A stretch of DNA of 64,000 nucleotides from an uncultured Acidimicrobiaceae bacterium (GTDB taxonomy: Bacteria; Actinomycetota; Acidimicrobiia; Acidimicrobiales; UBA8190), in contig CAWKDG010000001.1 in NCBI GenBank assembly GCA_963848355.1, positions 413,243 to 477,242 on the forward strand, given 5' to 3'. Shown piece by piece: positions 1 through 64,000 of the stretch; within the stretch, counting starts at the first letter, position 1, and each line of letters opens with the position of its first letter. The notes beneath the pieces are model-generated. The model was not told the DNA's origin. It saw only the letters and a list, made by a program, of their open reading frames with translations, and did not search any database. Made by a program: the position numbers and the translations under genes.

Positions 1-804
1 TCCGCGCTGGCGCTGGCGGCCGACGACGCCACCGTTCTTCACGACTCGAACAGGCTCGCTCTGCGGCTGCGTCCTTGTGACGTCCTGGCCCGGGTCGCAC
101 ACCGGGCGCATCCGGGCGCACGGTTCGAAGTCGAGCTTGCACAACGGCTGGCCGAAACCGGGAGTCCCGTGGCTGCTCTCGAGCCTCGAGTAGCGCCGCT
201 CGTCCACGAGCGTGACGGCTTCGTGGTCACGCTGTGGACCTACTACGAACCTGTGGCGCCTCGGGACGCCGTCGCATCAGCCGACTACTCCGATGCGCTC
301 GGTCGGCTCCACGCCGGCATGCGGACGCTCGATGTCGCGACGCCGCACTTCACCGATCGCGTGGCTGAGGCGCAAGAACTCGTGGACAGCCGCCACCGCA
401 CACCGGCGCTCGCCGACGCCGACCGGGAGCTCCTCAGCACCACGTTACGAAGCCGCCGACGAGCGATCAGCGACCGCGACGCCCCCGAGCAGCTGCTCCA
501 CGGCGAGCCCCACCCCGGCAACGTGCTCAGCACGAAGAACGGGCTGCTCTTCATCGACCTCGAGACGTGTTGCCGCGGGCCTGTCGAATTCGACCTCGCC
601 CACGTACCCGAAGAGGTGAGCGAGCGCTATCCGGACGCCGATCAGGAACTGCTCGACGAATGCAGGATCCTCGTCCTGGCCATGGTCGCCGCGTGGCGCT
701 GGGATGCAGACGACCGATTCCCGAACGGGCGGCGCGCAGCGCGCGCCCTCACGAGCGCGCTGCGCGCCGGGGCGCCGTGGCCGGCGCCCGGCCGTCTGGT
801 GTAA
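1..804 (+). CDS. Phosphotransferase-family (APH-like) kinase, 5' end outside window
   Basis: Frame 1 is open from base 1 (SALALAADDATVLHDSNRLALRLRPCDVLARV...) and runs into listed ORF 169..804. It has the kinase-like motifs LHGEPHPGNVL and LFIDLETC. Confidence 0.65.
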   Translation, partial: SALALAADDATVLHDSNRLALRLRPCDVLARVAHRAHPGARFEVELAQRLAETGSPVAALEPRVAPLVHERDGFVVTLWTYYEPVAPRDAVASADYSDALGRLHAGMRTLDVATPHFTDRVAEAQELVDSRHRTPALADADRELLSTTLRSRRRAISDRDAPEQLLHGEPHPGNVLSTKNGLLFIDLETCCRGPVEFDLAHVPEEVSERYPDADQELLDECRILVLAMVAAWRWDADDRFPNGRRAARALTSALRAGAPWPAPGRLV

Positions 805-826
805 CCACCAGTGCGCGGGGGATCCC

Positions 827-1228
827 TCAGGAGTCGACCAGTGGGCCCAGCACCTCTCCCGGATGGCGGTAGGCCTTGATCTCGATCAGGTTGCCGCTCG
901 GGTCGGCGATCAACATCTTTCCCTGTTCGATCGCCTCGCCGGCGTACGAGATCGTCGGGGCCTCGACCACGTGGGCACTCCCGGCCAGTCGTGCCGCCAC
1001 CGTCTCCCATTCGGCCCACGCCAGGGTCGCACCGAAGTGCCGCGTGCGCGGCATCGGAGCACTCACGTGCAGAGGATCGTTCTGCAGCGTGACCTGGGCG
1101 CCGAACACCAGGGCGTCGGCGAACATCTCGGTGCGCCGGCCGATCGCCGCACCGAGGACGGTGCCGTAGAAGACCACGGCCTCCTCCAGGTCGCGTACGG
1201 GTACGGAGAGATGGAAGACCGGCCGCAT
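827..1228 (-). CDS. VOC / glyoxalase-bleomycin-resistance family protein
   Basis: 133 aa. The N-terminus MRPVFHLSVPVRDLEEAVVFYGTVLG and the C-terminus ADPSGNLIEIKAY are typical of vicinal-oxygen-chelate fold proteins. Confidence 0.7.
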   Translation of the reverse strand: MRPVFHLSVPVRDLEEAVVFYGTVLGAAIGRRTEMFADALVFGAQVTLQNDPLHVSAPMPRTRHFGATLAWAEWETVAARLAGSAHVVEAPTISYAGEAIEQGKMLIADPSGNLIEIKAYRHPGEVLGPLVDS

Positions 1229-1244
1229 CGTCGTCCCTCTGAGC

Positions 1245-2144
1245 CTATTCGGACACGCGATCGGCCACGGCCAGCATCCACCGGCCGGCGGGCTGGAGCT
1301 GATCCTGCGTATTCAGCAGTCCCGTCGACATCCGCTCGACGACTCCCCACTCCCAGATGGCGGCGGCATCGAGGTGGCACCGCCGTGCCAGCCACCGCGA
1401 CCGCTCGAACGGGTCGCCGTCGAGGAGGTCGAGAGGGTCCTCGCGCATGACGATGCCCATGTCGTACTCGGCTTCGGCCACCAGGCCGTCGGGATCGACG
1501 AGCTTGAAGCCGTCCCCCGCTTCGAGCGTATTCCACTGGTGCACGTCTCCATGGACGAGGACGGCGCGCTCGTCGTCGTGGGCGGCGACGCGACGCTCGG
1601 CGCAGGCCAGGGCATGGTCGACGGCGCGCTCCGTGCACGGGCGCCCGAGCTCCTCCCACGTCAGAGTGATGAAGTCTGCGAGCCAACGGCCTTTCTCGGC
1701 ACCCGTGGGCAGGGCGCACCCCGGTGCCGGACGCCACACCCGCTCGGCCGCCGAGCACAGGATCTCGTGCCGTTGCCCCAGCGGTAGGGCCAGTTCGGAC
1801 AGCGGACGGCCGAGTCTCTCGAGAAGCAGGGCACCACGTGCGTCGTCCTCCCGCAGGAGCTTGACGCAACCCTCTCCAGCGGTCACGCGGAGCACGGTGA
1901 TCTCGTTGCGGGCCGCCTCTCCCGGTCGTGGAACGAGCACCTTCAGCACCACCGGGGTCCCGTCGTGAGCCGTGGCCTCGGCCACGAAGGCCTCTGTGGC
2001 GTCGGCAAAGGGCCGCCCCACGACGATCGACCATGCCCGCTCGAGGTCGGCGATGAGCTCAGGAAGCTCCTCGAGCCACGACCCGGCGCCCAGGGCGACG
2101 GCCGTGCGGCGCACGACAGCGGTGACTTCGATCATCCCGATCAT
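1245..2144 (-). CDS. Aminoglycoside/hydroxyurea antibiotic-resistance kinase family (APH(6)/StrA-like) protein
   Basis: 299 aa with VLVHGDVHQWNTL (HGDxxxxN) followed by FKLVDPDG. Overall layout resembles streptomycin 6-kinase-type proteins. Confidence 0.65.
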   Translation of the reverse strand: MIGMIEVTAVVRRTAVALGAGSWLEELPELIADLERAWSIVVGRPFADATEAFVAEATAHDGTPVVLKVLVPRPGEAARNEITVLRVTAGEGCVKLLREDDARGALLLERLGRPLSELALPLGQRHEILCSAAERVWRPAPGCALPTGAEKGRWLADFITLTWEELGRPCTERAVDHALACAERRVAAHDDERAVLVHGDVHQWNTLEAGDGFKLVDPDGLVAEAEYDMGIVMREDPLDLLDGDPFERSRWLARRCHLDAAAIWEWGVVERMSTGLLNTQDQLQPAGRWMLAVADRVSE

Positions 2145-2152
2145 GGCACGCC

Positions 2153-2238
2153 GGCCAGACTCAGTCGGCCAGACTCAGTCGGCCAGACTCGGAGTCGGCC
2201 AGACTCAGTGGGCCAGACTCAGTGGGCCAGACTCAGTG
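2153..2238. repeat. Tandem repeat, six copies of a 14-16 bp unit GGCCAGACTC(A/GG)AGT(C/G)
   Basis: Read directly: ggccagactcagtc x2, ggccagactcggagtc, ggccagactcagtg x3. It fills the gap between the GNAT stop (2233) and the kinase start (2144). Confidence 0.95.
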
Positions 2239-2838
2239 GCTCGGGGACGCGCGAGCGGCGCGGGCGGCGCGGGAGGCGGTGTCGGGCTCGATGGGGAAGC
2301 GGGCGGTGGTCGTGCCGTCCTCCACGCTGGTGGTGACGGCGAATCCCGAATGCATGAAGACGTCCACCATGTCGCGGTTCTCGGCCAGGGTGTAGGCGAC
2401 GAAGGTCGAGACGCCGCTCCCCCAGGCGGCGTCGGCCAGCCGGTCGAGCAGCACGGTGGCGATCCCGTGGTGCTGATAGGCGTCGGTGACGACGAAGGCG
2501 ATCTCCGCCTCCGTCGTCCCCGGGATCCGTTCGTAGCGCCCGACGGCGACGAGGCACCCGTCATCCTCGACGATGAGGGCGAGCCGGTCGAGGTAATCGA
2601 CCGTGGTGAACCTCTCGACCTCGGCCGCCGAGAGTCTCGGGTGCGCGAAGAGGAAGCGCCGGTAGACCGAGCGGGGCGAGAGGAGCTCGTGGAAAGCCAC
2701 CAGGCGGGGGGCGTCGTCGGGCCGGATCGGACGCAGGTCGAGCCGCGCTCCGTCACGGGTCGTCACTTCACACTCGAGCTCCGTCGGGTAGCGGGTGACC
2801 GGCTCCCCGCGACGCAGCGTCGTCCGTGCGGCCGCCAC
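2233..2838 (-). CDS. GNAT family N-acetyltransferase
   Basis: 201 aa with IRPDDAPRLVAFHELLSPRSVYRRF and an acetyl-CoA-site-like segment AYQHHGIATVLLDRLADAA. Confidence 0.7.
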   Translation of the reverse strand: MAAARTTLRRGEPVTRYPTELECEVTTRDGARLDLRPIRPDDAPRLVAFHELLSPRSVYRRFLFAHPRLSAAEVERFTTVDYLDRLALIVEDDGCLVAVGRYERIPGTTEAEIAFVVTDAYQHHGIATVLLDRLADAAWGSGVSTFVAYTLAENRDMVDVFMHSGFAVTTSVEDGTTTARFPIEPDTASRAARAARASPSH

Positions 2839-3039
2839 CTACCCGACGTTCCCGGTGAGGATCAGACCCATCGTCCTGCCTCCATCTCGTGACCGTGGCC
2901 GTCGGTGCGAAAGAGGCGGGGTCCAGGACCCTTCAGCCTTGTCATCGTATCACGGCACCCCAGGTGCTCTTCGACGAAAGTCGTGCACGACGAGCATGTT
3001 TCGCCGACTCCGCAGTGTCAGCGGATCCTCGGCGCAGGG

Positions 3040-4581
3040 TCAGCGCAACGCCAGCTGGCCGGGAACGAGAGGCGCGGGCAACGCCGTGTCGCCCATCAGC
3101 GCCCGATCGACCCCGGCCGCACACGACCGTCCCTCGGCGATGGCCCACACGATCAGGCTCTGGCCGCGGGTCATGTCCCCGCAGACGAAGACCCGGTCGT
3201 GGCTCGTGGCCCAGTTCCCGTCACAGGCCACGTTGCCGCGGGCATCGAGCTCGAGCTCGAGCTCGGCCACCACCCCGCGCCGCTCCGTGCCCAGAAAGCC
3301 CATGGCCAGGAGCACCAGTTCGCAGGGCAGCTCGAACTCCGTCCCCGCGACGGGCTCCATCACGGGCCGGCCGTCGACGACCGACATCTCGACCTCGTGG
3401 CCGCGCAGCGCGCCGACGGCACCCGTGCCGTCGTCGACGAACTCCGTCGTCGTCACCGCGTAGACACGCTCACCTCCTTCCTCGTGAGCCGACGAGGTGC
3501 GGTAGACGAGAGGCCATGTCGGCCACGGATTGTCGCCGGGGCGGGCGTCGGGGGGCCGGGGCAGGATCTCGAACTGGTGCACCGAGGCGGCCCCCTGCCG
3601 ATGGGTCGTCCCCAGGCAGTCGGCGCCGGTGTCGCCGCCGCCGATGATCACGACGTGCTTGCCCTGCGCCGTGATCGACGGCTCGGCCAACGCTCCCTCG
3701 CGCACCAGGTTCGACGGCTTCAGGTACTCCATGGCTCCGTGCACCCCCCGCAGCTCCCGCCCGGGGACGGGCAGGTCACGCGGCAGCGTGGCCCCGCCGG
3801 CCAGGACGACGGCGTCGAACCGGTCGAGCAACTCCGTGGCCGCCACCACGGCGACGTCGGGGGCGTTCGCCGTCCCCGGCCCTCGCCGCTCCCCCGGTTC
3901 GAGCTCGGCGACCGGCGTGTCCGGTGCCGTCCCCACGGCCGTGGCGCAGCGGAACGTGACCCCTTCGGCCTCGAGCTGGGCCAGACGGCGGTCGAGGACG
4001 GCTTTCTCCATCTTGAACTCGGGGATGCCGTAGCGCAGAAGACCACCGGGCCGCTCGGCGCGTTCGAACACGACGACGTCGTGCCCGGCGCGCGCCAGCT
4101 GCTGGGCGCAGGCCAGTCCCGACGGACCGGATCCGACGACGGCCACCGACCGCCCGGTGCGGACCTCCGCTACCTGGGGCACCACCCACTGCTCGGCGAA
4201 GGCCCGCTCGGCGATCTCGTACTCGACGCGTTCGATGGTGACCGGTTCGGCGTTGATCCCGAGAACGCAGGCCCCCTCGCACGGCGCCGGGCACAGGCGG
4301 CCCGTGAATTCGGGGAAGTTGTTGGTGGCATGGAGGCGCTCGGCCGCCTCTTCCCACTGCCCCCGCCAGACCAGGTCGTTCCACTCGGGGATGAGATTGC
4401 CCAGAGGACACCCTTCGTGGCAGAAGGGAATACCGCAGTCCATGCACCGGGCCCCCTGCTGGCGGGCCGACTCCTCGGGGAACGGCTCGTAGACCTCGCG
4501 CCAGTCCCGGATGCGGACGGGGATGGGGCGGCGCCCGGGAAGACGACGGGGGAACTCGACGAAGCCTGTGGGCTTTCCCAT
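3040..4581 (-). CDS. gltD: Glutamate synthase (NADPH) small subunit
   Basis: 513 aa. MGKPTGFVEFPRR..., Fe-S cysteine motifs (CMDCGIPFCHEGCP), Rossmann motif VAVVGSGPSGLACA. It lies directly downstream of gltB. Confidence 0.9.
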   Translation of the reverse strand: MGKPTGFVEFPRRLPGRRPIPVRIRDWREVYEPFPEESARQQGARCMDCGIPFCHEGCPLGNLIPEWNDLVWRGQWEEAAERLHATNNFPEFTGRLCPAPCEGACVLGINAEPVTIERVEYEIAERAFAEQWVVPQVAEVRTGRSVAVVGSGPSGLACAQQLARAGHDVVVFERAERPGGLLRYGIPEFKMEKAVLDRRLAQLEAEGVTFRCATAVGTAPDTPVAELEPGERRGPGTANAPDVAVVAATELLDRFDAVVLAGGATLPRDLPVPGRELRGVHGAMEYLKPSNLVREGALAEPSITAQGKHVVIIGGGDTGADCLGTTHRQGAASVHQFEILPRPPDARPGDNPWPTWPLVYRTSSAHEEGGERVYAVTTTEFVDDGTGAVGALRGHEVEMSVVDGRPVMEPVAGTEFELPCELVLLAMGFLGTERRGVVAELELELDARGNVACDGNWATSHDRVFVCGDMTRGQSLIVWAIAEGRSCAAGVDRALMGDTALPAPLVPGQLALR

Positions 4582-4585
4582 CAGA

Positions 4586-7500
4586 TCAGGCGCGCGCCGC
4601 GGCCATGACGGCGTCGTCGACGGACCGGCCCTCTTCGACAGCCAGCCGCGTGGCTTCGAGCACCCGGCGGTAGTCGCGGGGCATGACCTTCACGAACTGC
4701 GCCACCGCGCTCCCCCACGCCGCCAGCAGGCGCTCGGCCACGGCCGATCCGGTTTCGGCCAGGTGGCGGTCGACGATGTCGACGAGCCACTGGCGGTCCT
4801 CGGCATCGAGGGACTCGAGCTCCACCTTCTCGGGATTGACCCGGCCGGCCAGGGTGCCGTCGGGATCGTGGACGTAGGCGATGCCCCCCGACATCCCGGC
4901 CCCGAAATTTCGCCCCGTGGTGCCGAGGACGACGACCCGCCCGCCCGTCATGTATTCGCAGCCGTGGTCGCCGACACCCTCGACCACGGCCACGGCGCCC
5001 GAGTTGCGGACACAGAAGCGCTCCCCCACCTGGCCGCGGATGAAAGCCTCGCCGGCGGTGGCGCCGTAGAGGATGACGTTGCCGGCGATGATCTGATCCT
5101 CGGCGGCGAAGGAGGAGACCTCCGGCGGCCGCACGACCACGCGGCCCCCGGACAGGCCCTTGGCCAGATAGTCGTTGGCGTCGCCGATCAGCCGCAGCGT
5201 CACGCCACGGGGGACGAAGGCGCCGAAGCTCTGGCCCGCCGATCCCCGGAAGGTCAGCACGATGCTGTCGTCGGGGAGGCCGGCCGCTCCGTGGCGCCTG
5301 GTGATCTCGTAGCCGAGAAGGGTGCCCACGGTGCGGTCGACATTGGAGATGGCCATCTCGATCTCGAGCGGGTGCCCGTCGGCGGTGCCGCCCGCCTCGA
5401 TCACGGGCCGGCAGGCGTCGAGGAAGCGATGGTCGAGGGCGGCCTCGAGACCGTGGTCCTGGATGCACGAGCAGTACCGGTCGGTGGGCGGTCCCATTTC
5501 GGGGGCGGCCAGGACGGGACTCAGATCGAGGCCCTGGGCCTTGTAATGCTCGACGGCCGTGGCGGTGTCGAGCAGATCGACGCGCCCGACGGCCTCCTCG
5601 ATGGACCGGAGACCGAGGGCGGCGAGGTACTCGCGCACCTCCTCGGCGATGAACTCGAAGAAGTTCTCCACGAACTCCGGGGTGCCCGAGAAGCGCTTGC
5701 GCAGCTCGGGATTCTGGGTGGCGATCCCCACCGGGCAGGTGTCGAGATGGCAGACGCGCATCATGATGCAGCCCGAGACGACCAGGGGGGCGGTGGCGAA
5801 CCCGAACTCCTCCGCACCGAGCAGGGCGCCGATCACGACGTCGCGTCCCGTCTTCAGCTGTCCGTCGACCTGGACGACGATCCGGTCGCGCAGTCCGTTG
5901 GAGACGAGGGTCTGCTGCGTCTCGGCCAGGCCGAGCTCCCAGGGGATCCCGGCGTGCTTGAGCGAGGTGAGAGGGCTGGCCCCCGTTCCCCCGTCGTGGC
6001 CCGAGATGAGCACGACGTCGGACTTGGCCTTGGCCACGCCGGCGGCGACAGTGCCCACGCCCACCTCGGCCACCAGCTTCACGTGGATCCGGGCCGACGG
6101 GTTGGCCGACTTCAGGTCGTGGATGAGCTGGGCGATGTCCTCGATGGAGTAGATGTCGTGGTGCGGGGGCGGCGAGATGAGCTCGACACCGGGGGTCGAG
6201 AGGCGGGTGCGGGCGATCCACGGGTGCACCTTGAACCCCGGCAACTGGCCGCCTTCTCCGGGCTTGGCCCCCTGGGCGATCTTGATCTGGAGGTCGTCGG
6301 CGTTCACCAGGTACTCGCTCGTCACGCCGAAGCGGGCCGAGGCCACCTGCTTGACGGCGCTGCGGCGGAGGTCGCCGTTGGTGTCGGGGGTGTAGCGGTC
6401 GGCGTCCTCCCCACCCTCGCCCGTGTTCGACTTCCCGCCCAGGCGGTTCATGGCGATGGCCAGGTTCTCGTGGGCTTCGGCCGAGATCGATCCGTAGGAC
6501 ATCGCCCCCGTGGCGAACCTCTTCACGATGTCGGAGACCGACTCGACCTCCTCGACGGGCACCGGCGGCAGGGCCCCGGTGCGCAACCGGAGCAGGCCCC
6601 GCAAGGTGGCCAGGTGCTCGGACTGGTCGTCGACGAGGCTCGTGTACTGCTTGAAGATGTCGTAGCGCTTGGTGCGCGTGGCGTGCTGGAGCTTGAAGAC
6701 CGTCTTCGGGTTGAAGAGATGGATCTCGCCCTCCCGCCGCCACTGGTACTCCCCGCCCGGCTCGCGCTCGCGATGGGCCCGCGACGTCGGGTGCGGGAGA
6801 TGGGCCATGTGGTGGCGCTCGGCCACCTCGCGGGCGAGGACGTCGAGGCCGACACCGCCGATGCGACTGACGGTGCCGGTGAAGTACTCGTCGACGAGAT
6901 CGTGGGCCAGCCCCACGGCCTCGAAGATCTGCGCCCCCGTGTACGAGGCCACGGTCGAGACGCCCATCTTGGACATGACCTTGATGACGCCCTTGCAGGC
7001 CGCCTTGATGTAGTTGGCCCGGGCGTGGCGCGCCGTCACCCCTTCGAGGACACCGGTGGCGATCATGTCGTCGATGGTCTCGAAGGCCAGATAGGGATTC
7101 ACGGCCGACGCCCCGAAGCCGATGAGCAGCGCCATGTGGTGCACCTCGCGGGCGTCGCCCGCCTCGACCACGAGGCCGACGCGCGTGCGGGTCTTGGTAC
7201 GGACGAGGTGCTCGTGGACGGCCGCCGTGAGCAGCAGCGACGGGATGGGGGCCATCGTGGCGTTGGAGTTGCGGTCGGACAGGATGACGATGTTCGACCC
7301 GAGCGAGATGGCGATGCTGACGCGGCGCCGGACCTCCTCGATGGCGGCGTCGAGTGCGGGCCCACCCCCGGTGGGGTCGAAGAGCCCGTCGATGGCGAAC
7401 GCCTTGAAGCCCGGCGTCTCGCCGTGCTCGTTGACGTAGAGCAGCTTGGCCAGGTCGTCGTTGTCGATCACCGGGTACGGGAGGATGATCTGGCGGCACG

Positions 7501-9151
7501 ACGCCGCCGTGGGCGCCAGGAGATTGCCCTCGGGGCCGAGGCGGGAGCGGGCCGAGGTGACGAGCTCCTCACGGATGGCGTCGAGGGGTGGGTTCGTCAC
7601 CTGGGCGAAGAGCTGGGTGAAGTAGTCGTAGAGCAGGCGGGGGCGGTCCGACAGCGAGGCCAGGGCGGCGTCGTTGCCCATCGACCCGGTCGGTTCGATC
7701 CCGGCCCGGGCCATGGGGGCCACGATGAGGCGCAGCTCCTCGTTGGTGTAGCCGAAGAGGCGCTGATGGGTCACCACCGACGCGTGCTGGGGTGTGAGCA
7801 TGAGGCGCAGGGGCAGGTCGTCGAGGTCCACCTGGCCCTCGGCCAGCCACTGCCCGTAGGGGTGCTCGGCGGCCAGGGTGGCCTTGATCTCGGCGTCGTC
7901 GACGATCCGGCCCTGCGCCGTGTCGACCAGGAACATCCGCCCCGGTTGCAGGCGGCCCTTGCGCACGACCGTGGCCGGGTCGATGTCGAGGACGCCGACC
8001 TCCGAGGCCAGGACGACGAGGCCGTCGTCGGTCACCCAGTACCGCGCCGGGCGCAGCCCGTTGCGGTCGAGGACGCCCCCGGCCACCGTGCCGTCGGTGA
8101 AGACGACGGCGGCGGGCCCGTCCCACGGTTCCATGAGCGACGCGTGGAAGCGGTAGAAGTCGCGCCGGGCCGCGTCCATCTGCGTGTGGTTCTCCCAGGC
8201 CTCGGGGATCATCATGAGCACGGCGTGGGGCAGGCTGCGCCCGCCCAGGTGGAGCAGCTCGAGCACCTCGTCGAAGGTGGCCGAGTCGCTTCCCTCGGGA
8301 TCGCAGACGGGGAAGAGACGCTCGAGGTCGCCGGGAAGCAGGTCGCTTTCGAGCAACGCCTCGCGCGCCCGCATCCAGTTCCGGTTCCCCCGCAGGGTGT
8401 TGATCTCACCGTTGTGGGCCAGGTAGCGGTAGGGATGGGCCAGGGGCCACGACGGGAAGGTGTTGGTCGAGAAGCGGGAGTGGACGAGGGCCAACCCGCT
8501 GTCGAACCGTTCGTCGGACAGGTCGGGAAAGAAGGGGTCGAGCTGGAGGGGGGTGAGCATGCCCTTGTAGACGATCGTGCGCGCCGAGAGGGACACGATG
8601 TGGACACCGTGGATCTCGTGCTCCACGCGCTTGCGCAGGCAGAAGGTGAGGCGGTCGAGACCGAGGGCGTCGATCGGGCCCGGGACACCGACGCTCGGGG
8701 CCACCACCACCTGGCGCAGTCGCGGCATGGCCTGGCGGGCCGACTTCCCCAGAGGTCCCGGCTCGACGGGGACGTCGCGCCAGGCCAGGACGCGCAGGTT
8801 CTCCTCGGCCGCCAGCTGGGCCAGGCGGTGCTCGGCCTTGGCGGCATCGTCGGCGTCGGGGGGGAGGAAGACCATGCCGGCGGCGTAGCCTCCGGCCTCG
8901 GGGAGCTCCACGTCGAGGACGCCGGAAAGGAAGCGGTGCGGGATCTGGACGAGGATCCCGGCCCCGTCACCGGTGGCGGCCTCGGCGCCGGTGGCGCCGC
9001 GGTGGGCCAGGTGTTCGAGGGCGGTGACGGCCTGGCGCACGAGGGCATGGCTGCGCCGCCCGTGGAGATCGGCCACCAGGGCGATACCGCAGGCGTCGTG
9101 CTCGAACGCGGGGTCGTACAAACCCGTGGTGGGTGTCTGCGAGGTCGTCAA
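4586..9151 (-). CDS. gltB: Glutamate synthase large subunit
   Basis: 1521 aa with N-terminal amidotransferase nucleophile [12 protein letters not shown] and the FMN/Fe-S and GXGXG-type C-terminal domain signatures. All long + strand ORFs across this span are antisense shadows. Confidence 0.95.
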
Positions 9152-9294
9152 CGGCGTTTCTCCGTGGTCCGTGCGCGGAGGTGGGCGGGATGCTTCGTGC
9201 TGCCGCCCGGGACGACACTGGCCCTGCTGCAGTCCTCATAGGATACATGCGTGACTGGGCGACCACGGACACGGGGCCGGCGACGGTCGAGGTC

Positions 9295-10482
9295 ATGACG
9301 CCGGGCGGCGCCGGCCGCCCGGGGGCCCCGGCACAGGGTTATGACGCCGTCGTCGTCGGAGGCGGGACCATCGGCCTGACGTGCGCATGGCGGATGGCCG
9401 GGCGGGGGCTGCACGTGGCCGTGGTCGACCCCGAACCGGGCCGGGGGGCGTCGTGGGTGGCCGCCGGGATGCTCGCCCCCGTGACCGAGGTGCACTACAC
9501 CGAGGAGCGGCTGATCGCGCTCACCATGGCGTCGGCCCGACGGTGGCCGTCGTTCGCCGTCGAGCTCGAGGCCGACGCCGGCTCGGCCATCGCCTACCGC
9601 ACCTGCGGGACGTTGGTGGTGGACGGCGACGACGACGACCGGGCCTGGTCCGACGAGCTCTTCCGCTTCCAGCGCTCGCTCGGACTGGACGTCGAACGCC
9701 TGAACGGGCGGCGGGTGCGTCAGCTCGAGCCCAACATCGCCCCCGGTGTGCGGTCGGGACTGCTGGCCAACGGCGATCACCAGGTGCAGACGCGCCGCCT
9801 GGTGACGGCCCTGCTCGCCGCCGGCACCGCCCGCGGGGTGCAGTGGCACCGTTTCCCGGCCACGGCCATCGACGTGGCCGGCGGGACGGTGCGCGGCGTC
9901 GAGGTGAACGGCGAGAGCCTGCGCACCCCGGTGGTCGTGCTGGCCGCCGGATGCTGGTCGGGATCGATCGCCGGCGTCCCCCCGGGCGTGGTTCCGCCCG
10001 TGCGCCCGGTGAAGGGGCAGATCCTGCGGCTGGCCGGTGAGGCCCGGCGCATCCTATTGCAGCGGTCGGTGCGGGGCCTCGTCCAGGGATCGTCGGTCTA
10101 CCTGGTGCCGCGCGCCGACGGCACCGTCGTCATCGGGGCGACGGTCGAGGAGCGCGGCTTCGACACCACCGTCACCGCCGGCGCCGTCTACGAGCTGCTG
10201 CGCGACGCCCGGCGGGTGGTGCCCGGGGTGGCCGAACTCGAACTGGTCGAGGCCCGGGCCGGTCTCCGCCCGGGATCGCCCGACAACGCCCCCGTCGTGG
10301 GCACCACGACGGTCACCGGTCTCGTCCTGGCCACCGGTCACTACCGCAACGGGATCCTCCTCTCCCCCCTCACGGCCGACGCCGTCGCCGCCGTGGTCGC
10401 CGGCGAAGAGGTCCCGCCCGAGATGGCACCGTTCACCCCGGCACGCTTCGCCCCCAAGCGGTCGGCGACGGCGACCCTGTGA
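9295..10482 (+). CDS. thiO: Glycine oxidase
   Basis: FAD motif YDAVVVGGGTIGLTCAW right after ATG 9295. The listed ORF starts at 9133, but that part overlaps gltB. It lies upstream of thiS-thiG. Confidence 0.8.
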   Translation: MTPGGAGRPGAPAQGYDAVVVGGGTIGLTCAWRMAGRGLHVAVVDPEPGRGASWVAAGMLAPVTEVHYTEERLIALTMASARRWPSFAVELEADAGSAIAYRTCGTLVVDGDDDDRAWSDELFRFQRSLGLDVERLNGRRVRQLEPNIAPGVRSGLLANGDHQVQTRRLVTALLAAGTARGVQWHRFPATAIDVAGGTVRGVEVNGESLRTPVVVLAAGCWSGSIAGVPPGVVPPVRPVKGQILRLAGEARRILLQRSVRGLVQGSSVYLVPRADGTVVIGATVEERGFDTTVTAGAVYELLRDARRVVPGVAELELVEARAGLRPGSPDNAPVVGTTTVTGLVLATGHYRNGILLSPLTADAVAAVVAGEEVPPEMAPFTPARFAPKRSATATL

Positions 10483-10506
10483 CGGCGACACTGTGACGGC
10501 GACACT

Positions 10507-10521
<15 letters not shown>
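10470..10521. repeat. 14-bp tandem repeat (about 3.7 copies) spanning the thiO stop and thiS start
   Basis: ggcgaccctgtgac / ggcgacactgtgac / ggcgacactgtgat / gacgacactgg, read directly. Confidence 0.9.
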
Positions 10522-11503
<982 letters not shown>

Positions 11504-11517
11504 AAGCCCGGCACCCC

Positions 11518-12417
11518 GTGAACCCACCGGTGGCGATGACGATCGCCGGCTCCGACTCCGGGGGCGGCGCCGGGATCCAGGCCGACCTGAAGACGTTCGC
11601 CGCGCTGGGCGTGTTCGGCACCAGCGCCCTCACCGCCGTGACGGCGCAGAACACCACGGCCGTCCTCGGTGTCCGGGCCCTCGAGCCGGCCTTCGTCGAT
11701 CTGCAGATCGAGGCCGTGCTGAGCGACCTTCCCGTCGCCGCCACCAAGACGGGGATGCTGGCGTCGGCGGCCACCGTGGCCGTCGTGGCCCGCAGGGCCG
11801 CCGCCGGCGACCTGCCCCGTCTGGTCGTCGATCCCGTCATGGTGACCTCCACAGGGACGCCCCTGCTCGACGACGACGGCGTCGCCGCCTATATCGAGCT
11901 CCTGCTCCCCCACGCCGCGGTGTGCACGCCGAACATGCGCGAGGCGGCGCTGTTGGCGTCGATGGCGGTGACCGACGTGACCGGGATGGAGGCGGCGGCG
12001 CGGCGTCTGGCCGAGTACGGGCCGGGCGTGGTGGTGGTGAAGGGAGGGCATCTCGGCGGTGACGTGGCACCGGACGTCGTGCTGGCCGACGGCGTCCTCA
12101 CCGTGCTCGACGGACCCCGGGTGACAACGGCCAACGACCACGGCACCGGGTGCAGCCTGGCCGCCGCCACCGCCGCCCTCTTGGCGCGCGGGGCGGCGCC
12201 CGTGGCCGCCATCGCAGAAGCCAAGGCCTTCGTGGCCGCCGCCATCGCCGGGGCGGCGTCGTGGACACTCGGCGCCGGGCACGGTCCGCTCGACCATTTC
12301 GGCTGGGGCCCGACACCGGGGTGCCCATCGAGACCCGCCCGCGTGATCCGCCCGTGTGATCCGCCCGTGAGAATGGCTGCAACGCTTTTGGGACCCGGCG
12401 CGTGTAAGACACTGTGA
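11518..12417 (+). CDS. thiD: Hydroxymethylpyrimidine/phosphomethylpyrimidine kinase
   Basis: In-frame part of ORF 11002..12417 beginning at GTG 11518: [27 protein letters not shown]...[12 protein letters not shown] 11536 is an alternative start. The roughly 35-aa C-terminal tail runs through a 13-bp repeat. Confidence 0.8.
12338..12376. repeat. 13-bp tandem repeat, three copies, inside the thiD 3' tail
   Basis: cccgcgtgatccg / cccgtgtgatccg / cccgtgagaatgg. Confidence 0.8.
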
Positions 12418-13073
12418 CGGAGTCCGCCGAGCGCCACCGGGGATACAGAGGTACCAGAGGAGGAGCGGACGTCGCCCGGCGCGACCGCAGGGCCGAGGAC
12501 GACTACGACGCCTTCTTCCACACCTCGTGGGGGCGGCTGCAGGGACAGGCCTACGTCCTGACCGGAAGTGTGGAACAGGCCCAGGACCTGACCCAAGAGG
12601 CGCTCCTGCGGGCCTGGACCCACTGGGACCGGATCGCCGGATACGAGGACCCCGAAGGCTGGACGCGCCGGGTTCTGCACAACCTCTGCATCCAGTCCTG
12701 GCGCCGGTCCCGGGTCCGCCGGTTCGACGGCACCCAGGAGGCGGCGATCGCCACCGTGTCCTCCACCGACGAGATTCCGGAGGATCACGTCCAGTTGGCC
12801 GGGGCCATGCGCCACCTTCCCGGTGACCAGGCGCGGGCCCTGCTCCTCCACGACGGACTGGGGATGACAGTGGCCGAGACGGCCCGGGAGCTCGGGGTTC
12901 CCGACGGGACGGTGAAGTCGTGGCTCAGCCGGGCTCGCAAGAGCGTCGCCGCACGTCTCGACCGGACCGTCCAAACGGCGCACGGGGTCGAAACAGCACA
13001 CGGGGTCGAAACAGCACACGGGGTCGAAACAGCACACGGCGTCGAAACAGCGCAGGGAGGTGGTGAGGCATGA
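12414..13073 (+). CDS. ECF-type RNA polymerase sigma-70 family factor with a C-terminal hexapeptide repeat
   Basis: Region 2 (DLTQEALLRAWTHWDRI) and region 4 HTH (MTVAETARELGVPDGTVKSWLSRARK). The GTG start overlaps the thiD stop (GTGA). The C-terminus is TAHGVE x4. Confidence 0.8.
   Translation: MTESAERHRGYRGTRGGADVARRDRRAEDDYDAFFHTSWGRLQGQAYVLTGSVEQAQDLTQEALLRAWTHWDRIAGYEDPEGWTRRVLHNLCIQSWRRSRVRRFDGTQEAAIATVSSTDEIPEDHVQLAGAMRHLPGDQARALLLHDGLGMTVAETARELGVPDGTVKSWLSRARKSVAARLDRTVQTAHGVETAHGVETAHGVETAHGVETAQGGGEA
12975..13057. repeat. 18-bp in-frame tandem repeat (about 4.6 copies) at the 3' end of the sigma factor gene
   Basis: acggcgcacggggtcgaa / acagcacacggggtcgaa x2 / acagcacacggcgtcgaa / acagcgcaggg. 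Confidence 0.95.
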
Positions 13074-14002
13074 CGACACCCGTCGACGAGGAGAGGGTGG
13101 GCACGGTCATGCGGGAGATGTTGAGCACCGGTGCGGCACGCCCGGCACCGGTGGTTCCGTCGGAGCTCCGGAGCCGGGCCCGTCGTCGTGCGCTGCGACG
13201 GGTGGACACGAAGGTCCTCATCGCCGTGGCCGCCGTGGCCGCCGTCATCGTCACGTTGGTCGCCATCGGACCGCTGCGGTCGAAGAACCCGCCGGTACAT
13301 GCGCCGACGGCGACACAACCGACGACCACGACGATACCGACCACGACGACGCCACCGACCACCACGACGACGGCCGTGCCGGTGGCGGCGGCGTCCCAAC
13401 TCGATACCTACGTCGCCGACGAGGCGGCCACGGACTCGGCCGCAGCCACCACCAGCGGCGTGACCCGACGATTTGGAATACCTCCTGTCATCAGCGTCCA
13501 CAGCGCGCCGGTGAACGACGACGGACGGACGGTGGCGGTGGCCGCCTTCTCCTACGATCCCGGTGGGCATCCCGTGCAGGTCCTCGGCTACAGCGCCGGG
13601 CAATGGACGGTGCTGGCCGCTCTGGTCTCACCGATGGGGCTCCCACCCGAGGTTCCCGATTCCGTCGTGCTCCTGACGGCTGGTCCGGTGGCGGTGGCCG
13701 ACGTCACCGGCGACGGCCAGCCCGACTTCCTGGTCATGGCGAGCGCGGCGGACAACGTCCCCGGCTTCGTCGTCTCACAGGCCGGCGGGACGTGGCGGTA
13801 CATCCCCTTCCTCGGCCCTTATGCGCCGTCACCGACAGACGTCATGGCCCGGTCGCCGCAGTTCCGGGGCAACACTCTCGTGTCCGACTACAACAATTGT
13901 GTTCCCGACTGCGCATCGGGAACGAACTCCACCATCGTCTGGACCTACCAGCCGTCCACGGGCGAGTTCACAGCCCCCGATCCCCCGGGCTACCCCAGCT
14001 AG
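13070..14002 (+). CDS. Single-pass membrane protein, candidate anti-sigma factor
   Basis: ATGA overlap with the sigma gene. It has a short cytoplasmic N-terminus, a TM segment (VLIAVAAVAAVIVTLVAI), a Thr/Pro-rich linker and an extracytoplasmic domain with VADVTGDGQPDFLV (FG-GAP/VCBS-like). The function is inferred from position only. Confidence 0.5.
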   Translation: MTTPVDEERVGTVMREMLSTGAARPAPVVPSELRSRARRRALRRVDTKVLIAVAAVAAVIVTLVAIGPLRSKNPPVHAPTATQPTTTTIPTTTTPPTTTTTAVPVAAASQLDTYVADEAATDSAAATTSGVTRRFGIPPVISVHSAPVNDDGRTVAVAAFSYDPGGHPVQVLGYSAGQWTVLAALVSPMGLPPEVPDSVVLLTAGPVAVADVTGDGQPDFLVMASAADNVPGFVVSQAGGTWRYIPFLGPYAPSPTDVMARSPQFRGNTLVSDYNNCVPDCASGTNSTIVWTYQPSTGEFTAPDPPGYPS

Positions 14003-14014
14003 GAGGGGCGGCCC

Positions 14015-14503
14015 CTAGACGAGGATGCGCTCCTCGGGGGCGCGGACACCGAGGACGGCCAGGACCCGACCGAGGCCGAGGAACATCCCGCAGCACATGG
14101 TCAGATCGGCGATCTCGTCGTCGGCGAACGCAGACCGCAGCCGGACCCAGAAGGCGTCGTCCATGGCCAGGTGGTCGAGGGCGAAGCGCTCGGCGTACTC
14201 GGCCGCCAGTCGCTCGCGGTCGCTGAGCGCCTCACTCGTCCGCCACGAGGCGACCTCGCCGTAGAAACCCTCGTCCACGCCGGACTCGGCGCCGTCGCGG
14301 GCGCGGGTGTCGCGGCAGACGACGCAGTCGTTGATGATGGCGATCGTCCACCGGGCCGCCTCGCGCTCGCGCAGGGGGAGCCGGGTGTTCTCGTAGACGG
14401 CGGTCGAGAGCGCACCCATGCCGACGGCCATTTCGGGCCGGACGAGGGCCCAGTCCACGTGTTCTCCGAGTCCGCGTTCGGGAAATGCGATCCGTGCCAT
14501 CAC
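14015..14503 (-). CDS. Carboxymuconolactone decarboxylase (AhpD-like) family protein
   Basis: 162 aa with a CxxC motif (NDCVVCRD) in the usual CMD-family context. Confidence 0.7.
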   Translation of the reverse strand: MMARIAFPERGLGEHVDWALVRPEMAVGMGALSTAVYENTRLPLREREAARWTIAIINDCVVCRDTRARDGAESGVDEGFYGEVASWRTSEALSDRERLAAEYAERFALDHLAMDDAFWVRLRSAFADDEIADLTMCCGMFLGLGRVLAVLGVRAPEERILV

Positions 14504-14593
14504 CCGACGCTACCTCCCGCCGCCGGCTGCGGGGCGGTGCGGACCCCGCTGTACACTGACGGCGTCCGGCCCGACGCCAATGGACGTCACCCC

Positions 14594-15215
14594 ATGCCCC
14601 GTCCTCCCCACGACGCACCCCCGTCCGCCCCCCGCCGGCGGCCTCCGGGACCGAGCGCACGACCGGCGATGATCCCCCTCGGGATCGCCGCGTTGGTCCT
14701 GATCGGCGGGGGCATCAGTGCCGCGCTCGACCACCAGCGGCGTCGCCAACCCCGCTCCCACGCGCACGCTCGTGACGGCGCGCGGGGCCGGCATCACCGC
14801 CGTTCCCGGCCGCGGCGACCTGCGCCCGATCATCGTCGGCGGGCAGCCACCGTCGGATATCCTGAACGTCGTCCCCGTCCCCGAAGCAGCCACCGTCAAG
14901 ACGGGCTCGGCCGCCGACAACGGGATCGGTCTCTACGACCATTCGCTGTCGTTCGCCATCCCCGTGTCCGAACAGAAGGTCATCACCTTCTTCCGCGCCG
15001 AGTTGAAAGCGCTCAAGTGGCAGCTGGTGACGCAGGGGCCGCCACCGCACGGCACGCCCGGGTACCGGATCGTGGGCCAGCACCCGAGCAGCGACGGCTA
15101 CGAGTGGGAGCTCGGTGTGACGGTGGCGCCCACCGCGTTCGGCTCGGGATCGGGCGCGGCCGACCAGTCGACGGCGTTCACGATGAGGCTGTTCGCCGTC
15201 ACCGACGACGACTGA
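14594..15215 (+). pseudogene. Membrane-anchored hypothetical protein, apparently split by one extra base in a G5 run
   Basis: ATG 14594 (frame 2) encodes a Pro-rich N-terminus plus TM MIPLGIAALVLIGG. The coding-looking domain is ORF 14718..15215 in frame 0. Deleting one G at 14708-14712 joins them (…LIGGASVPRSTTSGV…). Confidence 0.45.
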
Positions 15216-16615
15216 CGACCGGAGAGGGTCCCGACCTCGAGCGGGGGCGGTTCCGCCACCTCCTCGGCCGGGAGGGGAAGCGGTGAGACCCGCCCCTCGC
15301 TGCGCAGGAGCCACGCCCAGATGAAGAAGTCGACCGGGTAGAGCAGGTAGCCGATGCGTGTGGCCGGCGCCACCAGGATGGCGATGAGCATGACCCAGCC
15401 GAGCAGCCGCGCCAGGTCGGCCGGCGACCGGGGGGTGTGGCGGATCAGCACGAAGAGCAGGAGAAGGCCGCCGACGATGGCCACCACCGCCGTGAAGAGC
15501 CGGTGGATGCCGGGGAACCACGAGACGATGGCATGGCCGAGCAGAGGGCTGGAGGCGGGCGAGGTGATGCCGGCCAGACCGAGCGGGAAGCGGACGACGT
15601 TGTCGATGAAGGCGGCCGGGTTGCCCACGAAGGTGGGCAGGATCGACGGGATCATGACACCGGCCAGACCGGCGGCCAGCCACAGGGTCGGACGCCGGCC
15701 CCGGTGGCCGGAGCGGTCGGTGGCCACCAGGAGGGCCAGGAAGGCCAACGGCCACGCCGTGATCTTCATCGACGAGGCGATGCCGAGGACGACCCCGGCG
15801 GCCAGGGGTCGTCGCCTCTGCAGGAGCACCAGGCCGAGGAGGAGCAGGGCGGCGATGGGGACGTCGTCTCCCCCCGTGGCCAGGGGCAGGGCCGCCGTGG
15901 GGAAGACGGTCATGGACTGCAGCGCCAGGACCCGCGGGCCCGACGGGCCGCGGCACATGGCCAGGGCGGCCACGACCACCAGGATGGTGATGAGGGAGAA
16001 GGCCACCCGGGCGTCGGTCAGCCGCCGCGGCGCGTTGGTACTGCTGGGCAGGCCGAAGAGCGACATCAGCGGCAGGTACGGGTTGTAGACGTCGTAGGCC
16101 GGCTGACCGGGGGGGGCCGAGACACGCTCGTGGTGCCCGTCGATGTCCCGGTAGAGAGGCTTGCCGTGGGCCAGGCGCGCCCCCGAGCCCTCGACCACCA
16201 GGGCTTCCGGTTGCACGTGGGAGGTCCCGCCGCTGTCGGTCTGCCAGAGCACCTCGAGGGCGAGCGGGCCCAGGGTGGCACCGACGAAGACGACGAGGAA
16301 GATGACGGTGCGTGACGTCGTCCAGTGCCAGGTCGGTGAGGCGTCGTGCATCGGTGCACCGGCACCGACCGAGGCCGCCACGGCGGCGGCATCGGCCCGG
16401 CGTCGCGCCCGGCGGGCGGCGACAGCCGACGCCACCGCCCCGAGCGCATAGGGGCCGACGGCCAGACGACCCCACTGCTGGTAGAGGGCGATCGACGACC
16501 CTTGGGCCGTGATGATGGCGAACAGCGCCGCCGCCGCATAGAGAACGGCATCACGCTCTTCCGCGCTCCACGACGCGACCACCCGGGCACCGCGCCCGAA
16601 GAGGCGGCTGGGCAT
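15098..16615 (-). CDS. Polytopic membrane glycosyltransferase, GT-C fold (GT87/DUF2029-like)
   Basis: C-terminal 506 aa of listed ORF 15098..17860, starting at MPSRLFGRG (ATG 16615). It has many TM segments and a loop YDVYNPYLPLMSLFGLP. The part of that ORF upstream of 16615 is antisense to the S9 peptidase gene. Confidence 0.5.
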   Translation of the reverse strand: MPSRLFGRGARVVASWSAEERDAVLYAAAALFAIITAQGSSIALYQQWGRLAVGPYALGAVASAVAARRARRRADAAAVAASVGAGAPMHDASPTWHWTTSRTVIFLVVFVGATLGPLALEVLWQTDSGGTSHVQPEALVVEGSGARLAHGKPLYRDIDGHHERVSAPPGQPAYDVYNPYLPLMSLFGLPSSTNAPRRLTDARVAFSLITILVVVAALAMCRGPSGPRVLALQSMTVFPTAALPLATGGDDVPIAALLLLGLVLLQRRRPLAAGVVLGIASSMKITAWPLAFLALLVATDRSGHRGRRPTLWLAAGLAGVMIPSILPTFVGNPAAFIDNVVRFPLGLAGITSPASSPLLGHAIVSWFPGIHRLFTAVVAIVGGLLLLFVLIRHTPRSPADLARLLGWVMLIAILVAPATRIGYLLYPVDFFIWAWLLRSEGRVSPLPLPAEEVAEPPPLEVGTLSGRQSSSVTANSLIVNAVDWSAAPDPEPNAVGATVTPSSHS

Positions 16616-16704
16616 GGAGACAATGCTACGCCCCGTCCGCCGCCCGATTTCGGCCCCGACCTCGGCGCCGGCCTCGACCCCGGGCGGCGGGGTGGCGGTG
16701 GCGG

Positions 16705-18663
16705 TCACCCGGACCCGTCGATGCCGAGGACGTCGCGTACGAAGGCGATCTCGAGCTCGGCGCAACGGGTGAGCGTCTGCGCCTTGCGGAACCCGTGACC
16801 CTCGCCGTCGAAGAGGACGAGGTCGCAGCGCACACCGCGCGCCCGTAGCGCCGCCGCCATGCGCTCTGCCTGGTCGGGCGGGACGACGGGATCGTCGGTG
16901 CCCTGGAGGAGCAGGACGGCTCCCTCCACCCGCTCCGGGTGGCGGGCCGGCGAGCGGTCGTCGTAGAGGGAGCGGGCCTCGGGCCACGGGCCGATCAGGC
17001 GGTCGAGGTAGCGGGCTTCGAATTTGTGGGTGTCGGCGGCCAGGGCCTCGAGGTCGGTGACCCCGTAGGCCACGACGGCGGCGACGAAGGGACCCCCGGC
17101 GTCGAGGCACCGCAGGGCGGTGAGGCCGCCGGCGCTCGTCCCCTTCACCACCATCCGACCGCCGTCGACCAGGCCGGCGTCGGCCAGGAAGCTGGCGGCG
17201 GACCGGCAGTCCTCGGCGTCGGCCACCCCCCAGGCCCCGTCGAGGAGGCGCCGGAAGCGTCGCCCGTGCCCGGTGGAGCCCCGGTAGTCGACGAGGGCCA
17301 CGGCCACCCCCCGGGTCGTCCACAGCTGGACGGCGGGGTCGAAACCCGGTTGGGCCCCGGCCGTGGGACCGCCATGGCAGACGACGACCAGAGGGGGTGG
17401 CGTGGCCGCCGGACCGCTCCACCCGGGGGCGCAGGGGGCGAAGAAGAGCAGCGAGGCCGTCGCCCCCGTCGCCGTGGGGAAGGTGAGCTCCTCGGGGGAC
17501 GAGACCCACGCCGGGTCGAGGGGGGAGGAGGTGGGCCGGTAGAGCTCCTCGACGGTCGGTTCGGCCGCGGCGGCGCCCACCGTGACCCGGTAGAGGGCCG
17601 GGGCGGCGGTGGTGCTGGCCCCGATCACGACGACGGCGTCGCCGCCGCCGATCGACGGGCCGCAGGCGAGATCGCCGATGCTCACGCACGGTTGCTCGAC
17701 CTCGCGCACCCCGTCGGTGTCCCGGTCGACGAGGCCGAGACGGTCGCGGCCCCGGCGGTGGACACGGCAGGCCAGGCGACCGTCGGGGCCGACGTCGATG
17801 GTGGCCTGGCCGAGCACCCAGTCGGCGCCGGCGAACTCGGCCTCGTCGCTGGCCATGCACCGGGGCGGCTCACCCCGGTGCCAGCAGTAGGGCTGCCACC
17901 ACCCGGCCCGGTCGGAGACGAACCAGAGATCCTCGCCCGCCCACGTCGGCTGGCCCACCGACTCGTCGGCTCCACCGGCGACGCAGGTGGGATCCCGCAG
18001 GCCCGGGTCGTCGGGGCTGTCGGGGCTGTCGCGGTGGGCCGGCCCGGCGAGGTCGGCCACCCAGAGCTCGCAGCCGTCCCAGGGCATGTTGGGGTGGTCC
18101 CAGGCCAACCAGGCCAGGCGGCGACCGTCGGGGCTGGGGCGGGGGGCGGCGAAGAAGTCGCGACCGGCCGCCAGGACGGCCGGGACGAGACGCCCGAGAC
18201 GGTCGACGGCCACCACCTCGTCGTCGACGCCGCCGGCGTGGTGCCGTTCGCGGAGCGAGACCACGAAGCGCCCGCCGGCCACGGGCCGGGCGTCGGCGTA
18301 GCGGTGCGACTCCCCCGCCGGCGCCGGTGGGGTGAGGCGGACGGGGTCGGCCCCCGGGTCGAGCCACCACAGGGCCTGGTCGTCGAGGGCGGTGTAGACG
18401 AGGCTGTCCCCCTCGGCGAAGTGGGCACCCCCGCCGTATTCGTGGACGCGGGTGCGGACGCTCACCCCGGGGGGCGAGACCTCCTCGGGGGCGGCCCCCC
18501 GGCGCAGGCGCATCACGGCCATCCGGCCGCCGTCGTGGGGGCGGCTCTCGGACCACCAGCAGGTGTCGCCGACGACCTGGAGGCCAGCCAGCGAGACACG
18601 GGCACCGCCCATCACGGCGGGTGAGAGCGGCGACGGCCAGGTGCCGTAGGGAGCGCGCGTCAC
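16705..18663 (-). CDS. S9 family (prolyl oligopeptidase / acylaminoacyl-peptidase type) serine peptidase
   Basis: 652 aa with an N-terminal beta-propeller-like region and a C-terminal hydrolase with nucleophile elbow VKGTSAGG and VALVDYRGSTGHGRRF. Confidence 0.85.
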   Translation of the reverse strand: MTRAPYGTWPSPLSPAVMGGARVSLAGLQVVGDTCWWSESRPHDGGRMAVMRLRRGAAPEEVSPPGVSVRTRVHEYGGGAHFAEGDSLVYTALDDQALWWLDPGADPVRLTPPAPAGESHRYADARPVAGGRFVVSLRERHHAGGVDDEVVAVDRLGRLVPAVLAAGRDFFAAPRPSPDGRRLAWLAWDHPNMPWDGCELWVADLAGPAHRDSPDSPDDPGLRDPTCVAGGADESVGQPTWAGEDLWFVSDRAGWWQPYCWHRGEPPRCMASDEAEFAGADWVLGQATIDVGPDGRLACRVHRRGRDRLGLVDRDTDGVREVEQPCVSIGDLACGPSIGGGDAVVVIGASTTAAPALYRVTVGAAAAEPTVEELYRPTSSPLDPAWVSSPEELTFPTATGATASLLFFAPCAPGWSGPAATPPPLVVVCHGGPTAGAQPGFDPAVQLWTTRGVAVALVDYRGSTGHGRRFRRLLDGAWGVADAEDCRSAASFLADAGLVDGGRMVVKGTSAGGLTALRCLDAGGPFVAAVVAYGVTDLEALAADTHKFEARYLDRLIGPWPEARSLYDDRSPARHPERVEGAVLLLQGTDDPVVPPDQAERMAAALRARGVRCDLVLFDGEGHGFRKAQTLTRCAELEIAFVRDVLGIDGSG

Positions 18664-18685
18664 GGAAGCCGTACGGTACCTCCCG

Positions 18686-19747
18686 GTGACGACGACCCCG
18701 GGTACCGCCGCCCTCCCCGAGACGTTCCCCGCCTACCTGGTGACCCGCCACGACCCCGGGGCGCCCGGGGCGGTGGGCGACGCCGCCGCCGGGGAGATCA
18801 CCCGGGGCGTGGCCTCGCTGACGCTGGCCGACCTGCCCGCCGGGGAGGTCCTCGTCCGGGTCGCCTGGTCGTCCGTGAATTACAAGGATGCGCTGGTCAC
18901 GGTGCCGGGGAACCGGGTGGCCCGGATCTCCCCGCTCGTCCCCGGTGTCGACCTGGCCGGCGTGGTGGTGGCCAGCGAGGACCCCGCTCTGGCCCCGGGC
19001 ACCGCCGTCCTGGCCCACGGGCACGACCTGGGGGTCTCCCGCCACGGCGGGTTCGCCGCCTGGGCCCGGCTGCCGGCCGGCATGGCGCTGGCGCTGCCCG
19101 ACGGCCTCTCGGCCCGACAGGCCATGGTCATCGGGACCGCCGGGTTCACCGCCGCCCTCTCGATCGACCGGCTCGAGCACCACGGGCTCTCGCCCGGCGA
19201 CGGCCCCGTTCTCGTCACCGGGGCCTCGGGCGGGGTCGGCTCGTTCGCCGTGACCCTCCTGGCCGCCCGGGGCCACGAGGTGGTGGCGAGTACGGGGAAG
19301 ACCGACGAGCGGCGATGGTTGCTCGATCTCGGTGCCGCCGACGTCATCGGGCGCGACGACCTCGACGTCGATCCGGGCCGGGTCCTCGGCCCGCCGCGCT
19401 GGGCCGGCGCCGTCGACTGTGTCGGCGGCGTCACCCTGGCCCGGATCCTGCGCACCCTGCGCTACGGCGCGGCGGTGGCGGCCAGCGGGCTCACCGGGGG
19501 CCCGGCCCTGGAGACGACCGTCTTCCCGTTCATCACCCGCGACGTGGCGCTGCTCGGCGTCGACACCGTGGCCACGGCGACGGCGCGACGGCGGGTCGTG
19601 TGGCAGGGCCTGGCCCGCGACGTCGCCCGCCTCGACCTCGACAGGCTGGTGGCCGACGAGGTGACCCTGCACGGAGTGGGGAACGCCGTCGACGACGTGC
19701 TGGCGGCGCGGGTACGCGGGCGCGTCCTCGTCCGCCCCGTGGAGTAG
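18686..19747 (+). CDS. MDR-family NADPH:quinone/acrylyl-CoA reductase (YhdH/AcuI-like)
   Basis: 353 aa with SSVNYKDALVTVPGNRVARISPLVPGVDLAG and nucleotide site VTGASGGVGSFAV. Confidence 0.8.
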   Translation: MTTTPGTAALPETFPAYLVTRHDPGAPGAVGDAAAGEITRGVASLTLADLPAGEVLVRVAWSSVNYKDALVTVPGNRVARISPLVPGVDLAGVVVASEDPALAPGTAVLAHGHDLGVSRHGGFAAWARLPAGMALALPDGLSARQAMVIGTAGFTAALSIDRLEHHGLSPGDGPVLVTGASGGVGSFAVTLLAARGHEVVASTGKTDERRWLLDLGAADVIGRDDLDVDPGRVLGPPRWAGAVDCVGGVTLARILRTLRYGAAVAASGLTGGPALETTVFPFITRDVALLGVDTVATATARRRVVWQGLARDVARLDLDRLVADEVTLHGVGNAVDDVLAARVRGRVLVRPVE

Positions 19748-19750
19748 CGG

Positions 19751-20396
19751 TCAGGTGCCCGGCGGCGCCGTCGTCTGCGTCTGCGGCGAACCCTTGCCGA
19801 AGACGGGTGAGACGTTGACGGTGCCGCCGTTGCACACCACGAACTGCCCCGAGACCTGCAGCGCCGTGCTCGTGCCCGGCGGTGTGGCCTCGATCGCCGT
19901 CGCCGTGGGGCACGAGGTCTCGGTGCCCGTGGTGACGTCGGAATAGGCCATGTTGAAGTACGCCGTCGCCCCCCCGGCCACCTGGACCGTGGCCGGGGCG
20001 AAGGTGGTGAACGACGGGCCTCCCCCTTCGACCGTGTTGGTGGCGATGTCGGCACCGCCGGGACCGAGGAGCTGGATTCCGGGATAGCCGTCGAGCGGGC
20101 ACGTGGCCGACGAGGTGTTGCGGAAGCCGAAGGTCACCTCGAAGGTACCGGCCGCGCCTTGCGTCCCGAGGATGCTCACGGTGTAGTTGGCCCCTGTGCA
20201 CCCGGGCACTGTCGAAGTGGTGGCGCTCGGTGCCGTCGTGGGCGGCGCCGGACGCGGCGGTGGTGCTCGTCGTGGCGTTGGACGGCGGTGTGGCCGACGG
20301 GGTGGGCGACGAGCACCCGGCCGCGCTGGCGGTGCCGGCGAGCACGAGGAAAGGCACGATCCACCGGGCCGACAGCCCGGCGCGCAGATGGATCAA
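19751..20396 (-). pseudogene. DUF4232-type secreted lipoprotein, frame broken once
   Basis: The lipobox signal peptide (MIHLRAGLSARWIVPFLVLAGTASAAGCSS, start 20396) and the DUF4232-like domain (…TVPGCTGANYTVSILGTQGAAGT…C…, ORF 19751..20209) lie in frames offset by +1. Both frames are open and Thr/Pro/Ala-rich around 20215-20265. Confidence 0.6.
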
Positions 20397-20893
20397 GAGC
20401 TGAAGTCCTCCGGACGCACCGTGTCGAGGAACTGCCGGAACTCCCCGACGAGCTCTTCGGGGGTGGCCGACTCTTCGTCATCGTCGTCGGTGGGCAGGAG
20501 GATCCCTTCGGAGTCCATCAGGTCGTCGGCCACGAACAGCGGGCTGGCGGTGCGGACGGCGAGGGCCACAGCGTCCGACGGCCGGCTCGAGACGGTGAGG
20601 ACGCCGTCGGTCCGCTTCAGGTGGAGCTCGGCGTAGTAGGTGGCCGAACGCAGCTCGGTGATCACGACGCGCTCGAGACTGGCACCGAGAGTCTCCACGA
20701 CGTCGCGCATGAGGTCATGGGTCATCGGGCGCGGAGGGGCGACCCCTTGGATGGCGAAGGCGATGGCCGTCGCCTCGGGAGCCCCGATGAAGATGGGGAG
20801 CGTCCGGCCCACGCCCTCCGTCTCGGTCAGGAGAAGGACAGGGGTGTTCGACTGGAGGTCCACCCTCACCGCGCTAAGCCGGACTTCGACCAT
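20393..20893 (-). CDS. Bifunctional nuclease (BFN/DUF151) family protein
   Basis: 166 aa. VRVDLQSNTPVLLLTE...LPIFIGAPEATAIAFAIQGV...RPMTHDL is characteristic of this family. Confidence 0.8.
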   Translation of the reverse strand: MVEVRLSAVRVDLQSNTPVLLLTETEGVGRTLPIFIGAPEATAIAFAIQGVAPPRPMTHDLMRDVVETLGASLERVVITELRSATYYAELHLKRTDGVLTVSSRPSDAVALAVRTASPLFVADDLMDSEGILLPTDDDDEESATPEELVGEFRQFLDTVRPEDFSS

Positions 20894-20902
20894 GCCTGCA
20901 AC

Positions 20903-21469
20903 TTACCGCCCGTAGAGCTGGTGGACGTGCGCTTCGGGGTCCTCTTCCAACGCTTCTCGATCGCCGGCGGCGACGAAGCGCAGGTTGCGGTACCGGCCGG
21001 CCACGTCGAGGCCGTATCCGAGAAGCAGCTCGTCCGGGGCCTCGAACCCGGCGAAGCGGACGGGCACGGGCACGATCCGGCGGGCCCGGCGGTCGAACAA
21101 CGTGCAGACCTCGACCGACGCCGGCCCCCGGCGCCGCAGCTCGCCCAGGACATAGGTGGAGGTGAGGCCGGTGTCGACGATGTCCTCCACGAGGACCACG
21201 TGTCGGTCGTGGACGTCGTTGTCCAGGTCTTTCACGATCCGGACGCGCCCGGTCCCCTCGGTGTAGGCCGAGATGCCCAGAAAGTCGACCTCGGTGGGGA
21301 CGGTCACGTGGCGGACCAGATCGGCCAGGAAGAAGATGCTCCCCTTGAGGACGGCCACGAAGAGCACGCCCGCCGGGTAGGCGTCACTCACCTCGGCGCC
21401 CAGTCGGGCGGTGGCGGCGGCCAGCTCCTCGCGGTCGTGGAGGATCCGGGCGCCGGCCCGCCCCGTCAC
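20903..21469 (-). CDS. hpt: Hypoxanthine phosphoribosyltransferase
   Basis: 188 aa with PRPP motif VVLVEDIVDTGLT and GYGLDVAGRYRNL. GTGA overlap with the upstream MerR gene. Confidence 0.9.
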   Translation of the reverse strand: MTGRAGARILHDREELAAATARLGAEVSDAYPAGVLFVAVLKGSIFFLADLVRHVTVPTEVDFLGISAYTEGTGRVRIVKDLDNDVHDRHVVLVEDIVDTGLTSTYVLGELRRRGPASVEVCTLFDRRARRIVPVPVRFAGFEAPDELLLGYGLDVAGRYRNLRFVAAGDREALEEDPEAHVHQLYGR

Positions 21470-22530
21470 CCGCCCAATTGGTCGCGCAGGGCGTTGCGCA
21501 GGAGAACGACCCGCAGTGCCTGACCGAGACGGGACAATTCGGTCACGTTGTCCTGGGCCCGTTGGCGAGCCTCGGGATTGCGCTGCTTGAGCAGGGGCAG
21601 GACGATCTGCTCGATGAAGCCCGCCTCGCGCTCGGCCGCATGTTTGTGCAACCGGAGGTGGCGGGCCTCGACACCGAAACGGGCGAACCCGGCCGCCGTC
21701 CGGGCGATGGTCAGGGCGTCGTCGTCGTAGTAGGTGACGCCGCCCACGGCGCGCCCGGTGACCAGGCCGAACGATTCGAGCTGCTGGACGTCACCGACGG
21801 TCAGACCGGCCGCCGACGCCAGCTCTTCGATCGTCATGCTGGCCCCCGACATCGTCGAGGGCGGCGCCTCGACCACGGGGGGAGCGGGTGGCGTCGGCGC
21901 CGCGGCCTTGGCCGACGCCGCCTTGGAGGCACCGCGGCCCCCGGCCGGACGCGACGTGGCGCTGCGACGGGTGGCGGCGGCCACCGGCGGCGCCGCCTTC
22001 TCCGACCCCTCGTCGCCGGCGGAGGCGAAGGTGGCGGCCGTCATCTCGACCGTGCCGACGGGGGCCGGGGCGGCCGCCTGGGTCTCGAAGCCGGGCAGGG
22101 ACGATCCCGAGGCCGAACGCCTTCCCGCCGTGGTGGACAGCGGTGCGCCCTGCCCCACCAGCACCGGTTCGGGACGGCGGCGATCGTCGGCCGTCGCGGC
22201 GCCGTCGAGGATGTCGTCGTCCCGCACGTCTGCGTCCATCGCGTCCGCCGGCACGGCGTCGAGATCGTCGAACCCGTCGCCCTCGGCCCCTTCGTCGAGA
22301 CGGCCCTTGATCACCTTCAAGGGGAGGAAGTGCTCGCGTTGCTGGCGCAGCACCCAGCGCAGGCGCTCGACGTCCTGCTCGTAGAACTTCCGGTACCCCG
22401 ACGGGGTGCGCTCGGGGTTCACCAGTCCCTGACTCTCGAGGAAGCGGATCTTCGAGATGGTGACGTCAGGGAACTCCTGGCGCAGCAGGGTGAGGACGTC
22501 CCCGATGGACAGATACGTCCGGCCGCTCAC
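21466..22530 (-). CDS. MerR-family transcriptional regulator with two MerR-like HTH segments
   Basis: N-terminus YLSIGDVLTLLRQEFPDVTISKIRFLESQGLVNPERTPSGYRKFY, an Ala/Pro-rich linker, and a second MerR-like segment (MTIEELASAAGLTVGDVQQLESFGLV). Confidence 0.8.
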   Translation of the reverse strand: MSGRTYLSIGDVLTLLRQEFPDVTISKIRFLESQGLVNPERTPSGYRKFYEQDVERLRWVLRQQREHFLPLKVIKGRLDEGAEGDGFDDLDAVPADAMDADVRDDDILDGAATADDRRRPEPVLVGQGAPLSTTAGRRSASGSSLPGFETQAAAPAPVGTVEMTAATFASAGDEGSEKAAPPVAAATRRSATSRPAGGRGASKAASAKAAAPTPPAPPVVEAPPSTMSGASMTIEELASAAGLTVGDVQQLESFGLVTGRAVGGVTYYDDDALTIARTAAGFARFGVEARHLRLHKHAAEREAGFIEQIVLPLLKQRNPEARQRAQDNVTELSRLGQALRVVLLRNALRDQLGG

Positions 22531-22552
22531 CGTCCGCTCCCATCCGGCCCCG

Positions 22553-23035
22553 TCACTCGTCCACCGCCGCCAGATAGACGAGTTTGAATTTCCCGATCTG
22601 GACCTCGTCCCCCGTGGCCAGGATGGCCTCTTCGATCCGCTCCCGATTCACGTAGGTCCCGTTCAGCGAGCCCACGTCACGGATGGAGTACACCCCGTCA
22701 CGGCCGACGAACTCGGCGTGACGCCGGGACACGGTGATGTCGTCCAGGAAGATGTCGCTCTCGGGGTGCCGGCCGGCCCTCGTGACATCGGAGTCGAGAA
22801 CGTAGCGGGTGCCGGCGTTCGGCCCCCGCTTCACGACCAGGAGCCCGGCCCCGCTGGGGCGGTCGGGCAGGGTCACGGCGAGCTCGTCGTCGCCGGCCTC
22901 GCCCTGGGCGTCGACCGGGTGGAGGGTGACGGTGGTGTCGGAGGTGGGCGGTCCGAGCACGCCGCCGCACGACGAGCAGAAATTGGCGCTCGTCGGGTTG
23001 CGGTGCCCGCAGTTGTTGCAGAACACGCCATCCAC
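22553..23035 (-). CDS. FHA-domain protein (GarA/OdhI-like) with an N-terminal zinc ribbon
   Basis: CNNCGHRNPTSANFCSSCG, then TSDTTVT, then the FHA core (AGRHPESDIFLDDITVSRRHAEF...GSLNGTYVN). Confidence 0.85.
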   Translation of the reverse strand: MDGVFCNNCGHRNPTSANFCSSCGGVLGPPTSDTTVTLHPVDAQGEAGDDELAVTLPDRPSGAGLLVVKRGPNAGTRYVLDSDVTRAGRHPESDIFLDDITVSRRHAEFVGRDGVYSIRDVGSLNGTYVNRERIEEAILATGDEVQIGKFKLVYLAAVDE

Positions 23036-23070
23036 GCTAGTTCCTCACCTGATCCCGTCTCGACGGGGCA

Positions 23071-23481
23071 CTACCCCGCGATCAGCTCCGAGTACCCGGC
23101 GGCGTCGAGAAGACCGGTGACGGCGTCCGGTTCCGTGGGGACGATCTCGCAGATCCATCCATCTCCGTAGGGGTCGGCGTTCAGCTGCTCGGGTGCCGTC
23201 GTCAGGGCCTCGTTCACGGCCACGACCTCACCGGCGACGGGTGCGTAGATCTCCGAGACCGACTTCGTCGACTCGACCTCACCGAGGACACCGCGCGCGT
23301 CCACGTGCGCGCCGAGTTCGGGGAGAGAGACGAAGACGACGTCTCCGAGGGCGTCCTGCGCGTAGTCGGTGATGCCGATCCGCACACGGCCGCCGTCCTG
23401 ACGGACCCACTCGTGGTCGGAGCTGTAGTGCAAATCGTCGGGCACCTGCATGGCGGGGACCCTACCGGAAACGTCCGTCAA
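23071..23481 (-). CDS. gcvH: Glycine cleavage system H protein
   Basis: 136 aa with lipoyl-lysine context GEVESTKSVSEIYAPVAGEVV. Confidence 0.9.
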   Translation of the reverse strand: MTDVSGRVPAMQVPDDLHYSSDHEWVRQDGGRVRIGITDYAQDALGDVVFVSLPELGAHVDARGVLGEVESTKSVSEIYAPVAGEVVAVNEALTTAPEQLNADPYGDGWICEIVPTEPDAVTGLLDAAGYSELIAG

Positions 23482-23493
23482 CCGCCCGGGGCC

Positions 23494-25981
23494 TCAACGC
23501 AACATCTGGCGGATCCGCACGGCGTGGTCCGAGGCCCGGGCCCGGGCCTTGGCGTCGGTCGCCGCCTCGGCCCAGACGTGGGTCAACGGCTCCTCGGGGT
23601 CGGGGACGATGAGGACCCAGCCGTCGGCCTCGGGGATCTTGACCCCGTCGACCAGCATCACCGGACGTCCCTTCGTCCGCTCGACGGCGATGCGCATGAC
23701 CGTCCCCTTCTGCTCCCACGGGGTGACGACCTCCTCGTGGGCGATGTGGACGGTGGGCAGTCGTCCCGTGAGCTTCGCCATCGACTCACCCGTCATGGCC
23801 AGCATCCCGAGGAGGTGGACGAGGGTGGCCACGGCGTCGAAGGCGGGGAGGAAGCGGGGAAGATGAACCCCCCCATCTGACTGGCGGCGAACGTCACCCC
23901 GCCGGCGCTCGAGAGCTCCATGAGATGGGTCGCCGACAGCTTCGTCCACACGATCTCGGCGCCGGCGGCGGCGCAGATCTGCTCGGCCGCCACCGGGACG
24001 GAGACGGGCAGCGCCACCTTGGCCCCGGGCGTGGTGGAGACGACCAGGTCGAGCAGCAGGAGCAGGGCCTCGTCGTCGGTGAGGACCCGGCCCTCCCCGT
24101 CGACCAGGGTGATGTGCTCCCCACCGGGATCGATCACCGCCCCCACGTGGGCCCCCGACGCCCGGACGAGGTCGGAGACCCGGGAGGCCGAGGCGGCGCG
24201 GTCGTTGGAGACGACCGCCGCCGTCGCCGCATAGGGGTTGACGACGAGGACCTCGGCGCCCAACTTGGCCAGGACGTTGGGCATCACGAAGCTGGAGGTG
24301 CCGTAGGAGTAGTCGAGGACGAGTTTGAATTCGGCGGCGGCGATGGCGTCGACGTCGACGGCCGTCATCATGGCCGCCGTGTAGAGCTCGAGGGCCCGCG
24401 GCGGGAATTCGATGTCGCCGATCTCCGAGGCCAGAGCCCGACGGAATTCCTCGCGATGGTAGAGACGCTCGATCTTGCGCTGGGTGGCCTCGGCCACATC
24501 GATCCCGTCCTCGTCGAAGAAGCGGATCATCACCGACTGGGCGTCGTCCTCGAAGAGGCGGACGGTGATCCCACCGAGGCTCGACCCCGAGCGCACGTGG
24601 GACCGCGTGACGGGGACGGTGGCCACCTCGAGGTCGTCGACGTTGACGCCGGCGGCGTTGCAGCCGACGATGACGGCGCGCTTGAGCACCGCGGCGCGGC
24701 GCGACTGGTGTCGCGCGAGGTGGTGACGGTGGAGCCTCTCTCCAGGTTGCTGGCCCAGGCCATCGACAGACGCATGGCCAGCTCGGGGCTGATGTCGACG
24801 TTGGCCAGCCCGGTGACGCCCGACCGCCCGAAGAGGCTCCGCGGACCGCGCGATTCCCACACGATCGACGTGTTGACGATGGCGCCGGCCTCCACCGTCT
24901 TGAAGGGGTAGACCTTGACCCCGGACTTGAGGACGGCCTGGGCGCCGACGAAGGTCTCGTCGCCGAGGACCACACCCTCTTCGCAGCGCACGCCCTGGCG
25001 CAGGTCGCACGAGCGCCCGAGGACGCATCCGTCGAGGCGCACCCCGGCCCCGAGGAAGCCGTTGTCGTGGACCACGGTGCGCTCGAGGGACGTGTTGTCC
25101 CCGATGCGGACGTTGGCCCCGAGGACGCAGTACGAGCCGATGACGGTGTCGGCCCCGATGTGGCAGTTGTCGCCGATGATGGCCGGACCGCGGACCTCGG
25201 CCGTCGGATCGACGGCGGCGCCTTTGCCCAACCAGACCCCGGGCCGCAGGGGGAAGCCGCTCACCTGCACATCGACCTTCTCGTCGAGAATGTCCTGGTG
25301 GGCGCGCACGTAGGCCTCGAGGGTGCCGACGTCCTCCCAGTAGCCGGCCGTCACGGCGCCGTAGAGGGGCTTGCCGGCGTCGAGGACGCCGGGGAACACC
25401 TCCTCGGAGAAGTCCACCGGGCGCCCGGCGGGGATGAAGTCGAGGATCTCCGGTTCGAGGACGTAGATCCCGGTGTTGATGGTGTCGCTGAAGACCTGGC
25501 CCCAGGTGGGCTTCTCCAGGAAACGCTCGATCGAGCCGTCCTCGCGGGTGATGACGATGCCGAACTCGAGCGGGTCCTCGACCGCCTTCAGAGCGATGGT
25601 GGCCAGCGCCCCCTTGGTCACGTGGAAGTCGACGACGGCCGTCAGGTCGATGTCGGTGAGGACGTCGCCGGAGATCACGACGAAGCGCTCGTCGAGCTCG
25701 TCGCGGGCGTTGAGCACCGAACCGGCCGTCCCCAGGGGAGTCTCCTCGGTGGCGTAGACCATCCGGACCCCGAACTCCGACCCGTCGCCGAAGTAGCTCC
25801 GGATGGCGTTGGCCATGAAGGCCACCGTGACGACGATGTCCTCGAAGCCGTGCTGGCGCAGCAGGCCGACGACGTGCTCCATCATGGGCCGGTTGGCCAT
25901 GGGCAACATCGGCTTGGGTTGATTCGAGGTCAGCGGGCGCAGACGGGTACCTTCGCCACCCGCCATGATCAGCGCTTTCAC
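23494..25981 (-). pseudogene. Fused sugar-1-phosphate nucleotidyltransferase (mannose-1-P guanylyltransferase-like) / phosphomannomutase, frame broken twice
   Basis: GTG 25981 VKALIMAGGEGTRLRPLT, then a left-handed beta-helix region, then PGM/PMM domains. The protein continues across three listed ORFs (24530..26059, 23793..25028, 23494..24975), each offset by -1. The breaks are near 24690-24705 and at the G4 run 23856-23859. Confidence 0.75.
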
Positions 25982-26000
25982 GGGAGCATCACGGCCGACC

Positions 26001-26702
26001 CTACCTCGCAGGCGGGCCCGTGACACCGGGATCGCCGGCCCTCGGCGTGCCGGCGTCACGGCGTCGTCCGTCGCGTCCGCGGGCCAGGGCGCGCCGGGCC
26101 ACGGGCACGTAGGAGGCGGCGGCCACCCAGGCCAGGACCAGAGCGGGGACGGCGCACAGCCAGGCCACGACGGTCAGCACCGACTGCCACTCGGCCGGCC
26201 CGTGGGCCAGGAGGAAGATCGGATAGGCGACCATCAGCCCGAAGGTCCCGGCCTTGCCCACCCAGAGGACGTCGATGCGCTCGGCTCCGAGGGCGGCGAG
26301 GAGGAGCACGGCCCCCGAGACGACGACCTCCCTGATCACGGTGGCCAGCCCGAACCACAGGGGCACCGCCCCGTGGACGATCACGGCGATCACGGCCGTC
26401 CCCACCAGGATCCGGTCGGCCACCGGGTCGAGGACCTTCCCCAGGTTCGACACCTGGTGCCAACGCCGGGCCACGAAGCCGTCGACCCAGTCGGTGGCCC
26501 CGAGCACGGCCAGGAGGATCGCCGCGTCGGTCTGGCGGTGGGCGCCGAAGAGCAGCCACAGGAACAGCGGGACGCAGGCCAGGCGGACAGCGGTGATGAG
26601 GTTGGGAGCGGTCAGGACCCGACCGAGGGCGACGGCATCGGTCTCGGCATCGGTCTCGGCGCCGGTCGGGGCCCCGTCCGACGCCGCGTCCTGGGCCATC
26701 AC
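26001..26702 (-). CDS. CDP-alcohol phosphatidyltransferase (PgsA / eukaryote-type cardiolipin synthase class)
   Basis: Motif DWVDGFVARRWHQVSNLGKVLDPVADRIL = D(x)2DG(x)2AR(x)8G(x)3D(x)3D, with multiple TM segments. Confidence 0.8.
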   Translation of the reverse strand: MMAQDAASDGAPTGAETDAETDAVALGRVLTAPNLITAVRLACVPLFLWLLFGAHRQTDAAILLAVLGATDWVDGFVARRWHQVSNLGKVLDPVADRILVGTAVIAVIVHGAVPLWFGLATVIREVVVSGAVLLLAALGAERIDVLWVGKAGTFGLMVAYPIFLLAHGPAEWQSVLTVVAWLCAVPALVLAWVAAASYVPVARRALARGRDGRRRDAGTPRAGDPGVTGPPAR

Positions 26703-26816
26703 GCCCCCATCCTACGGGGCGGCCGCTGTCTCCCCCCGGACCGGACCGCCTCCCCCGGACCGGACGGGGCCGGGGCCGTTTCGGAGCGATCGCAGCGGGT
26801 GTGGTACGCAGGAGCG

Positions 26817-28019
26817 GTGCCCCTCTTCGAACCGTTCGCCGGACTCCGCTACGACCCCGCCATCCCCCTCGACCGGGTCATCGCCCCGCCCTACGACGTC
26901 GTCGACGCCGCCGAGCGGGCCGTCCTGGCCGGGCGGCACCTGGCCAACGCCATCCACGTCGAGCTCCCCGTCGACGATCCCCGGACGGGCCTCGACCGGT
27001 ACCAGTCGGCCGCCGCCCTCCTGACCCGGTGGCGGGCCGAGGGGATCCTCCAGCTCGACGGGGCACCGGCCTTCTACGCCTACCGGATGACGGTGCCGGG
27101 CGGGAGGACCACCACCGGCGTCATCGGGGCGCTCGGGTGCGACCCCGCCGGAGGCGACGTGCTCCCCCACGAGCAGACGATGCCGAAGGACACGACCGAC
27201 CGCCTCGACCTGCTGCGCGCCTGTCGGGCCAACCTCTCCCCCATCTGGGGTCTCTCGCTCACCCCGGGGTTGTCGAAGAGCTACGAGCCCGACGGTCCGC
27301 CCACGGCCGCGGCCACCGACGACGACGGGGTCGGCCACGCCCTGTGGGTCCTCGACGACCCGGCGGTCGTCGAGGCCGTGACCGCCGGTGTCGGCGCCTC
27401 CCCCCTCGTGATCGCCGACGGCCACCACCGCTACCAGACGGCCCTCACCTACCAGGCCGAGCGACGGGCCGCCGACGGCACCGACGACGCCGGGGTCCGC
27501 CGGGGCTACGACTCGATCATGGCCTTCGTGGTCGAGCTGAGCGAGGACCAGCTGGCCGTCGGCCCCATCCACCGGACGCTCTCGGGCCTCCCCCCCGACC
27601 TCGATCTGGCGGCGACGTTCGGGGAGTGGTTCGACACCGTCCACGTGGGCCCGGCCGACACCACCCTGATCGAAGCGGTGGCCGACTCGCAGGCCCTCGC
27701 CCTCGTCACCGCCGACGACGTCTGGTTGCTGACGCCACGCGAGGAGACGTACAGCGCGGCGGGCTCCGACCTCGACTCCAGCCTCATCGCCCTCGTCGTC
27801 GACGCCATCCCCGGGGTCACGACCACGTACCACCACGACTGGCACTCGGCCATCGCCTCGGTGGCGTCGGGAGAGTCCGGCGCGGCCGTGCTCATCCGCC
27901 CGGTGACGGTGGCCCAGATCGGCGAATGGGCCCACGCCCACCGGCGGATGCCGCCGAAGAGCACCTACTTCCACCCGAAGCCGCGCACGGGAATGGTCTT
28001 CCGCCCCGTCGACGACTGA
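26817..28019 (+). CDS. DUF1015 domain protein
   Basis: In-frame part of ORF 25965..28019 from GTG 26817: VPLFEPFAGLRYDP...VLPHEQTMPKDTTDRLDLLRACRANLSPIWG...YFHPKPRTG. GTG 26799 is an alternative start. Confidence 0.7.
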   Translation: MPLFEPFAGLRYDPAIPLDRVIAPPYDVVDAAERAVLAGRHLANAIHVELPVDDPRTGLDRYQSAAALLTRWRAEGILQLDGAPAFYAYRMTVPGGRTTTGVIGALGCDPAGGDVLPHEQTMPKDTTDRLDLLRACRANLSPIWGLSLTPGLSKSYEPDGPPTAAATDDDGVGHALWVLDDPAVVEAVTAGVGASPLVIADGHHRYQTALTYQAERRAADGTDDAGVRRGYDSIMAFVVELSEDQLAVGPIHRTLSGLPPDLDLAATFGEWFDTVHVGPADTTLIEAVADSQALALVTADDVWLLTPREETYSAAGSDLDSSLIALVVDAIPGVTTTYHHDWHSAIASVASGESGAAVLIRPVTVAQIGEWAHAHRRMPPKSTYFHPKPRTGMVFRPVDD

Positions 28020-28025
28020 ACCCGA

Positions 28026-28100
28026 GGAACAGGGGCGGTGCGGCGACCCCCCAGCCGCAGCGGGCCGGCCGCGGTCTTTGCGCCGCACACGCCCCGTTCC
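28026..28100. repeat. Imperfect 20-nt inverted repeat (long stem-loop) between convergent genes
   Basis: ggaacaggggcggtgcggcg (28026-28045) against cgccgcacacgccccgttcc (28081-28100). Possible bidirectional terminator. Confidence 0.5.
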
Positions 28101-28198
28101 TATACCCCCCGATGGGCATCGGACGGCCGGTCGTCCGGCTCGGGTCCGTCTGCCCACAGCACCTATCGGCGCGCCGGTGCCCGCCATTGAGCGGGGGC

Positions 28199-28247
28199 AC
28201 GGAGAGTGGTCGGACGGGAGAGTGGCCGGAAGGGAGAGTGGCGGACC
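28199..28247. repeat. 15-17 bp tandem repeat, three copies (GGGAGAGTGGnCGGA), just past the korB stop
   Basis: cggagagtggtcgga / cgggagagtggccggaa / gggagagtggcggac. Confidence 0.85.
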
Positions 28248-28248
28248 G

Positions 28249-29267
28249 TCAGGCTTCGACGGTCCAGGTCCCGCCGGAGGCGAGAAGGGACGTGAGGTCG
28301 CCGGGACCCTTGCGGTCGGCGGCCTCGAGCAGTTGCCGGTCCATGGCGGCGCCGTACTCGGTGCGCTCCACGGCGCGGAAGACGCCGATGGGCGTGGGCT
28401 CATAGGGACCGCGCGCCAGGCGGCTCAGCTGGAAGGCCAGTCCCGGGTCGTCACGCTTCTCGTCGTGCACGAGGAGGGCGTCCTCCCCGACGTCGGCCAC
28501 TTCGACCACGCTCACCTGCCCGTCGCGCCCGAGGACGACGCCGTGCTGGAGATCGGCCCCGAAGCGGATGGGCTGGCCGTGGACGAGGGGGACGAGCTGA
28601 TCGGGACGGGCGTCCTTGGCCGTGATCTTCTCGAAGGCGCCGTCGTTGAAGACATTGCAGTTCTGGTAGATCTCGACGAAGGCGGCGCCGCGGTGGTCGT
28701 GGGCCCGGCGGAACGTCTCCTGCATGTGCTTGCGGTCCATGTCGTGGGTGCGGGCCACGAAGGTGGCCTCGGCCCCGAGGGCCAGCGAGATCGGGTTGAA
28801 GGGGGTCTCGAGCGAGCCGAACGGCGTCGACTTCGTCACCTTCCCCTGTTCCGAGGTCGGTGAGTACTGGCCCTTCGTCAGGCCGTAGATCTGGTTGTTG
28901 AAGAGAAGGATGGTGATGTTCACGTTGCGGCGCAGCGCGTGGATGAGGTGGTTGCCCCCGATCGAGAGGGCGTCGCCGTCACCGGTGACCACCCAGACGT
29001 CGAGATCGGGACGGGTCACGGCCAGTCCGGTGGCCACCGCCGGGGCCCGGCCGTGGATGGAGTGCAGACCGTAGGTGTTCATGTAGTACGGGAAACGCGC
29101 GGCGCAGCCGATCCCCGAGAGGAAGACGGTGTTCTCGCGGCTGACGCCGAGCTCGGGCATGAGCAGGCGGACGGCGGTGAGGATGGAGTAGTCCCCGCAG
29201 CCCGGGCACCACCGGACCTCCTGGTCCGAGGTCCAGTCCTTGGCCGTCGTCACCGTCCCCGTGTCGG

Positions 29268-29271
<4 letters not shown>
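28249..29271 (-). CDS. korB: 2-oxoglutarate/2-oxoacid:ferredoxin oxidoreductase beta subunit
   Basis: From GTG 29271 (GTGA overlap with korA): [31 protein letters not shown], TPP-binding GDGDALSIGGNH. Confidence 0.85.
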
Positions 29272-31178
<1,907 letters not shown>

Positions 31179-31338
31179 ACGTCCTCCGTCTCTCGGCTCC
31201 CCCGGTCGACCCCGAGGGGTGGGTCGAGCCACGAATTGCGAGCCACGCGTCCAGTGGATGCGGCTCTCCACCGAGCATAGTGCCGTCCGCTCCGGCCACT
31301 GGCGGAGCCTCGCCCCCGCCGGGATCGTCGGTGAGGGG

Positions 31339-32394
31339 TCAGGCGATGGTGATCGCCTTGTCCAGGAAGACGTCCTGGACGGCGTGGAGAAGGTCGACAC
31401 CCTCGGCCATCGGCCGTTGGAAGGCCTTCCGACCGACGATCAGGCCGGTCCCGCCGGCCCGCTTGTTGATGACGGCGGTGCGGACGGCCTTGGCCACGTC
31501 GTCGGATCCGCTCGAGGCCCCCCCGGAGTTGATCAGGGCGATCCGGCCCGCGTAACAGTTCACGACCTGCCAGCGGGTCCGGTCGATGGGGTTGTCGGTG
31601 GTCAGCTGTTCGTAGACGAGGGGGTCGGTCATCCCGAACTTGAGGGCGGTGTAACCACCGTTGTTCTCGGGCTGCTTCTGCTTGATGATGTCGGCCTCGA
31701 TGGTGACGCCCATGTGGTTGGCCTGACCGGTGAGGTCGGCCGACAGCGTGTAGTCGGCCTCCTTCGTCTTGAAGCCCTCGTTGCGGAGGTAGCACCACAG
31801 GACGGTGAAGAGGCCGAGGGAGTGCGCGTGCTGGAACGCTTTGCGCACCTCCTGGATCTGCCGGTCGGACTCGTCGGAGCCGTAATAGATGGTGGCGCCG
31901 ACCCCGACGGCCCCGAGATCGACCGCTTGCCGGACCGAACCGAAGAAGACCTGATCGTAGGTATTCGGGTAGTGGAGGAAGTCGTTGTGGTTCAGCTTCA
32001 CGATGAAGGGGATCTTGTGGGCGTAACGCCGGGCCACGATCCCGAGTCCGCCGAGGGTGGTGGCGATGGCCGACGACCCCCCCTCGAGAGCCAGCTCGAT
32101 GAGGTTGGCCGGATCGAAGTAGGCGGGGTTCTTGGCGAAGGAGGCGGCGGCCGAGTGCTCGATCCCCTGATCGACGGGGAGGATGGAGAGGTAGCCGGTG
32201 CCGCCGAGGCGGCCGTGGGCGTAGACCGAGGCCAGGTTCCGGACCACGGGGATGGGACGGTCCGACGCCAGCAGGACGCGGTCGACGTAGTCGGGACCGG
32301 GCAGCGTCAGCTCGTCGGCTGTGATCCCCTTGCACTGATGGTCGAGCAGATCGCGGGCGTCGTCGCCGAGGAGCTTTTCGTAGTCGGTGGCCAT
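31339..32394 (-). CDS. fbaB: Class I fructose-bisphosphate aldolase (FbaB/DhnA type)
   Basis: 351 aa from ATG 32394. Near-colinear with my recollection of E. coli FbaB (…[22 protein letters not shown]…VKLNHN…DLTGQANH…[18 protein letters not shown]…). Confidence 0.9.
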
Positions 32395-32404
32395 GGTGCC
32401 GAGC

Positions 32405-33424
32405 CTAATCCGCGGTCGATATCGCTTTGCGGGCCCGCTCCAGTCCGGCGTCGTCGACGTCGTGGTGGGTGACGAAGCGGACGATCCCCGGTGCCAGGGT
32501 CCCGGCCAGGACACCCTCGGCCCGGAGCTGCTCCAGGAGCCGGGCGGGGTCGGCGTGGGAGAAGATGACCATGTTGGTCGGCACCCGGGCGGGGTCGCAG
32601 CCCGCCCCCGGCCAGCGCTCGGCCACGGCCTGGGCCAGGCGGCCGGCGCGGGCGTGATCGTCGGCCAGCCGCTCGACCATCGTCCGCAGCGCCACCAGGC
32701 CGGCGGCGGCGATCACCCCGGCCTGCCGCATGGCCCCGCCCAGGCGGTGACGCTCGACCCGCCCCTCGGCGATGACGTCGGGGGGGCCGGCCAGGACCGA
32801 ACCGACGGGAGCACAGAGGCCCTTCGACAGACACGTCATCACGGTGGTCACCGGGTCGGCGAAGGCGGCCGCCGGTGTTGCCGTCGCCACCTCGGCGTTG
32901 AAGAGGCGGGCCCCGTCCATGTGGACGGGGATCCCGACGGCCGCCTCGGCCACGGCCAGAAGGGCGGGGACCGTCCACGAGAGTCCCCCCGAGGGCATGT
33001 GGGTCTGCTCCACGCAGACGAGCCCCGGCCGCGGATGGTGATGGTCGACGGCCTCGCGGGCCCAGCGCACCATGGCCGGATCGAGGGTCCCGTCGTCGTC
33101 GTCGAGCTCGTAGAACTGGATCCCCGCGTTCCGGGAGGCGGCGCCGTCCTCGTAGATCACGACGTGCTGGCGCCGCCCGGCGAGGACGAGCGCGCCCGGC
33201 CGGCACAGGACGCGGAGGGCGATCTGATTGGCCATCACGCCGGAGGGGACGAAGACGGCCGCCGGCTTGCCCACCCGGGCGGCGTAGGCCTCTTCCAGGG
33301 CGCGCACGGTCGGGTCTTCGCCGTACTGGTCGTCGCCCACCTCGGCCTCGGCCATGGCCCGCCGCATCTCCGGCGTCGGCTGCGTGACCGTGTCGCTGCG
33401 GAGATCGACGAAGCCGGACGGCAC
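32405..33424 (-). CDS. ltaE: Low-specificity L-threonine aldolase
   Basis: From GTG 33424: [43 protein letters not shown]-fold, about 339 aa. Confidence 0.8.
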
Positions 33425-33435
33425 GGGATCCGATG

Positions 33436-35172
33436 CTACGTCCGGGCCGTCGCGGTGCGGGCCGCCACCCGGGGCCGACGGTGGCGGGAACCGAGGGCGT
33501 CGTAGCGCTCGGCGGCGTCGGCCAACTCCGGGTCGGCCGCCGCCACCCGGCCGAAGAGCTCGCGCGCGTGGGCGGTGTCGCCGGCGCGCTCGTAGAGATC
33601 GGCCAGGACGTACCACTGGCGGAGATGGCGGTCGCTCGGATGACGGAGGTTGCGGGCGGCACCGGCCGACGCCAGGACCTCGACGGCGGCATTCAGCTTC
33701 CGCTGGTCGGCCAGATCGGAGGCGAGGACCATCCGGCCCTCGGCCAGGATGTCGGGCGACGGGGAGGCGGCCCGCAATTCCTCCCACAGCGCCGCCACCC
33801 GGCGGTGACGGTGCAGGGCGCGGTGACAGTCCATCATCACCGGGAGCTGGCTCGGGTCGTCGTCGTCCAGCCGGCGGGCGGCCTCGAGGTGACCGATGGC
33901 CTGCGTCCAGCGCCCGAGGCGGTAACAGACGAGGCCGTGGAGCTCGCGGGCGGCGGCCGACTCGGGGACCTGGTCGACGAGGCTCTTCGTGATCCGGAAG
34001 GCCTCGGTGTACCGGTCGCGCTCGTACGCACGCGCCGCCGCCGCCATCCGCTCGCCCAGCCTCGTCGCGTTGTCGCGCCCGACCGCGGCCGCCAATTCGT
34101 TCACCACTTCGGAGGGAAGCGCCGCCTCCTTCGACGCGGGCCGCGCCGTGCGGGTCCCGGAGCCGGACGCCGTCGTGTCCTCTCCGGCCCGGGCCGACGC
34201 GGCCCCCCGGCCACGACCCCGACGCGGCGTCTCGTCGACGACGGCCTCGAAAACCCAGACCTCGTCGGGTTTCACCTGGCGCGGGCCCGACGAGGGCCGC
34301 CCGCGCTTCGGCTCCCGCTCGCGTCCGGCGGACTCCGCCGCCGTCTCGCCGAGCACCCGCGCCCCCTTACGGGCCACGCTCCCCCATCGCCGCAGAGCCG
34401 GGGCGACCGGCGGCGGTCCCCCCACCGGCTTCCGGCTCGCCGCCGTCGGCTTCCGGGTCGGGGCCGCCGGCTTCCGGGTGGCGCTCGTCGGTTTCCGAGG
34501 ACGGGGGATGTCCCGCTCCCCGCTGCGCCCGACCGGCGGCCGACCGGCGGAGGAGCGGGCTCCCGACGAACGGGGTGGGCCGGAACGGGACGGGGCAGGA
34601 CGACCGGTCGTGGGGCGACCGGTCGTGGGGCGGGCCGACGTGGGTCGCCCCGCGGTCGAACGGGCTGTGGGCGGCCGCGCCCTGGGTGGACGGCCGGTGG
34701 GGGGACGGCCGGTACCGTCGCTTCCCGGTCGGTCGGAGCGAACGGGTCCTCTGGGCACGCCGTGACCTCGGGCGGCCGAAGGGCGTGTCGGGGTCCTCTG
34801 GGATCCTGAGCGTCCCCGGCCCTGGTCAGGACGTCCGGCGCCACCTGTTCCGTCGGAACGGCGAGCCGGGACGCGTGACCCCGAGGCCGGCCCCGATGGC
34901 CGTCCCGGAGCGCGAGGAGGCCCGCTTCCCGACGCCGCCGGCGGACCCGGTCGCCCCGTGGCACGCCGGCCGCCGGCGTCGCCGCGCTTTCGAGCCGCAG
35001 AACCGCCCGCACCCTGGGATCGCGCCCCGGGCGAGGGGCGGCCCATCTTCCGGTCGGGCGCCGGACGCTGGGGACGGCGTGACGCATCGTCCCTCGGCAT
35101 TCGGAGAAGTGTACCGAGTCCACCATCTCGTTCCGTCGTCGGACGGGCACGGGACCGGGTGGGGATCATCAA
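33436..35172 (-). CDS. Protein with an Arg/Pro/Gly-rich repetitive N-terminal half and a TPR-like C-terminal half
   Basis: The C-terminal ~230 aa is helical-repeat-like (…[22 protein letters not shown]…[23 protein letters not shown]…). The N-terminus contains [12 protein letters not shown] and [18 protein letters not shown] repeats. The start is uncertain (35172 or MPRDD near 35100). Confidence 0.5.
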
Positions 35173-35224
35173 TCTTGACGAAACTTTATTGGCCTCTGAC
35201 CGGGATCAGCGCGAAGATCTCCGC

Positions 35225-35240
35225 GAAACGTTAACGTTTC
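35225..35240. promoter_or_regulatory. Perfect 16-bp palindrome GAAACGTTAACGTTTC, candidate operator upstream of the ABC transporter operon
   Basis: Self-complementary sequence read directly. It sits in the relatively AT-rich 120-bp intergenic region, 52 bp upstream of the SBP start. Confidence 0.4.
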
Positions 35241-35292
35241 CGTCACGTTCGGTGGAGACGCCAACGGACACCCGACTAGAAGGGGGTAAGAC

Positions 35293-37188
35293 GTGCGGCG
35301 AATTAGGACGTTGGTCACGATCGCACTCAGCGTGGGGATCGCAGCCGTCCTCTTGGCGGCATGCTCTTCATCGAGCTCGCCATCGGCCTCCAATACCAGT
35401 GGGACCAAGATCCAGGGCGGCACCGTGACCTGGGCCGAACCGCCTTCGGCAGTGCCCAACTACATCTTCCCCTTCATGAGCCTGGCCTTCTTCAGCGTCA
35501 CCAACCTCAGCCAGTTCCAGCAGCTCATGTACCGCCCGCTCTACTGGTTCGGGAACAACGGCACCGCCTCGATCCAACCGTCCCTGTCGTTGGCACAGAA
35601 TCCCGTCTACTCGAACAACAACCAGACCGTCGTCATCAAGCTGAAGGACTACAAGTGGTCCAACGGTGAGAAGGTCACGGCCACGGACGTCATGTTCTGG
35701 ATGAACATGATGCACGCCGAGAAGGCCAACTGGGCCGCCTACGCTCCGGGCACGATCCCCGACAACATCAAGAGCATCACGGTCAACAGCCCAACGGAGC
35801 TCACGTTCCAGATGACGGGGTCGTACAACCCGTTCTGGTTGACCTACAACCAGTTCTCGCAGATCACTCCGTTGCCGGTGGCCTGGGACATCACGTCGAC
35901 AGGTGCCGCACCCGGATCGGGTGGTTGCTCCAGCGCCGCCTACGGCACCGCTGACACGGCCTGCAGCGCCGTCTACACCTTCCTGTCGAAGCAGGCCGGT
36001 TACGACCCGGCCAACCCGTCGGGCACCAACAACTCGCTGTCGACCTACGCCACCAACCCCCTGTGGCAGATCGTCGACGGGCCCTGGCACCTGACCAACT
36101 TCGACGCCTCGGGCGACGTCACCATGGTGCCCAACGCCTCGTACTCGGGCCCGGTCAAGCCGACCATCGCCGTCTTCAAGGAGGTGCCGTTCACCTCCGA
36201 CTCGGCCGAGTTCAACTCGCTGGTCGCCGGGAACCTCGATTTCGGATACCTGCCCACCCAGGACATCACGGCCCCGGCCAAGAGTCCGCTCGTCTCCGGG
36301 GCCAACAACCCCCGACTGAGCGACTTCAGCCTGGATCCGCTGTACCTGTACGGCATCAACTACTTCCCGTACAACTTCACGTCCACCGGGGACGACGGCA
36401 ATGCGGGGGCGATCTTCTCCCAGCTCTATGTCCGCCAGGCCTTCCAGTACCTGGTCGACCAGCCGTTGTTCAACAACAAGGTGTTCAAGGGCTACGCGGT
36501 ACCGACCTACGGGCCGGTTCCGATCCTCCCGCCCACCTACGCCGACTCGGCGGAATCGAGCAACCCCTACCCCTACAGCGTGGCCAAGGCCAAGGCTGCG
36601 CTCACGAGCCACGGCTGGACCGTCGTGCCCAACGGCACCTCGACCTGCACGGACCCGGGGACGGGCGCCAACCAGTGCGGCAAGAACATTCCCAAGGGCG
36701 CCGCTCTGAACTTCAACCTCCAGTACGCCACGGGGACGACGTGGATCACTGAGCTGATGACCACTGAGAAGTCGTCATGGGCTCAGGTGGGGATCAACAT
36801 CACCCTGAGCTCGGCGTCCTTCGACACCGTGTTGGGCATCGCCGTTCCCTGTTCCGGTTCCGCCTGCACCTGGGAACTCCAGGACTGGGGCGGCGGCTGG
36901 GAGTTCTCCCCCGACTACTACCCGACCGGGGAGGAGATCTTCTCCACCGGTGCCGGGTCGAACTCGGGGAGCTACTCGAACACCACCAACGACGCCAACA
37001 CCAAGGCGACCAACGACACCGACACCAACCTCGACACCTACCAGAACTTCCTGGCCAAGGACCTGCCGGTCATCTGGCAGCCCAACCCGGCGTACGAGAT
37101 GTCGGAGATCAGCAACAAGCTCCACGGCGCCACCCCGCAGAACGTCTTCGGCTACCTGACCCCGGAGAACTGGTACCTCACCAAGTAA
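35293..37188 (+). CDS. ABC transporter substrate-binding lipoprotein, peptide/nickel (family 5) type
   Basis: 631 aa with lipobox AAVLLAAC|SSS and family-5 SBP-like length and motifs. Followed by two permease genes. Confidence 0.85.
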   Translation: MRRIRTLVTIALSVGIAAVLLAACSSSSSPSASNTSGTKIQGGTVTWAEPPSAVPNYIFPFMSLAFFSVTNLSQFQQLMYRPLYWFGNNGTASIQPSLSLAQNPVYSNNNQTVVIKLKDYKWSNGEKVTATDVMFWMNMMHAEKANWAAYAPGTIPDNIKSITVNSPTELTFQMTGSYNPFWLTYNQFSQITPLPVAWDITSTGAAPGSGGCSSAAYGTADTACSAVYTFLSKQAGYDPANPSGTNNSLSTYATNPLWQIVDGPWHLTNFDASGDVTMVPNASYSGPVKPTIAVFKEVPFTSDSAEFNSLVAGNLDFGYLPTQDITAPAKSPLVSGANNPRLSDFSLDPLYLYGINYFPYNFTSTGDDGNAGAIFSQLYVRQAFQYLVDQPLFNNKVFKGYAVPTYGPVPILPPTYADSAESSNPYPYSVAKAKAALTSHGWTVVPNGTSTCTDPGTGANQCGKNIPKGAALNFNLQYATGTTWITELMTTEKSSWAQVGINITLSSASFDTVLGIAVPCSGSACTWELQDWGGGWEFSPDYYPTGEEIFSTGAGSNSGSYSNTTNDANTKATNDTDTNLDTYQNFLAKDLPVIWQPNPAYEMSEISNKLHGATPQNVFGYLTPENWYLTK

Positions 37189-37215
37189 CGTCGAGCGTGT
37201 GAAGATCCGGTAGTG

Positions 37216-37268
37216 CAGAACCGCCCCGACATGAGCCCAGCGGCCATGTCGGGGCGGTTCTGTTTCCC
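37216..37268 (+). terminator. Intrinsic terminator / attenuator hairpin between the SBP and permease genes
   Basis: Perfect 18-bp stem cagaaccgccccgacatg (37216-33) / catgtcggggcggttctg (37245-62), an 11-nt loop, then TTT. Confidence 0.6.
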
Positions 37269-37292
37269 GAGGACCCCGGGGGGGGTGACGCG

Positions 37293-38246
37293 GTGATCGG
37301 CTTTCTGATCCGGAGGGTCGTCCAAGCCATCATCGTCATCTTCTTCGTCCTGCTGATCGTCTTCCTCTTGACGCAGGTCATCCCGGGAGGAGAGGCGCGG
37401 GCCGTCCTCGGCACCAAGGCCACACCGGCGAAGATCCACCAGTTCAACGTCCTGAACGGGTTCACCCTGCCGATCTGGGACCAGTTCTACCAATACCTCC
37501 TGCGCCTCATCGTCCACCAGGATCTCGGCTACTCGTACTCCTACAACCAGACGGTGTCGGCGCTCATCTCCGACAAGCTCCCGAAGACCCTCGTCCTCGT
37601 CGGCTTCTCGACCATCCTGGCCCTGGTCGTCTCGATCCCCCTCGGAATCCTCCAGGTCGTCCGGCGCAACAAGCCCGTCGACTATGTCCTCACCGGCCTG
37701 TCCTTCATCTTCTACGCCATGCCCGCATTCCTGCTCGGGACGCTGCTGATCCTGTACTTCGCCATCGACCAGCACTGGTTCCCGGTGGGCTTCTCCCAGA
37801 GCCAGACGGTGGGGAACATCATCAGCGACCCCCGGGGTCTGGTGCTTCCGGAGATCACGTTGGCGGCGCTCACGATCGCCTCGTTCAGCCGCTACATGCG
37901 GTCATCGATGATGGAGGCCATGACCGAGGACTACATCCGCACGGCCCGGGCCAAGGGGGCCGCCCCCCGCCGCGTCCTCTACATCCACGCGCTCCGCAAC
38001 GCCCTCATCCCCATCCTCACCCTCCTCGGCCTGTCCATCCCCGCCATCGTGAGCGGAGCCCTGATCACCGAGACCGTGTTCAACTACCCGGGCATGGGAT
38101 TCCTCACCACCGAAGCGGCCTTCAAGACCGATATCCCCGTTCTGCTCGGAACGACTCTCGTGGCCACCATCGCCACCGTCGTCGGGTCCCTCCTGGCCGA
38201 CGTCCTCTACGCCATCGCCGACCCGCGGATCCGCTATGCCCGGTGA
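37293..38246 (+). CDS. ABC transporter permease (DppB/OppB-like)
   Basis: 317 aa. MIGFLIRRVVQAIIVIFFV…, the typical N-terminus and EAA-loop region of binding-protein-dependent permeases. Confidence 0.9.
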   Translation: MIGFLIRRVVQAIIVIFFVLLIVFLLTQVIPGGEARAVLGTKATPAKIHQFNVLNGFTLPIWDQFYQYLLRLIVHQDLGYSYSYNQTVSALISDKLPKTLVLVGFSTILALVVSIPLGILQVVRRNKPVDYVLTGLSFIFYAMPAFLLGTLLILYFAIDQHWFPVGFSQSQTVGNIISDPRGLVLPEITLAALTIASFSRYMRSSMMEAMTEDYIRTARAKGAAPRRVLYIHALRNALIPILTLLGLSIPAIVSGALITETVFNYPGMGFLTTEAAFKTDIPVLLGTTLVATIATVVGSLLADVLYAIADPRIRYAR

Positions 38247-39273
38247 CGTGATGCCCGGTGGGCAAGAGATGCATGACGCAGGAGCGGTCCCGCTCTCCGG
38301 AGCCGCCGCCGCCGAGGTGGCCATGCCGGGGGTCGCCCTTCCCGTCACCGAGCCCCCGCTCTCGACGGCCGGTCCCGAAGGTGGTGACGTCGCCACCTCG
38401 GGCGGGGGCCTGCGGCAGATCGCCCGGGTCTTCATCGAGAACAAGCTGGCCGTGATCGGACTGGCCATCATCATCTTCATGGTGCTCTTCTGTTTCGTGG
38501 GGCCGCTGCTGTACCACACCAATCAGGTGAATGGTCAGCAGGCATTGTCGTCGACGAGCCAGAGCAGCTTCTGCCCACCCTGCGCGCCCGGCAAGGGGCA
38601 TCCCCTGGGTACCGACCCGTACGGCTTCGACATCCTGGGACGCCTGATGTTCGGTGGGAAGAATTCGCTCATCGTGGGCTTCGTCGCCGCCGCCGCCGCC
38701 ACCCTCTTCGGCGTCGTCTACGGCGCCGTCTCCGGATTCGTCGGGGGCTGGGTCGACGCCCTCATGATGCGGATCATCGACATCCTCCTCTCCATCCCCC
38801 AGCTCTTCCTGCTCATCGTCCTGGCCGTCATCTTCCACCCGTCACTGCACATCCTCATCGAGGTCATCGCCGTCGTGGCCTGGCTCGTCCCCGGACGACT
38901 CATCCGGGGAGAGACGCTGACCCTGCGCGTCCGCGAATACGTGCAGGCCGTGCGGGTGATGGGGGGCAGCCGCAGCCGTATCGTCTTCCGCCACATCATC
39001 CCCAACACGGTGGGCACCATCGTGGTGAACGCCACCTTCCAGGTGGCCGACGCCATCCTGCTGCTCGCCGCGCTGGGCTTCCTCGGGCTCGGGCTGCCCG
39101 CCCCCCAGACGGACTGGGGGGCCATGCTCAACAACGGGGTGGAGTACGCCACCGGCGGGTACTGGTGGCTCATCTACCCGGCCGGGTTCTGCATCGTGAT
39201 CGTCGTGGTGGCCTTCAACTTCGTCGGCGACGCACTACGCGACTCGCTCGAGGTGCGGCTCCAGCAGCGGTAG
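38236..39273 (+). CDS. ABC transporter permease (DppC/OppC-like)
   Basis: 345 aa with an extended N-terminus, then LAVIGLAIIIFMVLF…, MRIIDILLSIPQLFLLIVL. Confidence 0.85.
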   Translation: MPGDVMPGGQEMHDAGAVPLSGAAAAEVAMPGVALPVTEPPLSTAGPEGGDVATSGGGLRQIARVFIENKLAVIGLAIIIFMVLFCFVGPLLYHTNQVNGQQALSSTSQSSFCPPCAPGKGHPLGTDPYGFDILGRLMFGGKNSLIVGFVAAAAATLFGVVYGAVSGFVGGWVDALMMRIIDILLSIPQLFLLIVLAVIFHPSLHILIEVIAVVAWLVPGRLIRGETLTLRVREYVQAVRVMGGSRSRIVFRHIIPNTVGTIVVNATFQVADAILLLAALGFLGLGLPAPQTDWGAMLNNGVEYATGGYWWLIYPAGFCIVIVVVAFNFVGDALRDSLEVRLQQR

Positions 39274-39287
39274 CCGCCCGGCGACGG

Positions 39288-41407
39288 TCAGGAAGCAGCG
39301 GCCCCCACCGTGTCCACCGGCGTCGGAGCCACCGGCGTCTGCAACGGGAAGTGACAGGCGGCGAAGTGCCGGGTCCCGAAAGGCCGCAGCGGGGGTTCCT
39401 CGACGGCGCAGACCTCCTGGACGAACGGGCAGCGGGTCCGGAACCGACATCCTGACGGCGGTTGCATGGCCGAGGGAAGCTCCCCTTGGATGTGTCGTCC
39501 CGCGAGGCCCGGGCCAGTGCCGGGTCCGGCTCGGGGATGGTGTCGATGAGGGCCCTCGTGTACGGATGGGCCGCCTTGGTGTAGATGTCGATGGCCGGAC
39601 CCACCTCGACGAGCTTGCCCAGGTACATGACCCCGATCGTGTCGGCCATGTACTTCACCACGGCGAGGTCGTGGGAGATGAAGATGTAGGTGAGGTGCCG
39701 GCGCTGCTGGAGCTCCTTCAAGAGGTTGAGGATCTGCGCCTGGATGGAGACGTCGAGGGCGGAGACGGGCTCATCGGCCACGATCAGCTTGGGGTCGAGG
39801 GCCAGCGCCCGGGCCAGGCCGATCCGTTGCCGCTGGCCGCCCGAGAACTCGTGGGGGTAGAGGTCGAGCGCCTTGGCCGAGAGGCCCACCTCGCCCATGA
39901 GGCTGCGGACCCGCTCGTCACGTTCGTGCGATGTCCCGATGTTCTGGACGACCAGGGGTTCCTTCAGGATGGACCCGACACGCATGCGGGGGTCGAGTGA
40001 CGCGTAAGGGTCCTGGAACATGAGCTGCATGTCCCGACGGCGGGTGCGCAGGGCACGGGCGTGGAGATGGGTGATGTCATCGGCCTCGAAGGTGATGCTC
40101 CCGGAATTGGCCTTCTCGAGGGCGACCACGAGCCTCCCCATGGTGGTCTTTCCGCAGCCGGACTCCCCGACCAGGCCGAACGTCTCACCCCGGCGCACGG
40201 AGAAGCTCACGTCGGACACGGCCTTCACGCTCCCGATGCGTCGCTGGATGACGGCCCCCGAGGTGACGGGGAACTCCTTCACCAGCCTCGAGACCTGGAG
40301 GATCACCGGTTGTTGGACGAGCTCGTCGGCCCGCGTCCGTTGCCGGGCGGCCGAGAGCTCGTCGGCGGTGACGGTGACGTCGGCCGACTTCGCCACCGCC
40401 TCCGGTCGCTTGGCCATCGTGGCCTCGTCCACACCGACCTGGTGGAAGCAGGCGGCCAGGTGCCCGGGCTCGGATTCACCGGCACGGACGAGCTCGGGCT
40501 CGTGGGTGGTGCAGTCGTCCTGGGCGTAGAGGCAGCGGGGGGCGAACCGGCACTGGTCGATGGGCTGCGACAGGTCGGGGGGCAGGCCGGGAATGCTGAT
40601 GAGGCGGATCGACGAGTCCTGCTCGAGCTTGGGCACCGAGGCCAGCAGCGCCTCCGAATAGGGATGGCGCATCCGGGTGAAGAGCTCACCGGTGGTCGAG
40701 GTCTCGATGATCTTGCCGGCGTACATGACGAGAACGCGATCCGCCCGTCCGGCGATCACCCCCATGTCGTGGGTGATCAACATGATGGCCATGCCCAGAC
40801 GCTCCCGGAGGTCGTCCAGGAGATCGAGGATCTGGGCCTGGATGGTGACGTCCAGGGCCGTGGTCGGCTCGTCGGCGACCAGCATCTTCGGCTCGCAGGC
40901 GAGAGCCATGGCGATCATCACCCGCTGGCGCAGTCCCCCCGACAACTGATGCGGGAATGCGTTCAGGCGCTCTTGGGGCCGAGGCATGTCCACCAGGGAG
41001 AGGACCTCCAGGGCGCGCGTCCTGGCCTCCGCCTTGGAGGCGTGACGGTGCAGCCGGACGCTTTCGGAGATCTGCCGGCCGATCGTCATGGTGGGGTTCA
41101 ACGAGGTGAGGGGATCCTGGAAGATCATGCCCACGTCGTTGCCCCGGATCTTGCACATCTCCTTCTCGCCGAGCGGGACGATGTCGCGACCGAGCAGGGT
41201 GATCTTGCCGCCGGCGATGTGACCCACGTTGGGCAGGAGCTTCATGATCGACAGGCCGGTGGTGGTCTTCCCGCAGCCGGACTCGCCGACGACGCCGACG
41301 CACTCCCCCTCGTCCACATGGAAGGACACGTCGTCGACGGCGGTGACGTTCGAACGACGCAGGTGGAACTCGGTCCGCAGGCCCTCCACCTCGAGCACTG
41401 CGGTCAT
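39288..41407 (-). pseudogene. Fused double ABC ATPase (DppD-DppF-like), C-terminal frame broken once
   Basis: ATG 41407 MTAVLEVEGL, with two Walker A sites (GESGCGKTT x2) and two LSGG signatures. After …RDDTSKG the listed frame becomes Arg-rich nonsense. The adjacent frame reads the canonical ELPSAMQPPSGCRFRTRCPFVQEVC…HFAACHF tail ending at TGA 39288. The break is at the C4 run 39482-39485. Confidence 0.8.
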
Positions 41408-41516
41408 CGATCGTGCCCTCGTCCGGTCGCTGACGGTGCCGTCGGTCGCATGGATCAACGCTAGCCCTGGACCGAAGACGCGCGCCGCCATCCGACCCGG
41501 TGGCGCCGGAGCGGGC

Positions 41517-43403
41517 TCACGACACCCGGACCCAATCCTCGGGGGTGAGGGCCCCGAACACGTTCTGGGGTGTCACTCCCCGGAGGTCGTCCTTGATCTC
41601 GGTGAGCGAGGCGGCGGGAACCGGTTCGAAGATGACGGGCAGCTGCGTGGCCAGATAGTCGGAATAGGGTCCGAGGGCGCCGGTGGTGGTCAGGGTCTGC
41701 GCGATGTTGGCGTCGTCGGAGAAGCTGGCATAGCCCCCGTCGTTCGTCGCCGCCCCCGTGGTGAAGATCTCTTCGCCGCTCGGGTAGACGTCGGGGTCGA
41801 AGGTCCAACCCGTGCCCCAGTCCTCGAGCTCCCAGGTGCACCCCGCTCCTCCCACGCACGGGGCGGCGTCATCGACAACGGCTTCCGGGGATGCCGAGCT
41901 CATGGTCACGTCGATCCCGGCCTTTCCCCACGACGCCTTCTGCACCGCCAACACGCCCTTCAACCATTCCGTGCCCGTGGCGTACTGCAAGGTGAAATCG
42001 AGCCGGGCGCCGGCCGGGATCCAGGCGCCGCAATCCCCCGTCGCCGTCCCCGGTCGGACGCAGGTGGAGGCGCCGCCGGGATCGACCGACCATCCGTTCT
42101 CATTGAGAATGGCGATGGCCCGGGCCGGGTCGTAGGGGTAGGGGTTCCGGCGTGCCACCCCCGCGCCGAAGGGATTCGCCGGCTCCAGAGGGACGGGACC
42201 GATCGTCGGCACCCCGTAGCCCTTCAGGGCTTTCTCGATCACTTCGGGCTGATCGACCAACAGCTGCATCGCCTGGCGGAAGTACAACTGGGAGAAGATC
42301 TTCCCCGCCACCTTGTCGTCGCCCGTGGAGTTGAAGTTGTAGGGGATGTAGTCGATGGCCCACGGGTAGACCGGGGAGATGCTGAAGCCGGCCGGGTGCG
42401 CCGTACCGGGAGCGGTCCGCTCGGGTTGCGACGTCGCCTTGGAGAGATCTGCCAGGGGCAGGTAGCCGACGTCGACACCTCCGGCGTCCACCGCACTCTG
42501 CTCGGCGCTCGCACTCCTGAACGGAAGCTCCACGAAGCGGGCCAACGTCGACGCACGCGGTCCCGAGTACGAGGGGTTGCGCTCCATGGTGACGGTCCCC
42601 GCCGAGGTGAGTGACGCCAGGTGCCACGGCCCGTCCACCACCTGCCAGAGTTTGTTCGATCCGTAGCTCGCCGCCGCCGTGTTGGTCCCGGCCGGGTCGC
42701 CGGAATTGACTCCGGCCTGCTGGGCCAGGAAGTTGTAGACGGCGTCACAAGCCAGGTCGAGGCGTCCATAGGCAGCCCCCGAGCAGTGCCCAGATCCCGG
42801 TGCCCCTCCCGCGTGGGTAACGTCCCAGGCCACCGGTAACGGGGTGATCTGCGACAGCTCGTTGTACGTGAACCACTGCGGGTTGTAGGCCTTGGTCAAG
42901 GTGAACGTCAGTTGCGACGCGCTGTCGGCGACGACGTCGAAGACGTTGTCGGGAAAGGCGCCGGGGACGTAGCCGGCCCAGTTGGCCTTCTCGGCGTGGA
43001 GCATGTTCATCCAGAAGATCACGTCGGTGGCGTCGAGCGATTCGCCGTTTGACCACTTGTACGGCTTCAGCGTGATGGTGACGGTGTTCCCGGGTCCGTA
43101 GACGGGAGGGTCCGCCAGCGACAGGGATTCGTTCAGATCCGGCGTCGAGCCCGTCCCCATCCAGTACAGGGGCCGGTACATCAGGTCCTGGAACTGCTCC
43201 ACGTTGGCCGTGGTGAAGTCCCGGGCCGGCATGAAGGGGAAGATGAAGTCCGGCGGCAATCCCGGTGCTTCGGCCCAGGAGGCCGTTCCCCCGCTGACCG
43301 TTTTCGATCCCGCCGCCAGCGCCGGCGACGTGGCTGTGGCGCCGTAGCCGACCGCCAGCAGGCCGACGACACACAGAGCCGCCACTGCGCGGTACCGGTG
43401 CAC
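41517..43403 (-). CDS. ABC transporter substrate-binding protein, family 5, paralog of 35293..37188
   Basis: 628 aa with a signal peptide. Shares blocks with the other SBP (GGT.SWAE.P…FIFPFM…MYRPLYW…KWSNGE…DV.FWMNM.HAEKANWA.Y). Confidence 0.85.
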   Translation of the reverse strand: MHRYRAVAALCVVGLLAVGYGATATSPALAAGSKTVSGGTASWAEAPGLPPDFIFPFMPARDFTTANVEQFQDLMYRPLYWMGTGSTPDLNESLSLADPPVYGPGNTVTITLKPYKWSNGESLDATDVIFWMNMLHAEKANWAGYVPGAFPDNVFDVVADSASQLTFTLTKAYNPQWFTYNELSQITPLPVAWDVTHAGGAPGSGHCSGAAYGRLDLACDAVYNFLAQQAGVNSGDPAGTNTAAASYGSNKLWQVVDGPWHLASLTSAGTVTMERNPSYSGPRASTLARFVELPFRSASAEQSAVDAGGVDVGYLPLADLSKATSQPERTAPGTAHPAGFSISPVYPWAIDYIPYNFNSTGDDKVAGKIFSQLYFRQAMQLLVDQPEVIEKALKGYGVPTIGPVPLEPANPFGAGVARRNPYPYDPARAIAILNENGWSVDPGGASTCVRPGTATGDCGAWIPAGARLDFTLQYATGTEWLKGVLAVQKASWGKAGIDVTMSSASPEAVVDDAAPCVGGAGCTWELEDWGTGWTFDPDVYPSGEEIFTTGAATNDGGYASFSDDANIAQTLTTTGALGPYSDYLATQLPVIFEPVPAASLTEIKDDLRGVTPQNVFGALTPEDWVRVS

Positions 43404-43522
43404 CAGGCGACCCCTTCGTACTCCCGTGTTCCCACCCGCTCCGTCGTCGAGCCGGATCAGATCCCGACGCTCGACAACCGAGCAGGTGACGCGCCGTCTT
43501 GTCCGGCACGCTTTTCTAGAAA

Positions 43523-43642
43523 TTCCGGCGACGTCCTACTCTCCCAGGGGGATGCCCCCCAAGTACCATCGGCGCTGGCGAGCTTAACTGCCGTGTTCGG
43601 AATGGGAACGGGTGTGGCCCCGCCGCCATGGTCACCGGAAAC
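43523..43642 (-). rRNA. rrf: 5S rRNA
   Basis: The reverse complement reads GTTTCCGGTGACCATGGCGG…CCCATTCCGAACACGG…GCCGATGGTACT…GGGAGAGTAGGACGTCGCCGGAAT, about 120 nt. Confidence 0.9.
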
Positions 43643-43732
43643 CTTGCTCCGGGCGGACCGTGACCCCGCCGACAACAGCCGACGATCATCCGGTCCGCCC
43701 TCGAGCGGCCCTGCGGCCGTCCGTTGAGCGTT

Positions 43733-43751
43733 CCATAGCGAGCACGAGCAT
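43733..43751 (-). other. 3' half of the 23S processing stem (pairs with 48568..48586)
   Basis: ccatagcgagcacgagcat is the exact reverse complement of atgctcgtgctcgctatgg at 48568-48586. This flanking-stem arrangement is typical of RNase III processing. Confidence 0.7.
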
Positions 43752-43890
43752 GAAAAATTCTCCAAGCCCTCGGCCGATTAGTACCGGTCGGCTGAACACG
43801 TTGCCGTGCTTACACCTCCGGCCTATCAACGTGGTCGTCTAGCCACGGGCCTTACCAGGTTGTCCTGTGGGAGACCTCATCTTGGAACGA

Positions 43891-43922
<32 letters not shown>

Positions 43923-44064
43923 CATCCGTAGGTCGCTAACCAGCCATGCCCTTGGCAGGACAACTGGCACACGAGAGCTACGTCCGTCCCGGTCCTCTCG
44001 TACTAGGGACAGCCTTCCTCAGGTCTCCTACGGCTGCATCGGATAGGGACCGAACTGTCTCACG

Positions 44065-44438
44065 CATGAACTCCCGTATTACTACGGGCATAGACTATAC
44101 CTTCACCCTATTTCTAGGGGCCGGCGTGTCATGGCGTCCGTGAAAGTTGGCGATTACCAACCGTTAATGACGCCATCCCCTCGCTGTGGCTAGCGAGGAA
44201 GTCGTTACAGGGGCACAACACTCCCATGCTACGCAGATGTCGCTCAACATCTGCGGCGAAAATCCGCTTCGTTTTCCGAATAGTTTAGGGCTGCAAAAAC
44301 GCCAGCTTTCTGACGCTTTCCTTGTGTTGGCCTTCCCTCGGTATTGCCCTGATAAGACGTTCGGTTGTCTTGTTCAGGGTTTCACCGATATGAGCCGGTG
44401 TGCACTCAGAAATTACTCTCTGAGGACGCAGTGACACT
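44065..44438 (-). mobile_element. Group I intron, ORF-less, inserted after E. coli-numbering U2593 (L2593)
   Basis: Exon junction GGGTTTAGAACGT|…374 nt…|CGTGAGACAGTTCGG. The insertion follows a U and ends in G. It has an IGS candidate GCGU, a P2-like hairpin CTCAGA…TCTGAG, GAAGGTATAGTC 28 nt from the 3' end, and a terminal hairpin CCCGTA-GTAA-TACGGG. Confidence 0.8.
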
Positions 44439-44461
44439 ACGTTCTAAACCCAGCTCGCGTA

Positions 44462-44497
<36 letters not shown>

Positions 44498-44498
44498 G

Positions 44499-44544
<46 letters not shown>

Positions 44545-44762
44545 TCCCGTCGATATGGACTCTTGGGGAAGATGAGCCTGTTATCCCCGGGGTACCTTTT
44601 ATCCGTTGAGCAACGGCGCTTCCACAAGCCACCGCTGGATCACTATGCCCTGCTTTCGCACCTGCTCGACTAGTAAGTCTCGCAGTCAAGCTCCCTTGTG
44701 CCATTGCACTCGACGGCTGATTGCCAACCAGCCTGAGGGAACCTTTGGGCGCCTCCGTTACG

Positions 44763-44795
<33 letters not shown>

Positions 44796-45080
44796 ACCTG
44801 ACGCTGTTCCCGATCCGGATTACGGACCTGGGTTAGGGCCCCGGCACGAAAAGGGTGGTATTTCAAGGTTGTCTCCACCTCGGCTGGCGCCGAAGCTTCA
44901 AAGACTCCCACCTATCCTACACAATCCGTACCAAAGCTCAACATCAAGCTGCAGTAAAGGTCCACGGGGTCTTTCCGTCCTGATGCAGCTAACGAGCATC
45001 TTTACTCGTACTTCAATTTCGCCGGGTCTGTGGTTGAGACAGTGGGAAAGTCGTTACGCCATTCGTGCAGGTCGGAACTT

Positions 45081-45880
<800 letters not shown>

Positions 45881-46394
45881 CCCGTTACCCCCATATCGCT
45901 ATGAGGCGTGGACCATATCTTCATCCACCCGGCTTCACGGGTGGAGCTCTGCGTATGGCCTCTGAGGATTCCTCATCCCTCAATACGTCGGGGACTTAAC
46001 CCCGTCATACAGTCGCCTTCCGCTCCGGTGTCATTCGTCCTTTATGCGAAGGTTCGAACGATACCGACATGCGTCGACGAGCTGACTGGCAGACGAACGC
46101 TTTGATCGCGGCAAGCCGCGATCACGCTCTCGGTGGATTGGGACGCTGAAGCTTCCCTCTCCATCGACGATTCCGACGATCCAGTTCCCAGATCGTTGGA
46201 ATCGATCAAACCAGTATGAGGAACCAGGTCTTTCCTGCTGATTGTCCGCACCGGACGGATTGTCACTCACCATGTCACTCCCCTATTTGGGGTGTCACAA
46301 CATGGCGAGTACCGCCGGATACTCGGGGTTTCCAGCATATAGCAGAGTTTGTTCCAGACAGTTACCCGTCTGGAGCCGCAACTGTGTGCATTTT
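45881..46394 (-). mobile_element. Group I intron with a decayed LAGLIDADG ORF, inserted after U1911
   Basis: Exon junction AAACGGCGGCCGT|…514 nt…|AACTATAACGGTCCTAAGG. Only this register gives a 5' exon U plus a terminal G. It has an IGS candidate GCGGCU (6 bp with GGCCGU), the P2-like hairpin CCAGAC…GTCTGG, GAAGATATGGTCC 29 nt from the 3' end, and a hairpin with a GCGA loop. Confidence 0.75.
46031..46273 (-). pseudogene. Truncated LAGLIDADG homing endonuclease remnant
   Basis: 80-aa ORF with WIVGIVDGEGSFSV, then a premature stop. The remaining intron space is too short for a full ~150-aa enzyme. Confidence 0.65.
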
Positions 46395-47298
46395 ACGGCC
46401 GCCGTTTACCGGGGCTTAGGTTCACAGCTTCGCCCGAAGGCTAACCGTTCCCCGTAACCTTCCGGCACCGGGCAGGCGTCAGAGCGTATACATCGTCTTA
46501 GGACTTCGCACGCTCCTGTGTTTTTAGTAAACAGTCGCTTTCCCCTATTTTCTGCGGCCCCCTCAGGCTCAGGACGCGAAGTCCTTCACCCTGGCGGGGC
46601 CCTCCTTCTCCCGAAGTTACGGAGGTATTTTGCCGAGTTCCTTAACCACAGTTCTCCCGATCGCCTTGGTATTCTCTACCCGCCCACCTGTGTCGGTTTG
46701 GGGTACGGGCACCATGTCAGCTCGCTAGAGGCTTTTCTCGGCAGCATGGGATTAGTGACTTCGCCTGAACGGCTCGGCATCGCGTCTCAGGATTAACGGG
46801 GTCCGGATTTGCCTAGACCCCTCCCTACACGCTTACCCCAGGACAACCAACGCCTGGGCTCACCTACCCTCCTGCGTCCCCTCTTCGCTATCCGCCACGG
46901 GATCGGTCGGTTCGGCCCGAAGGCCAGCCCCTTAGGAGTCCCATATTGGATTGGGCGCGGACACGGTGGTGCTGGAATATCAACCAGCTGTGCATCGACT
47001 ACGCCTCTCGGCCTCGCCTTAGCTCCCGACTCACCCTGGGTGGATTAGCCTTCCCCAGGAACCCTTGGGCTTACGGCGGAGGGGTTTCTCACCCCTCTCT
47101 CGCTACTCATACCAGGATTCTCACTCGAACCCGCTCCACGACGGTTCACACCCCCGCTTCACGGCTGAGTTCGACGCTCCCCTACCACTCCTACCCGTAA
47201 TTCCTGAAGCGGCACCGCAAGCGGTACGTCTTCAGGCGGAATAGAAATCCGCAGCTTCGGCTTTTGGCTTGAGCCCCGTTACATTGTCCGCGCAGGAC

Positions 47299-47346
<48 letters not shown>

Positions 47347-47987
47347 GAGCCAACCTCCTGGCTGTCTTTGCGTTCCCACATCGTTTTCCACTTAGCCAAA
47401 AATTTGGGGCCTTAGCTGGCGGTCTGGGCTGTTTCCCTTTCGACCAACGAAGCTCATCCCTCGTGGTCTCACTGCCGGGCTCTGGAGCATCGGCATTCGG
47501 AGTTTGATTGGGGTCGGTAAGCTTGTAGGCCCCCTAACCCATTCAGTGCTCTACCTCCGATGCTGAACGCCCGACGCTGCACCTAAATGCATTTCGGGGA
47601 GAACCAGCTATCACCGAGTTTGTTTGGCCTTTCACCCCTATCCACAGGTCATCCCCCCTGTTTTCAACCAGGGTGGGTTCGGCCCTCCACGGGGTCTTAC
47701 CCCCGCTTCAGCCTGCCCATGGATAGATCACTCGGCTTCGGGTCTACCACATGCGACTGTACGCCCTATTCAGACTCGCTTTCGCTCCGGCTCCCCCTCT
47801 CGGGTTAACCTCGCCACACACGGTAACTCCCTGGCTCATTCTTCAAAAGGCACGCCATCACGGCCGGCGTAGGCCCACGTGGCGGTCCCATCTCACCGAA
47901 GTGAAACGAGACACGCGTGAGTGGGCGCCGGCGACGCTTTGACTGATTGTAAGCCAACGGTTTCAGGTACTATTTCACTCCCCTCCC

Positions 47988-48021
<34 letters not shown>

Positions 48022-48710
48022 CCGCTATCGGTCGCCTGAGAGTACTTAGCCTTACGAGGTGGTCCTCGCAGATTCACACCGGCTTTCCCGGATCCGGCGC
48101 TACTTGGGAAATCCAACTGGAGATCTCTAACCCTTCGCGTACGGGGTTCTTACCCTCTGTGACGTGGTGTTCCAAACCACTTCTGCTGAGTTGAGATTTT
48201 GTAACTCCATGACGGGTCTGGTGCCCCATCTGTCGGCTCCCACGACCCCGAACTGGCAACGCCACCAGGCTTGACACCAGTTCGGTTTAGGCTCTTCCCG
48301 TTTCGCTCGCCGCTACTCAGGGAGTCGCTGTTGCTTTCCTCTCCTCGGGGTACTGAGATGTTTCAATTCCCCCGGTTCCCTCTCCCGGTGCTATGTGTTC
48401 ACACCGGAGTGACACCCCATGACGGGTGCCGGGTTTCCCCATTCGGACATCCACGGATCGAAGCTTGGTCGGCAGCTCCCCGTGGCTTTTCGCAGCCTCC
48501 CACGTCCTTCTTCGGCTTCAGGCGCCTAGGCATCCACCGTTGGCTCTTTGTAGCTTGGAGAACAAAGATGCTCGTGCTCGCTATGGAATTCTCAAGGGAC
48601 GCGCGGCGCCCCGGCAGCGAGAAATCGAGCTGGGGGCAGGCCGAACGGATACGCGAGCGGCCGACCGCCTAAAAGAGACGATCGGCATCGCGACGGAAGT
48701 GACGATGTCA

Positions 48711-48733
48711 CTCCCTCAAAACGGAATAGTGAG
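48711..48733 (-). other. Spacer half of the 16S processing stem (pairs with 50592..50614)
   Basis: ctccctcaaaacggaatagtgag against the reverse complement of ctcactattccgttttcaaggag. About 20 of 23 positions are complementary, flanking the 16S on both sides. Confidence 0.6.
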
Positions 48734-48884
48734 GTCCAGCTCCCCTCCGCGACCCGGAACACGGGGCCGGCCGGGCATGTCCCCGAAAGGACACGGGCGG
48801 ACGGCAGCCGCCGGGAAACGAAAGAAAGCCGAATAACCAGTGATCGACTAGGAAGTCCCTGGCCCCAATGGCCAGGAAATGACT

Positions 48885-50413
<1,529 letters not shown>

Positions 50414-50688
50414 GAGATCTTCGCCACCCACCCGAAGGCGATGTCGAAAATCGGAGAGCCGGTTCGGGTCTAGCTACCCCTCACCGACTGGCACAGCACA
50501 GATTGTTGTCCGTGACAGTGCTTAATTACTTAGGTTCAACTGTGTGGCACGCCGAAGCGAGCCGCGCAGTTGCCCGCACTGGCTTTTGGCTCTCACTATT
50601 CCGTTTTCAAGGAGCGACGCGACACTCACCACTTACTGAGGCGTTGGTGCCGGATTCCCGCGATTGGTTGCCCGACCGGGGGATCGTC

Positions 50689-50717
50689 ATGGTACCCGCA
50701 GTGACCTGGGGTGTCAA
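50689..50717 (-). promoter_or_regulatory. Candidate rrn promoter TTGACA-17 nt-TACCAT with an upstream A-rich tract
   Basis: The minus-strand reading is GGAAAAAGAAGTCCCAGACGACATTGACACCCCAGGTCACTGCGGGTACCATGACG, about 275 nt upstream of the 16S 5' end. Confidence 0.5.
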
Positions 50718-50814
50718 TGTCGTCTGGGACTTCTTTTTCCGGTCCCGACCGGCGCTTTTCCCCTGGTTCCGGGCACTACCCGGCCGACGGGGGCACCGAC
50801 CTGACAACCGCAGT

Positions 50815-51507
50815 CTACGCCTCGCGGGGTCGGCCGCGTTCCGGGGCCGCCGCCCGCCGCGCCCCGGCGGTGCCCGCCCTCCTGGGACCGGACGGGCCCG
50901 GCCGCCCCGGCGACACGTGGGGATCCCCCGGCACCCACCACCGCCAGGGCCGATCGGCGGCCCGGCGGATGCCGATCCGGCCCGAGACGCCCGGCTCCCC
51001 CGGCGGGAGCACCCCGTCGTCACACAGGAGGAGACCGCGGTCGCCGCTCACCAGGTCGGCCCCGTCCTGGGGTCGGGCGATGCCGAAGGCCTGGCAGAGC
51101 TTGGCCGGGCCGTTCGTCAGGTTGCGGTCGGTCGTGCCCACCGGACGCGCCCGGCGCATCACGGACAGGCCCGACACCGGCGCCAGGGCCCGCAGCAGCA
51201 CGGCGTGCCCCGTGCCCTCCGGTCCGCAGACGGCGTTGGCGCACCAGTGCATCCCGTAGGTGAAATAGACGTAGAGGTGGCCGGGGGGGCCGAACATGGT
51301 GGCATTGCGCTTGGTGGGGCCCCCGTAGGCGTGGGAGGCCGGATCCTCGCTCCCCCGGTAGGCCTCGACCTCGACGATGCGGCCCACCCGCGTCCCACGG
51401 ACGAGGAGCTTGTTCAACAGCAACGGGGCGATGGCGACGGGGTCGCCGGCATAGAAACGACGGGGCAGAACCACACCGGGGCGACGTCGGGTCGCCCCGG
51501 TCCTCAC
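50815..51507 (-). CDS. mpg: DNA-3-methyladenine glycosylase (Mpg/AAG family)
   Basis: From GTG 51507 (GTGA overlap with argH): …FYAGDPVAIAPLLLNKLLV…EVEAYRGSEDPASHAYGGPTKRNATMFGPPGHLYVYFTYGMHWCANAV…. Confidence 0.8.
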   Translation of the reverse strand: MRTGATRRRPGVVLPRRFYAGDPVAIAPLLLNKLLVRGTRVGRIVEVEAYRGSEDPASHAYGGPTKRNATMFGPPGHLYVYFTYGMHWCANAVCGPEGTGHAVLLRALAPVSGLSVMRRARPVGTTDRNLTNGPAKLCQAFGIARPQDGADLVSGDRGLLLCDDGVLPPGEPGVSGRIGIRRAADRPWRWWVPGDPHVSPGRPGPSGPRRAGTAGARRAAAPERGRPREA

Positions 51508-52997
51508 GATCCGGAGCTCCGACGCTTCTGTCCGCGGCCGGTCGGCGCACCGGGAGGTCCCGAGCCCGTCGGCGGTGCGTCGTGGCCACCGACGGCGCGG
51601 GGAGCGGAGGCGGCGTCGAGGGCGTGGGCCACCCGCTCGCGGTCGAGCTCGATGCGGTGGCCGAAGCGCTCGGTCTGCACGGCGACGGGTCCGGGACCGG
51701 CACCGCCGGGAGAGGTCCGACGGGTGACGGCCACCCCGGACTCGAGCAGGAACAGGGCGTCGGTCCCGAGGGCCGGGTGGGCCTGGACCAGCTCGGCCAG
51801 GGGCACGCCCCGTTGCAGCGAGTCCCGGACGAGCGATCCGACGATGGAGTGCGCCTGCCGGAAGGGGACGCCCCGTTCGACGAGCCACTCGGCCAGGTCG
51901 ACGGCCGCCGCCGGCGCGCCGTCGGCCGCCGTCCGCATCCGCTCGGTGTCGAACTGGGCCGTGGCCAGCATCCCCGTCATGGCCACCAGGGCGCGGCTGA
52001 TCTGGTCGACGGCGTCGAACAGAGGCTCCTTGTCCTCCTGGAGATCGCGGTTGTAGGCGAGGGGCAGGCCCTTCAACGTGGCCAGCATCCCCGCCAGGTG
52101 CCCGATCAGGCGCCCGGCCTTCCCCCGCGCCAGCTCGGCGACGTCGGGGTTCTTCTTCTGGGGCAGCATCGAGCTCCCGGTGGCGTAGGCGTCGTCCAAC
52201 GTGACGAAGCCGAACTCCTCGCTCGACCACAGGACGAGCTCTTCGCCGATCCGGGACAGATGGACACCGAGCAGGGCCAGGTCGAAGAGCGCCTCGGCCA
52301 CGAAGTCGCGGTCGGAGACGGCATCGAGCGAGTTCTCGAAGCGGCCGGCGAAACCGAGGTCGGCGGCGACGGCGTCGGGATCGAGGCCGAGCGACGACCC
52401 GGCCAGGGCGCCGGCGCCGAGCGGACTCACGTCGAGGCGGACGACGGTGTGCATGAGCCTGTCCACGTCGCGCGCCAGGGCCCAGGCGTGGGCCAGGAGG
52501 TGGTGGGCGAAGAGGACCGGTTGGGCGCGCTGCAGATGTGTGTAGCCGGGAAGATAGGCGTCGCCGGCCTCGACGGCGCGATGGCTCAACACCTCCTGGA
52601 GGCCGATGATCTGCCGGGCCACGAGGAGCAGCTCACGGCGCGTGTAGAGACGGAGGTCGGTGGCGACCTGGTCGTTGCGGCTGCGACCGGTATGGAGCTT
52701 GGCCCCGACGTCGGCGGCGATCTCGGTCACGCGGCGCTCGACGGCGGTGTGGATGTCCTCGTCCTCGGTCCGGAAAACGAAGGACCCCGAGGCCAGCTCC
52801 TCCTCGACCCTCTCGAGCGCCGCCAGCAACGTGGCCACCTCGGCATCGTCGAGGACGCCGGCGCGGCGCAGGCCCCGGACATGGGCGCGCGACCCGGTCA
52901 GGTCGTCGGCCGCCAGGCGCCGGTCGAAGGGGAGGCTGACCGTGAAGGCCATCACCTCGTCGGCCGTCCCGCCGAGCCGTCCTTCCCAGAGGGTCAC
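51504..52997 (-). CDS. argH: Argininosuccinate lyase
   Basis: 497 aa. MTLWEGRLGG…, fumarate-lyase signature GSSMLPQKKNPD. Confidence 0.95.
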   Translation of the reverse strand: MTLWEGRLGGTADEVMAFTVSLPFDRRLAADDLTGSRAHVRGLRRAGVLDDAEVATLLAALERVEEELASGSFVFRTEDEDIHTAVERRVTEIAADVGAKLHTGRSRNDQVATDLRLYTRRELLLVARQIIGLQEVLSHRAVEAGDAYLPGYTHLQRAQPVLFAHHLLAHAWALARDVDRLMHTVVRLDVSPLGAGALAGSSLGLDPDAVAADLGFAGRFENSLDAVSDRDFVAEALFDLALLGVHLSRIGEELVLWSSEEFGFVTLDDAYATGSSMLPQKKNPDVAELARGKAGRLIGHLAGMLATLKGLPLAYNRDLQEDKEPLFDAVDQISRALVAMTGMLATAQFDTERMRTAADGAPAAAVDLAEWLVERGVPFRQAHSIVGSLVRDSLQRGVPLAELVQAHPALGTDALFLLESGVAVTRRTSPGGAGPGPVAVQTERFGHRIELDRERVAHALDAASAPRAVGGHDAPPTGSGPPGAPTGRGQKRRSSGS

Positions 52998-54230
52998 GGG
53001 GAGACGTCCCCCCGATCGCCACCGTCTCCGACGCTCGGCGTCGCTCCACCCTGACGCGCCGCCCAGGTGGCCACGCCCAGGCCCCAGAGGCGGACGAAAC
53101 CCTCGGCGTCGGCGTGCTCGAAGGTGTCCGAGGCGTCGTAGGTGGCGAGACCGTGGTCGTAGAGCGACAGTGGACTACGTCGGCCCGACACCGTGCAGCT
53201 CCCGGGGGCGAGCGAGAGACGGACCTCGCCCGTCACCGACCGCTGGGTGGAGGCGAAGAAGGCGTCGAGGGCGTCCTTGAGCGGCGAGAACCAGAGGCCG
53301 TCGTAGACGAGCTCGGCCCACCGCGGTTCGAGTCGGGCCTTCTCGTGGGCGACGTCGCGCTCGAGGGTGATGTCCTCCAGGTCGGAGTGGGCCAGGATCA
53401 GGGCCAACGCCGCCGGGCACTCGTAGATCTCGCGGCTCTTGATCCCGACGCGCCGGTTCTCCACCATGTCGATCCGGCCCCAGCCGTAGCCGCCGACGAG
53501 CGCCGCCACCTCGGCGATGAGATCGGGCAGCGCCAGGGCCCGACCGTCGACGGTCACCGGCAGCCCCGCCTCGAAGCCGAGAACGACGTCACGCGGTGTC
53601 GTGTGGACCGGTCTGGTCAGGGCGTAGACGTCGGCCGGCGCCTCGGCCCACGGGTCCTCGATGACCCCGCACTCGATGGCGCGGCCCCAGAGGTTCTCGT
53701 CGATCGAATACATCTTCTCCTTCGTCGCCTCGATGGGGATCCCGTGGGCGGCGGCGTAGTCGACGCAGTCGGCGCGCGACATTCCCCAGCGCCGCGCCGG
53801 GGCCAGGATCTCGAGATCGGGGGCCAGGGCGCGGCGTCCCCACCTCGAAACGGACCTGGTCGTTGCCCTTGCCCGTACAGCCGTGGGCCACGGCATCGGC
53901 GCCGTGGCGACGCGCCTCGGCCACCAGGTGGCGGACGATCACGGGGCGCGACAGGGCGGAGACGAGCGGGTACTTCCCCTCGTAGAGGGCGTTGGCGGCG
54001 ATGGCGCGCGCCGCGAACTCACCGGCCATCTCGGCCCGGGCGTCGATGACGATCGATTCGATCGCCCCGGCCGAGAGCGCCCGCTGTCGGATCACCTCGA
54101 AATCGCCGCCCTGGCCGACGTCGACGGCCACCGCCACCACCTCGAGGCCGAGCTCCTCCTGGAGCCAGGCCACCGCCACCGATGTGTCGAGGCCCCCGCT
54201 GTACGCGAGCACCACGCGCTTCGCCATCAC
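52994..54230 (-). pseudogene. argG: Argininosuccinate synthase, frame broken once
   Basis: The N-terminal part (ORF 53589..54230: [15 protein letters not shown]…[15 protein letters not shown]) and the C-terminal part (ORF 52994..53896: [21 protein letters not shown]…) lie in frames offset by +1. Removing one C from the run at 53838-53841 gives [19 protein letters not shown]. Confidence 0.85.
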
Positions 54231-54715
54231 CGCGCTCCGTTCTCTGTCGTCATCCCGATCACCTCGGCGAGACGCGTGGCCACCACCGAGCCGCCCGGCT
54301 CCTCGGCCGCCACGACGAGCACCGTATCGTCACCGGCCACCGTCCCCACCACACCTTCGAAACCGCACCGGTCGAGGGCGGACCCGACCACATGGGCCGA
54401 CCCCGGCGGCGTGCGCAGCACGACCAGGTTGGCCGAGTGGGCCACCTCGACCACCCATTCCCCGAGGACACGCCGGAGGTGGTCCTCGGGCGCGACCTGG
54501 TGGACGGGGAGTTCGGGGAGGGCGTAGACCGACTCACCGCCGAGGACCCGCACCTTCACCGCTCCCATCTCCTCGAGATCGCGTGACACCGTCGCCTGCG
54601 TGGCCTCGACGCCGTCGTCGGCCAGCAGCGTCACCAGTTGGCCCTGGCTGGCCACCGCGTTGCCCTCGAGCAGGCGGGCGATGCGGTACTGCCGTTGCTG
54701 CTTGCCCAGCTTCAC
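54227..54715 (-). CDS. argR: Arginine repressor
   Basis: From GTG 54715 (GTGA overlap with argF): [54 protein letters not shown]… and C-terminal [12 protein letters not shown]. Confidence 0.85.
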
Positions 54716-55668
54716 GTCGCCACCGACGACCCCGGACCGAGCAGCCAACCGAGGAGACCGCGCATGGCGTGCATCCGGTTGGTCGCCTGTCGCCACACAC
54801 GGCTGCGGGGCCCGTCGATGACCGCCGCCGAGATCTCCTCGCCGCGATGGGCCGGGAGACAGTGGAGGACCACGGCGTCGGGAGCGGCGCCGGCCAGGAG
54901 ATCGTCGTCGACGGTGAATCCGGAGAACGCCTTCAGGCGGAGCTCGGCCTCGTCCTCCTGCCCCATCGACGTCCAGACATCGGTGTAGACGGCGTCGGCT
55001 CCGGCCACCGCCTCGGCCGGGTCGGTGGTGACCTCGATGTCCCCCCCCAGTCGGGTCACGCGGTCGACGTCGTCGGCATCGGGTCCGTACCCGTCGGGCG
55101 CGGCGGTGCGGAAGGCCATCCCGACCATGGCCGCCCCGAGGGCGAGCGAGCGCCAGACGTTGTTGGCGTCACCGACGTAGGCGAGGGTCCGGCCACCGAG
55201 GTCGCCGAAGACCTGCCGCAGCGTCAGGAGGTCGGCGATCACCTGGCAGGGGTGGGCCCGGTCCGAGAGGAGGTTGACCACGGGCACGGTGCCATCCCCG
55301 TCGGCACCGCCACCGTCGGCGCGGGGGCCGTCGAGGGCGCGCACCATGCGCCCGAGCACCTCGTGGTCGAGGACCCGCGCACAGATCACGGCGTGGTAGC
55401 AGGCGAGCGTCCGGGCCACGTCCTCGGCCGTCTCGCGGGTGTCGATGCCCACCTCGAGGCCTTGGATGTAGACGGGATGGCCGCCGAGGGCCACCACGCC
55501 CAGCTCCGTCGAGGAGCGGGTCCGGGCCGAGGGCTTCTCGAAGAGCAGGGCCGCCCCCCGCCCGGCCAGCACCGGTGCCGCTGCCGCCGCCGGCTGCGAA
55601 GCCAGGGCCAAAACCTCCTCGAGCTCGGCGCACGAGAGGTCGTCGACGTCGAGGAAGTGACGGGTCAC
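54712..55668 (-). CDS. argF: Ornithine carbamoyltransferase
   Basis: 318 aa with FEKPSARTRSS (STRT-type motif), HPCQ and HCLPAHRGEE. Confidence 0.9.
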   Translation of the reverse strand: MTRHFLDVDDLSCAELEEVLALASQPAAAAAPVLAGRGAALLFEKPSARTRSSTELGVVALGGHPVYIQGLEVGIDTRETAEDVARTLACYHAVICARVLDHEVLGRMVRALDGPRADGGGADGDGTVPVVNLLSDRAHPCQVIADLLTLRQVFGDLGGRTLAYVGDANNVWRSLALGAAMVGMAFRTAAPDGYGPDADDVDRVTRLGGDIEVTTDPAEAVAGADAVYTDVWTSMGQEDEAELRLKAFSGFTVDDDLLAGAAPDAVVLHCLPAHRGEEISAAVIDGPRSRVWRQATNRMHAMRGLLGWLLGPGSSVAT

Positions 55669-56861
55669 GACAGCACCGAGCCCAGAATGGCCACCGCTTC
55701 GTCGATCTCGGCGTCGGTGACGAGCAGCGAGGGGGCCAGCCTGATCGTGTCCGGGCGCGGTGCGTTCACCACCAGCCCGGCGGCCAGGGCCGCCGCCGTC
55801 ACGGCCACGGCCCGGTCACCGTCGAGGACGGCACCGAGCAGCAGACCCTGCCCGCGCACCGCGGTCACGCCGTCGAGTCCTTCCAGGGCGGCGGTGAGCC
55901 GGGCGCCGGCCCGGACGGCGCGGGCGGGGACGTCCTCGGCCTCCATCACGGCCAGGGTCGCCGCCGCCGCCGCCGCCGCCAGCGGCTGTCCACCGAAGGT
56001 GGAGCCGTGGTCCCCCGGTCCGAAGGCGGCCGCCACCTCGGCGCGCGCCCAGCAGGCCCCGATGGGGACACCGTTGCCGAGCGCCTTGGCCATCGTGATC
56101 ACGTCCGGCATCACCGCCGTGTGCTGGAAGCCGAACCAGCGTCCCGTCCGTCCGAGGCCCGTCTGGACCTCGTCGGCCATGAGGAGGATGGCGCGCTCGT
56201 CGCACAGGGCGCGCACTGCCGCCAGGTAGTCCGACGACGGCACGATCACCCCCGCCTCCCCCTGGACCGGTTCCACCAGGACGGCGGCCACCCGGGCCGG
56301 ATCGCACGCCGCGTCGAGCGCGTCGATGTCGTCGTAGGGGACGTGCTCGAAGCCCTCGGGCAGCGGCGCGAAGGGAACGTGCTTGGCCGGTTGACCGGTG
56401 GCGTGGAGCGTGGCCAGCGTCCTCCCGTGGAACGAGTCCCACGTCGAGACGACGACGTGACGACCGGGGCCGGCCCACTTGCGGGCCAGTTTGATGGCGC
56501 ACTCGTTGGCCTCGGCCCCGGAGTTGGTGAAGAAGACCTGTCCCCCGGCCCGCTCCTCTCCGCCGCCGATCAGCCGGTCGAGGGTGGCCGCCACCCCCGG
56601 TCCGACGACGTTGCCGAAGAGGTTCGAGACGTGCAGCAGTGTCCGCGACTGCTCGGCCAGCGCTTCGGCCACCGCCGGGTGGGCGTGGCCGAGCGAGGTC
56701 ACAGCCAGGCCCGAGAGGAAGTCGAGATAGCGACGGCCCTCGGTGTCCCACAACACCGTGCCCTCGCCGCGGACGAACGTCACCGGGGGCTCGGGGTAGG
56801 TGTGCATCAGCGCGCTGCGGTCGAGGGCGCCGGTGACCGGTGCGTGCGTGGTGCGGGTCAT
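55665..56861 (-). CDS. argD: Acetylornithine aminotransferase
   Basis: From ATG 56861: MTRTTHAPVTGALDRSALMHTYPEPPVTFVRGEG…; class-III aminotransferase; ADEVQTGLGRTG. Confidence 0.9.
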   Translation of the reverse strand: MTRTTHAPVTGALDRSALMHTYPEPPVTFVRGEGTVLWDTEGRRYLDFLSGLAVTSLGHAHPAVAEALAEQSRTLLHVSNLFGNVVGPGVAATLDRLIGGGEERAGGQVFFTNSGAEANECAIKLARKWAGPGRHVVVSTWDSFHGRTLATLHATGQPAKHVPFAPLPEGFEHVPYDDIDALDAACDPARVAAVLVEPVQGEAGVIVPSSDYLAAVRALCDERAILLMADEVQTGLGRTGRWFGFQHTAVMPDVITMAKALGNGVPIGACWARAEVAAAFGPGDHGSTFGGQPLAAAAAAATLAVMEAEDVPARAVRAGARLTAALEGLDGVTAVRGQGLLLGAVLDGDRAVAVTAAALAAGLVVNAPRPDTIRLAPSLLVTDAEIDEAVAILGSVLS

Positions 56862-57832
56862 GGGCGCTCCTTGCCGGTGGGGCCGGAGCGTGGTGAGGTG
56901 CCCACGTCGGTGGCGATCATGGTGCCCACACCTTCGTCGGTGAAGATCTCGAGCAGCAGGGCGTGGGCCACCCGGCCGTCGAGGATGTGGGCGCGGGCCA
57001 CGCCGGCACGCACCGCCCGCGTGCACGCCTCGACCTTCGGCACCATCCCCGACGTCGCCGCCCCCGAGGCCACCATGGCTTCGAGCTCGTCGACCGAGAC
57101 CGTCCGCAACATCGTCTCGGGATCGTCGGGATCGGCGCGCACACCGGAGACGTCGGTGAGGAAGACGAGCTTCTCGGCCTGCAGGGCGGCGGCCACGGCC
57201 CCGGCCACGGCGTCGGCGTTGATGTTGTACGCCTGCCCGGCGGCGTCGGCGGCGATGGTGGCCACCACCGGGATGAGGCCCTGGGCCAGGAGGCGCTCGA
57301 TGAGTGACGGGTCGACCACCTCGACGTCGCCGACGAAGCCGAGTTGACCGGGCCGGGCCACGGCCGTGATCAGGTTGGCGTCCTCGCCCGACAGACCGAC
57401 GGCCAGGGCGCCGTGGACGTTGATGGCGGAGACGATCTCGCGGTTGACCTTCCCCACGAGGACCATCCGGGCGATCTCGAGGGTCTCGGCGTCGGTCACG
57501 CGCATCCCGTCGCGGAATTCGGGCACCTTCCCCAGCCGGGCCATGAGCGATCCGATCTGGGGACCGCCGCCGTGGACCACCACCGGGAGCATCCCCACCG
57601 ACCGCATCAGCACGACGTCCTCGGCGAACTGGGCCAGAGCGGCGGCGTCGGCGGCGGCGTCGGCGTCCTCGGCCCGGGCGTTGCCGCCGTACTTGACCAC
57701 GACGACCTTGCCCCAGAAGCGCAGGATGTAGGGCAGGGCCTCGACGAGGATGGCGGCCTTGGCCGCCGGCGCCCCGGTCGACACCGTCGCTTCGGTCGAC
57801 ACCGTCCCCTCGGCCGACACCGTTCCCGTCAC
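56858..57832 (-). CDS. argB: Acetylglutamate kinase
   Basis: 324 aa with VVVKYGGNA and VVVHGGGPQI. The N-terminus contains an 18-bp x3 repeat (TVSAEG TVSTEA TVSTGA). Confidence 0.9.
   Translation of the reverse strand: MTGTVSAEGTVSTEATVSTGAPAAKAAILVEALPYILRFWGKVVVVKYGGNARAEDADAAADAAALAQFAEDVVLMRSVGMLPVVVHGGGPQIGSLMARLGKVPEFRDGMRVTDAETLEIARMVLVGKVNREIVSAINVHGALAVGLSGEDANLITAVARPGQLGFVGDVEVVDPSLIERLLAQGLIPVVATIAADAAGQAYNINADAVAGAVAAALQAEKLVFLTDVSGVRADPDDPETMLRTVSVDELEAMVASGAATSGMVPKVEACTRAVRAGVARAHILDGRVAHALLLEIFTDEGVGTMIATDVGTSPRSGPTGKERP
57778..57831. repeat. 18-bp in-frame tandem repeat, three copies, at the 5' end of argB
   Basis: tcgacaccgtcgcttcgg / tcgacaccgtcccctcgg / ccgacaccgttcccgtca. 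Confidence 0.85.
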
Positions 57833-59001
57833 GACGTCGTCCTGTTCTCGTCGATGTAGCCGTGACCGAGATCGACCGTCGTGACGGCACCGAGGCCGGC
57901 GCCGAGGCCGAGATCGCAGTGCACCTCGACACGGGGGAGCGCCATGTGCGTGCGGACCGCCTTGTCGTCGTGGTCGGCGGCCACCCCGCCCCGGCAGACG
58001 ACGGTGTCGCCGTAGGCGATCTCGACGCGACCGATGTCGAACGCCACCCCGGCCGAGCCCAGTTCACTCAGCACCCGTCCCCAGTACGGGTCCTCACCGT
58101 TCAGAGAGCACTTGACCAGATTCGAGTCGGCCACCTTGCGCGCGGCGCGCTGCGCCTCGTCGTCGGAGAGGGCACCCGAGACCATGACGTGGACGACCCG
58201 GGACCCGCCTTCGGCGTCGGCCGCCATCATCTCCATCAACGCCTCGCAGGCCTCGGTCAGGGCGCCGGCGACCCGGTCGGGTGGGGCCGGGGCACCGGCG
58301 CGCCCACTGGCGAGCACCATGACGGTGTCGTTGGTCGACGTGCACCCGTCCACCGTCAGCCGGTTGAAGGTGACCTCGACGGCGCCGACCAGCGCCGCCT
58401 TCAGCGCCGCCGGGTCACAGGCCACGTCGGTGGTGAGGACGGCCAGCATGGTGGCCATGTCGGGGGCGAGCATGGCGGCACCCTTGGCCATGGCCCCCAC
58501 CGTGAACCCCCCACCGTCGACGACGACCTCCTTGCGGACCACATCCGTCGTCATGATGGCCGTCGCCGCCTCCTCCCCCGCCTGACGACCCCCGGCGCGG
58601 GCGGCCACCAGCCGGGGGATGCCGGACTCGATCGGCGCCATCGGCAGGGGGATCCCGATCAGTCCCGTCTGGCAGATGAGGACCTCGGCACCGTCGACGC
58701 CGAGCCCCTCCCCCACCAGCGCGCACATCCGCCCGGCGTCCTCGGCGCCGCGCGCCCCGGTGGCGGCGTTGGCGTTCCCCGACGAGACGATCACCGCTGC
58801 CGCGTATCCGCCGGTGGCGTCGAGATGGGCCCGGCTCACCGTGACCGGTGCGGCGGCGGCCAGGTTGCTGGTGAAGACGGCGGCGGCGGGGACACGACGC
58901 CCGTCGTCGGTGGCCACCAGAGCGAGGTCGGGTGCCCCCGAGGCCTTGATCCCGCAGGCCACGCCGGCCGCCACGAACCCGGCGGGGGCGGTCACGCTCA
59001 C
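57829..59001 (-). CDS. argJ: Bifunctional glutamate N-acetyltransferase / amino-acid acetyltransferase
   Basis: From GTG 59001 (GTGA overlap with argC): VSVTAPAGFVAAGVACGIKASGAPDLALV… and the self-cleavage region …ATMLAVLTTD. Confidence 0.9.
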   Translation of the reverse strand: MSVTAPAGFVAAGVACGIKASGAPDLALVATDDGRRVPAAAVFTSNLAAAAPVTVSRAHLDATGGYAAAVIVSSGNANAATGARGAEDAGRMCALVGEGLGVDGAEVLICQTGLIGIPLPMAPIESGIPRLVAARAGGRQAGEEAATAIMTTDVVRKEVVVDGGGFTVGAMAKGAAMLAPDMATMLAVLTTDVACDPAALKAALVGAVEVTFNRLTVDGCTSTNDTVMVLASGRAGAPAPPDRVAGALTEACEALMEMMAADAEGGSRVVHVMVSGALSDDEAQRAARKVADSNLVKCSLNGEDPYWGRVLSELGSAGVAFDIGRVEIAYGDTVVCRGGVAADHDDKAVRTHMALPRVEVHCDLGLGAGLGAVTTVDLGHGYIDENRTTS

Positions 59002-60011
59002 GGATAGACCCCGACGGTCGCCAGTCCCGTCGTCTCGTCCCATCCGTTGACCACATTCACGCACTGGACGGCCTGGCCCGAGGCGCCCTTGCCCAGGTTG
59101 TCGAGCGCACAGAGGACGAGGACCCAGCCCGTGCGCTCGTCGACGCGCGCCGTGAGATGGGCGGCGTTCGACCCGAAGGTGGCCTTCGTCGACGGCGACG
59201 TCTCGGAGACGACCACGAAGGGGGCACCGGCGTAGGCGTCGGCCAGGATGCCGAGGACGTCCTCGGTGGTGCACGACCGGGCGGGGCGCGCGTAGCAGGT
59301 GGCCAGGATCCCCCGGGTCATGGGGGCGAGGTGGGGCGTGAAGAGCACCTGGGCCCCGACCGCCTGTTCGATCTCCGGCGTGTGCCGGTGGGTGAGGAGC
59401 CCGTAGGCGGTGAAGTTCTCATCGACGGTGGCGAAATGCATGGCCGGCGAGAGCGACCGCCCGGCACCGGAGGTCCCGCTGGCGGCGTCGACCACGATCC
59501 CGGTGTTCTCCACGACCCCGGCCCGCACGAGCGGCGCCAGGGCCAGGGCGGCCGCCGTCGGGTAGCACCCGGGCGCGGCGACCAGCGCGGCGCCGGCCAG
59601 GTCGGGCCCGAACAGCTCGGGGAGGCCGTAGGCGAACCGGCCGAGCAGCCCCGGGGCCTCGTGCTCGGCGCCGTACCAGGTGGGATAGACGGCCGGGTCG
59701 CGCAGGCGGAAGTCGGCGGCCAGGTCGACCAGGAGACCGACCCGACCGACCAGGGCGGGGGCCAGGCGCTGTGACTCCCCGTGGGGCAGGGCCAGGAACA
59801 CGACGTCGAGCCCGTCGAGGTCATCGGCCCGCAGCGTCGAGAAGGCCAGCGACCGGTAGGCGCCGGCCAGGGACGGATAGAGGGCGGACACCGGTTGCCC
59901 GGCCTGGGTGTCGGCCCCGGCCAGGACCACCTCGAGATCGGGATGGGCGGCGCACAGGCGCAGCAGCTCCGCCCCGGCGTACCCCGACGCCCCGTCGATC
60001 CCGACCTTCAT
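58998..60011 (-). CDS. argC: N-acetyl-gamma-glutamyl-phosphate reductase
   Basis: 337 aa. MKVGIDGASGYAGAELLRL, active-site region APGCYPTAA. Confidence 0.9.
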   Translation of the reverse strand: MKVGIDGASGYAGAELLRLCAAHPDLEVVLAGADTQAGQPVSALYPSLAGAYRSLAFSTLRADDLDGLDVVFLALPHGESQRLAPALVGRVGLLVDLAADFRLRDPAVYPTWYGAEHEAPGLLGRFAYGLPELFGPDLAGAALVAAPGCYPTAAALALAPLVRAGVVENTGIVVDAASGTSGAGRSLSPAMHFATVDENFTAYGLLTHRHTPEIEQAVGAQVLFTPHLAPMTRGILATCYARPARSCTTEDVLGILADAYAGAPFVVVSETSPSTKATFGSNAAHLTARVDERTGWVLVLCALDNLGKGASGQAVQCVNVVNGWDETTGLATVGVYP

Positions 60012-60016
60012 GGCGC

Positions 60017-60050
60017 AATACTATACAGATACCTGCATACTCATGCGACA
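60017..60050. promoter_or_regulatory. AT-rich patch upstream of argC, candidate ArgR operator (ARG box-like TGCATACTCATGCGA)
   Basis: caatactatacagatacctgcatactcatgcgac stands out from the GC-rich surroundings and lies 6-40 bp upstream of the argC start. It has partial dyad TGCAT…ATGCG. Confidence 0.4.
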
Positions 60051-60092
60051 CCAGCAGGGTTTCTACCGGGGGCGGCTGTTAGTTTGACGGGG

Positions 60093-61058
60093 ATGCGGGT
60101 CCTCGTCACCGGAGGTGCCGGCTTCATCGCGTCGCACCTGGCCGATCACCTGCTGGAACAGGGCCATTCCGTCGTCGCCCTCGACGACCTCTCCACCGGC
60201 CGGGCCTCCAATGTCGAGCATCTCCGGGGCCGGCCCGACTTCGAGCTCGTCCTCGGGTCGATCCTCGATCCCGACGCCGTCGACGCCGCCGTCGGGCGCT
60301 GCGACGCCGTCTTCCACCTGGCGGCAGCCGTCGGGGTGGAGCTCATCGTGAACCAGCCGCTCCAGAGCCTGGCCACCAACATCCGCGGCGCCGAGATCGT
60401 CTTCGAGAAGGCCAACGACCACGGGACCCCCGTTCTCGTCACCTCGAGCAGCGAGATCTACGGGAAGAACCGTTCGGACCGCCTCCACGAGGACGACGAC
60501 CGCATCCTCGGGTCGCCGTTGAAGAGCCGCTGGGCCTACTCCGAGGCGAAGGCCATCGACGAGATCCTGGCCTACACCTATTGGAAGGAGAAGGGACTCC
60601 GCACCGTCATCGTCCGGCTCTTCAACACTGTCGGTCCCCGGCAGACGGGCGCCTACGGCATGGTCATCCCCCGCTTCGTCGGCCAGGCCCTGCGCGACGA
60701 GCCCATCACCGTCTACGGCGACGGCCTCCAGACCCGCTGCTTCTGTTACGTCGGTGACATCGTCGTCGCCCTCGCCGCCCTGCTCGGGCACCCCGACGCC
60801 TACGGACGGGTCTTCAACCTGGGTTCCGACGAGGAGGTGTCGATCCGGGAGCTGGCCGAGATCGTGCTGGCCGAGACCGGCTCGCACTCGGAGATCCGCT
60901 ACGTGGCCTACGAGGACGCCTACGAGGAGGGGTTCGAGGACATGGCGCGGCGCGTCCCCGACACCTCCAGGGCCCGCTCTCTGGTGGGCTTCCGTCCCAC
61001 CGTCGGCCTGCACGACATCATCCGCCTCGTGATCGAGGAGCAGCGGCAGATCCTCTGA
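60093..61058 (+). CDS. NAD-dependent epimerase/dehydratase (UDP-glucuronate decarboxylase-like)
   Basis: From ATG 60093: MRVLVTGGAGFIASHL…, catalytic YSEAKAIDE (YxxxK), GDGLQTRCFCYVGDIV. Confidence 0.85.
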   Translation: MRVLVTGGAGFIASHLADHLLEQGHSVVALDDLSTGRASNVEHLRGRPDFELVLGSILDPDAVDAAVGRCDAVFHLAAAVGVELIVNQPLQSLATNIRGAEIVFEKANDHGTPVLVTSSSEIYGKNRSDRLHEDDDRILGSPLKSRWAYSEAKAIDEILAYTYWKEKGLRTVIVRLFNTVGPRQTGAYGMVIPRFVGQALRDEPITVYGDGLQTRCFCYVGDIVVALAALLGHPDAYGRVFNLGSDEEVSIRELAEIVLAETGSHSEIRYVAYEDAYEEGFEDMARRVPDTSRARSLVGFRPTVGLHDIIRLVIEEQRQIL

Positions 61059-61068
61059 CCGGCGGCGG

Positions 61069-62637
61069 TCATGTCGAGGGCGACTCGAGAATCGGATTCG
61101 GCTCCACCGTCAGGGTGGGCAGTTCACGACGGCACCGCGCCCGGTCGGGCATCCGCTCGACGTAGTGCCCCGAGATGTCTACGACCACCACGCGTCCGTA
61201 GGGCACGAGGCCCACGCCCTCCAGAGGCGGTTGCGTCAGGCCCTCGGCCGCGCACCCGAGATCGGTGGAGACGGGCTGAGCCAAGATCGATCCCGTCCCG
61301 TAGAGCAGATCGAGAGCCCCCGAGGTGTCCCACGTCGCCGACAGGACGGGCACCCACTGGGGCGACGCCGTCAGGTGGTACCCGGCGAGGAGTATCTCGT
61401 CGCGGTCGTCGACCCGGGGCAGCAACTGCTTCACGTCGGAGATGACCCGCTGTCTCTGGGACTGGGCGAAGAGATAGTCCTGCTGGTCCTGGTGCGTCTG
61501 CGAGAAGAAGCTGGCGAACACACCGGCGAAGAGCGCAGCAACGATGACGGCGGCGGCGCGCCGGTTCCGTCCCACCACCTTGGCCACTCCGCCCAGGGCG
61601 ACGATGACAGCGGTGAGAAAGAAGAGCTGCGCCAGCAGGTTCACCCGGTTCCCGAGTCCGAACTGCCCGGGGAGGTAGTAGTCGTCGGCCGGGATGAACG
61701 GCACCCAGGACAGGTAGGTGCAGTCGATCAGCAGGAGAAGGGAAATGCCGATCCACGACAGCGGTGGCCCTCCCCCGGTCTCCCGGTGCTGCAGGGCCCG
61801 CCACCCGCCGTAACAGGCGGCGGCCACTGTGCAGGCGACGAGGACATCGGCCACGGTGAACAAGCCCACCAGATGATGCAGCATGGTTGTCGTCCCGGAG
61901 TGGACGAGGGACTCGATCCGGGCCGGATACTGCGCCAACGGCCGGGCCGTCTTGTGCAATGGGCTGACGGCCCTCTCGAACATGACCAGGGCGGCGAACC
62001 CGGCGGCCACGACCGCGGGAGCCGTCCACTGCAGCACGCGCCGGCGATCGTCGGCGAAGGCGATCAGGGCGACGGGCAGGAGGACGATCGGCGCCACCGC
62101 CTCGTAGGTGATCGTCGCCGCCACCAGGAGCGCCAGACTGATCCCGAGGTGGACACCGGCGTGGGGACGTCGGTTCATCCACCGTGACCCGGCGGCGATG
62201 GCGGCCAGAGCGAGAACCATGGCCAGGCTCATCTGCGTGGCCGTCCACCACAGACCCAGGCTGTCGGCGTAGGGCGAGACGACCACCAGCAGCCCCACGG
62301 CCCCCGAGGCGAGGGGCGGGAGGCCGAGACCGTCGAGGGCGACGACAGCCAGGACGGCCATGGCGCTCATGAGGACGGCCGACGAGAGGTAGTACCCGAG
62401 AGGGTCGGTCCCGAAGAGGCGGACGGCCAGGGCCTCCCAGACGATGAACCCGGGCCGGTAACTGGTAAAGAGCCCCAGGTGGAATTGGTGACCGGCGGCG
62501 CTGGCCCAGTCGTCGTAGACGAAGCCGGCCCGCACCGAGTACGGGATCCAGAAGGCCAGGGCCGCGACGCCGATCACCACCGGCATCACGATCTTCGGCT
62601 CCGCCCACCGGTGAGGAAGGCGGACCGCCGAGGCCAT
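61069..62637 (-). CDS. Polytopic membrane protein, possible GT-C-type glycosyltransferase or polymerase
   Basis: C-terminal part of ORF 61069..63030. It has at least 10 hydrophobic segments and a soluble C-terminal tail. The start is ATG 62637 or 62691. I recognise no family motif with confidence. Confidence 0.5.
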   Translation of the reverse strand: MASAVRLPHRWAEPKIVMPVVIGVAALAFWIPYSVRAGFVYDDWASAAGHQFHLGLFTSYRPGFIVWEALAVRLFGTDPLGYYLSSAVLMSAMAVLAVVALDGLGLPPLASGAVGLLVVVSPYADSLGLWWTATQMSLAMVLALAAIAAGSRWMNRRPHAGVHLGISLALLVAATITYEAVAPIVLLPVALIAFADDRRRVLQWTAPAVVAAGFAALVMFERAVSPLHKTARPLAQYPARIESLVHSGTTTMLHHLVGLFTVADVLVACTVAAACYGGWRALQHRETGGGPPLSWIGISLLLLIDCTYLSWVPFIPADDYYLPGQFGLGNRVNLLAQLFFLTAVIVALGGVAKVVGRNRRAAAVIVAALFAGVFASFFSQTHQDQQDYLFAQSQRQRVISDVKQLLPRVDDRDEILLAGYHLTASPQWVPVLSATWDTSGALDLLYGTGSILAQPVSTDLGCAAEGLTQPPLEGVGLVPYGRVVVVDISGHYVERMPDRARCRRELPTLTVEPNPILESPST

Positions 62638-62726
62638 GACGGACAACCTAACAAAGTCCCCGTCGGCCGAGACCGGCGGTCTGCCTAACATGGCACGGGC
62701 GATGACTCCCACGAGGAAGGCGGGGC

Positions 62727-64000
62727 ATGGTCGCAGAGTTGCTCCTGCATGTCGGTCCCGAGAAGACGGGCACGACCACGATCCAGGCGTCCCTGGCGGC
62801 GTCGGCGGCGGAGTTGACGGCGGCCGGAACGTTCGTCCCCCTGGCGTCGGGCGAGTCACCGGGACACCACCTTCCCGTCCTGAAGGAGGTGGTCGGGCCA
62901 CAGGTCTTCCAGGACCACTACGCGTACTCACAAGACTCCCTCTCCCTCGAGGAGACGTTGGCCGACCTCTCGCGCAACGGCTGTCCCAGGATGTTGCTGT
63001 CCGCAGAGGACTTCTCCTCTCCCTCGACACGCCATGACGTCGTCCGGTTGATCGAGCGGATCAATCCGCAGAAACTCACCGTGATCCACGCGATGCGATC
63101 CGTTGTCCCATGGTTGTTGTCATGGCACGGGCAGGACATCAAGTACGGACTCTTCGACAGGGGTTCCTGGCCCGTCGATCGCTTCTCACGGTGGTTCACC
63201 GACAATGTCTTCACTCTTGATTCCACCTGCGAGCTCTGGAGTCAGGGGCCTTGGGACTTCGAACTACGCAGCCTCGTCCTGCCGTCCGGCTCGAGCCTCG
63301 ACATCTGTCGTCTCTTCGCCGACTGTGCCAGCCTGCCCACCACTCTCACCGAGGTTCCACCCGTCAATCGACGGCTGAGCCCCTGCGAGTTGCACGTTCT
63401 CCAGACCCTGAACGTGCACACGTTCGACGCGGGCGCGTCGCTCCCGCAACGCGCCGCGGCCCGTGCGGCGGTGCTGTCGACCCTCTGGCGTCACGGGGTC
63501 CCCCCGCACACCTGTGACTGCGCCGTGTCGATGGACGCGGCCACGAAGACCCGCCTCGAGACCGTCTACGCCGACTACGTCGACCGGATCGTCGCCGTCT
63601 CGGGAGTCGTGACCGGCGACGTCGGGGCCATGACGAGGTCGGTGACGAACGACGACGCCGTCCACAGCCGCTTTCCCACTGCCGACAGCGCCGCTCTGTG
63701 TCTGACCTTCCTCGGGCACCTGGTCGACGACGGTGCCGCCGCCCACCGCGAGCTTGAAGATGTGGGCACCTTCTGGCACGTCCGGGCCGACGCCTACTCC
63801 GATGCCCGTGACCACTGGCACGAGCAGGCGGAGAATTGGGAGAAAGCGGCCGGTGACGCCGACCGAGCACGCGACTTCTGGCAGGAACAGGCGGAGAATT
63901 GGGAGAAGGCGGCCACGGCCTACGAGGGTGCACGCGACTTCTGGCACGAGCAGGCCCAGAACTGGCAAGAGGTGGCCGAGACAGAACTCGGGAGGATGTC
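62727..64000 (+). CDS. Sulfotransferase-like P-loop protein with C-terminal 21-aa tandem repeats, 3' end outside window
   Basis: Not in the supplied ORF track because it has no stop before the window end. ATG 62727 MVAELLLHVGPEKTGTTTIQASL… has no stop through 64000 in my hand translation. It ends in DHWHEQAENWEKAAGDADRAR / DFWQEQAENWEKAATAYEGAR / DFWHEQAQNWQEVAETELGRM. The listed minus ORFs 63264..63968 and 63364..63933 are antisense shadows. Confidence 0.55.
   Translation, partial: MVAELLLHVGPEKTGTTTIQASLAASAAELTAAGTFVPLASGESPGHHLPVLKEVVGPQVFQDHYAYSQDSLSLEETLADLSRNGCPRMLLSAEDFSSPSTRHDVVRLIERINPQKLTVIHAMRSVVPWLLSWHGQDIKYGLFDRGSWPVDRFSRWFTDNVFTLDSTCELWSQGPWDFELRSLVLPSGSSLDICRLFADCASLPTTLTEVPPVNRRLSPCELHVLQTLNVHTFDAGASLPQRAAARAAVLSTLWRHGVPPHTCDCAVSMDAATKTRLETVYADYVDRIVAVSGVVTGDVGAMTRSVTNDDAVHSRFPTADSAALCLTFLGHLVDDGAAAHRELEDVGTFWHVRADAYSDARDHWHEQAENWEKAAGDADRARDFWQEQAENWEKAATAYEGARDFWHEQAQNWQEVAETELGRM
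63810..63998 (+). repeat. 63-nt (21-codon) in-frame tandem repeat, three copies
   Basis: GCGGAGAATT at 63828 and 63891 and GCCCAGAACT at 63954 give a period of 63 nt. Confidence 0.85.

Follow-up and report, generated by a model that had tools for sequence, protein, structure and literature searches.

Group I introns with LAGLIDADG genes are textbook examples of mobile elements in domains IV and V of 23S rRNA. For bacteria, the usual description confines rRNA introns to a few thermophiles, intracellular pathogens, giant sulfur bacteria and the CPR. A 2007 compilation listed endonuclease-carrying introns of bacterial 23S genes at L1917, L1931, L1951 and L2593 (PMC1995217). The CPR 23S sites with LAGLIDADG_1 genes reported in 2024 are 1917, 1931, 1952, 2593, 2604 and 2657, and the supplement of that study holds no entry at 1910-1914 (PMC11270868). 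The LSU sites of an archaeal survey include 1923, 1931, 2500 and 2593. In Coxiella burnetii, the introns Cbu.L1917 and Cbu.L1951, both listed in PMC1995217, flank a 34-bp exon according to the title of Raghavan et al. (2007), as cited in PMC11270868. Here we describe a 514-nt insertion that is very probably a group I intron at the stem-loop junction of helix 69 (U1911/A1912), belonging to a widespread and apparently unnamed family of bacterial rRNA introns.

Results

The insertion and its host 23S rRNA gene

The whole stretch of DNA analysed (64,000 nt; hereafter the window) carries an rRNA operon on its minus strand, in which Rfam models locate 16S rRNA at 48891-50415, 23S rRNA at 43758-48560 and 5S rRNA at 43523-43639. 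All three genes match their models at full length, with scores of 2627.7 bits for 23S, 1564.3 bits for 16S and 107.8 bits for 5S, and the 23S gene measures 4803 nt against the 2925 positions of its model. In its 16S gene, the window shares 94.8-94.9% identity with L011 (an Actinomycetota MAG) and with L050; partial matches give 95.1% to L049 and 94.1% to L010 (an Acidimicrobiia MAG). An actinobacterium resembling Acidimicrobiia is thus the most likely host.

Running from 46394 to 45881 on the minus strand, the 514-nt insertion splits the 23S rRNA between U1911 and A1912. An earlier reading made from the letters of the DNA (the sequence-only reading) had delimited an insertion at 45881-46394, and these coordinates proved exact. 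With slashes marking the junctions, the minus strand reads ...AACGGCGGCCGU(46395) / A(46394)AAAUGCACACAGUUGCGGCUC ... GGGGGUAACGGG(45881) / A(45880)ACUAUAACGGUCCUAAGGUAGCG or, over a longer span, ...AACGGCGGCCGU / AAAAUGCACACAGUUGCGGCUC...GGGGGUAACGGG / AACUAUAACGGUCCUAAGGUAGCG. The 3′ exon starts AACUAUAACGG (1912 onward), and the intron-less form of the site reads GTAAACGGCGGCCGT / AACTATAACGGTCCTAAGG. Positions were numbered on E. coli rrl (2906 nt), corrected for its 2 additional nt relative to the reference (the U is 1913 uncorrected) and anchored on the landmark A2058. In this numbering, the U of GGCCGU is U1911 and the U preceding the next insertion is U1951.

The insertion lies within helix 69 (H69; intersubunit bridge B2a). 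H69 spans 1906-1924, with a stem of 1906-1911/1919-1924 and a loop of 1912-1918 (PMC2602781). Since the stem ends at 1911 and the loop begins at 1912, the intron lies where stem meets loop, at the upper end of the stem, and not at the "base of H69" where the sequence-only reading had put it. The site and its surroundings comprise the following features.

46395-46400, minus strand: 5′ exon strand of P1, GGCCGU, corresponding to 23S G1906-U1911, the 5′ strand of the H69 stem (from sequence, numbering and the family-invariant P1 pairing)
46395, minus strand: 5′ splice site, after U1911
45881-46394, minus strand: L1911 group I intron, 514 nt, with first base A at 46394 and terminal G (omega-G) at 45881 (from Rfam RF00028, 60 homologues at the same site and covariation)
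45841-45880, minus strand: 40-nt exon, 23S 1912-1951, between the L1911 and L1951 introns, its first bases AAC forming P10
45840-45081, minus strand: L1951 group I intron, 760 nt, with an apparently intact 185-aa LAGLIDADG_1 gene
44438-44065, minus strand: L2593 group I intron, 374 nt, without an ORF

All three 23S introns (L1911, L1951 and L2593) keep a 5′ exon U and a terminal G, and together with expansions they lengthen the gene by about 1.9 kb. The further 23S expansions lie near positions 270-370, 540 and 1400.

A family of introns at the same site

We sought relatives by a pattern in which an omega-G stands directly before bases 1912-1935 (GAACTATAACGGTCCTAAGGTAGCG). Because intron-less genes have T1911 at that place, the pattern picks out introns ending in G at exactly this site. 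It matched 11 loci in species-representative genomes (185,579 species genomes, a set from which the window's source genome is absent) and 76 metagenome loci. At 60 loci a complete homologous insertion begins directly after GGCCGT and ends in G, and these represent 50 distinct cores; about 15 further loci are cut by contig ends. The Afifella match (L001) and six metagenome matches were discarded as not being introns; they reflect a deletion or assembly gap, U1911G variants or 1-nt deletions. The L1911 site is not rare in sequence data, being occupied in 10 species genomes and about 65 metagenome contigs. The 10 host genomes belong to Actinomycetota (six), Omnitrophota (two), Chloroflexota (one) and Fraserbacteria (one), and most copies come from uncultured Actinomycetota in environmental metagenome samples.

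The window core is 74-81% identical to the 49 other distinct introns at the site. By length, the introns fall into ORF-less forms of 226-265 nt, partial forms of 308-414 and 513/514 nt and full-size forms of 728-741 nt, such that intact, degenerate and ORF-less versions are found at one site in different hosts. Seen with this series, the window copy fits the degeneration phase of the homing cycle, the phase to which the sequence-only reading had assigned it.

Group I identity and ribozyme structure

The window intron matches the Rfam Intron_gpI model (RF00028) at 45889-46404 on the minus strand, with 34.7 bits (E = 3.3e-7), which is under the gathering score of 50 bits. The low score is explained by the long P6 insert of the window copy (257 nt) and not by its core; the ORF-less homologues L008, L009 and L003 pass the gathering score of 50 with 71.6, 64.7 and 51.7 bits. 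The window intron shows the hallmarks of RF00028, namely a 5′ exon U with the P1 wobble, an omega-G together with P10, and a P3-P8 core with the P3/P7 pseudoknot, J6/7 and J8/7. From the 5′ end of the intron, these elements are arranged as follows.

46374-46382, minus strand: guide sequence GUU-GCGGCU, with GUU at 46380-46382 (P10) and GCGGCU at 46374-46379 (P1) (from family invariance)
46354-46373, minus strand: P2 hairpin CCAGACGG-GUAA-CUGUCUGG, with a GNRA loop (compensatory changes in 8 of 8 pairs)
46236-46347, minus strand: P3 5′ strand and P4-P5-P5a-P5b/c domain (from pair counts and the window's own fold)
46342-46347, minus strand: P3 5′ strand
46332-46337 with 46236-46241, minus strand: P4
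46324-46326 with 46246-46248, minus strand: P5
46312-46318 with 46251-46258, minus strand: P5a
46266-46309, minus strand: P5b/c hairpin
45960-46235, minus strand: P6 and P6a/b, enclosing the endonuclease-gene remnant (from P6 covariation)
46233-46235 (GGA) with about 45966-45968 (UCC, of AAUCC), minus strand: P6
46217-46228 with 45971-45982, minus strand: P6a/b
45881-45960, minus strand: 3′ half of the catalytic core (P8, P9 and P9.0 covary; J6/7 and J8/7 are invariant)
45955-45960 (GGCCAU) with 45911-45916 (AUGGUC), minus strand: P7
45947-45952 (GCAGAG), minus strand: P3′
45924-45945, minus strand: P8, followed by J8/7 (UGAAGAU) at 45917-45923
45889-45906, minus strand: P9, with a GCGA loop
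45907-45910 (CACG) with 45881-45884 (CGGG), minus strand: P9.0, with the omega-G at 45881

RNAalifold, applied to the 50 distinct cores, recovered P1, P2, P3, P4, P5, P5a-c, P6, P8, P9 and P9.0, with abundant compensatory changes. P7 (GRCCAU/AUGGUC), tested by hand, proved conserved and includes one CG-to-UA compensation; neither J6/7 nor J8/7 varies. A helix that RNAalifold drew between the P7 3′ strand and the 3′ exon was rejected as spurious; the program cannot draw the P3/P7 pseudoknot. Pairing was also measured in an independent alignment of the 14 short members, using 69 pairs and controls in which the partner was slid by 1-3 columns or the data were shuffled 500 times. Among these 14 members, 94.7% of the cells pair, compared to 33-48% in the slid controls, and compensatory changes on both sides occur in 35 of the 69 pairs. 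No shuffle of the 500 reached the observed percentage paired, either of the double-change counts or the covariation score, and 40 of 500 reached the count of further pair types.

Of the 103 positions with at least 94% conservation in the rest of the family, 102 are retained in the window copy. Its lone deviation is the base before the terminal G, which gives P9.0 one A·G mismatch adjoining that G; L007 and L010, both of which have intact ORFs, have it as well. The minimum-free-energy fold of the window intron has a z of −8.7 and reproduces the family helices. By these measures, the ribozyme core of the window copy looks intact.

The splice register

By sequence comparison alone, the insertion could lie after 1911, 1912 or 1913, because the intron begins AA (as do 49 of the 50 family members) and the 3′ exon begins AAC. 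Group I chemistry calls for an intron that ends in G and for a U·G pair where the 5′ exon is cut. The register 1911/1912 is the only one in which the 5′ exon ends in U and the intron ends in G, and it is accompanied by a 6-bp P1, GGCCGU with GCGGCU (46374-46379), that includes the G·U1911 wobble. This is the helix that the sequence-only reading had drawn. All 14 short members have the U1911·G pair, as do 48 of 50 sequences in the alignment of distinct cores; the two exceptions in the exon U, L004 and L037, arise from misalignment at their long 5′ inserts, and in each of them GGCCGU stands at the junction. The last base of the intron is G in 50 of 50 members.

The family-wide guide sequence is GUU-GCGGCY, in which GCGGCY pairs with exon bases 1906-1911 and GUU pairs with A1912-C1914 to give P10. 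GUU and GCGGC are invariant in the 50 distinct members, as is the GUU/AAC pairing of P10 across the family; only the last base varies, being U or C, and both pair with G1906. At the other end of the intron, the covarying P9.0 helix ends at the base directly before the terminal G. The splice-site rules, the guide sequence and P9.0 together support a predicted insertion at 1911/1912, and the proposal that the intron follows U1911 stands on all three.

The endonuclease gene in full-size relatives

The P6 region is a short hairpin in ORF-less relatives and holds an insert of ~480 nt in full-size relatives. In 34 of the 36 introns of 728-741 nt, an uninterrupted ORF of at least 169 aa contains the LAGLIDADG motif, and the full-size members encode a single-motif LAGLIDADG_1 enzyme of ~198 aa in the P6 loop. 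Starting inside P5b/c, the frame runs on through P6′, P7, P3′ and P8 into P9, such that it overlaps the ribozyme core at both ends. Intact ORFs match PF00961 with E = 3e-13 and 2.3e-21, over profile positions 1-101 of 102. The intact enzyme resembles each half of I-SmaMI and I-OnuI, as well as the single-domain protein of PDB 5gkk. In the protein collection, 2181 clusters match the L007 enzyme at E ≤ 1e-10; the best 120 of these 2181 (clustered at 90% identity) are 74-96% identical to it, nearly all 198 aa long, and carry generic names only. The literature searched yielded no characterised enzyme of the L1911 endonuclease family.

Decay of the endonuclease gene in the window

The sequence-only reading had noted the motif GIVDGEGSF in an 80-codon ORF that stops early and had taken it for a decaying LAGLIDADG gene. 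Both the ORF, at 46031-46273 on the minus strand, and the motif were found, and the parts of the gene are as follows.

46031-46273, minus strand: 80-codon ORF, remnant of a single-motif LAGLIDADG homing endonuclease (from the ORF listing and identity to intact enzymes)
46271-46273, minus strand: ATG, within the P5b/c 3′ strand
46148-46174, minus strand: motif GIVDGEGSF
46101-46124, minus strand: deletion junction at 46102/46101, where ~214 nt (~70 codons, the DNA-binding sheets) are gone relative to intact relatives (alignment columns 312-525)
46103-46124, minus strand: perfect 10-nt inverted repeat with a 2-nt loop, abutting the deletion junction
46031-46033, minus strand: premature TGA
45978-46101, minus strand: decayed C-terminal part, out of frame and with stops (from DNA identity to relatives)

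Alignment of the 80-residue remnant to full-length enzymes, which had been suggested with that reading, showed a match through residue ~55 followed by the deletion and out-of-frame decay. Specifically, window residues 1-55 are 66-72% identical to intact enzymes, as far as RDRGLP, and the LAGLIDADG helix with its acidic catalytic residue is kept, WIVGIVDGEGSF aligning with YIAGFVDGEGSF of intact enzymes. The 80-aa product gave no Pfam match, to PF00961 or otherwise, at E ≤ 0.01, and its homology was shown via the intact relatives instead. The ~124 nt past the junction have a DNA identity of 46-55% to relatives, compared to 74% between the full-length relatives L006 and L007 over the same span and 68-70% for the N-terminal part of the window gene; no protein-level match of this C-terminal remnant to intact enzymes was found. 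The predicted endonuclease of the window is dead, consisting of an N-terminal stub of ~55 codons, an internal deletion and a scrambled C-terminus, and what the window holds is thus a LAGLIDADG_1 remnant and not a member of that family. Decay of the ORF alongside the retention of 102 of 103 conserved positions in the surrounding core indicates that selection acts on the ribozyme.

The window and L011 share nearly the same deletion boundaries, with a perfect hairpin at each junction (10 bp in the window, 6 bp in L011). Their hosts are related (94.8% in 16S), but their cores are only 74% identical, and each is nearer to the full-length L052 (81%). Both a single old deletion and a hairpin-associated hotspot are possible; boundaries so alike could mark a place prone to deletion or an endonuclease gene that has been dead for a very long time. 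We also considered whether the dead ORF had evolved into extra folding hairpins and rejected this idea, as the intact insert of L007 has z = −6.9 compared to −6.0 and −5.8 for the remnants.

Discussion

Proposed splicing and homing

The conserved anatomy of the intron suggests how it would operate. In the pre-rRNA, the guide GCGGCU would pair with exon GGCCGU to form P1, in which the U1911·G wobble would mark the 5′ splice site. Free guanosine bound in P7 would attack this site, and the terminal G (45881), positioned by P9.0, would then enter the G-site. Pairing of GUU with exon AAC would form P10, the exons would be ligated and helix 69 would be restored. In full-size relatives, homodimers of the LAGLIDADG_1 enzyme encoded in the P6 loop would cleave 23S rDNA that lacks the intron, which would then spread by homing. 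The window copy would have lost homing of its own because its endonuclease gene is dead, and would persist by vertical descent because the ribozyme must work for the rRNA to mature. From this anatomy we infer that the intron splices in vivo, that its relatives encode active endonucleases and that the window copy no longer moves. The window copy is, in all probability, an ordinary, immobilised member of its family.

Alternative explanations

The commoner kind of 23S insertion in bacteria is the intervening sequence (IVS) of the RNase III type, which is excised without ligation and leaves a fragmented 23S rRNA. Insertions are found in 18.5% of non-CPR RefSeq 23S genes (PMC11270868), and the gene studied here bears other expansions (near 270-370, 540 and 1400). 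However, an IVS is an extended stem-loop that replaces a variable helix and has no catalytic core; this insert has the whole group I core, every helix of which covaries, its guide sequence fits both exons, and its homologues pass the Rfam threshold. The site, moreover, is a universally conserved and functionally critical hairpin, and breaking H69 in its loop would be very unusual, making an IVS extremely improbable. One might also suppose that the whole rRNA operon copy is decaying, so that its introns need not splice. Three introns and expansions that add about 1.9 kb would suit such a pseudogene, and this may not be the sole rRNA operon of the genome. Against it, the 23S, 16S and 5S genes match full model lengths with high scores, the 5′ exon U and terminal G are kept in all three introns, and 102 of 103 core positions of the L1911 intron have stayed conserved while the ORF inside decayed. 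We regard a decaying operon as highly improbable. Equally improbable is a real intron with its junction after A1912 or A1913, in which case the site would not be L1911. An intron starting AA and an exon starting AAC give the same spliced product in three registers, and methods based on alignment alone would place the junction after A1912 or A1913. But the U·G pair and terminal G coincide only at 1911/1912, in every member with a correctly aligned 5′ end; the invariant guide is the complement of GGCCG(U)AAC, with G opposite U1911; and P9.0 covariation reaches the base before the terminal G.

The last alternative concerns the reading frame, which could encode a functional short protein, either a maturase-like RNA-binding stub or a selected subunit fragment. 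[quoted passage not shown] The deletion, however, takes out the beta-sheets of which both the fold and the nucleic-acid binding surface are made, no Pfam family matches the remnant, and L011, the other deleted relative, enters a different tail and ends at a different stop. The first ~15 codons would be conserved in any case because they are also P5a, P5, P4 and P6 of the ribozyme, and the ORF-less members show that the ribozyme needs no such peptide. A functional short protein is thus very unlikely, and the evidence favors a group I intron inserted at U1911/A1912 with a decayed endonuclease gene.

Significance of the L1911 site

The name "L1911" was found for an intron in no paper of the literature searched, a search that lay outside the CRW and GISSD catalogues, and the site is absent from the lists of PMC1995217 and PMC11270868. 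A search of the literature for actinobacterial 23S introns likewise returned nothing. The suggestion in the sequence-only reading that the site is uncatalogued is accordingly likely rather than proven. Elements of this kind are very well known; what is new is the site-family, whose members are common in public environmental data. On balance we lean, with modest assurance, toward the fuller view that the site is undescribed and that its introns form a multi-phylum lineage with its own 198-aa homodimeric LAGLIDADG endonuclease acting on the 5′ side of H69, and hence a new meganuclease specificity.

The L1911 family extends the known distribution of bacterial rRNA introns and provides a further insertion site, the H69 stem-loop junction, that is unnamed in the papers searched. 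The site is well populated, with 60 complete copies and at least 120 endonuclease clusters at 90% identity. The intact relatives may offer a new meganuclease with a new and highly conserved target, and the family as a whole provides a natural series from intact through deleted to ORF-less introns. In practical terms, a 4.8-kb 23S gene with three introns will confuse rRNA annotation and primer-based surveys.

Comparison with known systems

The arrangement in the window recalls that of Coxiella burnetii, as far as the accounts cited above describe it, in that two domain IV group I introns of the 23S gene surround a tiny exon (34 bp there, 40 nt here). In both, L1951 is the downstream site, and the intron there carries a LAGLIDADG gene. 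Set side by side by description and not by sequence, the two differ in the upstream intron, which follows U1917 in Coxiella and U1911 here. Moreover, the title of the Coxiella paper describes one element as lacking a terminal G, whereas the window intron has a canonical terminal G, and the window host is a GC-rich actinobacterium-like organism.

The L1917 introns of Synechococcus sp. C9 and Thermotoga subterranea (Haugen et al. 2007, PMC1995217) also lie in the H69 hairpin of bacterial 23S rRNA, and at 743-774 nt (PMC1995217) they compare in size with the full L1911 members of ~730 nt. They have a single-motif LAGLIDADG gene in P6, with a frame running through P7, P3 and P8 into P9 (PMC1995217), as do the intact L1911 members. 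However, the L1911 insertion point is six bases upstream, and bases 1912-1917 lie downstream of the window intron, which separates it from a family inserted after U1917. The L1917 introns, compared here by description only, are described without P2 (PMC1995217), whereas P2 of the L1911 family covaries strongly.

The CPR rRNA introns of Tsurumaki et al. 2024 (PMC11270868) resemble the L1911 family, being group I introns that occupy conserved 23S positions and contain LAGLIDADG_1 genes. They too include introns with very similar flanking intron sequence in which some ORFs have large deletions and others are missing altogether (PMC11270868). Their list of frequent sites has nothing at 1911-1913 (PMC11270868), and the hosts of L1911 introns in the genome collection are instead Actinomycetota, Chloroflexota, Omnitrophota and Fraserbacteria.

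Lastly, I-Vdi141I, from the archaeal intron L1927, and I-PpoI also exploit the conserved helix 69 rDNA (PMC2602781). As a single-motif LAGLIDADG enzyme that forms homodimers, I-Vdi141I (PDB 3e54) matches the L1911 enzyme distantly (E = 2.3e-6); the L1911 enzyme is much closer to the halves of I-SmaMI and I-OnuI and to PDB 5gkk. The target of I-Vdi141I and I-PpoI is 1915-1938, on the 3′ side of H69 (PMC2602781), whereas the L1911 enzyme is predicted to act on the 5′ side, at ~1900-1922.

[quoted passage not shown]

Besides the intron at L1911, the 23S rRNA gene of the window carries group I introns at L1951 and L2593, and it therefore holds three introns. Their features are as follows (window coordinates).

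45081-45840, minus strand: group I intron after U1951, 760 nt
45112-45669, minus strand: LAGLIDADG_1 ORF inside the L1951 intron, 185 aa, apparently intact (Pfam E = 3.2e-21)
44065-44438, minus strand: group I intron after U2593, 374 nt, ORF-less (Rfam Intron_gpI, 39.4 bits)

The L1951 boundaries read GUCGGGU/AAGAAGUUGCC...GAUAACGACG/AAGUUCCGACC and those of L2593 GAACGU/AGUGUC...GUUCAUG/CGUGAGACAG, with slashes marking the junctions. The 185-aa protein encoded in the L1951 intron shares 32% identity with the L1911-family enzyme. The three introns, plus expansions around positions 270-370, 540 and 1400, bring the 23S gene to 4.8 kb.

Inverted repeats in the endonuclease gene remnant

Inverted repeats occur in the remnant of the L1911 endonuclease gene. 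A perfect 10-nt repeat with a 2-nt loop (46103-46124) adjoins the deletion junction. In L011, a deleted and independently diverged relative, the homologous junction (about 2445-2470) bears a perfect hairpin of its own, 6 bp long (GUGGCA-GGA-UGCCAC). At the homologous position, intact relatives show no more than a short inverted repeat. The hairpins in the window and L011 could mark a deletion hotspot or represent a conserved junction hairpin. A further repeat (46168-46204; 14 nt, 93% complementary) is located immediately upstream of the LAGLIDADG motif and extends into its first codons; the peptide encoded there, FDRFQRSGNWIV, differs from the family consensus LDxIPxDLGHYIA.

Aberrant relatives and rejected matches

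Among loci matching the scan for a G directly before 23S bases 1912-1935, the host of L049 is nearest to that of the window on two measures: 16S identity is 95.1% (partial match), and identity in the 23S 5' exon is 88.7%, the highest in the set. The L049 intron (contig Ga0208220_1005067, some 300 nt upstream of the 4033-4057 match) opens with 12 nt that duplicate exon 1912-1923 exactly (GGCCGT/AACTATAACGGTTGGCTTC...). Its guide sequence, GUUG-GCUU, lacks CG, so P1 no longer has its U1911·G pair. The L049 intron may be crippled or may be a recombination scar. The first about 460 nt of L058 (contig Ga0181526_10154056) contain, in order, the L1911 intron 3' end, exon 1912-1933, another related intron core with a deleted endonuclease gene, and the L1911 3' end again. 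The arrangement stems either from chimeric assembly or from a related intron sited at about L1931-1933. L006 (1448-2183), from a long-contig MAG, is a full-size L1911 intron whose endonuclease gene is intact but for one frameshift, which marks either the onset of decay or an error in sequencing.

Seven matches were rejected as introns. The 23S gene at L001 (Afifella MAG, 3105-3129) is without the region upstream of 1912, position 1911 is G rather than U in L024, L053 and L061, and one base of GGCCGU is missing in each of L014, L026 and L087.

Micro-exon between L1911 and L1951

The L1911 and L1951 introns flank a very short exon.

45841-45880, minus strand: micro-exon, 23S 1912-1951, 40 nt, with a group I intron on either side

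This arrangement parallels that in Coxiella burnetii, for which a 34-bp exon between L1917 and L1951 is reported (Raghavan et al. 2007, cited in PMC11270868).
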